This document shows positions 1-64,000 of a DNA stretch of 64,000 nucleotides, one piece after another; within the stretch, counting starts at the first letter, position 1; each line of letters begins with the position of its first letter. The stretch spans positions 19,840,001-19,904,000 of the forward strand of contig CM052850.1 of assembly GCA_028534125.1 (NCBI GenBank), in the 5' to 3' direction. The notes below the pieces were generated by a model, which did not search any database, was not told the DNA's origin, and saw only the letters and a list, made by a program, of their open reading frames with translations. A program made the position numbers and the translations under genes. Origin of the DNA: Lama glama (taxonomy: Eukaryota).

Positions 1-474
1 GTGTGCTGGCCTAGCCAGCAGGCGTCTCCCTGGGCCCATTCTATTTCATGCAGATGTTAGGGCTGTCGGCCCCCTTCTCCTCTGTGGTTTTCACTCCATG
101 TCTACCCCAGAACGCCCCTCCCCTGCTTCCCAAATCATCGGTCTTTTGTAGGTGACTACTCCTGAGGGTTGACAGGTGCCAGGTTGGCTCTGGGGGTTCA
201 AGACTTAACGAGACATGGAGCTCCAGGCTTGGGGGGAGGCAGGCGTTGAACAAGTCATGACAGGTATGACGGGAGCTTTGTAGGAGACAAAGCACATGCA
301 TGTGGCCTGGATCTGACCCGTAAAGCTGAGACTGAGTCTCTCATTCCTTCTTCCTGTTCCCCGCCCTCTTTCCCCCGCGGGGCCATTGCGCCTTCGCTTC
401 TTCCGGCTCCCCTGTGTCTGGCTCCCCATCGGCCCTGCCTCTTATATTTGTGCAGTGAAGGCCAGTGTTAGGAG

Positions 475-655
475 AACAGGCCTTCACACGGCAGATCTGG
501 GTTTGAATCCTGACTGCCATTTATTCCTGCTTCTGTAGAGGTGGGCGAGTTGCTTCAAGGCTTTGATTCTATTTCCTTGGGGTTGAACTTGACTCTGTTT
601 CTGGGCAATGCTGAGGATTCAGTGAGGCCCTACTGTGTGTACAGCATGTGACATG
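475..655 (+). mobile_element. MIR SINE (degenerate)
   Basis: gatctgggtttgaatcctgactgcc...gggcgagttgctt...tgaggattcagtgag matches the MIR layout. Confidence 0.6.
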
Positions 656-1494
656 GATTTTGGCCTAGGTGGAGCACTGGTACAGATTGTGGGGGAAGAG
701 AAGGGCCCCGGACTAAGAGTGAGGAAATTGGGTTTCTGGGCCTCTGCCATGTCATCTGGGAAATGGGAGCAGTGAGGTTGAGGACGATGTTAAGTCCTCT
801 GTCGGCCATTTTAGGAGGAGGACGGTTGTGAGGACCCAATGGAAGTAAGGAGCGAAGGGGAAGCAGCTCTTGGTGGCTCGGCAGGTGCTTCTCGGAGGGG
901 GCGCCGGGGAGGATTTATCTTCCTACCCAGGAGTGAAAACCCGCGAAGGCATTGTGGCTAAGTGGATTTTCTCACTGTCAGGAGACAGCTGAGAGACAGA
1001 CCCTTCTGGACAGCCTCCCGCCCCGCTGCCTCCTCCCTGCAGGCCAGCCCTTGGCATGAGGCCTGCTCGGCTCCTGAACCCTCCTAGCAGCAGGGATTTA
1101 ATTACTATAATGTAAGTAGCCATGGCTTGAGGCCTTCTGGCGGAGGGGAAACAGATTTGTCTTCTCACTGGGAGAATAAAAATCGATGGGAAGGAAAAGA
1201 ATTGTTCCTTCCTCTGAAGTACCCACTGCTGTTGGGCTGACGGGTAGCTTTGCTGGGGGGGAGGGTGGCGGGGAGAGAGAGGTGGGGCCAGCAGGGGGAG
1301 GAGACACACCGTCCACTTCAAGGACCCTTGGTACTTGTGTTTGTCTTCCGTGGGATGACTTGGCTAAGCTGCCTGTGTTTCCCCAGATCAGCCATCCAGT
1401 CAACAGCCATGTATCAAGCACCTGCTGTGTGCTTGGCACTGCCCTTTAGAAATTCCTCGCCGCGTACAGAGCCCAGGAAGAAAAATAGGTAACT

Positions 1495-2960
1495 TTATTC
1501 ATTCAGCAAATACTTATTGAACACCTACTATGTGCCGGGACCGTTCTAGGCACCACAGATATAGTAGAAAGAAACCACAAAAGGTGAAAATCCCTCGCCT
1601 CTGGAACTTACATTTTAGCAGGTAAAACTGACAGCGAACTATGTATTAATTATATATTATATTTGACGGAAATACATGATATGAAGAGAAAGGAAGCTGG
1701 GATGAGAGGGCAGGGAGTTCTGAGGGAAGAGTCATCATTTTAAATAAGTGTCTGGGAGGATCTCACAGAGAAGGTGACAATTGATGAAAGATCTTTAGGA
1801 GGGAAGGTGGTGAGCCCGGGGTGGGGGGAAGAGGAAGTTGCAGTATGAAGGCCCTGGGTCAGCATTATACCTGGTGTGGTCTGGACAGCTCTGTCCCGGA
1901 GAAATGGCATGTGAGCCACATCTGGAATTTTACATTGTCCTGTAGCCATGTTAGAGAAAGGAACAACAGAAATGGGAAATTAATGTTAATAATCCTTTTT
2001 ATTTAACCTAGTAGAGTAAAAATATTACCATTTCAACATGTAACCAATGTAAAAAAATACTGAGATAGTTTAGATTCTGCTTTTCATACTAAGTCTTAGA
2101 AATCCAGTGTGTTGTGTATCTTGTAAGCACATCTCAACTGGACACTAAATCTTCCCTGGAAATACCTGATCTGTATTTAGAGTTCATAAAATTGGCAGTT
2201 AAAAAGTAGACTCACATGCCTAGGTTGTTGCAGATATATTTTAAAGTTTTCTAATAAATGAATGGAGTATCATTTTTTAAAGTGTATATTGAAAACTGAA
2301 ATACATTAAAAAATTCCATTGCATTCGCTACACTGCAGGGCCTCAGTGGACATGTGGCCAGTTTCTGCTGTGTTGGACAGCGCAGGTCTTGGGCAGTGAG
2401 GCTGACTTGATGAGTGATGGGGGCGTTGAGGGAGCATGGGGGAGGGTGTGAGGTCAGAGAGGAGGTGGGACCAACTGCCAGGCTTTGTAGGCTGTTCTGA
2501 GGAGTTTGGCTTCTACCCTGGGTGAAATGGGAGCAGATGGAGGGCTCTGAGTGGAGAAGAAACAAGATCTGCCTTACATTTTAATAGGATCGCTCTGGCT
2601 GCGGTGTTGGGAACAGACGAGGGGGTGGGGGCAAAGGCGCCCAGTTAAGAAGCCGTGGTCACAGTCCAGGTGAGGAGTCAAGGTGCTTTGGACCCAGGTG
2701 GTAGCAATGAGATGGTGAGAAGTGGTTGGACCTTTGGAATATTTGGAAGGAAGGCATTCATGATGAACTGCATGCAGGAGTGTGGTGGTGGTGGGGAGGT
2801 GGCAGAGTAAGGGGAGGTCAAGGACGAGGCCAAGATTTTGGCCCAAGCACATGTAAGGATGGAATTTCTGTTAATTGGGTTGGAAATGACTGTGGGAGAA
2901 ACAGTTTTGGGGAGAAGATGGGAGTTTGGGGTTGGACTTGCTAGGTTTGAAATGTGTCGA
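1495..2960 (-). mobile_element. L2 LINE 3' region, interrupted by a hAT transposon
   Basis: Begins with the L2 tail ttcattcagcaaatacttattgaacacctactatgtgcc and resumes after 2386 with typical L2 sequence (ttttaataggatcgctctggctgc, gtggtagcaatgagatggtgagaagtgg). Confidence 0.8.
1886..2385. mobile_element. hAT-Charlie non-autonomous DNA transposon (MER33/Charlie1-like), about 500 bp
   Basis: Terminal inverted repeats cagctctgtcc...ggacagcgcag; AT-rich body with Charlie1-type motifs (aaaatattaccatttcaacatgtaacc, gcacatctcaactggac, gacatgtggccagt). Confidence 0.8.
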
Positions 2961-3649
2961 TTTCAACACAACATGGGTAGCATGTGCCCCGAGGCTGTGG
3001 GGGGTCGGAGACCTGGGACACGGAAAGCTTCTGCCTGAACCCCTGGGCCCTGAGGGAAGGCTCCCCTTGCATTCCAGAGGACAGTTCCCAGCACAGCTGG
3101 CCACGTTTTTAAAGAATTCAAATAAGTTCTCTGTGCTTCCAGCACTATCGGTGCTTACTCTCTGAAGGTCACTGGAAGCTTCTAGGATCTTCTGGGTCAG
3201 AGCCATATTTCAAGGTCACATCTCCCTGCTCTGGGCTGACCCGAGAGCAGTTTGATGAATTAAAAAGAGTCATAGTGGTCAACAGCTCCCCCAGCATTCT
3301 GGGGAGGCCAATATTATGGGAAGTTACTGAAACAATACAAAACTCTAAAGACATGTATTCCTGATTCCGCAGCACTTTAACTGCACAGGGATGTGGGGGA
3401 AGGGATTCACGGTCTCACAGCCCGGGAGGAGGATAGGGCCAGCTTCCTGGGAACCCCCAGCCCTCGTGTTCACCAGCCACGTCCCCAGGTACCCAGGGCT
3501 CTCAGGGACCTGCCGAGTCCTGTCACACCTGTTTGCTTGTCAGCTGGGAGGAGAGCTGGGAAAAGGGGCAGGAGTGGCTTTGAAGGTCTTCTCCCAACCC
3601 TTCTGGTGTCCGATGCTGGGACCTGGGCCTGGAGGGTGAGGGTCTTGGG

Positions 3650-3870
3650 ACCTGGGGACTAAGGCCACTCCATTCTGGCAGCCCAGGGTCCAGATCCAGA
3701 ACCTGATCCTTATTGGCTGTGAGACTTCAGTGATTTAATTTTTGAGTTCGTTGGCCCATCTGTTGAATGGGTGTGATGGTGCCTGCCTTGCAGTTGTGGG
3801 AAGTGATGTTAATGAATGACCTTAGCCCAGAGATGTGACACTTGGTAAATGCTGACTTGGTAAATACCGT
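3650..3870 (+). mobile_element. MIR SINE
   Basis: ggctgtgagacttcagtgatttaat...catctgttgaatgggtgtgatggtgcctgccttgcagttgtg is a decayed MIR core. Confidence 0.6.
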
Positions 3871-4102
3871 TTCCCTTCTTCCTTCCACTGATGTAAGAAC
3901 TGCTTGCAGGCAGGCCAGTTCTGGCCCTGGAGTGGTGGGAGGTGGTGCAGAAGGGAACACCTGAAGTGGTGTTGGAGCAAGGATGCCCAACGAGCAGCAT
4001 GAGTAGAAGAGAAAGGAGCACCTGCCTGAATGGGGGGAGTGAGAATGAGGTGGGGGTCTCCTCCCTTTCCTGAGGCCTGGATCTATCTCTGTGCCTTTAG
4101 GT

Positions 4103-4315
4103 CAAGGTTTCAGCTGGGGCGACTTTGCTCCCCAGGGGGCTGTTTGGCAATGTCCACAGACATTCTCAGTCATCACGACTAGGGGAGGGATGTTACAGAC
4201 GTCTGGTGGAGAGAGGCCAGGGATGCTGGTAAACATCGCACAACACCCAGGACAGTCCCCGCTACAAAGAATTACCCGGCCCTGGTGTCAGCAGTACGGA
4301 GGCTGGGGAACCCTG
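4103..4315 (+). mobile_element. MER20 hAT-Charlie DNA transposon, near full length
   Basis: ggggcgactttgctccccagggggctgtttggcaatgtc...gaggccagggatgctggtaaacatc...aaagaattacccggccc; 8-bp TSD ctttaggt (4095-4102) / ctttagat (4316-4323). Confidence 0.9.
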
Positions 4316-5199
4316 CTTTAGATGACTCATCCTCGCAGGCTGCTTAGGAGGAGATGAGAAAACGGACGAGGTTGCTTTATTACCTTCAGTGTACCATCCT
4401 AATCCCTCTCTTCCCCCACCTCATCCCAGGGGCAGCCCTGTGTGTGGGGGGACTCTGGCCCAGGAGTCGGAAGACCCGAGTTCAAGGCCCAACTCAATGG
4501 AGTGCTTCCTTGTGTCTGATCCCCGTGTCTTTCATCCTTGCGGTCTCCTGTGTAAATGGGGCAGTGGTGTCTCGCGGTGGTGGGCTGTGGCATGGACCCG
4601 ATCGGAGCCTGCATGGGGAAGATGCTCATCTGTGCGATGTGCTGACAGACGGGAGGTGGCAGGATGAGAGACTTTTGACACTTGCACCAATGATACTTGA
4701 GGATGGCGGGACAGAGCCAAGGAACAGCCCTCTGCCCTGCTGGGCCACAGGCTGTTCCCCCCAGGCCTGCTCCCTTTTGCTTCTTGTTTTGTGTTTTCTT
4801 GAACAGGTGGAGCTGAAGTCTCCTCTTGGGAAGACGGAATTTGCAGGAAAATGCAGGGCTATTATTTCTGTGCTGTGTGAGTGGGAGACAGAGCTGGGTG
4901 AGTGGCAGATTTCCCGGCAGGGGAGAGACAGCTGAGTGCTCCAGCCTGGGCATTGCTAGAATCCTTTTGGGGTGGGTGGGCCAGGATTCCCTAGTAGCCA
5001 CCTCGGGAAACAAATCTTTGTTCTGAGCTCAAGACTGGCTCCAGGGAAAGACCAAGGCCTGGCTGTCCGGGAAGGGTCTGCATCAATATGGTGAAGCTCT
5101 GAGGACGCTCTTCTGGGTTCGGCGCCAGGCACTGTCCCCAGAAATGTTGGGGGACAGAGAGATGGACAGTGCATGGTTGGGGAGTGGCCAGGCCACCAT

Positions 5200-5720
5200 A
5201 ACTCCTAGGAAAGGCAGACTGTGATACGTGCCCTAATGAGGGACAATGTCACACTGAGGGCACATCTGGGGGCTTCTTAGAGAAAGTGGGGGTGGCACGG
5301 GCTTCGTAGGTAGGGACGGCTTCCTGAGGCCAAAGGGAAAGTGTACTCTGAGCCGCAGGCAGTTTGGGCAGAGGCCTAAAGTTGGAGAGCACCTGGTGTT
5401 CTCAGGGACAAAGGAGGTAGGCTTTTCTGGAAGCGTTCGGAAGAGAAGACTCAAAAGGGATGTGAAAGCTGCCCACGGGGGCTTGCACACGGGGCCGAGG
5501 AGTTTGCACTATTGTCTCAAGGCACAGAGAGCCATGGGAGTTATCTGAGTGGAACAGTGTTGTGCTCAAACCCCAGCAGAGGATGGATTCCAAAAGGAGC
5601 AGGGAGGCTGGCTGGAAGGTTATTGCAATAGTTCTAGCAAAGGAGAGGTGAAGGCTTGAACCAGGCTGGGGGCCAAGGGAGGGAAGGTGTGTGAACAGGG
5701 TAGGGCTTTGTGGAGACAGG
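5200..5720 (-). mobile_element. L2 LINE fragment
   Basis: L2-like segments: ggcttcctgagg, gagccatgggagttatctgag, ggttattgcaatagttctagcaaaggagaggtgaaggcttgaaccagg. Confidence 0.6.
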
Positions 5721-5861
5721 TGATGTGTAGTGTTCACATTTCTCCATCCTGGATAACTAGCTTGTGTGTAAGGGTCAGAGTGAGTACTGTGGCCTGATCC
5801 CTTCCCCGCTCTGCTCAAAGCCAGCGCCTTCTTGGAGGGCGGACAGGCAGCTGTGAGCCCC

Positions 5862-6002
5862 GGAGCAGCCTGCCAGTCCCGGAGGGCGGGGTGGCCCAGT
5901 GCCCGCCCCAGCCACCCCGGCTGGGGGGCTTTCCTTCTGGAACCCACGGGGCTCAGCGTTGGCCTCTTGCCAGGCCCGAGGGAGATGGAACACACCCTCT
6001 TC
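5862..6002 (+). repeat. Left arm of a long inverted repeat (weaker homology extends to about 5798)
   Basis: Reverse complement of 7799-7948; core gggggctttccttctggaaccca...ccaggcccgagggagatggaacacaccctcttc. Confidence 0.92.
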
Positions 6003-6039
6003 CTGCTCGTTTTCAAAGATCGGGGAGGGAGAGCGCCAG

Positions 6040-6240
6040 CGTGCTGGAGCCAGCTACGCTTGGGCTCACGTTGCAGCTCGGGTGCTGACAGGCTGTGCGG
6101 TTGGGCAGGTTGCCCGGTCTCCCTGAACCTCAGCCTGTGCATGTGTGAAATGGGGGTCACAGTGTTCAGCCCCCAGGGTGTTGTGGGAGAGGATTAATAA
6201 GAACACAGCTGTAAAGTTCTTAGCTCAGTACATGGCCACT
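6040..6240 (+). mobile_element. MIR SINE, GC-enriched
   Basis: ttgggcaggttgcccggtctccctgaacctcagcc...tgaaatggggg...gaggattaataag...tgtaaagttcttagctcagtacatggc. Confidence 0.7.
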
Positions 6241-7309
6241 ATTTCAATTTACAAGACCCAGAGACAGACGGGTGTGGCGGGGTGAAGAGAGGCAGGACCG
6301 AGTTGCCTATAAAGGAGATGGAGGCCCGGGAAGTGGTTGAGATGGTGAGTTCTGTCTTGGGTGTGTCGGCTGAGGAGTAGGGGGAGTCCCTGGAGGATAT
6401 CCTGTGGGAATCAGGTGGTGCTGGCAGTCTTCCGGCAGTGGGGAGTCACGGGGAGTCACAGGGAGCATCCTTACTAGTAACTTGGAATCTTTCCCAAACC
6501 CCAGCCTCACTGCAGGGGGTCCCAGTGTGGAGCTCGGGGGTCAGCCCAGCCTTGGTCCTCCACGCCTCCCGCCCAGAGGATGGCCCCACCTCTGCCCAGG
6601 GACCTGCTGAGTCTTGGCGCAGTGCCGGCTCCAGAGAGGAGAGAGCCCTGGATTTGGGGTCAGTGACCTGACATTCGCCCTGGTTCTGTCCCCTCCCTGT
6701 CAGGGCAAGCCTGGCAGGTGTGTGGGCTTTCTGAGGGGCAGCGCCCTCATCCACAAAGTGGAGACAGTTGTCAGGAGGATCTGTGAGGTGAGGGCTGGGA
6801 AGGCCTCCCACAGGCACCTTTTTTAGGGGCCCTCAGCAAACGTTTGGTGAATGAGTGGAGGGAAGGCTGGGCGGTGGGCAGAGAGGGATGGTGGGAGGCG
6901 GCCCCGAGGAGAGGCCAGGGGACAGGGCGGGCAGCGAGGGGGTCAGGGAGACCCCGCCTCAGCTCCTGGCTCTGCCGCTTGCTTCCGGGTGACTTTGAGC
7001 TTCGGTGTCTTCCTCATTACTGCTATGTGCGGGTGGTGGGGATGGGAGGTTGGGTTGCGGGGCCGCTTTCGTGCTGCCTTGCAGGGTGTTGACAGGCCTG
7101 GAGGGAGAAACAGATCTAGAGGGACACACGGAGTGTCCACATCCCTCCGTTAGTAAGCACAGGAGGCAGTGAGAGCGCAAGCGCCCCCGAGAGGGCGGTC
7201 CCCGAGTGCCTCCCTTTCCTCGACTGTTGGAGCGCGGAGAGAAGGGGTGCTTCCGAAGGCCCGGCTTTTTCGCTGCCCTGACTGTGTTCCTTTGCTCTTT
7301 CCTCTCCAG

Positions 7310-7515
7310 AAGCATGACCCAGCCCTACGGACACTGGCTGTAGCCGCCTCAGGGAGCCGGGGCATCACGGCGGGGCAGGGCCTGTAGGGGAGCAGTCTGT
7401 AGAGAATATAAAAACGTAAAAATAAATAAAACCGACGAAAAGTCGGTTCACTTTTATTATCACCAGGCACCTGCTCTTCTAAATAAAATTTGGGATGAAA
7501 CCGTCCCCCTTGCGG
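7310..7515. mobile_element. Probable decayed hAT-Charlie element (MER113-like)
   Basis: The AT-rich core aaataaataaaaccgacgaaaagtcggttcacttttattatcacca...ttctaaataaaatttgggatgaaa resembles my recollection of a Charlie/MER113 consensus; not verified. Confidence 0.4.
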
Positions 7516-7798
7516 GCCAGATGCTCCCAGCCCCGCCCTTGGTGAGCCCCTGCCTGATGGCCCTCCAGGGAAGAGCCTTGGAACTGTCAGTTCTGGGCGG
7601 ACACTCACGGAACCCTAGCCGAGGAAGCAGAGATGGTCTGGAGGGTGGGCCATGCATGACTGCAGTGGCAGCCCGGCCTTGGGGCCCAGGGGACCTCCCT
7701 GGGAAGTGAGGGGAGAGCAGGGGATGAGGAGGTGCGGGGAGTGCCGACTGTGAGCTCAGGCTAGGAAGGCGTTGTCTAGGCCCCTTGGACGCTGGCGT

Positions 7799-7948
7799 GA
7801 AGAGGGTGTGTTCCACCTCCCTCGGGCCTGGCAGGAGGCCAGCGCTGAGCTCCATGGGTTCCAGAAGGAAAGCCCCCGGCCAGGGCGGCTGGTGCCAGCT
7901 GGTGTGGGCACTGGGCGGCCCCGCTCCATGGGACTGGCGGGCTGCTCC
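7799..7948 (-). repeat. Right arm of a long inverted repeat (weaker homology extends to about 8040)
   Basis: gaagagggtgtgttccacctccctcgggcctggcagg...ccagaaggaaagccccc...gggactggcgggctgctcc pairs with 5862-6002. Confidence 0.92.
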
Positions 7949-10439
7949 TCAGCCCCGACGGAGGGACTGGGGAGGGGGGGACCCAGGCTTGCTCTGGGGC
8001 TCCTGTAGCTGGGAGGGGTTTGAGGGAGGCGGGAGGCAGGCCGAGACGCACATTTCTCCACCTTGCAGAACAACGATGTGCACCAGGGTCAAAATAAGCC
8101 CTTTTGGGCTTTAATGACCATGGTTTAACAGGTTTCCCTGCAGGGCTGTGGGAGGGGCCCGTGTGGAGGGATTGTGGGAGCGTTTCTCCTGACCGGAGAG
8201 GCTCAGCGGATGTACAAGGAGGAAAGCGTGTCCCTGTGGCTGGCTGCGGCTTGCGGCCCCAGGGAAGTGTGTGACTGGGATCCGGCAGCCTTTGGCCCAT
8301 TTTCTGCGTGAACCCCTGGGAGGGCTGCTTGCCAGGGATCAGCAAGGCCCGTGTCTGTTTTGAAGCCACATGCCTTCGGTTGTTGCTGTATCTGAAGCAG
8401 AGATGCATCAGTCCAGATGGGCCTCAGTGGTCCTGTGTGGTAGGGCCCCTGCAGTGAGGAGAGCAGAGAACTTTGGGACTTCGGGGCATGAGAGTCCCTT
8501 TTCTGGATCTGCTCCCCAAGGCAGGTGTGTTCGGTTCCATCTGGAGCCCTTTTGGAACCAGGGAGTGGGCTGGTGTATTGCTGTCTGGGGCTTCTGGGGC
8601 TGAGCAGCCAGGCTAAGCTTAGCCCAGAGACACTTCCTAGAAACTCAAGGCACCATCACAGTATTGGCTGGATGTTGAGGAGTGGCACGAGGTAGTGCAC
8701 GAACGGGAAACAGGTTTTATCAGGGTGTCAGCTCTGAACAATTGGTACCAGCTGCCAGAAGGGATATTTTGAGAAGGATTCTGAGGTGTGATCTGAGCTT
8801 GGTGGGAAGAGTTGATTCGTGATGTCTCTCCTGGGCAAGGAGGGATGGAGGAGGGGCAAGGTGTTTGCCATCTCTGGCATAGTGGAAAGGGAGCCTACGT
8901 TTTATCTCGGGTGAGTAACTTTTATCTCTGGGCCCCAGTTTCCACATCTCTAAAATGGGAGTGAAAATGTTACCCTTCCAACCTCATAGGCTTATTGTGG
9001 GGACTGAGTAAGAGAGTGGAGTGAAAGTACTTTGTCAAAGACAAAAAAACTGATTCATGTGCAGAATGGGGGTTCTGTAGTCATGGAATCACTCAGGGCC
9101 CCCAGATGACCTAATAACAGTGATGTCTGCAGTCATTGCTTTCTCTGCTGCACTGAGGACCAGACCACTCTGCGGTGTGCGTTAAGAGCCATGGCTCACG
9201 TGACGGGGGCCTGCGTCGTGCCTGACACCCAGGCCCTTTGTACACTCTTGGCCAAAGTGTCAACAAAGTGTCCGGTTGGAATTCACTTCATTTCTCTCAC
9301 TGACCCTCTCCCCAACTTGAAAGATTTAGAGACTGTTTTTGTGTTTAACGAGAAAAGGACAGAAAATCTCTCCCCTTGACTCTTACACTCCATTAAAGAT
9401 AGCAGAATTGCTTTACCAAGTCTGAAAGCCTGACAAGAGGATGTACTAATAACGCATGAATTATGCAAATCTGTATAGTCATTTGATTTGCATAATGGAG
9501 GGGCAGGAGGAGGGCTGGGGAGGGGAGAGAGCGGGGGTGAGGGCACCTGCCCAGATCTGTGTGTGATGGGGACACCCCTTCTCTCCTCCCTCCTCAACTT
9601 CTAGTCCTGAGGGTGACTGCTTCTCAGCCTTTCCCTGCTGGCCCTGTGTCTGGCCCTCTGCCGGCTGGCTTACACGGCCATCCCTCCCCCTCACAGGAGT
9701 GTCACCCAGGCAGGGACATATCGCCCTGTGCTCCTCTCTCATGTGGAACTGGCTTCATTAAATCTCACAGCAGCCCCTCCGTGTACAGACAGCTTTCCCG
9801 GAGAAGTCCCCGGGGTCATTATTTCACCAAACTGTTCTGTCTCTCGGAGGTCGTGGACTTAGTTAAGCGCCGTCTGGAATTGTAACCGTTGCCAAGTGCC
9901 TTTTCCTCTGGCTCTGTGGGAAGTGAGTGTGAGAAGGTGTCTAGAGGAGAGAACTCCCGTGACGCCCCTGGTTTCTGATCACTGCTCGATGGGTCTGGGC
10001 CTCTGGCTGTGAAGCAGGCTCCATCTTCTGCTTTCCCTCCCGGCTTCCCTGAGCCCTTTCTATCTTAAGATTTCAGATTTGATTAGGGCTGAAGTTGGGG
10101 CGGGGGTACTTGAGGCCTGGCCCTAGTGGGTGCTGTCTGGGAGCCTGGGTGGAGGGGGGCACAGACTGAAGGGGTGTGGGTACCAGCTAAGGAGGCAGGG
10201 GGGCAGTGGTAGGGGCCGGGCAGCTGGCTGCTCCAGAAAGTGTTGATCCTTCGCTCGGTGGGGCAGCTTCTTGTCCTGGAGGACGTTCTGTGAGGCAGCT
10301 GCAGGGACCAGTCCTGGCTGGGAGTGGGCAGGGGTGTCTAGCTTCTGGAAGGGCCGAGCTCTGTGGGCCAGGTCTCACGTTAGGCGCTAGAACCGTGGAG
10401 ATAAAAAAGCACTTGTGTGTCCCACTTCCTGAGCTCCTG

Positions 10440-10630
10440 CCCTCGGTGCCGATCCTGTGCTATACCCCGTGTTTCAATGTGTCATCTCAGTTAATGTTCA
10501 CAACAGCTTGATGAAGTCACTGCTCTTATTTCCCCATTTTATAGATGAGTAAGTTGAATCTTGGTCACAGGGCCAGTAAGTGGCAAAGCTAGGTCTTCTG
10601 AGTCCGTAGCCCTTTCTCCTGACCACAGCG
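10440..10630 (-). mobile_element. MIR SINE
   Basis: ttattccccattttatagatgagtaagttgaa...ggtcacagggccagtaagtggcaaagct. Confidence 0.7.
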
Positions 10631-11878
10631 CTTCCACAGACTCCGACCCCTCCCTCGAGGCTCTCGTGGTAACAGTGTAAGCAGATGATGGGTGTGGTGA
10701 AGTATGGTAAGTGCAAAGAGAGAGGTTTGAACTAGGACTAGAAGTAGCACAGGGGATTTCATTATGTCAGGGAGGGCCAGGGAGGGCCAGGGAAGGCTGG
10801 CAGAAGGGGTGCACCCTGAATAAACCACAGAGGGAAAACTAGCTTCTGTCTGGCACTTGGCTCATTGGGCTGGGGTGGGGAGTGGGAGCTTTCAGATGAG
10901 CAGAGTAATTCCAGATGCTCTCAGCCCCTGTCCTGCCCTACTTGTAGGGTGGGGCTGGATGAGGGGAAGCTGACGGACTTCAGGGAGCCCTGGCTAAGAT
11001 GGGCAGGTGGGGCAGGTGTGGGTGCTACCCCAGGGGCTCCTCCCCTTGCCCCATATGTTCAGCCAGTGCCCTGGCCTCCCTGGCCTGGCCAGACAGCCCT
11101 GGGAGCTGGGGTCTGTGGGCGCCTGAACTGTGTGTGGACTCTGCCTGCCCCAGGTGAGGCCTTGGCTGTTTCCACACCCACACCCACTCAGGCCTGAGGA
11201 TGGGGCCATCCAGAGCAGCCCTGAGAATTCTGGGCTGGAAGGACCTTGAATCTCACAGAGGAGGGGTCTGAGGTTCAGAGGGGAAGTAACTTCCCCGGGT
11301 CCCACGGCTGGTGAAGAAGCAGATCAGCTCCAGGTTTTGCAGCCTCAGCTCTACCTGGGTCTCCTCTCACTTACTGGCTCCCTTGGGCTCCCACCCTTTC
11401 CAGGCTGTGGGTGCCCCCTCAGCACCCACTGTCTTGTACCCATGCACCCACACGTGTCCAGTCTGCTGTGTTTGCCTCATGCTTGGCCATCCCCTTGGGA
11501 TCCTTTAAGGCCAGGGCTTTGTTCTGGAGAGAATTTAAATGGAATTGTCAGATGAGGAAGGAGCAGAATCTCCTAATTACATTACCCCCTGAGAGGCCCC
11601 TCACACACACTCAGCTCACTCTCCCCACCCCCTTGCTCCTGTCCTGGGGATGCTCTGACTGGGGAGTGGGGATGGAGGGTGAGGGCAGAATCTGGTAGAT
11701 CTGAAAGAGTTTCTGCAGGAAGTTTGGAGTGAGGGGGACTCCCTGTCGGAATCACAGAGGTGTGAGCTGGAATCCTGACTCCACCACTTATAACCTGTGT
11801 GACTTTAGGCAAGTGACTGAATTTCTTTGCGTGTCAGTTTCCTCATGAATAAAATGGGGGTAATAATAGCACCTACCT

Positions 11879-12144
11879 CAGTGGTTCCCGAACTTTGCTA
11901 CGTTTTGCCATCGCCTGGGAATCTTTAAAATATGCTAAAGTCTGGCTACCAGTTGTTGTTGTTGTTGGCGGTCCTGGAGATTGAACCCAGGACCTCATGC
12001 ATGCTAAGCACACACTCTACCACTGAGCTCTACCTTCCCCGCTGGTTTCCAGCTTTTAACCTTCTGATTTCATTGGTCTAGGGTGCAACCTGGTATCAGG
12101 AGTTTAAAAAACTTCCCAGTGAGCTGCCAAGTTGGGACCCACAG
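11879..12144. mobile_element. MER5-type hAT-Charlie element, itself interrupted by a SINE
   Basis: cagtggttcccgaacttt...cctgggaatctttaaaa...ttctgatttcattggtctagggtg...ccaagttgggacccacag. Confidence 0.75.
11952..12040 (-). mobile_element. tRNA-Ala-derived camelid SINE (Vic-1 type), short form
   Basis: Reverse complement is ggggaaggtagagctcagtggtagagtgtgtgcttagcatgcatgaggtcctgggttcaatctccagg + (aac)n tail; A and B boxes present; imperfect TSD ctggctaccag/ctggtttccag. Confidence 0.85.
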
Positions 12145-14569
12145 TCACAGGGTCTGTGGAGGACTAGAGATAGTGCAGACCCCTGGGGATACCTCAATAA
12201 ATGGAGGTGCTTACTTTTTAATTCATTTTCCTGCCTCTCGCTCCATGTATTATGGGATCTGAAGGGGGAAAGAGGGTTTTCATTTCTACTCCACAGTGGG
12301 TTTCCCCTGAGTGCTGACTCAGAAGTGGCTTTCAGGGGCCCATCTTTACTGGAAAAGCCCCTCGCTTGCCCCTCTCGCTGTCTCCGCGGCCCTGGAGCCG
12401 GCCTCAGTCTCCCCGACAGCCTCTGCGCAGTTCGGGGTTACACCGGGATGCCCGAGCGGGGAGCTGGAAGGAGCTGGGCTTGATGGGACAGGACCAGGCC
12501 TCTTCCTGGTGGCTTTGGGGGTGGAAGGGCCAGTCCACACGCCTCTGGGAGACGGAGGCCCAAGATGCTAGTGTGTGGTGGTCAGACCTGGGGTGGGGTG
12601 GGCTCAGGGGAGGTGTCGGTGGGGATGGAGTAGGGGAGGGGAGGGGCCTCTTCCTTGATCCTGCAACTCTGCTCCTTGGCACCGTGGGAGGCTCGGCAAA
12701 CCTGCAGCGGGGGCTGTGAAGGAAGACACATTTCCCCAGATTCCTCAGCTGTGCTGACAGGAAGTTGTGCATCACCGGGCTGACAGGAAGGAAATGGCTC
12801 TGCTATTTGGAGAGAAATAGAGAATTCTGACTGGGGCTGAGGAAAAAGGTGTTTGCTTGTAGAAGCTGTTTTGTTCCAATACAGGGACCCTTTTTCCCCT
12901 CGGGCGATTTCTCCCAGCTTATTTTCCTCTGAATGACAAAGATTGAATTTAGCTAATGAGGAGCTGAGAGAGGGAGGAGAGGGACTTGTGAAGGGTCCTG
13001 TGAGATTTCGGGAGGTAGAGAGCCTTTGCAGGCTGTGCGTCCTTCTGCTTTTTATCAGAGTCTTCCTTGCCCAGCTCCCTGCTTCGGGGAACTGGAAGGT
13101 GACAGAGCACTTTGTGATCTCACACGCCACTCTCGCCTCCATCCACAAACCATACCTTCGCAAGTGCCTTTGATTTCAATTTCTTTTTACCGCCCCCCAA
13201 AGACACAGTGAATCTTTTAATAGCACAAGGCCTTTTGGATCGCTAACCAATCGGTCGCCAAATCCTACCCAAAGTGCACTCAGAATAGATGCTTTTAATA
13301 AAATATATTCCCTGTAAGCCAGGGTAAACCTGTGAAATTTGTCCATTTCTTTGAGAGCATCTCTACAAATTTTACAATATTGAAATCGCCACCCAGTGAC
13401 CTTTTAGGAAGTACTAGATAAATTACAAGAGACAAATAGACCAAAAGAAGAAGTACAATTTCCAGCGCCTTTCCTGCCAGGTTCTTAGGTTGAGTCTTAG
13501 AAATCCCTGGCTCCCCATGGCCCCCTCCCAGTCGTTGATGGCCCCTGCCTGGCAGTCTCTCTCTCCACCCGCCCCGGGAGCCTCTGAGACGTTTGCAGCT
13601 CTGAGAGGCAGCTCCGGCACCTTGTTCTGTCTGTTTGTCTCTGCGCTCCATCATTTAAAATGCTTCCACTGGTGGCCAGAGCCCCTGGAAGGGCTCTTAG
13701 GGATGGCCAGGGGCTGCTTTGGAAAGGCTCAGATGCCCTGCCGCCCAGGTCTGCCCCAGCTGCGTGGCAGGGAGACTTCAGCCTCACCAGGTGAGAGCCA
13801 GGCTGGGGTCCGGGCCCGGCCACCCTCCCTGTCAAGCGTTCTCTGCATCCGGGCTGGCTCTTGGTCACCTGTGCGTGGCTTGTCCACTTTGTGGATCTCC
13901 TCGCCCCCAGGTCAAGTCCCTGCTGTCGTCTCTCCGTGCCGGGCACCTTCCTTCCCTACCAGTTGGTGGTGCTCAGGGGGTGTAAACCAGGCGTAATATG
14001 CTGTTCATACTCTGTGTAGGGAAAACAGAATTTGGAAGGTAAATGGTCTATAAAATCATATCACTTAGAGCCCCTAAAGGGTCTTCTGGGGACTCCCTGC
14101 TCCTTTGGGCTCTGGAATCCGCTCCCTCTCTAGAGCAGATACCTGGAGACTTGGAACCGGGCTGGGGTGGAGCCGCACAGCTGCACCCTGCTGCCTGGGG
14201 GCTGCTAATTGCAGAGTCCTTGGTGGCAGTGGCCACACGTTGATGTGCTCATTTCATGGATAAGTGGGCTCAGTAGCTAGCCTGCCTGCTTTGCCATCAC
14301 CGTTTGGTGACCTGTGTTCACATCAGTTGGAGGCGTCACTCAGGGCCCCGGAATCTCTGTTGCTGTTTTCCAGGCAGAGATACCACCTCACTTGACTCTT
14401 GGTTGTGGTGAGACCCTGCCAGCCTCCCACGTGGAGAGGAAGGGAGATGGGAGAGAAGATAGGGGTTAACAAGTATTCTGAGTGCTGCTGGCCCTTCGGT
14501 AGGTTGAGTCGCTTCATGAGGAACATAAACAAGGCACTATCAATGCTGCCCAGAGGTTCACTCACTCTT

Positions 14570-15085
14570 TAATTTGATAATTAATTCCACAAGCATTAAT
14601 GGAGTTTTTCTCACATACCAGGCACTATACTAGGTGCTGGGGGTCAGGGAGAAATTGAAAGATGAAAAAGCCGCTCAAAGAGCTCACAGGCTGGTGGACA
14701 GATACTTAACGCACTTAGATGGTCTCGCAGAGAGACCTGATGGCCGGTGAAGGTAGCACGGAAGAGGGGCGGCTCAGGAGGGTGGAACAGTGGGAGTAGT
14801 GGGAGCACAGTTGGGTCTTGAAGATTGACCAGGAATGTGACAGGCCAAGAGAGGAAGGTCACTCCTGGCCTAGGAAACATGTGCAGAGGCCCAGAGACCT
14901 GAGAGTGCAGAGCATTTTGGAGACGTGTGAATAAAGACTCAATATGGCTGGAATCTGTGGTGTGGGCGGGCTAGAGAGCTGGGCTGGTGTCAGATCATGT
15001 CGGTGCCTTGCTTAGGGGATTCACCCCATCCTAGAAGCCATGGGGAGCTCAGAAGGGATTTAGGCAGAGGGGCGGCATAATTCGT
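14570..15085 (-). mobile_element. L2 LINE 3' fragment
   Basis: taattccacaagcattaatggag...ccaggcactatactaggtgctggg...gtgcagaggcccagagacctgagagtgc. Confidence 0.65.
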
Positions 15086-15109
15086 ATGTGTGTTTTTTAC
15101 ATTTAGGTC

Positions 15110-16105
15110 TTTACTTTTTTTTAACTTAAATTAAAATTTTTTTTTACTATTGAAGTATAGTTGAAGTACATATTATATAAGTTATAGGTGTGTACAGTAT
15201 AGTGATTCAGTTTTAAAAGGTTATACTTTATTTATAGTTATAAAATATTCCCCATTTTGTACAACATATTCTTATAGCTTATTTGATACATAATAGTTTG
15301 TATCTCTTAATCCTCCACCCTTATCTTGCCCCGCCCCAGACTGGGAGCCATTAGTTTGTTCTTTTTGAGTCTGCTCCTTTTTTGTTATATTCACTAGTTT
15401 GTTGTATTTTTTAGGTTCCACATATAAGTGACATCTTATAGCATTTGCCTTTCTCTGGCTTATTTCATTTAACATAATACACTCCAAGNNNNNNNNNNNN
15501 NNNNNNNNNNNNNNNNNNNNNNNNNNNNNNNNNNNNNNNNNNNNNNNNNNNNNNNNNNNNNNNNNNNNNNNNNNNNNNNNNNNNNNNNNNNNNNNNNNNN
15601 NNNNNNNNNNNNNNNNNNNNNNNNNNNNNNNNNNNNNNNNNNNNNNNNNNNNNNNNNNNNNNNNNNNNCAAGTTAATGTATTTGGTTTNNNNNNNNNNNN
15701 NNNNNNNNNNNNNNNNNNNNNNNNNNNNNNNNNNNNNNNNNNNNNNNNNNNNNNNNNNNNNNNNNNNNNNNNNNNNNNNNNNNNNNNNNNNNNNNNNNNN
15801 NNNNNNNNNNNNNNNNNNNNNNNNNNNNNNNNNNNNNNNNNNNNNNNNNNNNNNNNNNNNNNNNNNNNNNGACAGCCATTCTGACAGGTGATACCTCATT
15901 GTGGTTTTGATTTGCATTTCCCCGATGATTAATGATGTTGCCTGTTGGCTGTCTGCATTTCCTCTCTGGAAAAATGTCTGTTCAGTTCTTCTGCCTGTTT
16001 TTAAATTGGGTTGTTTGTTTTTTTTGATGTTGAGGTGTATGAGCTGTGTTAGCTATTAACCAGTATCGGTCATATCATTTGCAAATCTTTTCTCCCATTC
16101 AGCAC
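15110..16105 (-). mobile_element. L1 LINE 3' end (ORF2 end and 3'UTR), with two N runs
   Basis: T-rich tail, ttgaagtatagttga, ttccacatataagtgac, tacctcattgtggttttgatttgcatttc, tttgcaaatcttttctcccattc; ORF-track peptides MQIKTTMRYHL and IMLNEISQ are L1 ORF2 C-terminal motifs. Confidence 0.92.
15489..15870. other. Two N runs (15489-15668, 15689-15870) separated by 20 called bases
   Basis: Directly visible; both lie inside an L1. Confidence 0.98.
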
Positions 16106-19100
16106 AATTTGTGTTTTATGTTAACTGCTGTGGAACCTTCCTGGTGTAGCAGAAGGAGCACTGGAGCAGGGGTCTGGGGAGACAGGTTCTGGATCTGGAC
16201 CTAGCAGCTGATTGACCTCAGTCAGGTCAGGCCTCAGTGCCCTGGCTTGTTAGAGGAGAAGACTCTAAGGCCTGTCCCAGCTCTGACTTCCCCACCCTCA
16301 TGACCTCCTTTTTTGGCCCCCACGCCCTTTGTTCTGTACTTATCTGTCCACCTCTGGCCACCTGGCCCATGTCTCCTGGCTGTCCCACTGTGCTCAGCAG
16401 CTGGTGGCAGCTGGAGGGAGAGGGGTGAGTTCTCCAGGAAAAATGTGCTCTCCTGACCCCCCAGAGCTCACAGGCTGCCTGGCCTTTTCCAGCCCTGCAG
16501 GAACAGTTTCCCCCAGCCCACCTGGCTCCCCACAGCCCACAGCCCTGGGCCCAGCTGGGTTTCTTCAATGAAGCAATTCATTCCCCTGGGCCGAAACCAC
16601 CCCTCTCCAATCCACCTGGTCCCAAGTGACAAGAGGCAGCTGATTTGGAGTCACCACCCGGAAGCCAGGGACATCTGTGTGGAGCGACGTCAGTGACTGT
16701 GGCCCGTGCAGTCTTTTTCCTTTGCTCTGACCCGGGTTTTCAAAGCTTAGCGTGTCATCAACCACCGTGCTTGTCCGGGAGCCCCACCATCGGCTCTTCC
16801 TGCCCGGGGACCCCCGAGCCACTTCCGCGAAAGAATTGAAAATGGCTGTGGATGCAAAGACATGTTTTCCTCCCACGCATCAGTTAGTTGTTCTGCTGCT
16901 TTTGCAGGGTTATCGCTCCTGGTCCTAGAACTTCTCCAGGGTGAGGAGGGTTTGGCAGGGGTTTCTGTTTTCCTAGGTCTTTGGTCACAGCTGTTATATT
17001 TAAAGGCTTAAACAATGGGTTCTAAACAAATCAGTATTTGTTTAGTCAGTGGAATGAGGAAATTAAAGGTGACTCAGACTCACCCCCTCCCCCCAATTTT
17101 AAGTGCTATTGACTACCTGAATGATCAGACCTGTAATGATGTCGTTTTGCTTGATTCTCCTCTCCTTGGGAATTTGGCATGGTATGTCTTTCATTCATTC
17201 ATTCATCAAGTGTTTATTGAGTACCTACTACTATGTACCAGGTAATGAGGACAGAGAGACAAATAGGACCCAGACCCTGCCACAGGGCTGCCCAGAGTCT
17301 GGGGTGACCCCCCCCCCCAGGGGGAGCCCAGGGGCTCCAGCACAGTGAGTTTCATTCAGACCTCGAAACTTGAGCTGACAACCTGAAACCCTGTTCCCGG
17401 AAAACAGGGAAATAGAAATAGCGCATGAGGGAAGAAGTGTGGGTGAGGAGAGTGAGATGAGGGCGGAGGAAAGAGAGAGATGGGAGAAAGGAAGCAGCGA
17501 ACTTTCCCATGAGAGAAACGCTGCAGACAGAACCCACCCCCCGCAACTCACAACCTCGGGCAGCAAGAACCCCGCCGAGGGGAAGGCTCTGGCTGGCTGG
17601 GGCATAGGCAGGATACTTCCTGCTTGGTGCCCCAGTTCCCCCATCTGTAAAATGTGGCTTTGGACTGGGGCGTCTCAGAGATCGCTGGACTAGCATTCAG
17701 TGACCAGGGCAGGGCACGGTAGATATGGGGTAGGAGCCCAAATAAAGGCCCTGGAAGTGGAAGACAGTGTTCCTCTGGTTCTCCCATCTCAACACCGAGA
17801 CACCCTTAGGTGTCTGTGTTCTGTGGGAATCCTGCCATCCCCTCCCCAGCCTCTTCTGCCTCTCCCCGTTGAATAGTGGAAGGTGGAAGGTTCTGGGTGT
17901 CCATGTATGTATATTTTTCTGCTGTGGACATTTTCTTCTTGGAGTTTCTTTCTTTTATTTTTCTTTGTCAGTAAGGCCACTTGAATTGCACCAGGTCCAG
18001 GGCGACTCTGCCTGGCAAGCACGCATCATCTGATGCACTGGGCTGACTCCTTGGCAGGCCTGCCTCCAGATGCCCTCAGCTGCTGTCCCATATGCCTGGC
18101 CGTGGGGCCCTGTCAGACCACTGAAGCCCAAGGGTCACATTCCAGAGGCCACTTGTGCAGGTCATATTCATTGATCCCTAAAGAAAACAATGTTTTAGCA
18201 ACACAGTGTTAGAAGAGTTGGGGTTCCTAGCTGTCTGATCTTGGGTAATTGCTTAAATACTCTGAGCCTCAGTTTTTCCCGTCTCTGAGCTGGGAGGGGC
18301 TCTCCCTGTCTCCCAGGGATCAAATAGGAAACTGCAAGAAAGAGCATTGTGAATGAGGAAGCTCTAAACTGACATCCACCACACAATGATTCAGTGGCAA
18401 ATGTATTCTGATAGTCAGCCTTCTCCATGGTTACAGCTTCTTCTGTGCTGAGTAATTCAAACCACAAAGGGTTAAGGCAGCAAGGCACGTGACTGAAATT
18501 GTCCATAATTGATGGAATAAACCTTAAAGGAGTGATGTATAATTGCAGTTAATCCAGGCACTGTGATGCTGCGCTGCTAAAATTGTCTATAATAATTGCT
18601 TTGATCTAACAAAATGACTCCTGGGAGCAGGGACCCTGGCAAAGGGTTGGCCAATGACAGTTCTGAGCCCTATCCCTCCCACTGGACAAAGTGGGAGTGG
18701 GAGCTGGGAAACGTGGGGGCAGGAGGGCAGGGAGGGGCCCTCAATTCTCTCAGACCCCGTGGCAGCAAGTTCTACATATGCCAAGTGATCATATGATTCA
18801 CTGTCTAAACGGGGACACTTTTGAGAGTATTATATTAATAATTGCTATTCACATTAATAACTATGCCAGACAATAGGCATAAACTGGTCTCCCCAGAGCC
18901 AACCCGGATATATATATGGTCACCCTGTGCACAGACCGTTTTAAGCTTCTGGGAACCCTTAGGTGGTAGAACATTTCCACAGTCATTATTTGGTCTTCAC
19001 AGTAACTCTGAAAGGAAGAAAGGATTTTTACTCTCATTTAATGGACATTAAAGATGGTGCTGGAGCCAAACCAGTCCAGCTGGGGTCTCTGGCCTGGCTC

Positions 19101-22100
19101 CCCTGGTGACCGATGCTCTGCAGGTAGGGGACAGCTGACTGGGATCGGGGAGCGCTGGGGAACCGCCTGGAGCCTGGAGGGAGAGACACAGCAGCTCAGG
19201 CTTGAGAAGAGTGGCAGCGAGGTGACCACACCCTCAGGGAGGACAGGGTGCAGGTCCCAACAGGGCTTTGCCTGGGCTTCTCCAATCCTGAGCTCGGACT
19301 CAGAGGACTCCTCCTTTTGCTAATTATGTGATCTCATTTAATTGTGTGATCTGTGCCTCAGTTTCCTCATTTGTCAAGGAGGGGACAATAATTTCTTGTA
19401 AGGATTAAGTGAGATCCTGTATGAAAATGGGTGGACTCAGAGACCCACACGTCCTAGGTACTCCAAAGCCTTGTGGAGTTTGAAGCAGTAACCTTTAGGA
19501 AAGGAACCACGGGGCACCTTCCTCCTTGAAACAGCTCTGACTTGAACCAATTAGAATGATGAGCTCCAGCCTTGAGATCAGGGCTGCCTCAAGTTCCTAC
19601 AGGAGGGAAATGGCTAAGAGAAATACATGGTGGATTTGAGAGATTCCTGACTCCCCTGACTTTGGATAATCTACTGTGTGCCCCGTGTGAGGTGGGGCAG
19701 CACCTCAGGAACCTTCAGGCCTTGCAACTCCCTTGGGGCTCTGCACACACAGGCACCCCCGTCGGCCGGCAGCCCTGGTCCCCTTCTAGGCTCATGGACG
19801 AGCTTGCTGGGACATGAGCCGGAGACACCCATTGCTGGAATTGATGGCACCTCATAGCCAAAGGTAGACAGGCTGGCAACAGTTTGGTGCCAGAGAGCGA
19901 GAGAGAGGGATAAAAGTGCCACGTTCGGCCTATTAATAGCCCGTGTTTGGTCTCCACCATTTCTATCAACACCGTCCATCACATCCAAACAATCGGGGAG
20001 CCCGTGCCAAACGGCTAGGAGTTAACAGCTCATGGCTGTGCTGAATTTCTGAAAAACAGTATTTCCACTTCTTCTGCCACTCTGAAATGCCAATTGTTTC
20101 ATGCCAACTGGTTATTTTTCCAGACCATTTCCCTTTATTTATGCTTAAGCTTTTAGATTTTTTTTTTAAGCGAAAAGAAGATGATGAACCTAGAATAGGT
20201 GATTATTATTTCTCCTGACTTGCCCTTGAACGAGCCGTGGAAGAAATGTTCATTCCCCAGACCTGAAGGGAGCGCTTGCAGGGGGTGGGCGAGGGATCGG
20301 GCAAAGGGCTGCCCCTTGCAGGAGTGTGCAGGCTGACGGGCAGGCAGAACGCAGGTGTGGGGAAAGCACTGGCCCGGCCCTCGGAAGACTTAGGGCAAGA
20401 TTAGCCCTTGCTGTTACTGGTGTGTGACCTTGGGTAGGACAGAGCCCCTCTCTGGGCCCCCATTTCCTTGACTGTAAAGTGGGGGAGCTGGGCTAGATGG
20501 CCTGGGAGGCCCCTTCCAGCTCAGTCTCTGCCTTCCGTGGAGGATTTGCTGTCTCACGTTTATTGGCGAGGATGCGGGTGTGGAAGTGGAAGGAGGGTGA
20601 TGCTGGCCTCCGGCTGCTGCTCCGGGAAGCCTGGAAACGTGGCAGGGGAAACACGGGATGGGGCTGCTCCTTATCCGGGAAGCTCCAGAACAGCCTTCAG
20701 AGATGTCTGTGGAGCCTGCCAGGCGGTTGTTTTTCTCACCATATGTGATTTCTGGGCATCTTAAAATTTTCATTGGGCTCAAACATTGCCAGGCTCAGGG
20801 GTTGATTCTGCCCCGTGTGGGGATGGAAATGGGTTTGCCTCTGGGCACCAGTCTGGGAGTGAGCAGAGAACTGAGCTACGGAATTCTCTGATGAGGTTAC
20901 AAGGTAGAGTTAGGGTATATGATGGTGCTGCGGGCACCGCAGCAGCCTCGGGTGCAGAAAGAGGCAGAGGCTGGAGGGCGAAAAGAAGGAAGAGAACTGG
21001 AGGGGTGATAAGGCTGAAAGGTGGACGGTGAGGGGTAGTCTGTAGGCCTGGCTTTGTGTCTTTAAAACCAGCACATGCTTCTCTTTGGCTCTCAGGTGAT
21101 GAGAATTCTTATTTCAAATTCTATCCATCTAAAGATGAATTTACCCAGTTCATTGCAGTTGGTTGACCACAGCTCCTGCAGAGAATCTGGGAGTCCTTCT
21201 CTCCAGGATGAGGAGAGAAGCCCAACGCCCGGCCTGGGCTGGTTCTGTTCTAGCCAGAAGCCCAGTGTGCACACACAGTCTTCTGCAGAGCAAAGTGATT
21301 TCCTACTGTTTTATTGGTTTGGGGGCCAGATAGGTTTTAATAAGAGAATAAAACTACTTCAAAGCAAGCCATCCAGAAAGCAGTTATTTGTCTCAGACAT
21401 TCTAGAACATTAAAAGGAGGAGGGGGAGGTGCTTCTGTAAGCTGGAGGAAACGTGGGGACCATGGTCTTAGGGTAGCGGTGGATATTTGCAAGGAGAAAC
21501 CCTCACGGTGATCAGCCTTCCTGTAGGGCTCTGCCACACGTGGGGGGCAGAGTTAAGTGGTTCTCTATAAGGCTACCAGGACGGATGTTGGGGCTGGGAC
21601 AAGAGACCTTCAGTATGTGCTTCTTCTGAGGCAAAGTTGGGGATCGGGACCTTCAGGATGAGAGGCATAGTGACAGGTGTGCATTCATCAGAGCTGGAGA
21701 AGGAGGTTCCAGCTTCTTGACATGACAAGAGTAATGTAATTGCTGGCTGGCCAAGAGCACTCACATTCCATGAGCAGAGGAGGATGAAGGGTAATCAGGA
21801 GCAGGTTGTTTATTGGAGAAGGAAATGAAGTGTCTAGGTGAGATGTTTGGAGGTGACTTCCAGGGTAGGGATCTAGGCTTTTGGAAAATAGATACATTTA
21901 AGGTTCTTATATCTTCATAAACAGGGGAGACAGGGTGGGAGGGGATGCCCACCCCTTGAGCCTAGGCCTGGCGGCCCCAAAACCCAGGTCCTAAGCTTTG
22001 CTTCAACATAGGCTGGTGTGTGATAGGGCTGAGCCTACCTCGCTGGGCCTCAGTGTCCTCATAGAGAACGAAGGGTGGGAACTAGCTGACCTCCAAGGGC

Positions 22101-22310
22101 GCCTCCAGGCCTGGTGTTCTGTATTTTTATGGGTCTTTGTCTAGGGGAGGGGTTCACTTATTGAGGACTTTGGCATAGGCGCCTCTGATGCCAAAGTCAG
22201 AGTGAGGCTTCACAGAGGCATTTGTTTGTTTACTTTTATTGGGGGCTAAGCCTCTAAGAAAGCTAAAGCCAGATCTGTGAAAAAGTCAGAGCCTTCCGAT
22301 GTAGAGATAG

Positions 22311-22455
22311 GCTGCCTTTATAGGAAGTGAGTTCCCTGTCCCTGGAGGTAATCAAGCAGAGACTGGATGACCACATGCCAAGAATCTTAAAGGGGAGAGT
22401 CATGAGCCATTTAACTAGATGGCTTTTAAGTTTCATTTTAACTCCAAGATTCTGG
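22311..22455 (+). mobile_element. CR1/L3 LINE 3' end
   Basis: gtgagttccctgtccctggaggtaatcaagcagagactggatgacca encodes SLEVIKQRLD, like the CR1 ORF2 C-terminus, followed by ...actagatggc...aactccaagattctg. Confidence 0.7.
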
Positions 22456-25400
22456 GGCTCTCCTGCTTATGTATATGACTGCCTATTCAGTGGTGTCTCC
22501 TCAAGCCTATGATGGTGGCCCCAGCCTTCTGGGCTTCTTTCTTGGGCCTCTAGAGCAGCAGTTTTCATCCCTGGCCTACACATTATTCCTACCTCCCACA
22601 CTTAGCACAGGGCCTGGCACATGACAAACATGTAATAAAAATTTTGATTGAATTGAATGGAATCTTTGCCAATATTGTGAGTAGGGCAGGATAGTACATT
22701 ATAAGCAAGCACGCAGTAGAGAATCCATGATATGCCAGTTCCCTTCTGCTCAGACTTTGTAAAGAAAACCATCTCCTTAATTGGAATTGTGTTTGTGGCC
22801 TTAGGGATGACCCATCTGACTTGATATTTTGGTAGCATGGTCTCTCAAATGACCTTTTTTTACTTCCTTGGGGCATCGCACAGCAGGAGAGCCAAGGCCT
22901 GGGGAGGATGATTTCCTCTTAATTGGTGTCTTGGTCTTCATGCTGGCTTCACTAACCATTACCAGGCCACCCTCTGCTCAGACCCGAATGCCCTTGTATT
23001 AACTGCATGATGTCCCTCAGCCATCAGGTTCTATCTCCTTCTGGGAGTGACAAAGTGGAAGACCACAGAGAAATGCCCCAGGCCGACTTGACTGGAGTTT
23101 TATTTTGAGACCATTGGCTTCCTTCACTCCATGAGCGTTTTCTGCCTGCCTCCCCACGCCAGGCCGGTTCCGGGCTGCACTGGCAATGATGAGGCAGCCC
23201 CGCGGCCCTGACCTCGGGCGGCTCACGTCTGTCATGCTAGTAGGTGACCGAGGTTTAATGGTGACGTGACTGGGGACTCCTCAGAGGGCAGGGGAGATGG
23301 GGACTGGTCCCGCCCGGGAAGGCTGGGCGGGGAAGGGTGGCGTTCCGAGGACTGATGGCCTTGTGTCATCAGACTCTCTGGACGGAGAGAGCACAGATCT
23401 TTGGGTCCGAATCTGACTTCTGTTTCTTCCTCACTTGGTAACGATGGGCAAGTGACTGAACCCCCTGGGCCCCCCATGGGGTTGTTCTGAGGGTCTAAAG
23501 CGGTTACAGCAGCGCCTGGCCATGATAAGCGCCCAGTAAATGCCAGCTATTATTTTGATCATGTCCCATTAGTTGTCATGTATTTGGAAGTTGAGGATGG
23601 AAGCATCTACCTCCTTGTCACATCTCAAAATTCTGCTCCCTTCATTCAAATGTGCAACATTTGACTAATATTTATTGACCTACTCTGTGCTGGACAGTGT
23701 CTGAGGCTCAAGGATGCAGAAGTGGATAAACAAAGCTGAAAAATCTGGCCTTCTGGGGCTTCCATCTCGGCAGGTGGGAGACAGCCCCTGGGCCCCGGGA
23801 AAGACACGCTGTCACCTACACAGCGGGCTCAGGAGGAGGGAAGGTGCCTGCAGCTTGGTCCCCAGTACCCGGGATGGGTGCTTAGCGCTGGTGGGCGCTG
23901 AGCAGGGGGAGGGCTCATACTGTCTTCCAGTACGTACTCCACAGCAGGTGTGGAGCCCCTGCGCCCTCAGCAAACAGCATCTCTGGGGATAAGTTACTCT
24001 CTGAAGCCCTGTGGGGTCTCTGTACTCCTCACCTCATATTCAGGATGTGGAGTCAGGTTTGGGTCCCGCTGTGTCTCTCAGGTTGCCTCCTCTGGTCCTC
24101 ATCACCTCCTGCTTATTCAAGGAGCCCCTTGCAGGTCTTCTCTCTCAGCCTGGGCTTCCTGCCCATTTCATCCAGGCCCTGCTCACCTGTAGTCCACCTG
24201 TTGGGATTCAGGCTCAGGGTAGATGAGGTGTGGGAATCCCGGGCATTTTGCAAGTAGCCAGGACAGGGCCTGGGCATAGTTCAATGCTCAGTAAAGATTT
24301 ATAGCGTGGCTAGGTGAGTGAGTGAAAGTCTGGCCCACTGCAGATTACCCAAGTTGTCTTTCTGAAATGCCTGGGGGAGGATCTTTGTAAATTGTTGTAA
24401 CCCTTAAGTGCTGATTCTGGAGCTGATTCAGCAGCCCCCGGCTGAGAACCAGCAGAGGTTACCTGCGCTGACATCCACGCATCAAGAGAAAGGGAGTTTG
24501 GCTATGAGAGAATGTAAACTTTTCTTTGTGTCAAAAAAGAATGCAGTTTTTCATATGCGTTGTTTTACTTCATCCTCCAACACCTGGGAGAGTCAGACCT
24601 GTTATAGCTGTCCTGCAGAGAAGGAAACAGAGGCCCAGAGACGTTAAGTGATGGGTCCAATGTCACAAAGCTAGTGAGTAGCAAAGATATGACTTGAATT
24701 TTGGCTTTTTGGTTTCAAATCCCATGGTATTCAGAAAGAGACAATGGCCATTTTCCTTGTTAACCATCTTGTTCTGTTTGAGGAGAGGATGGTGTGAGTG
24801 TGTTTTGTCACTGACTGTTGCACACTCACAGTTCCATCATGTATAGAAATGCTTGGGAGAAGAAAGAAAGAAAGAAAAAAAAGAAATGTTGGGAGTGTCC
24901 CTGTAGCTCGTGCATGTGTCATGGCCAGTGTGTGCCCGGTGCCATCAGCCATTAGGTTTCAGGGACTTCTGGGACTATGTGGTCCAAGAGTCTCATTTTA
25001 TGGAGGGTATTGAGGCCTAGAAGCCTGTCCGAAGCCAAGCATTTACCACGGTGGAGGCTGAGACCTCCTGGGTCCTCTGATGTCACAGCTGGGGTCCAGC
25101 TTGGTTATGAAGCACCCTGGATTCTTGGAACTTCTCCCTTGTCAGGCCTGTTGGAGATCCAGGTGCCCTCTGAGACACCCAGAGTCCACCTTCCCCAACA
25201 GCTTTGCCTGTTTCCCCTGTTCTCAAGTTCGACATTGAAGGATGCAGAGGGTCTGAGTGATTCCTCTCTGGACCATGAATGACCAAAACAGGATGCTGGT
25301 GGCTGGCTTCTGGTAGGAGCCAGGCAGGACAGTCCCTCTGAGGATGCCAGGAAGAGCCATGGCTGTACTCACATCGGGCAGCTCAACCTGGGATGATGAG

Positions 25401-26341
25401 CATGTGGGTGAAAGATGCGGAGAGTGGATGAGAATGAGGTATCATAAGAAAGAGGCAGGATGAGAACAGAGGAGGGAAGAGGCAGGGGCTTGGCACTGGT
25501 GTGAAAGCACCAGGTTAAGGAAAGAAGCTGTGTCTGCGCAGAGAGCAGCAAACATGAATGCAGTCTTCCTGGCCAGTGGGTGAGGGGCTGGTTTTAATTT
25601 GCATAGTGTTAATTAGCAAGAGTGTCTAATTAGGACAACCATTACAGAGTCACAGTATTAAGCCGATGCTGAATGTCAATCAATTTTGGAGCCTCTCTGT
25701 GAAATCGAAGGAAAAGTTGACCTTATTAAACAGAAAAGATTTCTAAATCAATTATTTCCCAAGTCGAATGCACAAAATGTAGATCTTAATTCAGTAACTA
25801 CAGACTTTAAATGGTATCACTTCTTCCCTGTTGGGGGTTCCAGCCAGTGTCAGAGATCATGAATGGACCACATAGGTGTATACACATGCACACACACACA
25901 CGCACACAATTTAGGATGTCACCTTGACTGGGGAGGTGTCTGCACATCTTTACCTAATACTTCACTTCCGTTCAGTGCCCTCTAGGACTCTGCTTGCAAG
26001 TATAGTTTTCTGTTATTTTCAAATGTTCCAAACAATGAAACACATTTTGAACTTCAAAGTCTCTGGGAAGATCTACTGTAATCATTACCATTCTGGCCTG
26101 TCTTTGGAAGCTACCAGGCAGGCCAGGAGGGCAATTTAGACAGCTGGCTCCAGAGCCAGGGACACACTCCATCACATTCCGCACAGCCTCGGGGGAGGAA
26201 AGGCTGGAGCAGTTCTGAGAAGCCTCACTGCAGAAATTAGAGGTCAGAAAGGCCTGACCAGCAGGGCAGGTGGGGGTGTCTGTGCATGGGAGGGGCACGG
26301 GAGCTGGAGGCAGACAGATCTGGAGTAAATCCTGACTTCTT

Positions 26342-26595
26342 TTCTTTTTTTTCTTTTTTAAATTGAGTTATACTCAATTTACAATGTTGTGTCAATTCTG
26401 GTGTATGGCACAATTTTTCAGTCATACATGAATACACATATATTCATTTTCATATCCTTTTTCACCATGAGCTACTGCAAGATCTTGAATATACTTCCCT
26501 GTGCTATATAGTATAAACTTGTTTATCTATTCTGTATATACCTGTCAGTATCTACAAATCTAAAACTCCCAGTCTGTCCCCATCCACCTCCGCCC
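26342..26595 (-). mobile_element. 5'-truncated, relatively young L1 (3'UTR only) with perfect TSD
   Basis: Poly-T followed by aattgagttatactcaatttacaatgttgtgtcaattctggtgta...; 16-bp TSD taaatcctgacttctt at 26326-26341 and 26596-26611. Confidence 0.9.
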
Positions 26596-26989
26596 TAAAT
26601 CCTGACTTCTTCAACCCTGACTTTGCCATTTGTTGGCCATGTCTTTGGACAAGTTAGGTACCTTCTCGGAGCCTCAGTTTCCTCCTCTGTAAAAGTGGGT
26701 TGATGATGCCCCCCTTGCATGGTAGGCCCCTACAGTAGTGCTTTATACCAGATTATTGTCATCCATGAGAAGTCATAGACTGGTGAAGGGCTGCCTCATG
26801 GCTTGGAGCAGAACAGGGACCACGTGGATGGGGGCGTCTTGCAGGAATGTGGTCTACCCTACTTCCCTGCTAAGACTCCCCTCTGCTCACCTCTGATGGT
26901 TATACCTAGCCTCTAGCAGGATGACAAGAACTCACTATTTTGCATGGGAGCCTAGTTCATTTTGAAGGTAGGGGAAAGCATGGTATACA

Positions 26990-27185
26990 GAAAAATCTGA
27001 TAATATAGCTTAAATCTGGGCTAGTTGTATGACCTTGGAAAAGTCACTTTGTCTCTCTGATCCTCAGTTTCTTTGTCAGTAAAATGGAGACATTATGATC
27101 TCATCTGTAGGGTGTGGATGTGAAATAAGTTGTGTAGAAGACATAGTTTGGGACCTGGTATATAGTCGGTACTTAATAAATGTTA
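26990..27185 (+). mobile_element. MIR SINE
   Basis: tgtatgaccttggaaaagtcactttgtctctctgatcctcagtttctttgtcagtaaaatggaga...aataaatgtta. Confidence 0.75.
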
Positions 27186-27718
27186 CGTAAAAATAAAATT
27201 GCCATCATTAAGTAGCTTCTGTTAAGCACCTGTTGTACTCAGAGCGTCAGAGGTAATACAGTGGAGTACCCTGACATTTTATAGAATGACACTGTATTTT
27301 CAGTCTTTTTTTACATTAAAAAAGTAAGAAATTTGAAAATTATTGGGAATGTACCATATATAAAGTTTTGGAGTCTGGGTTTTTCACTTGATATTATAGC
27401 ATGAACCTTTCCTCATGTCTTCGAATATTCTCTGCAGAAATGGTTATAAGTGGCTACATAGTTTTCCATCACTGGCTATTCTCAAATTTACTTTAATATT
27501 TTGGGGGCATTTAGGCATAGGTGGCTTTAAAAGACAATTTTCATCTGTTGGGATATAATTCTTAATTTTTCCTATTTATTAAGAATTATTACTCTATTGT
27601 TGAAAAGTTCTGAGTTGCAGGGGAGAAGGATTGACCAGTTGACCACAGGACTCCCTCCCAGCCCTATGAGTCCTTTTTAGCCCTTGGATGGGAGTAAGTG
27701 GGGGTCAAGCAGGTGTGT

Positions 27719-27740
27719 GTACATACATACATACATACAT
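27719..27740. repeat. (TACA)n microsatellite
   Basis: gtacatacatacatacatacat. Confidence 0.85.
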
Positions 27741-30296
27741 GTGGTGTATGGCAGCTAATTAGCTAGCCCTGAGTCACTGCCATCACCCAAGGAACCATAT
27801 CAATTTCAAGCTTCATTGGAGTTCAGACAGCAAAGTAAAGATGATAACTCAATATTTTAACAAACAGGAAACATTTCAAGTCCAGCCAGACTTCTTTGAC
27901 ATTTTTTCTAGCTATTCAAAACGGTTGATGGCTTATTTTTCATTGACATGTAATAGAGAATGCAAGGGAATCTGTAGCGTGGCAAGCATTCCTGCTGATC
28001 TGATGCACACTTGTCTCCCCATGGGGCTGGAGCTGGCCGACAAGGTTTCACTGGCCAAAACCAAGAAGCAGGTGGGAGTCGCCTCTTACGTAAAGGCTTT
28101 GAGTTTTAGAACAAAAGGAAGAGGCTCAAAGGAGAGGAGACAGCATCTGGCCCCAGTCCTTTCACCAATTCCTCTAAAAATGATGGAAATAGACTTGGAT
28201 TCTGATTTCAGTTAATTTCTGCCAAAAGAAACAAATTAGAGGTTGAAATGTGCAGCTGATCCCAAACTCTTCTCCCCAGGAAAGGCGTGATGCTCCCCAG
28301 ACGCCTTCAGGCCCTTTTGAGAAGAAAGTTATGGTCATTTCTGGCTCAAAAACATCGAGAGCTATCCCCAGTGTCTTTCTGTAGGGAGGTAGTCTTCTCC
28401 TAAAACGCTGAGCATCCTTGAATTCACTGCCTGCTCTCTGCAGCCCCACTAGATCTTGTGATTTGGGTGGTGTTTCAGGCATCAAGTAGAGCTTTCAAAG
28501 ATGGGAACCTTCCTGAGGGCTGGAACTGTGTTCTGTTTCACTTTGGGCCCACCACTGGAGTGGCACTGCACCAGTCCCCCACAAATCCCCTCCGTGCACG
28601 TGTACGGAGTAAATGACTGCAGGCTGCTCTTCCTGAAACTGTAGACGTGCAAGAGGATAAATGAAAAGTGCATTATGTTTAGACCATCGTCTGGGCAGAG
28701 CAGAATTGAGACCTTTCGCACAGTTGAGTGACCCTACACAGTGCAGAAAGTTGGAGTTTGTGTATACGCCAGGTTGAAAGCTTCTGGTAGGCAGGAGCCC
28801 TCTATCAACATCCTACAGGGTCTAGCCCGCTGTTGGACCTCTAGCAGGTGCTCAGGAAATGAGAATGGTCATGTGACATTATCATGAAAGAATGAATGAG
28901 CTACTTCATTTGTTCTCCCTTGGGTCTCTAGCACTAGCTTGTACCTGGCACAAAGTGGGCCCTCAAACTATGTCAAGTAAATAAAAGGTAGATTGGTGGA
29001 CACCGGGGAGAGCTGCTTTCTTTCTATCTCAGCCTGTGGAGGGTGTCGAGAGCGTGGATTTGGGCATCTGGAAGTCCAAGCCCTCCACTGACTCTAGTGG
29101 TCGCCATATGGACAACACCCCTGGACACTGAAGATCTCAGCCACCTCTCACTCTGTCTCTGAAAGTTTGCCTTCTTAGACAGTGATGTCTCCCTCTCTAG
29201 CTCTGCTGTGGGTTTCACTTGGCAATTAACCATATCCTACCTTTGAATCATATCCTTCCATTGTTAAGCTGTGACATTTGGGTCTGTGTAAATGGATACT
29301 TCTCACATTTTCACTGTTTCCCACTGGAGAGTGGCCCCAAGGGCTTATGGGCAGCGCTGTGGGTGGGGAGTCAGAGGCCTTGGCTTTGAACTCTGGCACA
29401 AGCCACTCACCCCTCTGAACCTCTGCCTGTAATGTCTGTAAAGTTGGGATAGAGGCCAAGGGTTGTTGCGAGGATGAGTGAGAAGAAGCTGTGAAACGAC
29501 CTTGTAAACTGTAAGGTGTTTTACAGACATCAGGCATTTCCTGATTCTGGAGCACGGGGGATGTTTCTCTTGTGGCGTGCATCTCTCAGGATACGAGGGG
29601 CTGCAGCTACACAGTGCTTGGAAGTACGGCCCGGCTCTTTCTGCTGTCTTTGCTCAGGGCTGTGTGCCTGCCTGCCTTTGGGGCTGGAAGCCATCTCTAC
29701 TCCCTGGCTTCCAGATGCCCAAGAGGGCACCCGCTCTGTAGAGGAAGTGAGGTAAATGATAGTAGCCAGCCCTCACAGGGCCTGGCGCTGGTCTAGGCAC
29801 ATGACAGAGACAAATTCCTGTATCTTTCACAGTAGCCCTGTGAGGTAGGTACCAGTGTTACCCTCGTCTGCTGCCCGAGGCACCTGAGTGCGCACAGAGA
29901 GATGGAGTAAGCAGCCTAAGGTTACAGGAGTGGAGTGTGTCAGGGTCTGGATCCAGTGGGCTGGCCCCAGAGCTCTTGCTGCTAACCACGTGGGTCCCCT
30001 GAGCTGCCCTGGGGCTGGAGGACTGCACTGAAGGCCAAATGGCCCACCCAGCCTCCCCCAGCCTCAGGGCCCTTCTCCTGCCCAGGACCCCCTCTCCGCT
30101 CCTGTGCTCGGGGACCCCTTCTCTCTCCAGTAGCTCCTCTGCTGCCCTTGCTTCCCCCTGCCTTTGGCTGAAAACAGGAGATGAGCACGCTGCCAGGGCA
30201 TTCTCATTCATTCCTGAAAGAACTCTACATTGTTGGGGATGGAATGGACCTCGAGAACCCTCAGGTTCAGGTTTGCTAAGAGAAAAGAGAGGCCCA

Positions 30297-30492
30297 GCTG
30301 GCATGGTATTGATGCCTAAACCATATAATAGTGGCACAAAAAACAATTATGCTCGTATGACTTACAAGCATGGAGGCAAAAATTCTAAACAACACATCAG
30401 CAAACTGAATCTAGCCATGTATGACAAACATCATCCATCACGCCCAAACAGGGCTCATCCCAGGAATGCAAATATGATTTAACTCTAGGAAA
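30297..30492 (+). mobile_element. Ancient L1 ORF2 fragment (N-terminal reverse-transcriptase region), frameshifted and stopped
   Basis: Reads AGMVLMPKP..TKNNY then, after a frameshift, MEAKILNNTSAN*I*PCMTNIIHHAQTGLIPGMQI*FNSRK. Compare L1 ORF2 [62 protein letters not shown]. Confidence 0.88.
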
Positions 30493-30594
30493 CAGAGGCT
30501 CTGAGGGCTGCTGCCGGCCCAGGGCCCAGCCCAAGGTGCTTTTGTGGCTCAGGCTACCTTTGTGCTGTATCCTGCTCCCAGGAGGCGCTAGTGA

Positions 30595-30867
<273 letters not shown>

Positions 30868-31233
30868 TAAGCCTGTCTCCACCTCACACCCATCCCCTCA
30901 GTAGCTACTTGGATGATGTCACGAGATGGTATCTGAGATAGTGGCTCTTCTCTTCCAGTTTGGACCCTGTGGGAGAGGGAATTGTGAAGCTGCCTTGTGA
31001 CTTTAGAACAACTGTGACATTATCTGCATCCGGGGATCCCAGAGGCAAACACGGCTCCAGGATTTGGGGGGCAGTCCTGCTCAGAATCTTCATTTAGCAC
31101 CCTTGTACTGTGAGAGCCCCTTAAGACTTACTGTGCCTTTTCTATCTCTTGCTGGATCCTTTCTGAACTTGAGCCACTGAATCCCCCAAGTGAGGCAGAC
31201 CTGCCTCCTGTCCCTCTGTGCACACAAGCATGG

Positions 31234-31271
31234 GTGCGTGCGCACGCACGCGTACACACACACACACACAC
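31234..31271. repeat. Alternating purine-pyrimidine tract: (GT/GC) palindrome plus (CA)n
   Basis: gtgcgtgcgcacgcacgcgtacacacacacacacacac, 38 nt of uninterrupted R/Y alternation. Confidence 0.9.
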
Positions 31272-34200
31272 CCAGCACCAAATACCACTGGGTGTCTATA
31301 TTTCTGACTGGTGTAGACTTCACCCCTGCTGGACTCTGCCAGGCTGGGAGGAGTCATTTTCTAGATAGAATAGAATCTGCTGTGGTCAAGGAGGCCTATT
31401 TCTTGCTGCCTAGGAGTGACTTGGCTTCCAGAGAAATATTGGCTGGACCTCTGGGGTGCACTCCAGTTTGGCTGATGTAGGGAGGCTGGTTCAATCTGGG
31501 CTGGGAAGGGCAGGCAAGAGTGAGCAGATCTGTAGCATCTTCTCCTGACAGTGGGTACCACCCCCCCCCACCCCCAGTCACTTGGCATCTTCAGGCTGAC
31601 CTGCTCTGCTGGGGACCTGCATAGTTCTAAAGGATCCAGATGTTTTTTCTCACATGCATGTGCATCGGATATAATCCCAGTCCTTTGGCAGGAGGAGCAC
31701 AGATAGATGCACATCTGGGCAGCAGGCGAGAGATGGACAAAGACCAGAACCTGGAATCTGAAGAGCTGGGGCTGTCTCGGCCGTGACCTCTTTTGCACAG
31801 TGTGTCTTTGGCCAGTTCTGTGACCTTTCTCGGCTGGAACCTGTGAACTTTTCTTCGTCTGGAACATGGAGGGGATTGTTTATTGCACTGTTGATGGGGG
31901 TTGTGAGGATGAATGAGGAGTGTATGAGAGAGAGCTCTGTTGACTGTAAAATGTCATCCCTTTTGTCACTTGGCATTTCCGGGTGGAATGGCTGCAACAG
32001 GCAGGTATGGGCACGCGCCTCCTGCTCCCGGAGAGGGTCTGCTTTCCCACCTGGTGTCAGGGGCTGCTGCAGCGGCCTGGGGGTGGGAGCCTTGGCTCCA
32101 GGCTCCTTGGACGGGCTCCACTCTGTTGATAACCAGAGGACGCTGGCCTAGAAGGCGGGGACTCTTGAGTCTCTGCGGGGACAGAGGTTGTGCTCTGAAG
32201 GCTGAGTCCCAGACGCCACCCAACACCTCCCTTCATGGGGTCTGAGCTGGACAAAGCAGGTGGGCTTTAACCCAGACCACTGTCCTGTCAACCCGAGGAA
32301 GGAGCCAGGAGTGTAAGGGAGGAGACCGGACCAGAAGTCACAGTCCGGGCTCCCAGCCAGGTTCATCCCACCCCAAACTGGCTGTGGGACCCAGGTATTT
32401 TCTCAACTCCTCTGAGCCACCACACCCTCACCTAGAGAGGGTCTGTACCACTGTGTATCACCTTGCCCTGTGCAGAAGAGGCCACACAGGCCAAAGGAAA
32501 AAAGGCAGAGTCCTAAAGCTCAGCCATGATCCAGGCCTGAAGGAGGGGGAGAAAGGAGCTGCTCCCACCCTCAGCCCAACGCGATGCTCCGCTCAGCCTG
32601 ACCGCTGCTGCTCTCCACCCTGGGCGTGGGGACTGAAAGAACCAGGTGTCCCTCCCTCTGATTCTTTTGGGGTCCTTGTTCCCCAGGAGCCTTAGCTCTC
32701 AGACCTGATCCCGCCCAGCTGTCACTGTGACCTCAGTTCTGGCCTGGTGGCCGGGCTGGGTTGCTGACAGGCTGGCACCTCGCTGGCACCCTTTGTCCAT
32801 CCTCAGCTCACATCCCGTCTCCGCTTCACCCTGGTCATGGGTGACAGAGACTTGCCAGTCACTTGTCTCCGCCTGGCCCTCCCAGCGGGAAGAAACAAAG
32901 TGAAGTCAGCAGCATTGAAACCTGGCTCAGACACTTCAGCCTGAATGACCTGGGTTGGTAACAACTTCCCTGGACCTCAGTTTCCCCATCTGAAGTACGG
33001 AAGTCATCTTACCCACTTTGCTGATCTCGGAAGAGGGTGGGTAACAGTTGACGGTACAGAGTGGGCTTTCGTGAAATGGAAACTGGTCCCTTTCCTGTGA
33101 CCTCTGTCCCACTGCTTCCAGCTGGTCCTCGTTCATGTACTAGCTGTGCCCCAGAGGGTCACTGTCACGACTGCCTGGGACTGGCAGGTGGTTGCACTTC
33201 CCCCCGCTGTGGTCCAGCCCATCCTGCACCATCCACTCCCACCGCCCGGCCCCTTACCCTCCCTGGCCCACTGTCATGTGGAGTCACCCGAACCTGGCCC
33301 TCTCTGTGCCTCTTACCTGTTCAGTAATATCCTTTCTTCTGGAAAGATCTGGCTGGACTTTCTCCTGCCAGAGGGAAATGGGCCCAGTCAGCAGGGCCCT
33401 GGTATGCACTCACCTGGCCACACTGTAGTTTTCCCTTCTAGGTCCTTCTCCCCCAACCTCAGGGACAGTGATGCTATTAATCTTTGTGTTTCCAGGGACC
33501 CGTAGTGTCTCACAGAGGGCACATGTCTGCAGGGCAGATTTTGAATGAAAGGGTACTGGAGTCAAGATACCTGGTTTCCAAAGCCACTTAGACCATGACT
33601 AAGCTGTGTGGTCTTGGGCCTCAGTTTTCACATCTGCTCACTGGGGACCCTAAGCACCCCCATCCCCATTCAGCAGTTCTCTGGTGTAGGTCTGCTGCCC
33701 ACCGGCTGGGGACCTGCTTCCTGAGAGCAGAAAGAGGGGTTATCCTGAGCTTGACGGTGGGGCGTATCCAGAGGGGATGCTTGAAAAACCCCTTCAGGTA
33801 GGAAAAGGCCAGCCCTGCCCACCTGTTGTGAAGCAGGGCAGGGCGGGGCGCGGCGCATCTCCTCCCAGGGGCTGAGGGCCGGGGCTCGCGTTAAGGATGC
33901 GCTCACCTCCTCCCTCATCCACACCAGCTGCTGGTCCGCTTGGCTGAAGTTTAGCAGGAACCAGACGACCACATCTCTACCTCCCCCCAACCTGGCCCCA
34001 GACGCTCACACCCAGGCCTGGGCCCAGCACACAGGGGAGGCGGGAGGTACCTTCTGGAAGAGTATGTCTATTTATTTAGTTTGGACAACTTGTGTTCTTG
34101 AGGAAGAAGAATTCTGAAACATTATTGGGAGGCTCTCAACAAAACCCCGGCTTCAAGTCATGAGCCTGAGGCTTGGCCGCTTCTCACAGGCAACGGGTGT

Positions 34201-34999
34201 AACGCTCCCCAGTGCGGGAGGCCCCCCGCTCTGTCGGCCTGCCCATCCCGGGGAGTCACTGCCCCTTGAGGGAGGCTCTCCCTGGCTGGGCAGTGAGAGT
34301 TTTTAGGAAGTCTGCCCTGCCACTGAGAGGAAACGGGCCTCCTGGGACTTCCAGTAAGCCCGGCTCTGTTCTGAAGCAGGGAAAAGGAGGCACCTGGGTT
34401 TCCCTCGAGGCAGCCTCTGTCATTTGAGGATGCCTGCCCTGTCCCTCCTCTGTCTCCTCTTCTCTTGGTGTTTTGGAGCACGGAGCTTCTAAAGGCCAGA
34501 CATCTGTTCTCCTCAGGCTAGTGTGCACTGGAAAGAAGTGAAAACACAAACCCCAATGTGTTTTGGTTATTTACCAAAACTTTGAAAACTGCACTCTCCT
34601 TTGGAGAGTGCATTCACTCCTGTGGTCTGGCAATCACCAGCATCCCCAGATTGGCAGTGCCAGCCTCCTCTCCCCAGGCTGCAGGCTCACGTTTTCAGGG
34701 CCATTGGTAAGTCTCTGGCTCAACACATAAAACTCTGAGCCCTTTATTGCCCCCTCAACATCCTCCCTCCCTCCCTCCCCTTCTGACCCACCTAGGGCGT
34801 TCATTCATTCAACGTGTGCCAATGAGGGTCTGCTCTGCAGAGAGCCTGGGACAGGAGCCCAGTTCTCTGTGCTGGAAACCCTGAAATCACCTTTGCTTCT
34901 CCAAGGGGTTGCCAACCTTGAGTGACTCTGTGGCTCTAATTTAATGTCTTTGGTGCCATCCTGGAAGGCAGGAGAGCAGGAAGCTGAGAACACAGATTT

Positions 35000-35190
35000 T
35001 AGAGTAGCCCAGCTTGGTTCAAAGCATGCCCTTTGTCACATTGTGGTGTGTGTGGTGGCCTTTAGCAAGTGACTTAATCCCTCTGAGTCTATTTCCTTTC
35101 TGCAAAATGGGACTACTAATAGTATCCACCACAGAGTTGTTGTGCAGGTCAAGTTAGACCATCTGTGCAAAACACCCTAGCCTCAGTGAG
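35000..35190 (+). mobile_element. MIR SINE
   Basis: ctttagcaagtgacttaatccctctgagtctatttcctttctgcaaaatgggactactaatagtatccaccacagagttgttgtg. Confidence 0.75.
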
Positions 35191-35199
35191 GACGTGTCT

Positions 35200-36250
35200 G
35201 CCTGGCAGACAGGATGGAAAGGATGGCCTGGGCGGAGGTCTCAACAGACACCAAGGCCCTGGGATGGGAAAGTGCAGGGTGCACTCGGTATGCCTGCAGG
35301 ACACAGTCCTGAGCAGTGGGGCGGGTCCACGCTGGAGCATGGCAGGACCAGCTGGATCTCGCCTGTCTTGCTGAAGGGTTTTGGAACAGTCTGGTGGGCA
35401 GCAGGGAGAATTATGGGGAGAGAGACGATCAGATCTGCATTTTAGCTGCAGCATGGCAAGTGTTGCAAAGGCCAGTTTCGGAGGCAGGAAGATGAGTTGG
35501 AAGCACGTTTCCATGGTTGAGATGAGGGGTGGTGACACCCTGAATCAGAGCAAGACAAGAGCTGGGACGGGAGAGGCTGTGCATAACTTGGTCACCTATT
35601 AGGATGGAGGTACTGTCTGCAGGAAGAGGAGGAGTCTAGCCATTGCTTGGGTAACTCAGTGGCTGGGAGAGCCATTTATCATGATTGGAACCACAGAAGG
35701 AGGTTGAGGTGGGGAATGACCAGCAGGTCAGTTTTGGACACGTCAGAGTTGAGGTTTGGGGTTGGCGGGTGGGCATCCAGCTGCCTCCAGGACATTGACG
35801 CAGAGGCCAGGGCTGGATGAGCAGGGCGAAGCGAGATGAGAGGAGGGCACAGAACAGACCCCCTGGAGAAACATTATCAAGTGAGAAGTGGGGGGAAGAG
35901 AGAGGAGCCCACAAAGGTGAAGGAGCAGTCAGGGAGGTCAGAGGAGACCCCGGAGGGAGGGAGTCACAAAGCTGAGACAGAGAAGGGAGTGTCGGCTATG
36001 CCACAGGGAGATCAAGGAGTTGTGGTCCCCAGAGTTGGGGGTCACACTGGTCCTCTGCATCAGGCTGTGGGCAGGTCCCTGTGCCCATCCTCAGCGCAGT
36101 TGCTGGGAGTGGCAGACACAGGGCAGTGGAAGGGGAAGGAGGACCAAGTAGGACATGAGGGAGTGAAGACCCTGGTCACTGGCCTGTCTTTGGAGAAGCT
36201 TGGCTGTGAATGGAGGGACCCAGCGTGGCTGCTGGAGCGGACACGGTGCT
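35200..36250 (-). mobile_element. L2 LINE fragment (about 1 kb)
   Basis: gatcagatctgcattttag, ttgcttgggtaactcagtggctgggagagccatttatc, gtcagttttggacacgtcagagttgagg, tctttggagaagcttggctgtgaa. Confidence 0.65.
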
Positions 36251-39200
36251 GAGGGAGGGGTGCTGGTCTGTGTATGGAGGCTGCAGGGACTGCGTGTGTC
36301 TGTCAGCTGTCAGGAAGGAGCCAGTTGATGCCCTATTATGGTTTCTTTCAAATGGCACTACTTTAGGGACCTTCTAGTGTTTGCTTCTATTGCTTGAGCC
36401 TTGTGGATAATGTACAGATTTAAAAACAAATCTTTTTGCTGATTTGCTCATTTCTTTCCCTGCACTTTGTTTCATCTGGGATACAGTCTAACTCATCTGA
36501 TTTAATACACATTTTTAAAAATGCCAGAACTATTAAACACCTTGTTTACAGGCAGATGAAATCAGTTTATTTCAAACAACAACAAAAAATGAAGGAGCCA
36601 GTTGAGAGGGAGAGGAGATAACCAGGGGGCCAGGTTCTAGTTCAGGAGTGCACAGGAGGGGAAGGGACTGAGTGCCCCAGGGAGGAAGAGCCCTGGCTCG
36701 GAGCCTGGGGGGCGGGCTGGAGGAGGGAGAGGGGAGGAGGTGCAGATGCACCTACATCTGCAGGTGTGGGGCCAGCCTTGGTGTCCTTGGTGAAACTGCA
36801 GGGACAGGAAGCTACAGGATCATTTCTGGCACATAGCAGGGCACAGTGAATGTTTGTTGAATTAAAATGCAGGGACTTCTGTGAACCTAGAATGGGACAT
36901 AGGCAGTGGCAGATTTCCCACCATCCAGTGTGTAGATGGCAACTTTAGAGAGAACTAATTTCAGTGTGGGGTTACGGGCCATACTCCAAGTGAAAAACAT
37001 CAATCAGATCAAGATCTGGTATTGGCCTCCAGAGGCTTCTAGTTTACTTCAAATTTGATAGAAACATAATGATAGTGACAAGACATAGGTCTTCAACTGC
37101 ATGAATTTAAAACACAGGAGACCAACAGAAGGAGAGACTTTTAAGATACAAGGTGTGTAAAAGTGGATATTTTTATTAACTACCAATAGAGTTCTCAGCT
37201 GACAGGAAACGTACTTTAGATTGTAGGGCGTAAACTATATTCAGGAGACCACTCACGTTACAAGGCTCACCTGCCACGGCCCGATGGTCCCACAGATCGG
37301 AGCCTATGTGGCCCTTCCTGGGTGCATGTAACCCACTGTCACAGGGACACGGGCATCTGGAATGCAGGAGGTGTCACTGGTCCAGATGCTTCAGGGTCCC
37401 ACTGCTAGATGAGCTAGGAATGGACCTGATGGTTCAGGCTGAGTCTTGCTCTGTGCCCTCACCCTCCCGTCTCCCTGAAGAAGAAAGTGGGCTCACGTCA
37501 CATCCTGAACTTGCCTGTAAGGCAAGGACTACTGTGTGTCAGGCGTTAAGAACCCAGAAATCATTCAGACACCGTCCCTGCCTTTGGAAGCTGCTTGTCC
37601 TAGACCTTGATCCTCTGTGACCCAGGCTGGTACGTGCCGTGGCATGCGGTGTGTGTGAAACACCATGTGGCCGCAGAGGATTGGGCAACGTTCCTGGGGA
37701 GATGGGGCTTTAATGGAGCCTTGCATTCACTGGGAGCAGAGCCCTTGTGTGCTTGGGATGAAACTGGTCTGGAGCATTTCAGGTGTGTGAGAGAGAAGGG
37801 AAAGATGGTGTGTCTGTCCTGGGGGAGATGGCAGTTTCCCAACCCTGTTGAGACCCTGCCTCACCCCTAGGGCTGGGGTCTCTATCCCTGCTGTCCTCTT
37901 GTAGACGTTTCCTAAGGAGGTATCTGGCTGGTTGGCTGATGGATTTGAATTGCCTTGACTGGACTCAGAGGCAAAGGTCCTCCTTTTGAGCTGAGCAGAC
38001 TGGGGACTCCTGAGATCCTGAAACCTCCAGATGGTTCTCTCGGCCTGCATGGTCTGGGAACATGAGCTCCATAACCCAGGTGTGCTGCACAGAGAGGAGG
38101 AGGGAGCTCCCGGCGCCCAGCGTGGCTCCAGGACCGGGGGCTGTCCAGCTCAACAGGAAAATTCTGGATGGTGGCTTCTTCTGCCCAGCTCACATCCATC
38201 TCCTGCTCCACTCTAATGAACACTGCCTAGATAGATGGTCATACACGTGGGAGACTGGAAATGGGGAGTGTGTTTCAGGGGAGAGCACCTGGCCAGGCCT
38301 GGCCGGGCCTGGCTGGGCCACCGCACATCAGCTGAGGACACTGCCCCCTCCCACTGGCCCGGCTGCACCCGGTATGGCTGGGAAGAAAGGAGAAAGGGAG
38401 GGAGTAGCTTCTGAGTCCGAACACCACGGAGTCCTTGTCAGACTCTACCCTTCAAAGACAGGAAGCTGAGAGGCTGACACGTTAGCAACCACCTCGGTGA
38501 CGATGGTGTCACCTCATCTTGTCTAGTGCTTTGTATTTTTTGGCGTGTTTTCACATATATTGTCAGACCTCTTGCCTGCCTGGCTTCACCTCTTTGACTT
38601 TTAGGCTTCAGACCAGATATTTCCTCCTCCAGGAACCTTTCGGGCCGCCCCCACTCCCTGGGCAAGGCACCCCTTCCAGGACTTGGCTTGGCATCGGCTC
38701 TGCCCCCTGACACTATTTCTTGCCTGCACCTGCTCTTGGCCGCGGGTGCATGGTGGTGGGGGCTGACTTTGGTTCACTGCTGTATCCCATAGCAGAGAGT
38801 GCCCAGCACATAGCAGGTTCCAGAAGTGTAGCCAAATGAGCGGACAGCAAGCCCAGGGGGTACACGGGGCAGATTGATTCTCCCCTCGCTCCACAGAAGA
38901 GAAAACGGACTTTCTGTTAAGGCCTGATGTCCACAGCCTTGACTTTTGCATCATAAGGGTCTTGGTGGGCTGCCCGCTGCGAGCTGAGCTGGCCACACCC
39001 ATGGTGTCTGCACCCGCGCCCGTGCTCCCCCTCCGTCGTCCCCTCCTGGGCCTCAGTCCGAGGGCCTCTTCACTCTCCAATTTGTGATTTGCGGCTGGCC
39101 ATGGATTGCCATGGTTACTATGCCAGCCCTGGCAGTCTCTGTGTGACATTTTGGTTTTATTTGCTAAATGTTTGAACACTTGGGTTTAACCCTTTCTGCC

Positions 39201-41244
39201 TCAGGGAGGGCTTTCCTGCCTCATTGCTCCTCCCCCAGGGGTGATGGCCTCCTGCTGCTCTTCCCTAATGGCAACCGGGAGTCCATGGGGGAGCAGCTAG
39301 CCTGATTCTCAGCTGCCTGTATTGACTTTCTGTTTTGTCACTTGGAAATGTCATCCTGTGCCATGCTTCTTGACAGGGCGTGTGCTGCATCTATTAACAG
39401 GTGTGAAAACCTCTGCCCTGGGCATGTTCAGACTTGCCCCAGCCAGGAGGGACAGTCGCAGACTTCCAGAGTCAGCCGGCTGGGGCTCCAGTGGCTTCTA
39501 GGCAATTGCCTCTTGCCAAGTCCTCCAGAAGCTTCCTCAGCTCCAGGACTCCAGGACCTTAAGGGTGTCCTCTGCCCTTGAACCCTGGCAGGGAGACAGA
39601 AGGGAAACTGGCTTCAGGAGGAGTCGGTGTTTGTAGCTGGGAGGTGGTGTCACCCTCATCTCCCACTCCTCCTCCACTGCTGGCTCAGGATGAGGTGGTG
39701 CTGGGAGGCTGAATCCACCCAGCTGTGTGTTACCTTGGAAACCACACACCGTCCTCACCCTGGGAAGTGAGGGGGCCGAGGCACGCTTCTCAAGAAGCTT
39801 CTGCTGTAATTCAGGCACACAAGAGATCACCATCCCAACATGGGCAGCTAAGTGAATGAAAGGGTTCTGAGAGAAACAGCCTGAGTGCCTGTCCCATCCA
39901 AGGTGCTTCCACTCAGCAAGCCTCGGCCACCTTTACGTGGTCAGAGGAGCCTGTGGCCTGGCCTGTCTGTGGTACTGATCGCTGTGTGAGCCTGGAGGAG
40001 CTACTTCTCTCTCAACCTGAGTTTTGTCATCTATAGAGTAGGCAGATTGGGTTAGATGATCTCTGGGGCCTCTGATTGCATGCCGGGTTCCATGTCTGAA
40101 GGATGCTCAGTGACAAGGAGAGAAAAATGTAGGGAGAGTAGCTGTGAGTGGTTTTTGGTAACAAGGACTGATACAGTTTGCATTCAGGAGGTCCTCGTGA
40201 GGGACTGTCCGGACAACCTTGTCCCTTCTCCTAACTGCCTTGCTTCCTCCCCAGAGCTGGCTGTCCCCTTAATATGGCCTTGAACTAGAAATCGTAAATA
40301 ATCAAAAGGACAGTTCTTTGGCTTCAACATCCTAAAGTTTAAAAGTGACTCCTCTTAAGTCTCTTACAAATATAATCTGGTCCGACATCTTAAAGCTTTT
40401 AGGATAATTAAAGTAAGTGACCGAGTTCCCTTCCTCGGCGCTCAGTTCCAACCTCCTTCCATGAATACAAACCCCCACTTCTCCAAAGTCACTGGGAAGT
40501 GAGTGTTCAACTTAACAGAGTATCTGTTTCCCTGAGAGTGCCAGTGTATTCTGTCCATGACTTTTTCAGAGTGAATTCATTCTATTTCGCATTGATGTTG
40601 TTACTATTTTTAAATGACGATCTTTTCCCCCAGGGCAGCCCTTCTCCGTCAGGGATGGGCATCAGATCCCCAGTGCCCCGTCTGGCCCCACAGGCCCGGG
40701 GCATGTGCGTTGTGAGGGCACCACAGGTCCCAGTGCATACTCCTGACTGGGAGACCACGTGCTCGGTTACAGGCTCAGCAAGGCCGTGTCGTCTCTTCAC
40801 TGTCTTTGTGGCTGTCCCCGCTGTGCCATTAAAGGGTGTTGTGATAGTAGGAGCCTACGTCCAGGCTAAAGATAATTGACTCTCTGAGGATTTGGGAAAT
40901 TGGAAGGCATTGTAGAATTTTTAGTGTTTGGAGACTTCTTTACAATTTTCATCGCATTATACGGCCAAGAAAATTCTGATAATTCTAGTCTCTGTTCAGC
41001 AGGAATCTGGTAAGATGACATCTTCCTGTTTTTAAGAGTAAAGATGGCAAATTCTCCAAAACCCGATTATTGAGAAAGATGTGAGCTGTGCTGAGTTGAT
41101 CTTTGAATGAAAGAATTCACCACAATTCAATCAAGCAGAATTCCATTTCCTCTGAGCACCTCATCAGTACAAACCTGTCGGGTGGGAGGGAGGGACACTG
41201 GGCTTGTGGTCAGCAGATCTGGGGTTAAGGTGTGACTATGACAT

Positions 41245-41395
41245 TAAAAAAATTTTTTTTAATTGTATAATGGATATAAGTTAAAATGACAATTTTAACC
41301 ATTTTTAAATGTACAGCTCAGTAGCAGTAAGTACAGCCACACTGCAGTGTGGCCGTCACCACCATCCATCTCCAGAACTGCTTTCGTCATTTTTA
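41245..41395 (-). mobile_element. L1M (L1MB-like) extreme 3' end
   Basis: ttttttttaattgtataatgga...ttttaaccatttttaaatgtacagctcagtagcagtaagtaca...caccaccatccatctccagaact. Confidence 0.8.
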
Positions 41396-44300
41396 TGTAA
41401 CTTTCAGTCACCTGATGGCTTCTGGGTGTGGGTGCCCCTCCGAGTATGGTGGGCTTTTTTCACACACGCGTCTCCTACCCGCACGTTCACTGCGTCAGCC
41501 CTGCACTTGCCTACACCCTGTCCCAACACCCGCGTGTCACGGGCCAGGTTCTGGTTCTCAGTTTGGACTTAGAAAAAGGTTTGGAACCCCACAAATGATA
41601 ACGATGTCAGGCTGTATTTGTCAATGGCTCATGTGCCAGGAATCGTGCCCTTTAGGATCTCAGTGAATCCCCGTGGCAGTCCTGTGAGGTGAATCTGTTA
41701 CTATCCGTGTTTTGTAGATAAGGCGACTGAGCCCTGAGACATTCAGTTCTGTGGCCGGGGTCATGTGACTGGCGAGAGGCAGAGGTGGACCGGTGGGCTG
41801 ACCGTCTCCAAGCCTGTTAGGCTTCACTGCTGGCGGGGAGAGCTCTGGCCTTGGTCTGTCTCTCTTGCCCCTAGTTCCTGGAGGGCCAGAGGCAGCCTGG
41901 AATTTGGGCTCAGCCATGGGGATGCCCCTCCGAAACAGAATAAGAGTGAACATGACGAGGCCCAGAGCAGAACAGCAACCCAGACACTGTTGGTCCAACC
42001 CTGTAGCAGCACTGGGGCGCTGGGCCCCAGCCACACCTCCAGGAGGGACCCCCAGCCTCTGCTCTGCCTTCAAGTGGCTACTCTCCCTGTTAGAAATCCC
42101 TTCTTCGTCCTGGTTTTTCTATTGTCCTCCCCTTGCGTCCCAGGCCTACCCCAAGGTTGAGGTCCAGCACCCTCAGGGAGGTGGGGGATTGCGAACTCTG
42201 GGTAGCTCTCCAAGCCATCAGGACTGGGAGGGTGCTTTGGTTTCCCTGCCTCTCTTCTGACCCCTGCTAAGCTAGAGCCTTCTTTGAATCCCTGGCTGCC
42301 TGGCCGGGCTCCATGCTGGGTCTTGTTCTTTTTTGCCCCCCCCCCCCCCGCCCCGAGGGGCTGGCTCCTGCTTCCTGTCCCCAGTTGTTGCTTGTCTGGA
42401 GCCACAGTGGCTCTGCCCATCCCCTGGCCCTCAGGACCAGACTTCCCTTCACCCCTAAGCTGAGGCCTATCCGGGCTGTGTCTGGGCTTCCCTTCAGACA
42501 CTGAGCCTTAGGTCCCAGTGGGCCAGGCTTCAACAGTTTCCCCACCGTGTTTTCTCTTCCTCTGACTGTCCCTGTGAAAAGGGCCAGCAGCCTCTCACTC
42601 AAGTGCCCCTGGGTTGGACACAAGACCTCCCAGGGTCTTCTCCTGCCCAGGTGAGAAGTCTCCAGCTTTCTTGGCACTGTTGGGAGCCCTGTCTCCATCC
42701 TGCCCCTGCTGCTCTGCACAGTGCACCTGGCCTGCACCTGCCAGGGTGTGAGCTGCTCAAGGCAGAGTGCTACCTACTTGCGTTCTCATTCCATTGCTGC
42801 GGCCAAAGCCAGCCAGTGCTCCCAGCTTGCACAGCAGCCTCTTAGTTCACATTGAATCGAATGTCTACTGAAACCCTCTGCCTTGTTCACAGAGCTGCCA
42901 AGCCACAGGTCTCTACCCCCTGCCCCTGATCTCCCACCCTTGCTTGTCCAGTTGGCTTTTGGGGACAAGAGCTGCGTCTGTCATTCGTCTCTGTTCCATT
43001 TCTGCACATTCCTTTCGTTTCAGCCCTTCGTTCTAGTCTGTCCGGGTCTTTTAGCATCTCTCTGAGCAACTCGTGCTTGGGGCCCTCCCAGCTTCCTGTC
43101 CTCCCACATTTGATGAGGCTGACTGTGATAGCTTCATCCAAACCATTGATACAAATGTGGAATCAGAAATGGAATCTGGGGAAGTGAACTTCCTTTTGTT
43201 GGATTAAAGGCAGGAGGAATGGAAACAAAGAAATTCAAGGATCTGCAAAATCGTTCTCCTAAACATCTGCGGGCCTCCCCTTGGGCTGTGGTCTTATGCT
43301 CCCTCCCAATCTACCTGCAAAATAAGCCCCGCTGTGCATTCATTCACCTAGTGTGTTTATTGAGCTGCGTATTGGTGCGGGATGGGGCTGGGAGCTGCAG
43401 AGTGGACCCCATCTCCGTGCTGCTCACGATCTGTGAACTAAAGGTTGAAGTGGGCACTCGGCTACCTGGCAGGATTGGGTTGTTACAGCACTGCCCCTCC
43501 CTGCAGGCTGTGTCACAGGAGAGTGTTGCCACATGGCCACGTCCCCAGGGCTTCAGCACTCCAGAAGCCAGTCTCAGCCACAGCAGCTGGGCTTGGCCGT
43601 GACTGCTGACCTATGGCTGCACTGGCTACAGCCACGACCAGAGATCAGTGACCAGCCACGGCGGAGCCGTCAGCCAGGTGCGGAGCGGCCACAGCCTCCG
43701 AGCTCCATACAGTGAGGTTTACCCCAGCCCCGATGCTGGTCTGCTGTGTTTGTGCCCACAGGACCTGCCCTGGTGGCCCTCAGTTCCCTCATTTGTGCAA
43801 CCAGGGCGGGGGAGCTATGTGCTCTCCAAGGCTCCACCCAGCTCTCTCTGGTGCCTCTGGCTAGAATGTGCTAGAAACCTTACTGATTTGACAGCAGAGA
43901 AATGACCACCCCTGGGTGTGTGTGTGGGATGGAGGTGGGTGGGTGGGGTAGGCAGGGCAGTATTTGTCTTCCTGCTGCTGTTAGAAATAAAAACTGTTCT
44001 CCACCTCCCCTGAGGACTGGACAAAAGGTGATTAACTCATTTGACACAGAGCTATTGAAGGTCCGTTCTGAACTGGGCACCTCATGGCTGGCAAGGTCCC
44101 TGCCCGAAACAGGCTTGTGATCTAATGGGGAGATAAGCACCCAACTCCTCAGTGCCTCGGCTGCCAAGTGTTGGAGGCTGAGCTGTGGCGCACGGGCGCG
44201 GCACACACAGTAAGGCCTTCTTAGTGGGTGGCAATGAGGCCACCGCCCACCGGGCATTTGAGATGGGCCTTAAAGGCTGGGCAGAGCTTCTGCAGATGTG

Positions 44301-46875
44301 GAGAGCTAGGAAAGCTCAGGGCTTCTGGGGAGTGGGAGAGATGCCATTGATCATAAAGGCAGAGGTGACAAGAAAGACTAAACGGGATGCCTGGACTCAG
44401 ATCCTGGGAGTAGGATCAGGAGAGATTAGGCATCCTTGTCTCCAATGGTAACAGCCCCTAAGTGTCTATTAGAACGGGCTCAGGGATGGCAATCTGATGG
44501 GGGACAGGGAAACCAGAGAATTTATCTCCAAGTTGCATTAGCAAAGCATTTTATAGAAGACTGCTAAAACATCAATATTTTTAGTCAGTATTAAGACCAA
44601 AGCCTGGGGCTGAGGGTTGGGCGGGGGACTGGTGAGATGACGGAAGCCCACCCACTCTGCAAGATTTAGCGCCTGCTCTGACTTGAAAGCAAAGCATTGA
44701 GCTCCAGGAAACACTGAAAATCTCTTCCTTGGGGGATCTTTAGAAGTAAAGACAACAGCTACCTGGTACACTCTTGTTTGAGAGGGAGAGGGATGGAAAA
44801 ATACCCCTTCAGAATCTGGGGTTCTGTGATCTTGTTGATGGAACACGACCCCACCAGGAGCCCTGGCCCCTTGGGTAGCCAGAATTTGTCTTGCTCTGTT
44901 GGATCTTTTTAGATGTTTAACAGCACTGATGAGATTTACAAGAACCTCAGGATTTTACAATTTTGTTCTCCTCTTATTCCCTAACCCAGCCTCCACCTAA
45001 AAACACACGGTTCCCCAGCAGCCTGGGAGCCAGAGCTCCCCCTCAGGCAGGACGTTGGGTCCACCTGTGGGTTTGGGGAGGGGGTGTGGCTGGGAACGGC
45101 CACCCTTCCAGAGTGTTGGCAGAATGGGCTTTGGTCCCCAAGGCCTGGCTGTCGCCTGCAGGAGTGGTGACCTCACCCAAGGCTGACGTGGGGGCTTCTC
45201 AGTTTGTAGTGGGCTTGAAAGGTGCAAACGCCGGGGAAATGTAGGCGGAGATGTGCTGCCTGTAGCTCATAATGGAGCAGCTGACTTTGAGCAGGAACCG
45301 ACCGTGGCTCGTGGCTCATGCTGCCGTTGGCTTATCCCGTGAGAGCCTGCCCCTGCCGCCCTGATGCCGTTTTTTCCTCTTCTCAGTTTCTTCTCGATCA
45401 TCCTATCAGCATCATCTAAACCTGCCTCTTCCAACTTCTCTTCTTGTCTTCTCTGGCTCTCCTTTCTTGCTTGCTTCAGTCTTTCATACGTAAACATGTG
45501 GTGCCTGTTGCTGTGGGCTGGCTCTGTGTGTGTGCGTGCGCGGCTTTCCAGTTGAATTGACAGGGCTGAATTTACAGCCGATACTGCCTGACTCTGGAAA
45601 AAGAGAGGACAATGAGGGACAGGATCTCTTGTAGCAGAGAACATTCGGATCTGGGTGTCCTTTCAGGGTAAATTTAGTTCCCAGGGCTGGTGCAACATTC
45701 TAATTTGGTGGGAGTCCTTGGGTGCCCACTGTGGGGAGGGGGCCTCCTGGTCCATTTCAGGGGACATGTGAAACCCAAAGTTTATGACCGTTATGTAGAA
45801 CTGCAGTTCCGGCAACCCTGAGCGGACACAAGGTTTATTCATCTGGCATCAGGTTTCCTTCAAGCCCCTTTGTAGCGCTTTATTGTTCTTGAAGCTTCTA
45901 CATTTTCACAGCTGGCCCATTTCAAGGCATAAATACAGATTAATAGTCTATACTCACTGAGTTCTCATGCTCCCAGGATTAAATCAATAATGACTGAAAT
46001 ATTAATTGGACCTTTGTGAAAAGAAAATGAAATATGGTACAGAGCAGAGTGTTCTAGATTTGGAATCAAAAGTTTGAATCTCAGCTCTGCTGCAAATTGG
46101 TGACCTCAAGAGAATCACTGAACTTCCCTGAATCTGCTTCTCCTGCTGGGTGATGGGATCAGATGGCCACGCAGGAAGGTAGTGAGTACCAGCTGCAAGA
46201 GCCTGGCACAAACCAAGGGCTTGATGGATGTTTAATTTTGGACCCTCCTTGCCAAGGAGATCGCCATTGTAAACTCAATCCCCTGCTCTTGGCACGGTGG
46301 TCCAGCTCTTGACTGCTGTTGGCAACTGTCGAGATGCTGGTCACCTTCAGTCCTTTAGAGTAAGTCTCTGAGGTCCTTGCTGACCATTCCCACGGTGCTT
46401 TCTTAGCTGGTGATCAGGAACACTCCCTGGGGGCCCCCCTTCCCAACCTTTTCCCACCCCCCTGCCCCCCCAGCCCCATTTCCTGTTGATTCTCATGAAC
46501 AGAGTCAGGAAGCAGAAACACTGGTCTGTGCTTTGTTAATGGGCATCACAGGGCTCTAGGGAGCCTCTTGTGCCGTCGGAGAAAGACTAGCCCGTTCCCA
46601 CCAGCCTGGGCCCAGGTCACGAAGCGTCTTGCTGACGCACAGGGCCTGGGACCACTCAGCCACCTCAGGAGCAGGCAGTGGCTCCAGGGATGGTGGGTAG
46701 AGAGTGGACAGCCCCGTGGCAGGTGCGTGGAGCACAGGAGGCGACAGCCCTGATAGGATGGTGGTGGTAAAAATGTTAATAACAACTCATTGCAAAGCAC
46801 TGAGTAGTGCTGCATGTTTTTCAAAATTTCTCTCATTTTATCGTCACACTCTCCCGGATTTACTCCCATTCATCC

Positions 46876-47351
46876 TGTGTTAGTGTCCTATCGCCGCTGT
46901 AACATGTTACCACAAACTCAGTGGCTTAAAACAACACAAATTTTTTATCTTACAGTTCTGGAGGTCAGGAGTCTAAAATGAGCCTTACTAGGCTAAAATC
47001 GAGGGGTCAGCAAGGCTGCATTTTCTGGAGGCTCTAGGGGAAAATCCATTTCCTTGCCTTCTCCAGCTTCTAGAAGCTGCCTGCCCCTCCATCTTCAAAG
47101 CCGGCAACAGCCGCCCAAGGCTTTTTGCACATTGTATCACTCTGACACTGACTTTATCTGCCTCCCTCTTCCACCTTTAAGGATCCTTATGATTACACTG
47201 GACCCACCCAGATTATCCAGGATAATCGCCCTATATTTTAGTCCTAATCCATTTGCGTCCTTAATTCCTCTTTGCCTGTAAGGTAACATATTCACAGGTC
47301 TGGAGAAGAGGACGTGGACATTTGTTGGGGGGCATTATTCTGCCTACCACA
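46876..47351 (-). mobile_element. MaLR solo LTR (MLT1C/D-like) inserted into a MIR
   Basis: tgtgttagtgtcctat...ttaccacaaactcagtggcttaaaacaacacaaatt...ttacagttctggaggtcaggagtctaaaat...cattattctgcctaccaca; TG...CA ends; MIR halves on both sides. Confidence 0.88.
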
Positions 47352-47639
47352 ATGCCCTATTTGCAGATGAGGAAACTGAGGCTGGGATATTATGTAACAT
47401 GACCAAAGTCATGCAGCTGGTGGGCAGCAAGGTTGGAATGTGAGCTGGAGCTGCACAATCTAAAACCTGCCATCATTTTAAAAGGCTCCCTAGGAAACCA
47501 GGGAAAGCACATTCCTCCAGAACGGCCCCAAACAGCGACCACATGGGAGCAGGGCAGGTCCACCCAGTCTGAAGCCCCTCACACCATTTTAGGTCACAAT
47601 GGAAGAATAGACTGCTCTGTGCACAGCACTGCATAGACC

Positions 47640-47825
47640 GAACCCGCGGTCCTGAAACTTGGCTGTTATATTGGAACCGCCCAGGGAACTTTAAAATAAT
47701 ACTGATGCCTGAGTCCCACCCCCAGAGACTGGGATTTAATTGCTCTGGGGAGGCACTGAGTATAGGGTTTTTTCCAAGATCCCCAGGTGATTCTAAAGTG
47801 CAGCAGAGTGTGGGAATCATTGCTC
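47640..47825. mobile_element. MER5A/B hAT-Charlie element
   Basis: actttaaaataatactgatgcctgagtcccacccccagagact...atttaattgctctgggg...tccccaggtgattctaaagtgcagc. Confidence 0.85.
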
Positions 47826-48199
47826 TGAGCTAATCCATGGTCCCAGCCATGCCCCCCACAATTATGTGCGCCTCCTGTGACCACGCCCAGGACACACCCA
47901 CCCACCCCCAGGACTTTGTTCTTGGGCCCATGCCCAAAATGGCCATATCTCCTTTGCTTCTTCCTGGCAGCCTCCCTCACACCCTGGCTGTGTACAGAGC
48001 AGCATCGTTAATGCACAGAGCATCCTCCTCTTTGGGAACGAAGCATATTTTCCTTCTGTGTCTCTCATGTCCCTCTGCATGGCTGTCTGCAGAATTGAGT
48101 TTTATTAATCCCCCCTCCCCTTGCACATGTTTTATTTCTGTAAAGAATCTCTCCTAGAAAATCCATTCAACTTGAGAGGCAGCTTATGTGGAATCTGAT

Positions 48200-48440
48200 A
48201 AGAGATCAGACTCTGGAACCAGACTGATTGCCTGGGTTCAAATCTCAGCCCTGCTGGTTGCTGGCTGTGAGCTTGAAGCAAGTTATTTTATCTCTCAGTG
48301 CCTCAGTTTCCTCATCTGTACAATAGGGATAACAGGAGTCCTGACCTAGGGTTGGTGTGAGCATTAATTATTTCTTCTCTGTAACAGGGATTAATTAGAA
48401 GGGTGTCTGGCACATAGTAAGGCGGTATCAGTATTTGCCA
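48200..48440 (+). mobile_element. MIR SINE, near full length
   Basis: ctctggaaccagact...ctgggttcaaatctcagcc...tgcctcagtttcctcatctgtacaatagggataa...tctggcacatagtaagg. Confidence 0.85.
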
Positions 48441-49205
48441 GTATCACTACTCCTGCTCCTGCTACTACTAGTGTTCTCTTAACCTGGCCCTGTAGGAGTC
48501 AATCAAATTCAGCAAACACTGGTGACCTACCCTGTGGCAGGATAGGAGAGAGTAGCTAGTGTTCCATGCCCTCAAATAGCTCACGGTCTTGGGAGGGAGT
48601 GAAGTGTTGAGGAGAAGACGTCAAATAGGTAGACAACTCATTGTAAGACAGCGTGAAGAGCCTGAACCAAATTGCTAAGGGATGATAAAGATGGGGCATC
48701 CTCGATGTGGGGATTTGATGGGACCGTGGATGGGAAGGGGCACCGTAACTTCTAAGCACTAATGAAATCTTAGTGGGTCTTGTCCCTGCCGTCCACGCTT
48801 CCCAAGTTGTGGTCCAACACTGAGACTAGTGAGTGTCACGAGTTCAGGTGCGTCGTGCTAGTGCTTGCTAGTGAATGCATTAACATGTCCTGTTCCTGCT
48901 GAAGATGCCCTTGCCAGGAGAACCTGCCCTTGAAGAAGGGGCTGGCTCCCAGCAAAGAAAGGGTTACTGTCCCCGACTGATTGCAGCTGAGGTCCAGTGG
49001 TGACAAGGAGGACCTGTCATGCAAATGGTGGGTGGGGTATGGCAGCAATTAATACGGAGTTTGGAGTTGCTCAGAAAGCCATGGGCTTGTCCAGGGCCTT
49101 AAACCCCCAAGGAGAAGGACAGATAGTGCCTGGGGAGCTGTTGTGAAGGTGGCAGCAGGGTGAGTGGGAAAGGAGAGGGCAAATCAACTTTCGTGAGAGC
49201 CTCTT

Positions 49206-49335
49206 TATTTTGTTTGTTTTTGTTTTGTGGGAGGTTAGGTTTATTTACTTAATGGAGGCACTGGGGATTGAACCTAGGACCTTGTGCATGCCGAGCACAT
49301 ATCCTAGCACTGAGCTATACTCTCCTCCCTCCCCC
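49206..49335 (-). mobile_element. tRNA-Ala-derived camelid SINE (Vic-1 type)
   Basis: ggaggcactggggattgaacctaggaccttgtgcatgccgagcac...ctgagctatactc; TSD-like agagcctcttt / agaggctcttt. Confidence 0.85.
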
Positions 49336-52300
49336 ACAGAGGCTCTTTAGAGAGGAGTCCTCCCTGGGCTGAATGTGTCCTCCCAACTCATCCAGCCAAA
49401 TGGCCTGTGGCTCCACCCATGCACCTCTCACTTGGCCCTTGGCTCCCTTGCTCGGTATTGGCCCTTATTGCCGGCAGCTGCAGCATGTCTGCCAGCTGTG
49501 AGAACAGCTGTGCGCCGACACTGGGCCGGGTTGCCCTCTGGTGTGTTTCCTGTCCCCGCCTGGTTGAACACACTTAGAAATAGGACTCAGCGTTCCTTGG
49601 GTTCTAACTGTAAAACATGTGCTCAGAGGCCCCAAACACCTGTCTGCCTGGGGAGACTGGGACGAATACTTGAGACGCTGGTGGGTTTTCTGGTTTTAAA
49701 GGAAATCGCCTGTCTCGGGGCAGACAGATGTTGATGACGGTGTCTCCAGGGCCATCCTGGGAGCCAATAATGACACCAGATTGTTACCTAAATGCCCAGC
49801 GTCAATTCTGATCTGAAGCTCAGGGTTTTACTGTCAGAAACATCACTTAGGCTCCACCTCTGTTGGCACTGCCTGCCCACACTGCCGACTTCTCAGCTGC
49901 AGCCCTGACATGACTGGTGGCACAGCTGGATCTATACCAGATCCACTTGACTCTTGGCTGCAGAGGGACAGACCGTCAGTGTGTGCTTCCTGACCTCGTC
50001 AGTACAAACAGGCAGGCAGTGTTCCCCAAACCTGCAGAGAGGAGCAAAAGACGCGGTCCAGGAGCTGGCTCTCCAGCCAGGAAGGAGGAGAGTTGCATAA
50101 ATGCAGGGATGGGGAGGGGGAAGGTCTAGCTCTTGTTCAGTGACCGCGGGCCACTGGCCTGGGGCAGGACCCAGGCTGCATGGAGCCCAGCCACACTGTG
50201 GGGCCTTGGAACCCTGGCTCAGGGGTTCGGCTTTATCGAGAAGCGAGAGCGTGTGAGGAGAGGACGATCTACTCAGAGTCATGTTTTAGGAAGTCTACCA
50301 GCTGCCGTACACCACTCACAACCCAAGAATACAAGGCAAAACACAGTATCTAGGATATTACAGAAAAAAAAAAAAGAAAAGGATCCATTTATTTGAACCC
50401 TCCAGACAGCAGTGGGCATCAGACTCAAGCCCAGGAAACCTGAATTTGCCGGCAGGGCCCCACTCGCTGACGCAGGCGTGCAGGGGGCCATGACGATCCT
50501 GCCAGTTTCCTCACCTGGAGGCATCCTCCTTGGCTCTGTTCTCCAGCCTCTTCCCGTGGTTGTTCTGACGGGAGGGAGAGCCTGCCTGACTTTGCAAGGA
50601 GCCTTTTCATATCGTGCATGCCAAGTCATGGCCCTGCCCTCTGCCAGTCTCCCCGAGGCCGGGAAGCGCCTTTGGTAGGGGACGGAGCTCTCTCCACCCA
50701 CTGCCTCCGCTCTCGCTGTGCTGTCCTGGGCTTCAGCCCCGGCAGGGCCCAGGAAGTGGCTCAGAAACCCCCCTGGGCCCTGCCAACCAACGAGCCCGAG
50801 GGCTCTTCTTCCCTCTGCCGATTCCTAGAGACTCCAGCGGCTGGTGACAGAGAGGGGCACTTCTGGCTGCCACAAGGCTCATGGATGGACGCAGCTATGT
50901 AACCTTGGGCTAAAGGGTTAACTCTCTGCCTCAGTTTCCTCGTCTACGAGCTGAGTCATCTCGTTACCTTGCTTAAGGGGTTGCTGTGACCGTTGGACGA
51001 AGTAACGCATAGAGAGCACTTGGCAGAGGGTCTGAACAGGGTCTGAGTTCAGCATGGTCACCGCTGTTACTTTGGTTGCTACTTTAACTTCATCGCACCC
51101 ACACTGTCAGGCCCTGGCCTGTTGCAAATAATTGCAGAATCAAAGAACAAGGGAATAACGTTGAGCTATGTTCTCATTCCCCTGCTCTTGCGGCTGTAGC
51201 CCCTCCCGCCTTTGGTGCCCACGGGTCTACCCCTCACAGCCAGCCGCCAGGAGCATTCTTGGAGCACCCAGGCACCGATGGAGGTAAACGGAGGACCAGA
51301 GGTCGAGGCTGTCACACTTGAACTGCACATCCCCTTGGGGTGCCAGCTCTGCAGGCTCTTCTCAGGACCCTCTGCCAGGTCCTGCAGCTGTTGGCTGGAG
51401 ATGCCAGCTATGGAAACAGCTGGACCTCCACCATCTTGCCTTGTCCTCCCCCTGGATTTTTTGTGATCACTTTAGCAGGCAAGTGCACTTAAATATAAGT
51501 GGCGAATGCTGCACTTGTTTGAAGTGTAAGATATGTCACTCTCAGAAAGAGATTTTGTTCCCTCTGTATAAAAGATAAGAAATAGACGTCTAGTTAAAGA
51601 ACTTTTGGGGCCAGCTCTTCTTTCAGAGGGTGGGAGCCAGCACCCTTTGTCCTTCTGGCGTGGGCTCCAGGGAAGAATGGATGTGCTCGCTTCAGAGCTG
51701 TCAGCTCAGCGGCTCTGGGCTGGGGCTCTCTCATTGATCTATTTCCCTCCTGTGAATGGGTTCTACAGAAGCAGCAGAGCGATTTTCCCCTAATGATTGT
51801 GGATAGAGAAGAATAAAATGTGACTCTAGAGGTATCTTGGGACCTTCGCTGTCATTGCATGCTGACACTTCATTTCAGAATGTAAACGGCCTTCTCCCAT
51901 TTTGCCAAGATAAATGGTTCTCTTTAGTCAGGGACAGCGAGCAAAGAATCAGGGCTTTCCATGTAAAATTGAGGGGCCTCCTCTGTGGGGGGTGAGGGTC
52001 TTCCTCTTCCCTCTTCTCCTGGTCTTCCCCACAATCTCAAAGGAAGGGAGCTGGAGGCTGGAATCCACTGGCCAGCTTGGGCCGTGTACAGCTGGGTGGA
52101 TAGAGTCGGAATCTGTTTCCTTCGAACGAATGTCTCTTGTGAAGCCTGGAGTCTCAGGAAGGGATACCTGCTTCCTGGGCCCTTGGGAAGATCCCTTTTC
52201 AGACCAGACCCTCCCGACCATAAAAGGCAGGGTGGCTGTCTCCTGATCTGGAGTGCAGATCCCTGGATACCCCGGCACTCAAAGCCATTTTGAGTCCAGC

Positions 52301-53159
52301 TGCGGAAGTAATCTCAGTGACCTTTCTCAGGTCCTGCCCTCTGCTGCCTGACCCCTTGAGGGGTGAGGGCACCATGCCGACCAGGCGGCTCCAGGCGACG
52401 GCCCACTCACTGTCGGCCACTGTCTCCCCATCCCGGGCACGTGAGTGTTCTAGGGGGAGGCAGTGGAGGCTCTCCTTGCCCTTAGTAGGAGCAAAGCCCT
52501 CCTACTTGTCACTCTTTACTGTATTTACAGCTGACTTCCTACGTGACCCTATGCAGGGGAGGGGACATGACCCTGGACAGCTTCACTTTATGGGCTTGGA
52601 GAGTCTGGGCTCCAGAAGCAGGTCATCCTGCCTGCAGTCCCTGGGGCTCTGGCTACACTGTTTGGATGGTTCACAGGGACAGTCCTCAGAGGCACCCTGA
52701 CCAGAACATGGCAAACACCTAGCACCTGCTGTGTGTTCACCCATGGGGTGACAGTGATCTTGGGCCTTTGACCTAATCTCAGAGAGTGACCTAATCCATT
52801 GGGTGTCACATCTGGCTGAGACTGGAGGCCATTCACCTCATTTCATCTCAGCTTGATCATATTCTAAAGACTGTATTGGTATACATCTTTATATATATAG
52901 TATGCTTTGATAAATATTATGTTAATACAGTAAATGTTAGTAGCGTATAACTAAATGTTAGTTTATCCCAGTAGTCTCTCTGGTCAGCCCAGGGTATGGT
53001 GAGGTGGTGGGTCTGAATGCCTGGAGTTAGAAAGGCCAGGCTTGGAATTTTCACTCCACCATTTGCCAGCTGTGTGACCTCAGGCAAGTACTTTGCCTCT
53101 CTGGCCCCAGACTCCTCATCTGCAAGTTGAGTACAATATTAGTGCTGACTCACTGAGGG

Positions 53160-53780
53160 TTTTTTAAATTGAAGTATTGTTAAGGTATTGTTAATTTACA
53201 GCATATTAGTTTCTGGTGTACAGCATAGTGATTCAGTTATACATTTATGTGTGTGTGTGTATATATATATATGTATATATATATATATTCTTTTTTATTA
53301 TAGGTTATTACAAGCTATTGAATATAGTTCCCTGTGCCATACAGTAGACACTTGTTGTTTATCTATTTTATGCATAGTAGTTTGTATCTGCAAATCCCAA
53401 ACTCCTAACTTATTCCTCTCCTCCATTTTCCCTTTGGTAACCATAAGTTTGTTTTCTATGTCTGTGAGTCTCTTCTGGTTTTGTAAATAAGTTCATTTGT
53501 GTCGTTTTTTTTTAGATTCCATGTATAAGTGATATCATATGATACTTGTCTTTCTCTGACTTACTTCACTTAGTATGATGATCTCCAGGTCCACTTAACA
53601 TTGTTGCAAATGGTGTTATTTTATTCTTTTTTATGGCTTGGTAATATTCCATTGTATAAATATACCACACACACTGGGGTGCATGTATCTTTCAAATTAG
53701 AGTTTTCTCTGATATATGCCCAGGAGTGGGATTGCTGGATCGTACAGTAACTCTTGTTTTAGTTTTTTAAGGAATCTTCA
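53160..53780 (-). mobile_element. L1 3' end inserted into a MIR; contains a (TG)n(TA)n tract
   Basis: ttttttaaattgaagtat...tttctggtgtacagcatagtgattcagttatac...tttagattccatgtataagtgatatcat...gcccaggagtgggattgctggatc. Confidence 0.92.
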
Positions 53781-54035
53781 CATGACTGAGTTTTGTGAGG
53801 ATAAAGCCTGAGAGTGCTTGTGAAGTGCTTAGCTCTGTGTCTACTTCACCCTTAGGAAACGCTCTGTAAGTGTTAGTGCTTTTCAGTGCTCTTATTATTC
53901 CATTAGTGTAAATAGTGCTTCCTGTTGGGGCTGCTCCTGAATGAGTGGTACCTTCTTGCCATAAATGACACATGGGATATGTCCTGATTCATAGTCACAG
54001 GTTAGAGGCCTGAGGTTTAAACTCCACCTGGTTTG

Positions 54036-54172
54036 GAGGGGAGTATATGGCTCAAGCAGTAGAGCGCATGCTTAGTATGTACAAGGTCCTTGGTTCAACT
54101 CCCAGTACCTCCTCTAAAAATAAATACATAAATAAACCTAATTACCTCCTCCCTGCCAAAAAAGTGGTAGGA
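54036..54172 (+). mobile_element. tRNA-Ala-derived camelid SINE (Vic-1 type)
   Basis: tatatggctcaagcagtagagcgcatgcttagtatgtacaaggtccttggttcaactcccagtacctcc + A-rich tail; TSD-like taaactccacctggttt / taaacgccaccagatt. Confidence 0.88.
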
Positions 54173-55549
54173 TAAACGCCACCAGATTCTTCAGTGTGGG
54201 AGACTTGGGAGTCAGAAGGCTCAGCTTTATTTCCTGCTTTGTCACTTGCTGCTTCCGCGGGTATCCCTAACACACTCTCCTGGTTTGTGCGAGGGGATGA
54301 CGATGTCAGCCAGGCTGTGGGGAGGACCGGACAGGCTAGTGATGCCAAAGTCCTTGGCTTAGGGCCTGATGCATGAACCTGTCTTTCTTTCTTCCTCCCT
54401 CCCTCCCTTCCTTCCTTCCTGGGTTTTCAAGCCAGGCCTGAGGCTAAGAGGTGAGTCTTGGTGAGTCCTCCAGGCCCAAACAAAACAGGGCAGTGGTGGA
54501 GAACGATGCAAAGGGAAATGACTTGGGGTTGCGATTTCAAGAATATCCCTTTGAGATGATGGTTTTGGTGTTGCGTGATTTATTTCTATTAATAATCTCT
54601 CCTTTCTCGTTGTACTATAATAATATCTCCTCAGGAAAATGAGGCTCAGAGTGGTGAATTTACTTACCCAAGATCACACAGCAGGTTACTGGAGGAGCCA
54701 GAATTTGAACCCTACTCTGCCAGACTCCAAAGTCCAAGTTCTTCCCACCATCCTTGATTGTCTTCAGGAATTAGGATCCCCCTGCTCTAAATGTTCATGG
54801 TAATAAGGAGACCATCAGTATGAGAATTAAAAGTCCCCAAGGTCAGGCTCTCTCTGCCTCCTGTTCTAGGGGAAGGGATGAGATAAGCTAACCAGGTGGC
54901 CTTTCCCCCTCTTCTGGGACTGGCCTCACTGGCAGTGAGATTACACTCTCCCAGTGGCACCTTTTGTTAGGTCACAATTGATCCCAGGCTCTTTATGAAG
55001 CCAGGCAGAGCGTTCCTTGTTTTCACAGACACACCAGGCTAATACTCTTGTGTCCCAGCTCCCAAGTGCCTTTTTTATTTCCTGGTTTACTGATTATTTC
55101 AATTCCACCAGCCTCATTTGAAAAACCCTTTCATTCATCACAAAAGCAAACTGCACAGTCAAAAGCCAGATCCTGTCCTTTGGGCATGGCCTCATTTCCT
55201 ACCCCATGATTGACAAGGACCCAGGAGCGCCTTGCACACCTGGGCAAGTGATTGCTGTGCGCTTCGACCACTGGGGCTGTCATGCTGGGCTGGGGCTAGG
55301 AGTCGGGGGAGCCTGGTCCTCCCCCAGGGCTTCCGGCCTCAGACATTCCTGCTGCTTTATGGACATAATCAGTTCGTGAATCATGACTTGCCTTCTGAAG
55401 TGCAAATTTGCAACCAGTTCTCCATGAGGCTTTGCAGTCAGGTGAATTACAGCCAGGGCAGTCTGTATGCCTAAATTTTTCATTCAATTAAAAATTATGT
55501 CAAAACATCTATGTATGCATGAAAGCATATCTTTTAAGATATGCTCCAT

Positions 55550-56160
55550 TTATTTCATTCACTGAGTATTTTTGTTTTTGTTTTTTTGTGAAGGGAGGTC
55601 ATTAGATCTATTTATTTATTATTAAATTTTTTTAATGGAGATACTGGGGATTGAACCCAGGACTTTGTGCATGCTAAGCATATGCTCTACCATTTGAGCT
55701 ATACCCTCCCACACTCATTGAGTATTTGTTAAACACCTAGTTTTAAGGGCAGGCTCTGGGGAGACAATGGAGCTAGAAATAGATGTGGCCTCTGCCCTCA
55801 AGTAGCTTATAGTCTTATAACAGATCAGATTCCATCAGATAATTGCACAAATAATTAAATTGTAACTATAATAAGTATCACAAGTAGCCTAGGATCAAGC
55901 CAGTCAATAGGAGGATGACCAGGTCCTAACTTGGCACAGAGTGAAGAGAAAAGCATTGTAGGCTGAGGGAACAGCATGCCCAAAGGCCACGTGTGTCAGG
56001 AAGGAGAAGATGAGCATGGCAGCCTGAAAGATGGCCAGCGTGGTTGAAGTAGACGGAGCAAGGGGCGTGACACGCAAATGGAGGCTGCGGAGAAGGAGGG
56101 ACCCAATCCTTCGGAGCCCTGCGGGCGCTGAGAAGATGACTTGTCTTCATTCTGCACAAT
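55550..56160 (-). mobile_element. L2 LINE 3' region
   Basis: tttcattcactgagtattt...agatgtggcctctgccctcaagtagcttatagtct...agggaacagcatgcccaaaggcc. Confidence 0.7.
55570..55710 (-). mobile_element. tRNA-Ala-derived camelid SINE (Vic-1 type) inserted in an L2 tail
   Basis: ggagatactggggattgaacccaggactttgtgcatgctaagcatatgctctaccatttgagctataccctccc; TSD-like cattcactgagtattt / cactcattgagtattt. Confidence 0.9.
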
Positions 56161-56195
56161 AGGAAAGCGCTGGGCAGAACCACTGTTTCTGTGTC

Positions 56196-56216
56196 TCCAG
56201 CACCTGGGACAGTGCC
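56196..56216 (+). promoter_or_regulatory. RE1/NRSE (REST-binding) motif
   Basis: TCCAGCACCTGGGACAGTGCC vs consensus TTCAGCACCACGGACAGCGCC; both half-site cores (CAGCACC, GGACAG) and the 2-nt spacer are intact. Confidence 0.65.
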
Positions 56217-58443
56217 ACGCACTGCACATGTCTGAGGAGTGGCTGCATCCCATCCCGCCCGTGAGGGAGGAAGGGATCCACCAGTGGAAGGATTGAGCAC
56301 AAGGGAGATGAGGGATGCTCTCTGGAGTACTTGCAAACCCTGGAATGGATGCAGCACCATCCCCTGCCCACCCCCACCTCCTCAACGCTGACCGTGGGGA
56401 TCTGGTGCAGGCTGGGATTTTAACTGCAGGTATTCGGAATTAACTAAGTCAGCTAAGTTCCTGCTTTGGCCATTCTTACAGGCACTTTGTGTTCTATTTC
56501 TGCCTTGAATAATAGTCCCCAGGATCCTGAATAAGCTACAAGACTTAATATTGATTTGTTTTCTTTCTTTGTTAAAAGTATTATTAATGATCTATTGAGA
56601 ATTTGAGGTTTACCTTATTAACCATCATTAATGGTAGTCCTTTTATGTTGTTTATAACTTTCAAATGGGGTCTATCAGTTCCCAGCCCTGGTGGCTTTGT
56701 CTGTAGGTGGCTGCACTGTGGTCTGTCACCCTCACTGGTTGCTCTTTTCCCCCTGCAAGCTCCCCACCTCCCCACAATGCTCCCTATCCTTCCCTTTGTT
56801 ACAAGGTGCAGGGATAGAAATCCAGGTCTGACCTTTTCAATGTCAGCCTCTGTCCAAGGACATTTGGCTGAGAAGCAGGGACAGTGCTCTACCTGGCCCT
56901 GGGCCTTGGCTGTGGGCAGGAGGAACCAGGCAGCTTCAAACTATTCAACACACCCCTCCATTTGTAGCTCGCCAGCTTTTCATTCACTGGTTTGCATGTC
57001 TGACACCTCACTTGGCACATGATTTATTACAGCTTTTAAATAGTCCTTTCTTTCTGAATTGAACTGTTCCTGTATTCATTTGGAATGGGAAGATTGACTT
57101 CTAAGTGTTTGTGGTGCGAATCTTCCCAGGGGTGATGGTTTCAGGTTAGGGGCTTCCCGTTCTTAGTGCTAAGCCAAGGACCCATAACCCAGGAACCACC
57201 CACCCCCACCCCAATCTGGCTGGAAATGAAAGAGATGGGAGGAGACACACCAGAAGCTGCCCGAGACCTGGCTGAAGGAAGGAGCGTGTATGGAGAAACC
57301 TTTTAGTTTTGCCAACACCTTCAAGGATAGAAAAACAACCTTCTACCTGGATCACAGGCAAGGGAAGGTAGTTCCATCTAAACAGTTGGGAAAGGGCTTT
57401 AGGATCCATACAGGACCTTCTCTCCTGGATGGGTGTATTGGATTCCGTTTTGAAAATACTTTGCTGGGGTGAGTTTCTCTAACATATGTCTTTCTCTCTC
57501 TCGTCTTCTGCAAGGTTGGACAACCTCTGTAGCCAAAATCCCTCTTGCTGGAGTTAAAGCCTCTTAGGGACCAGTCAAGCTGGAATAAAGGATGGGTATA
57601 ACAAAACATGCAAGTTCTCTTTCCTTTTAAAGACAATTATGTTTCACGGAGACTACCTGAATAAACTCATCAGTTTGTTATTATCATTCTGGGATTATAA
57701 CTGGGGAGGACGGTTGCAGAAATCCCTGTGAAAATCTTCCATGCTCTGCATGGGGAGGGCAAGTCCTACCACTTTACTGTGGAGCATTCTGGTTCCTATT
57801 GTTACCCTGTATTTATAGACTGGGCTCCACTCAGAGCCCACCTCCTTCTGTCGCTGGTTGAAAGGCTATTGAATGCAATCCCAATTAAAGGAGGAAGATG
57901 TGGCGTGGTTGTAGGAGCGAGGCAGAGAGAGGGGAGGGAGTAAACCACTCCGGGTGCCGTATGAGTCACCTGACCCTCTGCAAAGGGACACCCATTAGCA
58001 ATATCAGGGCCCTTTGTTCCCTTCAAGATTCCCGCAGTGAGCGCCACCCATTTTTACCACAACGGTGAGAAAATTAATTCTTGTGCTCATCTGCCTCCAC
58101 CCAGTCTCAATTCTGAAGCCTCAATGGCTTCATCCTCCATTGATCATGACACAGTTGCCACCTGTCACTCTAGCTTGATTTTCTTGCCATCGCATTGTCT
58201 CCTGTGCCATCCACCTGGCCCACTGGAAGGATGCTTTTCCGGACAGTGTAGCAGTGGCAGGTTGACAGGTAAGGTGGTTTCTGAGGGGCTGCCATGATGC
58301 CCAGAGGAATGCAGTTCAGCCCTTGGAGTTTGGTTCTTCCTCCCAAATTCAGGCAAACAGTAGAGAAGTTAAAAAATCCTTAAGTATCTTATACCCTTGC
58401 CTCATTTGGCCACAGAGGGACATAGCAGTCAAAAAGCCTGGGT

Positions 58444-58831
58444 TCATTTGTAAAGGAACTTATTTACAGAACAGAGACAGACTCACAGACATAGAAAACA
58501 AGCTTGTGCTTACCAGAGGGGGACAAGGGGCAGAGGGATAAACTGGGAGTTTGGGATTTGCAGATACTAACTACTATATATAAAATAAACAATAAGGTCC
58601 TACTGTTCAGCACAGGGAACTATGTTCAATACCTTGTAATGGCATGTAATTAAAAAGAACATGAAAAAGTATATATCTATATCTATCTATATCTGAATCA
58701 CTATACTGTACACCAGAAATTAACACACTGTAAATTGACTATACTTCAATTTAAAAAAATAAAGTTTGAGAGGTAAATAAATAAATAAATGTTCACTTTC
58801 ATGCCAAATAAATAAATAGATAGATAGAAGC
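58444..58831 (+). mobile_element. 5'-truncated L1 3' end in sense orientation with a composite tail
   Basis: acagagacagactcacagacatagaaaacaagctt...cagcacagggaactatgttcaataccttgtaat...tgtaaattgactatacttcaat; TSD aagcctgggt at 58434-58443 and 58832-58841. Confidence 0.9.
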
Positions 58832-59212
58832 AAGCCTGGGTACTTTAAGCCATGGGAGAGGCGTGGAGTCACTCTCAAGTGAGAGGGGGTTCAAGTTATT
58901 TGTAAAATTGACATTTCCTTTCAAGAATGGGTGAGAACCATTCATTCTTCATCATGATGCAGCTGGGTTTATTCTTATCCTCGCTGCCTCTACCCCACTT
59001 TCAATTCTCAGCGCTTTTATTGCTTTTGTTTTTCACCAAGCTGGGGGTCGTTGTTGAACCACCAGTGCAGGGCTTCTAGGGCGGAAGCAGCAGAATCACC
59101 CCCCCAACTCATTCAGCAGCCACGGGCAGTCACCCGTGGAGCCCATCCTGTGCACTGGTCTGCACAGATGTGATCCCTACCCTGCAAGAACTCTCAGTTT
59201 AGAGCAAGTGTC

Positions 59213-59677
59213 CTTTTTAAAAATTGTAGTAAAATACACATAACATAAACCATCTGAACCTTTTTTACGGAAACAGTTCAGTTGTGTTAAGTACATTCAC
59301 ACTGNNNNNNNNNNNNNNNNNNNNNNNNNNNNNNNNNNNNNNNNNNNNNNNNNNNNNNNNNNNNNNNNNNNNNNNNNNNNNNNNNNNNNNNNNNNNNNNN
59401 NNNNNNNNNNNNNNNNNNNNNNNNNNNNNNNNNNNNNNNNNNNNNNNNNNNNNNNNNNNNNNNNNNNNNNNNNNNNNNNNNNNNNNNNNNNNNNNNNNNN
59501 NNNNNNNNNNNNNNNNNNNNNNNCCTTTTTCAAGGCTGACTAATACTCCACATATAACATTTTGCTTATCCATTTATCCATCAATGGACACTTGGGTTGC
59601 TTCCACCTTTTAGTTATTGTGAATAATGCTGCTGTGAACATGGGTACGCAAATACCTCTCTGAGGCCTTGCTTTCCA
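59213..59677 (-). mobile_element. L1M 3' end containing an N run
   Basis: aattgtagtaaaatacacataacataaac...gttaagtacattcaca; tatccatttatccatcaatggacacttgggttgcttccacctttt...gaataatgctgctgtgaacatggg. Confidence 0.88.
59305..59523. other. N run (219 nt)
   Basis: Directly visible; lies inside an L1. Confidence 0.98.
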
Positions 59678-60024
59678 GAGCAAGCATTCTTAACCTGGGA
59701 GCTGGGAACTCCTAGAAACTACCTGCCATTTGTGGTGTGAAAATGCATCTTGTTCTGGGGAAAGCAAATCTGTAGCCCTCATCAGGTTTGCAGTGGTGTT
59801 AGGATGCCAAATGGCTTCAGTCTAGAGGGGAACAAGAGCAGCCCCTGCTTCAAAAACCCCTGAGGCCCCACCTGTCCTGAGCTTTCCAGTGGCAGCTGCA
59901 GGGGTGCAGGAGCAAGTCGTCCACATCGATTCCACCACGCCACTTTCTACCCGGGTGAACCTTGGCAGCTCATTTGACTTCTTGGAGGCTTCGTCTTCTA
60001 GTCTGTAAAATAGGGATAATGACA

Positions 60025-60169
60025 GGGGAGGGTATAGCTCAGTGGTAGAGCGCCTGCATAGCATGCACAAGATCCTAGGTTCAATCCCCAGTACCTCCAT
60101 TACAGAAAGCAAATAAAAGCTTAAAAATAAATAAAAAAGAATAACTTTAAAACAGCCTACGTATTTTTA
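60025..60169 (+). mobile_element. tRNA-Ala-derived camelid SINE (Vic-1 type) with a perfect 18-bp TSD, inserted in a MIR
   Basis: ggggagggtatagctcagtggtagagcgcctgcatagcatgcacaagatcctaggttcaatccccagtacctcca; TSD aaaatagggataatgaca at 60007-60024 and 60170-60187. Confidence 0.93.
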
Positions 60170-60247
60170 AAAATAGGGATAATGACAACATCCTCCTATA
60201 GTTGTTGAGAAAATTAAATGAACACAGTGCAGTGGTTAAAAGCCTGG

Positions 60248-60690
60248 TGTGACAGGCTGAATAACGGTCCCCCTCCCAAATATTCAGCTCATAACCCCTG
60301 GCATTGGTGAATATCACCTAGGGCAAAAGGATGTGATCAAATTCAGGATCTTAAGATGTGGAGATGATCCTGGATTTTCTGTAGGGGTCTTAAACGCAGT
60401 GATAAGTGTTCTTATGAAAGAGAAGCAGAGGGAAGTTGGACTCCAGAAGAGGAAGTAAGAGATGTGACAATTGTAGCAAGAGATTGGAGAGCTGGGAGGA
60501 GGGGGCTGTGAGATGGAAAAAGCAAGGGAGTGGATCCCCTCCTAGAGCCCCCAGCCTGGCTAGCGACCTTGACTTGAGTCCAATGGGACTCATATCAGAC
60601 TTCTGGCCTCCAGAACTGGAAGAGAATAATTTGGGTTAAGTCACAATCTTCTGGTTATTTTTTACAGGAACAACAGGAAACAAAAACACA
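60248..60690 (+). mobile_element. MaLR solo LTR (MLT1D-like)
   Basis: tgtgacaggctgaataacggtcccc...ggatcttaagatgtggagatgatcctggatt...gacttctggcctccagaactggaagagaataa...acaggaaacaaaaacaca. Confidence 0.85.
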
Positions 60691-60922
60691 CAGATTCTGG
60701 AGCCAGATTGTGTGGGTTCCATCCCAGCTCCACTACTTGTCAGCTGTGTGACCTAGGGGAGGTCATTTACCCTCATCATCTTTAATGGGGATAATGATAA
60801 TAACTTAGGGTCGTTATGAGGATTAGGGGAGTTAATATTTGTAAAGCATTGAGAACGGTGCGGGGAGCTATTTTTCACAGGGTGGCATAGTCAGAAGGGC
60901 TATGGAACAGGTAGTGAAATCG

Positions 60923-60971
60923 GCCTTGTGGGGAGGAGCCTTGTGGGAGGAGCCTAGTGGGAGGAGCCTAG
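60923..60971. repeat. Tandem repeat, 14-bp unit gcct(t/a)gtgggagga, about 3.4 copies
   Basis: gccttgtggggagga gccttgtgggagga gcctagtgggagga gcctag. Confidence 0.9.
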
Positions 60972-61199
60972 CTATTAACACTTCTCAGGAGGCCTTGCTC
61001 ACGACATCCTGGTGATGGTGGGATGTGTGTGTTGGGCGGGGGGATGGTGGGGAGGGGGTTGCTCCCTGGGGGCCCCCAGGCTCTATACGGAAAATTACAG
61101 GGCAGGAAAGGACTCAGGGGATCATTGGCCCTGCAAGAACGGTCGTGCTTAAAACATCCCCCTTAGGCTTAACTAGTGACTTTCCCCAAAACAGTTCTT

Positions 61200-61860
61200 T
61201 AAAAAAAAAATACCTTATTGGGTTTTCAAAATTACCAAAGCTTGTTTTAACGCAGAGGTATGTTCTAATTATTAAAGGAAGAGCTAATCAATAGTTTCCG
61301 TGGTTCCCACTGCCTACTACCTCCACGGAGGTGCTGGGATTAACAGTTTGGTGATTAACCAGAGGGCTTTTACCACCCCTTTTGTGTTTATGCGTCCGTA
61401 TGCAAAAACATACCAGTATGTGTGTACATATAGAGGGATTTTTATTTTCATATGTTGGTGTTTGCTTTTTTTTTTAAAAGAGAAATCATATTACACCCAT
61501 TATGCTGCAGTTTTCTCTTTTTACTTAATAAAATATGAACATTTTCTAAGTCCATACAAATAGATCCACTTCATTTTTTAAAACAGCGACACAATGTTCC
61601 ACAGTATTTGAGTTTATTCAACTGGTTCCCTATTGATGTGTTCAGGTTGTTTCCAGGTTTGTTTTTTAAAAATTATTATTAGCAGTTTAAAAAAAATCCT
61701 TCAGTTTCTTTATTTTGTGTATACGTTGCAAAAGACTATTTTGCCTTGGGAGAATTCTAGAAATGGTGGACAATTAAAATGTTTACTTTACTGTCACACT
61801 GATAAGAGTTTTGAAATCTTAACTTGTCACATTTTCAGAATATTTGCCCCCAGTTACACG
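61200..61860 (-). mobile_element. Old L1ME-type fragment
   Basis: AT-rich; tagatccacttcattttttaaaacagc...ttccctattgatgtgttcaggttgtttccag...gagaattctagaaatgg follows the L1M 3'UTR order. Confidence 0.65.
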
Positions 61861-62779
61861 TTCATTTGGGCAGCCTGGGTCTCCTGAGCTGTATATGTGG
61901 CCTTGTGATGGGAGAGGGTCTGGGAAGACGTTCAGTCCTCAAGGAGCCATGTGCCAGCTTGGGTGCCTGGTGTAGACAAGTGGGTGGACCGCTGTGCTTC
62001 TGTAAGGCAGTTCGCTGGGAGTGTAAGAGACTTAAATGATGATGGTGTGGACCCTGGGTTCAAATCCTGTCTCTACCACTCACTTGCTGTGTGGTCCTGG
62101 GGAAGCTGGCTTATCTGTAAACTAGGGAAAATAACAGAACTTTTCTCGTGGGATTGTTGTGAGGATGAAGAAGGTTAATGTAAAGAAAAGTACTTTGGAC
62201 TGAGCCAGCAAGTTGGAAGCAGTAACAGGCTGTATTTTCTGGTTGCCATTTTCCCCCCACCAACCCCCAGCGGGGAGATCAGGAAAGCTCCCCTGATGGC
62301 AGACGTTTCCGTTGGAGGATGAGTTGGGCATTTTCATCTGTTGTGGGAAACAAACACTCCCCACTTACCACTAACACCTGGTCTTGACCTGGTTCTTCTG
62401 CGCCCCAGGCTGTTGAAAGATCCAGAAACCTTTTTAGTTTTAGGTGCAAAAACGCCCTCTGAGCCAGGGTTAAAGAAATTCTCCCCAGTGGTCAACTGGT
62501 TCATGTTACAATGGGGCCGGGGCTGGCACCCCAGTGACTGGTGATCGTGCTGTTACCCCGAAAGCATTCAGCAGGATTGGTTCATGTATCAAAACAAAAT
62601 GGAGACTTCTCAGAAACCTCCTGTTGAGAAAACGATTCTTCTTACCCGAGACTTAGCAGGTGCCCAGAAACCTTCTAACTACCGGATCTGCCAAGGCATG
62701 TAAATATCCCGAAATATCCTCTGGCCTGGACTGAGAGGGCAAACACCAGTGTTGGTGGTTGGCGTACCTGGGATCAGGG

Positions 62780-63000
62780 CATAGTGGTCAAGATTATGGC
62801 CTTTGGAACATGGCTTCCTGATTTTAGAGCCCAGGTCTGTTCCTTAGTAACTGTATGGCCTTGAACAAATTACTTAATCTCTCTGAGCCTCAGTTTCCCT
62901 ATCTGTATAATGGGCATGATAATACCTATCCCAGAATGCTGTTAAAGGCCAAGTGAGTTAATGCCTGTAAAGCACAGGGCCTGGTATGTGGTGAGGCTGA
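62780..63000 (+). mobile_element. MIR SINE
   Basis: tgtatggccttgaacaaattacttaatctctctgagcctcagtttccctatctgtataatgggcatgataatacct. Confidence 0.85.
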
Positions 63001-64000
63001 ACTATCTGGTGTCTGTTGTTCTGGCTGTTGATGGAGATGGGCACCCTGCCCCCTCCTCACCTCCCCTGAAATTGGGGCTAGCACTCTGGACCTTCCTTCC
63101 CAGGTGCTACTTGAGAATTGGCTCTGTGACAGTGTAGGGCACAGGGTGGGAAATCCCCAGTGAGGGCACCAACCCTGCCTGGGGTTGGGAAGAGGCCAGC
63201 TAAGACATGTGGAAAGGAGAGCCTCTCAATCTGGGTTTTCAAGAATGAGAAGGGACTCCCTAGTGAGGAGGTTGAGAAGGGGGAACAGCTTGTATAAAAC
63301 TTCAAGGGACAGAAGTTCAGGGATCACAAGTAACTAGGTTTGGCTGGAATGAGATGCCAGGTTGTGGGGTGCAGCAAAGGCTAGGACCACGTGGTGAAGG
63401 GCTCTTGTGCCAAGAGCAACCAAGAGGTTGAACTTGATTCTGAACGCTCTGGGGAGCCATTGAAAGTCTCCAAGGAGGGAAGTAACATGCCTGGTTTGCA
63501 TTCTAGACCATTTGATCTGGTAGCGGGGTGGAAGATGGATGGGGTGGGGCATGTTATGATACCAGGGCGTGGCTGATCTAACCCATGCGCTGGCTGAGGT
63601 CATCTTACCCTTACTGCTGCAAATAGAATTGGGCACAAACTCCCACCCCAAACAAGGAGGGGGCCCAGTATCTCTCCACGGGTGTCAGGATTCACTGGAT
63701 TCCATTTATCTCCTGGCAACTCCTCTCATGCCAGACTCCTGTGTCTGCTGAATTCTCCAGCTCCTTCCTGCACACAGTGACCCTTGTAGGCACCGGGTCA
63801 CCTCCTAGTCCCTCCATTCCTACAGGACCCGTGATCAAAGCCTGACTTCTGTGTGGGTTGGGAGAGAGGGGAGGGTGTGGTGTCGCTGGTGGCACAACAA
63901 ACAACAGGGCACTGAACTTTGCATAGTGTTGTATGTGAACGTCTCATGACTGTTCCTGCCTCCAGGGTGGGTGGTCCGTGGCAGCTGCTTCTAAGTGGGC

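Follow-up and report, generated by a model that had tools for sequence, protein, structure and literature searches.

Templated insertions of reverse-complement sequence are a documented class of mutation, in which nearby DNA is copied to leave a single inverted repeat; in the part of PMC7954356 available to us, these insertions have a median length of 12 and a maximum of 128 nt, and their templates lie tens to hundreds of bases away. Recurrent NAHR inversions, for example HsInv0389 at FLNA-EMD, likewise have unique DNA set between inverted repeats; the excerpts of PMC3961182 and PMC6748972 give arms of 0.65-32 kb with >90% identity. At the RNA level, PCCRs (PMC8052449) and PHRIC pairs (PMC10691357) are described, in the accessible text of both papers, as complementary stretches in which A-to-I editing is over-represented and which are able to loop out exons or 3' ends. 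In TBXT, an inverted AluY-AluSx1 pair 1,448 bp apart (228/297 identical) leads to exon skipping, as does an engineered non-Alu pair of 220-297 bp (PMC10901737, in extract).

The inverted pair studied here lies in a 64-kb window (the whole stretch of DNA that was analysed). Its left arm is at 5862-6002 on the forward strand (141 bp, GC 0.72) and its right arm at 7799-7948 on the reverse strand (150 bp, GC 0.71). As the initial annotation had proposed, the two are reverse complements, aligning over 150 columns at 84% identity (E 4.2e-37; score 197, against at most 50 in 200 shuffles) with length differences of 10 bp and 1 bp. The enclosed segment, given there as about 1.8 kb, is a spacer of 1796 bp at 6003-7798. 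Placement in intron 1 of KCNN3 was likewise confirmed: the exon at 30718-30813 (forward strand) has an SK_channel match, its named protein matches are almost all KCNN3/SK3, and in an alignment of 36 named proteins the exon-1 peptide in most cases leads straight into it. Since this is KCNN3 exon 2, the gene, strand and intron of the pair are settled. For KCNN3, exons 1B and 1C have been confirmed to lie downstream of exon 1A (10.1101/713826), and antisense RNA is reported elsewhere in the gene (PMC13685430), both in the portions of these sources at hand. At the locus, none of five reading frames had a Pfam match and none of ten had an exact counterpart in the protein collection. A protein search with the left-arm frame gave four unnamed records among 38 candidates, and these play no part in the analysis. 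A literature search for KCNN3 together with inverted repeat gave no relevant account, and the inversion literature found by search did not mention KCNN3.

Nowhere is the window richer in GC than in the unit formed by the pair. The arms cover parts of both of the most GC-rich 141-bp windows in the 64 kb scanned, and beyond the unit no 1796-bp stretch goes above 0.585, as against 0.607 in the spacer. The spacer also carries the G>C strand skew of its surroundings (+0.165, with +0.18 and +0.13 in the flanks; 7/8 blocks of 200 bp positive). A patch at 7001-7500 (GC 0.56) has the highest CpG o/e, 0.69, among the 500-bp windows scanned. Just inside the left arm, at 6045-6214 on the forward strand, is a copy of an ancient repeat common in the window, which we take to be MIR-like; it shows the strongest AT-to-GC shift of 31 copies (21/46 vs 289/1271, p 5e-4, uncorrected for the 31 copies). 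Neutral decay alone predicts neither the GC richness of the unit nor this GC-shifted relic, and both count against the duplication reading given below.

In the alignment of the arms, CpG and other columns were treated separately. The 79-bp core (5924-6002 and 7799-7877) differs at five positions, all transitions, exactly as had been described, although five of five is unremarkable given 12/16 transitions overall (0.24). A weaker similarity, said to extend to about 5798 and 8040, was not recovered: its score of 21 was reached by 794/2000 shuffles, and the anchored outward extension of the arms by 113/200. The outer parts had been called far more diverged. They are more diverged in the raw contrast, with 5/79 events in the core against 13/63 outside (Fisher 0.02 at the chosen boundary, 0.095 with the boundary free), but "far more" is weakened, as the contrast largely vanishes when CpG decay is allowed for. 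The outer part has 15 CpG columns and the core 7, and differences fall in 7/22 CpG columns as against 9/118 elsewhere (p 0.004). Non-CpG substitutions number 5/46 outside and 4/72 in the core (p 0.31; 0.11 with two indels), and a CpG-stratified permutation of core against outer part gives 0.11 with the boundary fixed and 0.27 with it free. The non-CpG divergence of the arms is compatible with uniform decay. The arms are identical over at most 23 bp in a row, a length matched in 55% of random placements. They are separated by a K2P distance of 0.126, near the bottom of the range among five tRNA-derived SINE copies (0.12-0.27, 10 pairs). The core nevertheless stays nominally better kept (Fisher 0.02 raw; a 79-column window with at most five differences turns up in 9% of random placements), an observation that speaks against simple duplication and decay.

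The explanation we lean towards, by a modest margin over even, is a single, old, local inverted duplication that took in about 145 bp of unique, GC-rich intron DNA, left the spacer unflipped and is now decaying. The segment would have been copied in inverted orientation 1.8 kb away, presumably by template switching during replication or the repair of a break, after which ordinary mutation, most rapid at CpG, would have driven the two copies apart. At a mammalian neutral rate, and assuming no homogenisation, the event may date very roughly to 20-30 million years ago. The resemblance to templated insertions lies in the reverse-complement copy of nearby DNA, but the events described in the available part of PMC7954356 are at most 128 nt long with closer templates. 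A junction signature and the donor copy were looked for at the locus and neither was established; strand bias gave +9.1 for the right arm and -1.9 for the left, a difference within noise (27% of 67 windows were as low). On this reading the KCNN3 pair would be of little consequence, a further example of an inverted pair decaying within a long intron. The window has seven inverted pairs within 6 kb, this one included, which makes potential duplexes a common feature of it.

The initial annotation had also suggested selection for a long-range RNA duplex, noting that the core differences would give three G-U wobbles and two A-C mismatches of the type favoured by ADAR on the sense strand. This count is correct, but the argument built on it is uninformative, since any transition in an inverted pair that appears as G-U in the sense duplex appears as A-C in the antisense duplex, and vice versa. 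Across the whole arms the sense duplex has G-U and A-C at 7:5, as expected of any transitions, though this comparison has low power, and the duplex energies of sense and antisense are nearly equal (-299 vs -288 kcal/mol). The ability to pair is supported by in silico folding of 2.25 kb, where pairing probability is about 1 over most of the core and the minimum free energy is -1194 kcal/mol, as against -1058 with pairs over 1 kb forbidden; the sense-strand excess of G-U over A-C that a functional duplex might be expected to show was not seen. Going by these folds, the arms probably pair transiently in nascent KCNN3 pre-mRNA, and light A-to-I editing might follow as a by-product; the six other close inverted pairs could likewise pair or be edited. 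The KCNN3 arms share with PCCRs and PHRIC pairs their complementarity, their position in one intron and their kilobase-range pairing. However, as far as the accessible text goes, PCCRs are defined by cross-species conservation (PMC8052449) and PHRIC pairs by RIC-seq contacts (PMC10691357), whereas the KCNN3 pair is defined by its complementarity. It is also, because of the duplication, far more stable (about -299 kcal/mol) than the PHRIC median of -23 (PMC10691357). KCNN3 does not appear in the five supplements of PMC8052449 and the one file of PMC10691357 that were searched.

Among the alternatives, the one that survives best, though we consider it unlikely, is an older inverted pair kept alike by occasional GC-biased gene conversion between the arms, without inversion, the last event covering the inner 79 bp. 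The sharp inner boundary and nominally better core would fit such a history, as would the overlap of the arms with the two GC-richest windows and the AT-to-GC shift of the adjoining relic. The core contrast, however, is insignificant after CpG stratification, and the excess-identity patch between the arms goes from p 0.02 raw to 0.095-0.31 corrected. The longest identity of 23 bp also compares poorly with the roughly 200 bp given as the minimal efficient segment for rodent cells, and conversion rates are much reduced near 80% identity, although shorter conversions do occur (PMC3924818, in the part available). The core can be accounted for without invoking gene conversion.

Nearly as well placed, and also improbable, is a functional loop-out, in which co-transcriptional pairing of the arms would hide a cryptic terminal exon in the spacer and so prevent or tune a truncated SK3. 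A candidate 3' splice site at 7278-7309 on the forward strand has a branch-point-like motif, a pyrimidine tract and an AG at 7309 that ranks 2 of 4888 sense AGs, with the true exon 2 ranking 1, on crude matrices. The predicted exon would begin at 7310-7387 (forward strand) with 25 codons and a stop in phase 0, the phase in which exon 1 ends, so that the product would be the exon-1 peptide plus 25 residues. Three AATAAA motifs (7421, 7425 and 7482; 7421-7487, forward strand) follow 111-172 nt downstream of the acceptor, and no donor scores above 3 up to 7800, which makes up a terminal-exon signature at the level of prediction. Among 1000 shuffles of the spacer, a comparable acceptor appeared in 11 and one with AATAAA in 1. 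That the loop encloses a configuration this rare stands as an observation against duplication and decay alone. We conclude that the loop holds a candidate hidden terminal exon which, if used, would truncate SK3 after exon 1.

What is described elsewhere lends the loop-out some plausibility: terminal exons that are looped out and polyA clusters that lie within paired regions (PMC8052449), and a 283-residue SK3 fragment that suppresses SK current (PMC12560630), both as given in the excerpts at hand. The TBXT pairs have similar spacing and identity and also loop out a splice site, but there, in the text available (PMC10901737), a real internal coding exon is skipped with proven effect, whereas the KCNN3 arms share one intron and the exon is predicted and terminal. 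Against the proposal, the site was found after the fact and with a crude matrix, and the antisense control also holds acceptor-like AGs (four scoring >=10, none with AATAAA in 300 nt; two scoring >=7 with AATAAA within 200 nt). The tail was absent from the four named short mammalian SK3 forms compared (drawn from 116 matches), and the region matched none of 36 named SK3 proteins. The polyA signals would be transcribed 310-380 nt ahead of the right arm, the first AATAAA already sits in a local hairpin (7421-7458) where it pairs with an opposite-strand AATAAA at 7453-7458 (z -3.85, 0/200 shuffles), and duplex quality lacks sense-strand bias. A more elaborate version is more doubtful still: the duplication would have been recruited as an RNA clamp racing polyadenylation, elongation rate or ADAR editing setting the ratio of full-length to N-terminal, possibly dominant-negative SK3, and GC-biased conversion keeping the clamp matched. 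KCNN3 is tied to atrial fibrillation and neuronal firing. Were the loop-out true, the locus would offer a clean natural test of the published idea that RNA structure suppresses intronic polyadenylation, and its arms, being unique sequence, would be easy to delete or block.

We give about a one-in-ten order of belief, no higher than for a long shot, to an enhancer module in duplicate, in which selection on factor-binding sites would preserve the two copies on either side of a CpG-rich regulatory patch. Both arms retain an intact NF-kB-like consensus (5925 and 7876), within the longest identical run, and the highest CpG o/e of the window is inside the spacer; but the loose form of this consensus occurs 48 times in the window, GC-box matches are confined to the left arm, the CpGs of the arms are decaying, and a search on a KCNN3 first-intron enhancer gave no lead in the literature excerpts retrieved.

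It is very improbable that the arms are two copies of a rare dispersed repeat in opposite orientation by chance. The other six close inverted pairs do involve multi-copy elements, but a self-comparison of the 64 kb gave two copies of the arm, with both ends in common, and no third; when the self-search was made sensitive, the strongest remaining match to an arm had E 0.008 across 63 columns. The arms showed neither a target-site duplication nor an A-tail and no tRNA match, and Rfam gave no family at the locus (three weak matches, E 1.9-4.6). Nor is a known structured ncRNA indicated, the single arms being unremarkable in fold stability (z-scores -0.44 and +1.36).

Least credible of all is the earlier suggestion of a cassette recurrently flipped by recombination between the arms: there are indeed inverted arms around a unique spacer, and on the opposite strand of that spacer an acceptor-like site (7699, score 7.9) is followed 240 nt later by AATAAA, but recurrent inversion is disfavoured because the spacer keeps the skew of its flanks (Fisher 0.82 as it stands, 2e-17 if flipped, sites treated as independent; an indirect test of whether both orientations have existed) and because arms of 141/150 bp with 84% identity and at most 23 identical bp in a row fall below the 654 bp-24.2 kb and >90% of documented human NAHR inversions (PMC6748972, part seen). 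The spacer's strand score of +133 likewise exceeded all 25 held-out windows, under a model trained on its flanks.

Other features of the region were considered. A single old LINE-like relic spanning the left flank and part of the spacer would have fixed the orientation and the donor arm, but it gave no alignment above shuffles. The piece at 7340-7560 resembles a small DNA-transposon relic and may be one; its terminal inverted similarity was reached in 28/1000 shuffles and no other copy was found. A direct repeat at 5735-5784 and 8049-8098 was matched in 3/300 shuffles of 500-bp flanks and in 25/300 of 1-kb flanks, and in view of the latter we treat it as probably due to chance.

The inverted pair is a real feature of the window. 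On self-comparison, 5862-6002 aligned in reverse to 7948-7799 over 150 columns with 84% identity (E 4.2e-37), the inner edge being abrupt. The 79-bp core described in the initial annotation (5924-6002 against 7799-7877) was confirmed, with five differing positions, all transitions. The outer similarity claimed to extend to 5798 and 8040 was not upheld, as shuffles matched it (794/2000, and 113/200 in a second test). A 50-bp direct similarity around arms and spacer together (5735-5784 and 8049-8098; 70%, 12 bp exact) was borderline against shuffles (3/300 and 25/300). An SK-channel exon was located on the + strand at 30718-30813; its named relatives are nearly all KCNN3, and the majority of 36 named proteins have it immediately after the exon-1 peptide, with a codon boundary between. 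Since this identity and order make it the KCNN3 exon following the exon-1 peptide, the proposed location of the pair in intron 1 is borne out. The pair lies about 23 kb from exon 2, and its left arm is transcribed before the right. An earlier description of the locus was not found in searches of open-licence papers.

All readings rest on one sequence, from which the pair is, on balance, probably a neutral, decaying duplication. Arm divergence (K2P 0.126; non-CpG 0.08, interval 0.035-0.14) is at the low end of the range found between SINE copies of the window; the arms would thus last have been identical fairly recently on the mammalian scale, via duplication or conversion. Template switching is reported to yield reverse-complement copies, although these are usually shorter and from closer templates than the pair seen here (PMC7954356). 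Analysis of the window sequence singled out neither a donor arm nor a junction mechanism.

An older pair with occasional conversion is unlikely. Divergence events numbered 5/79 in the core and 13/63 in the outer part, and this raw contrast (p 0.02 at a hand-picked boundary, 0.095 with the boundary free) agrees with the claim that the outer parts are far more diverged. However, CpG columns, which differ much more often than non-CpG columns (7/22 vs 9/118), lie mostly in the outer part, and without them the contrast fades (core 4/72 vs outer 5/46, p 0.31). Because of this, and because the longest identity between the arms (23 bp) is typical under random placement, a conversion tract is not required to explain the core, although the comparison has low power. 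Efficient conversion in rodent cells is reported to need roughly 200 bp (PMC3924818). No other part of the window is as GC-rich as the unit of arms and spacer, which also contains the window's CpG-richest 500 bp; the initial annotation does not mention this. Next to the left arm, a copy of an ancient repeat (6076-6162) showed the highest AT-to-GC shift among 31 copies (21/46 vs 289/1271), about twice the rate of the 30 others; across these copies the shift tracks flank GC (rho 0.38). This suggests that GC-biased repair or recombination acted here in the past, the shift at 6076-6162 being a possible conversion trace. Plain decay leaves both the GC richness and the shift unexplained.

The proposed RNA duplex between the arms does form in silico, where, with 2.25 kb folded, most core pairs reach a probability near 1 and the long-range pairs add ~136 kcal/mol of stability, but any inverted duplication of this kind would give such pairing. 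The argument for a sense-RNA duplex from G-U and A-C pairs proved empty, since a transition always produces one of the two; the arms' 12 transitions divide 7:5, and nearly the same stability is predicted for the antisense duplex. Editing is expected of long duplexes (PMC8052449) and alone would not demonstrate function. In its mode of action the pair would resemble long-range complementary pairs within introns, of the inverted-Alu kind or of the PCCR kind (pairs of complementary intronic regions); PCCR and PHRIC membership is described as resting on conservation or contact data (PMC8052449, PMC10691357). Six further inverted pairs with partners no more than 6 kb apart occur in the window. Repeat-derived pairs in intron 2, 0.8-5 kb apart (53160-53498/58452-58758, 54039-54163/55582-55710 and 47355-47443/48238-48328), are also able to pair in pre-mRNA.

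A shade less likely than conversion is a functional duplex that loops out a predicted cryptic terminal exon in the spacer (6003-7798), a feature absent from the initial annotation. With a crude acceptor matrix, the acceptor at 7309 ranked second among 4888 sense AGs, behind only true exon 2; it has a branch-point-like motif and three AATAAA signals 111-172 nt downstream, and a donor is absent. The combination of acceptor and AATAAA arose in 1/1000 spacer shuffles, but that test was set up after the site was seen, and four antisense acceptor-like decoys (32537, 24613, 50032 and 38378, minus strand) scored about as well as exon 2. Moreover, a predicted local hairpin already masks the first AATAAA, and the signals are transcribed earlier than the right arm. 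Exon 1 spliced to 7310 would append 25 residues before a stop, a tail carried by none of the named proteins checked. In its favour, published work describes suppression of SK current by an SK3 fragment of similar size (PMC12560630) and exon skipping in TBXT caused by inverted pairs of comparable size and spacing (PMC10901737). The hairpin itself (7421-7458) is A+T-rich, with z -3.85 and AATAAA on each strand. The ~200 bp around it (7340-7560) may, by resemblance, be a small DNA-transposon relic; their terminal similarity was reached in 28/1000 shuffles.

A duplicated enhancer ranks lower again in likelihood. That the arm is a rare repeat is very improbable, as a sensitive self-search found no third copy in the window and no Rfam family was found for the pair. 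Recurrent inversion of the spacer as a flippable cassette, also proposed initially, is unlikely and the least credible reading. Hereabouts in the intron the sense strand is strongly biased to G over C; this bias would be expected to change sign after one recent flip and to weaken under repeated ones, yet the spacer (+0.165) keeps the skew of its flanks in full (+0.18 and +0.13). The arms are also shorter and less identical than those reported for human NAHR inversions (654 bp-24.2 kb, identity >90%; PMC6748972), and the pair departs from such inversions (PMC3961182) in the features compared here. Across 1-12000 of the window the sense-strand skew reaches +0.24 per 1.8 kb, weakening toward exon 2 and intron 2. 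A short tRNA-derived SINE is also present in five copies (11966-12040, 49250-49325, 54037-54112, 55636-55710 and 60025-60099), elements that would fit the camelid source guessed initially; three of the copies exceed Rfam's threshold for tRNA and might be taken for tRNA genes in annotation.
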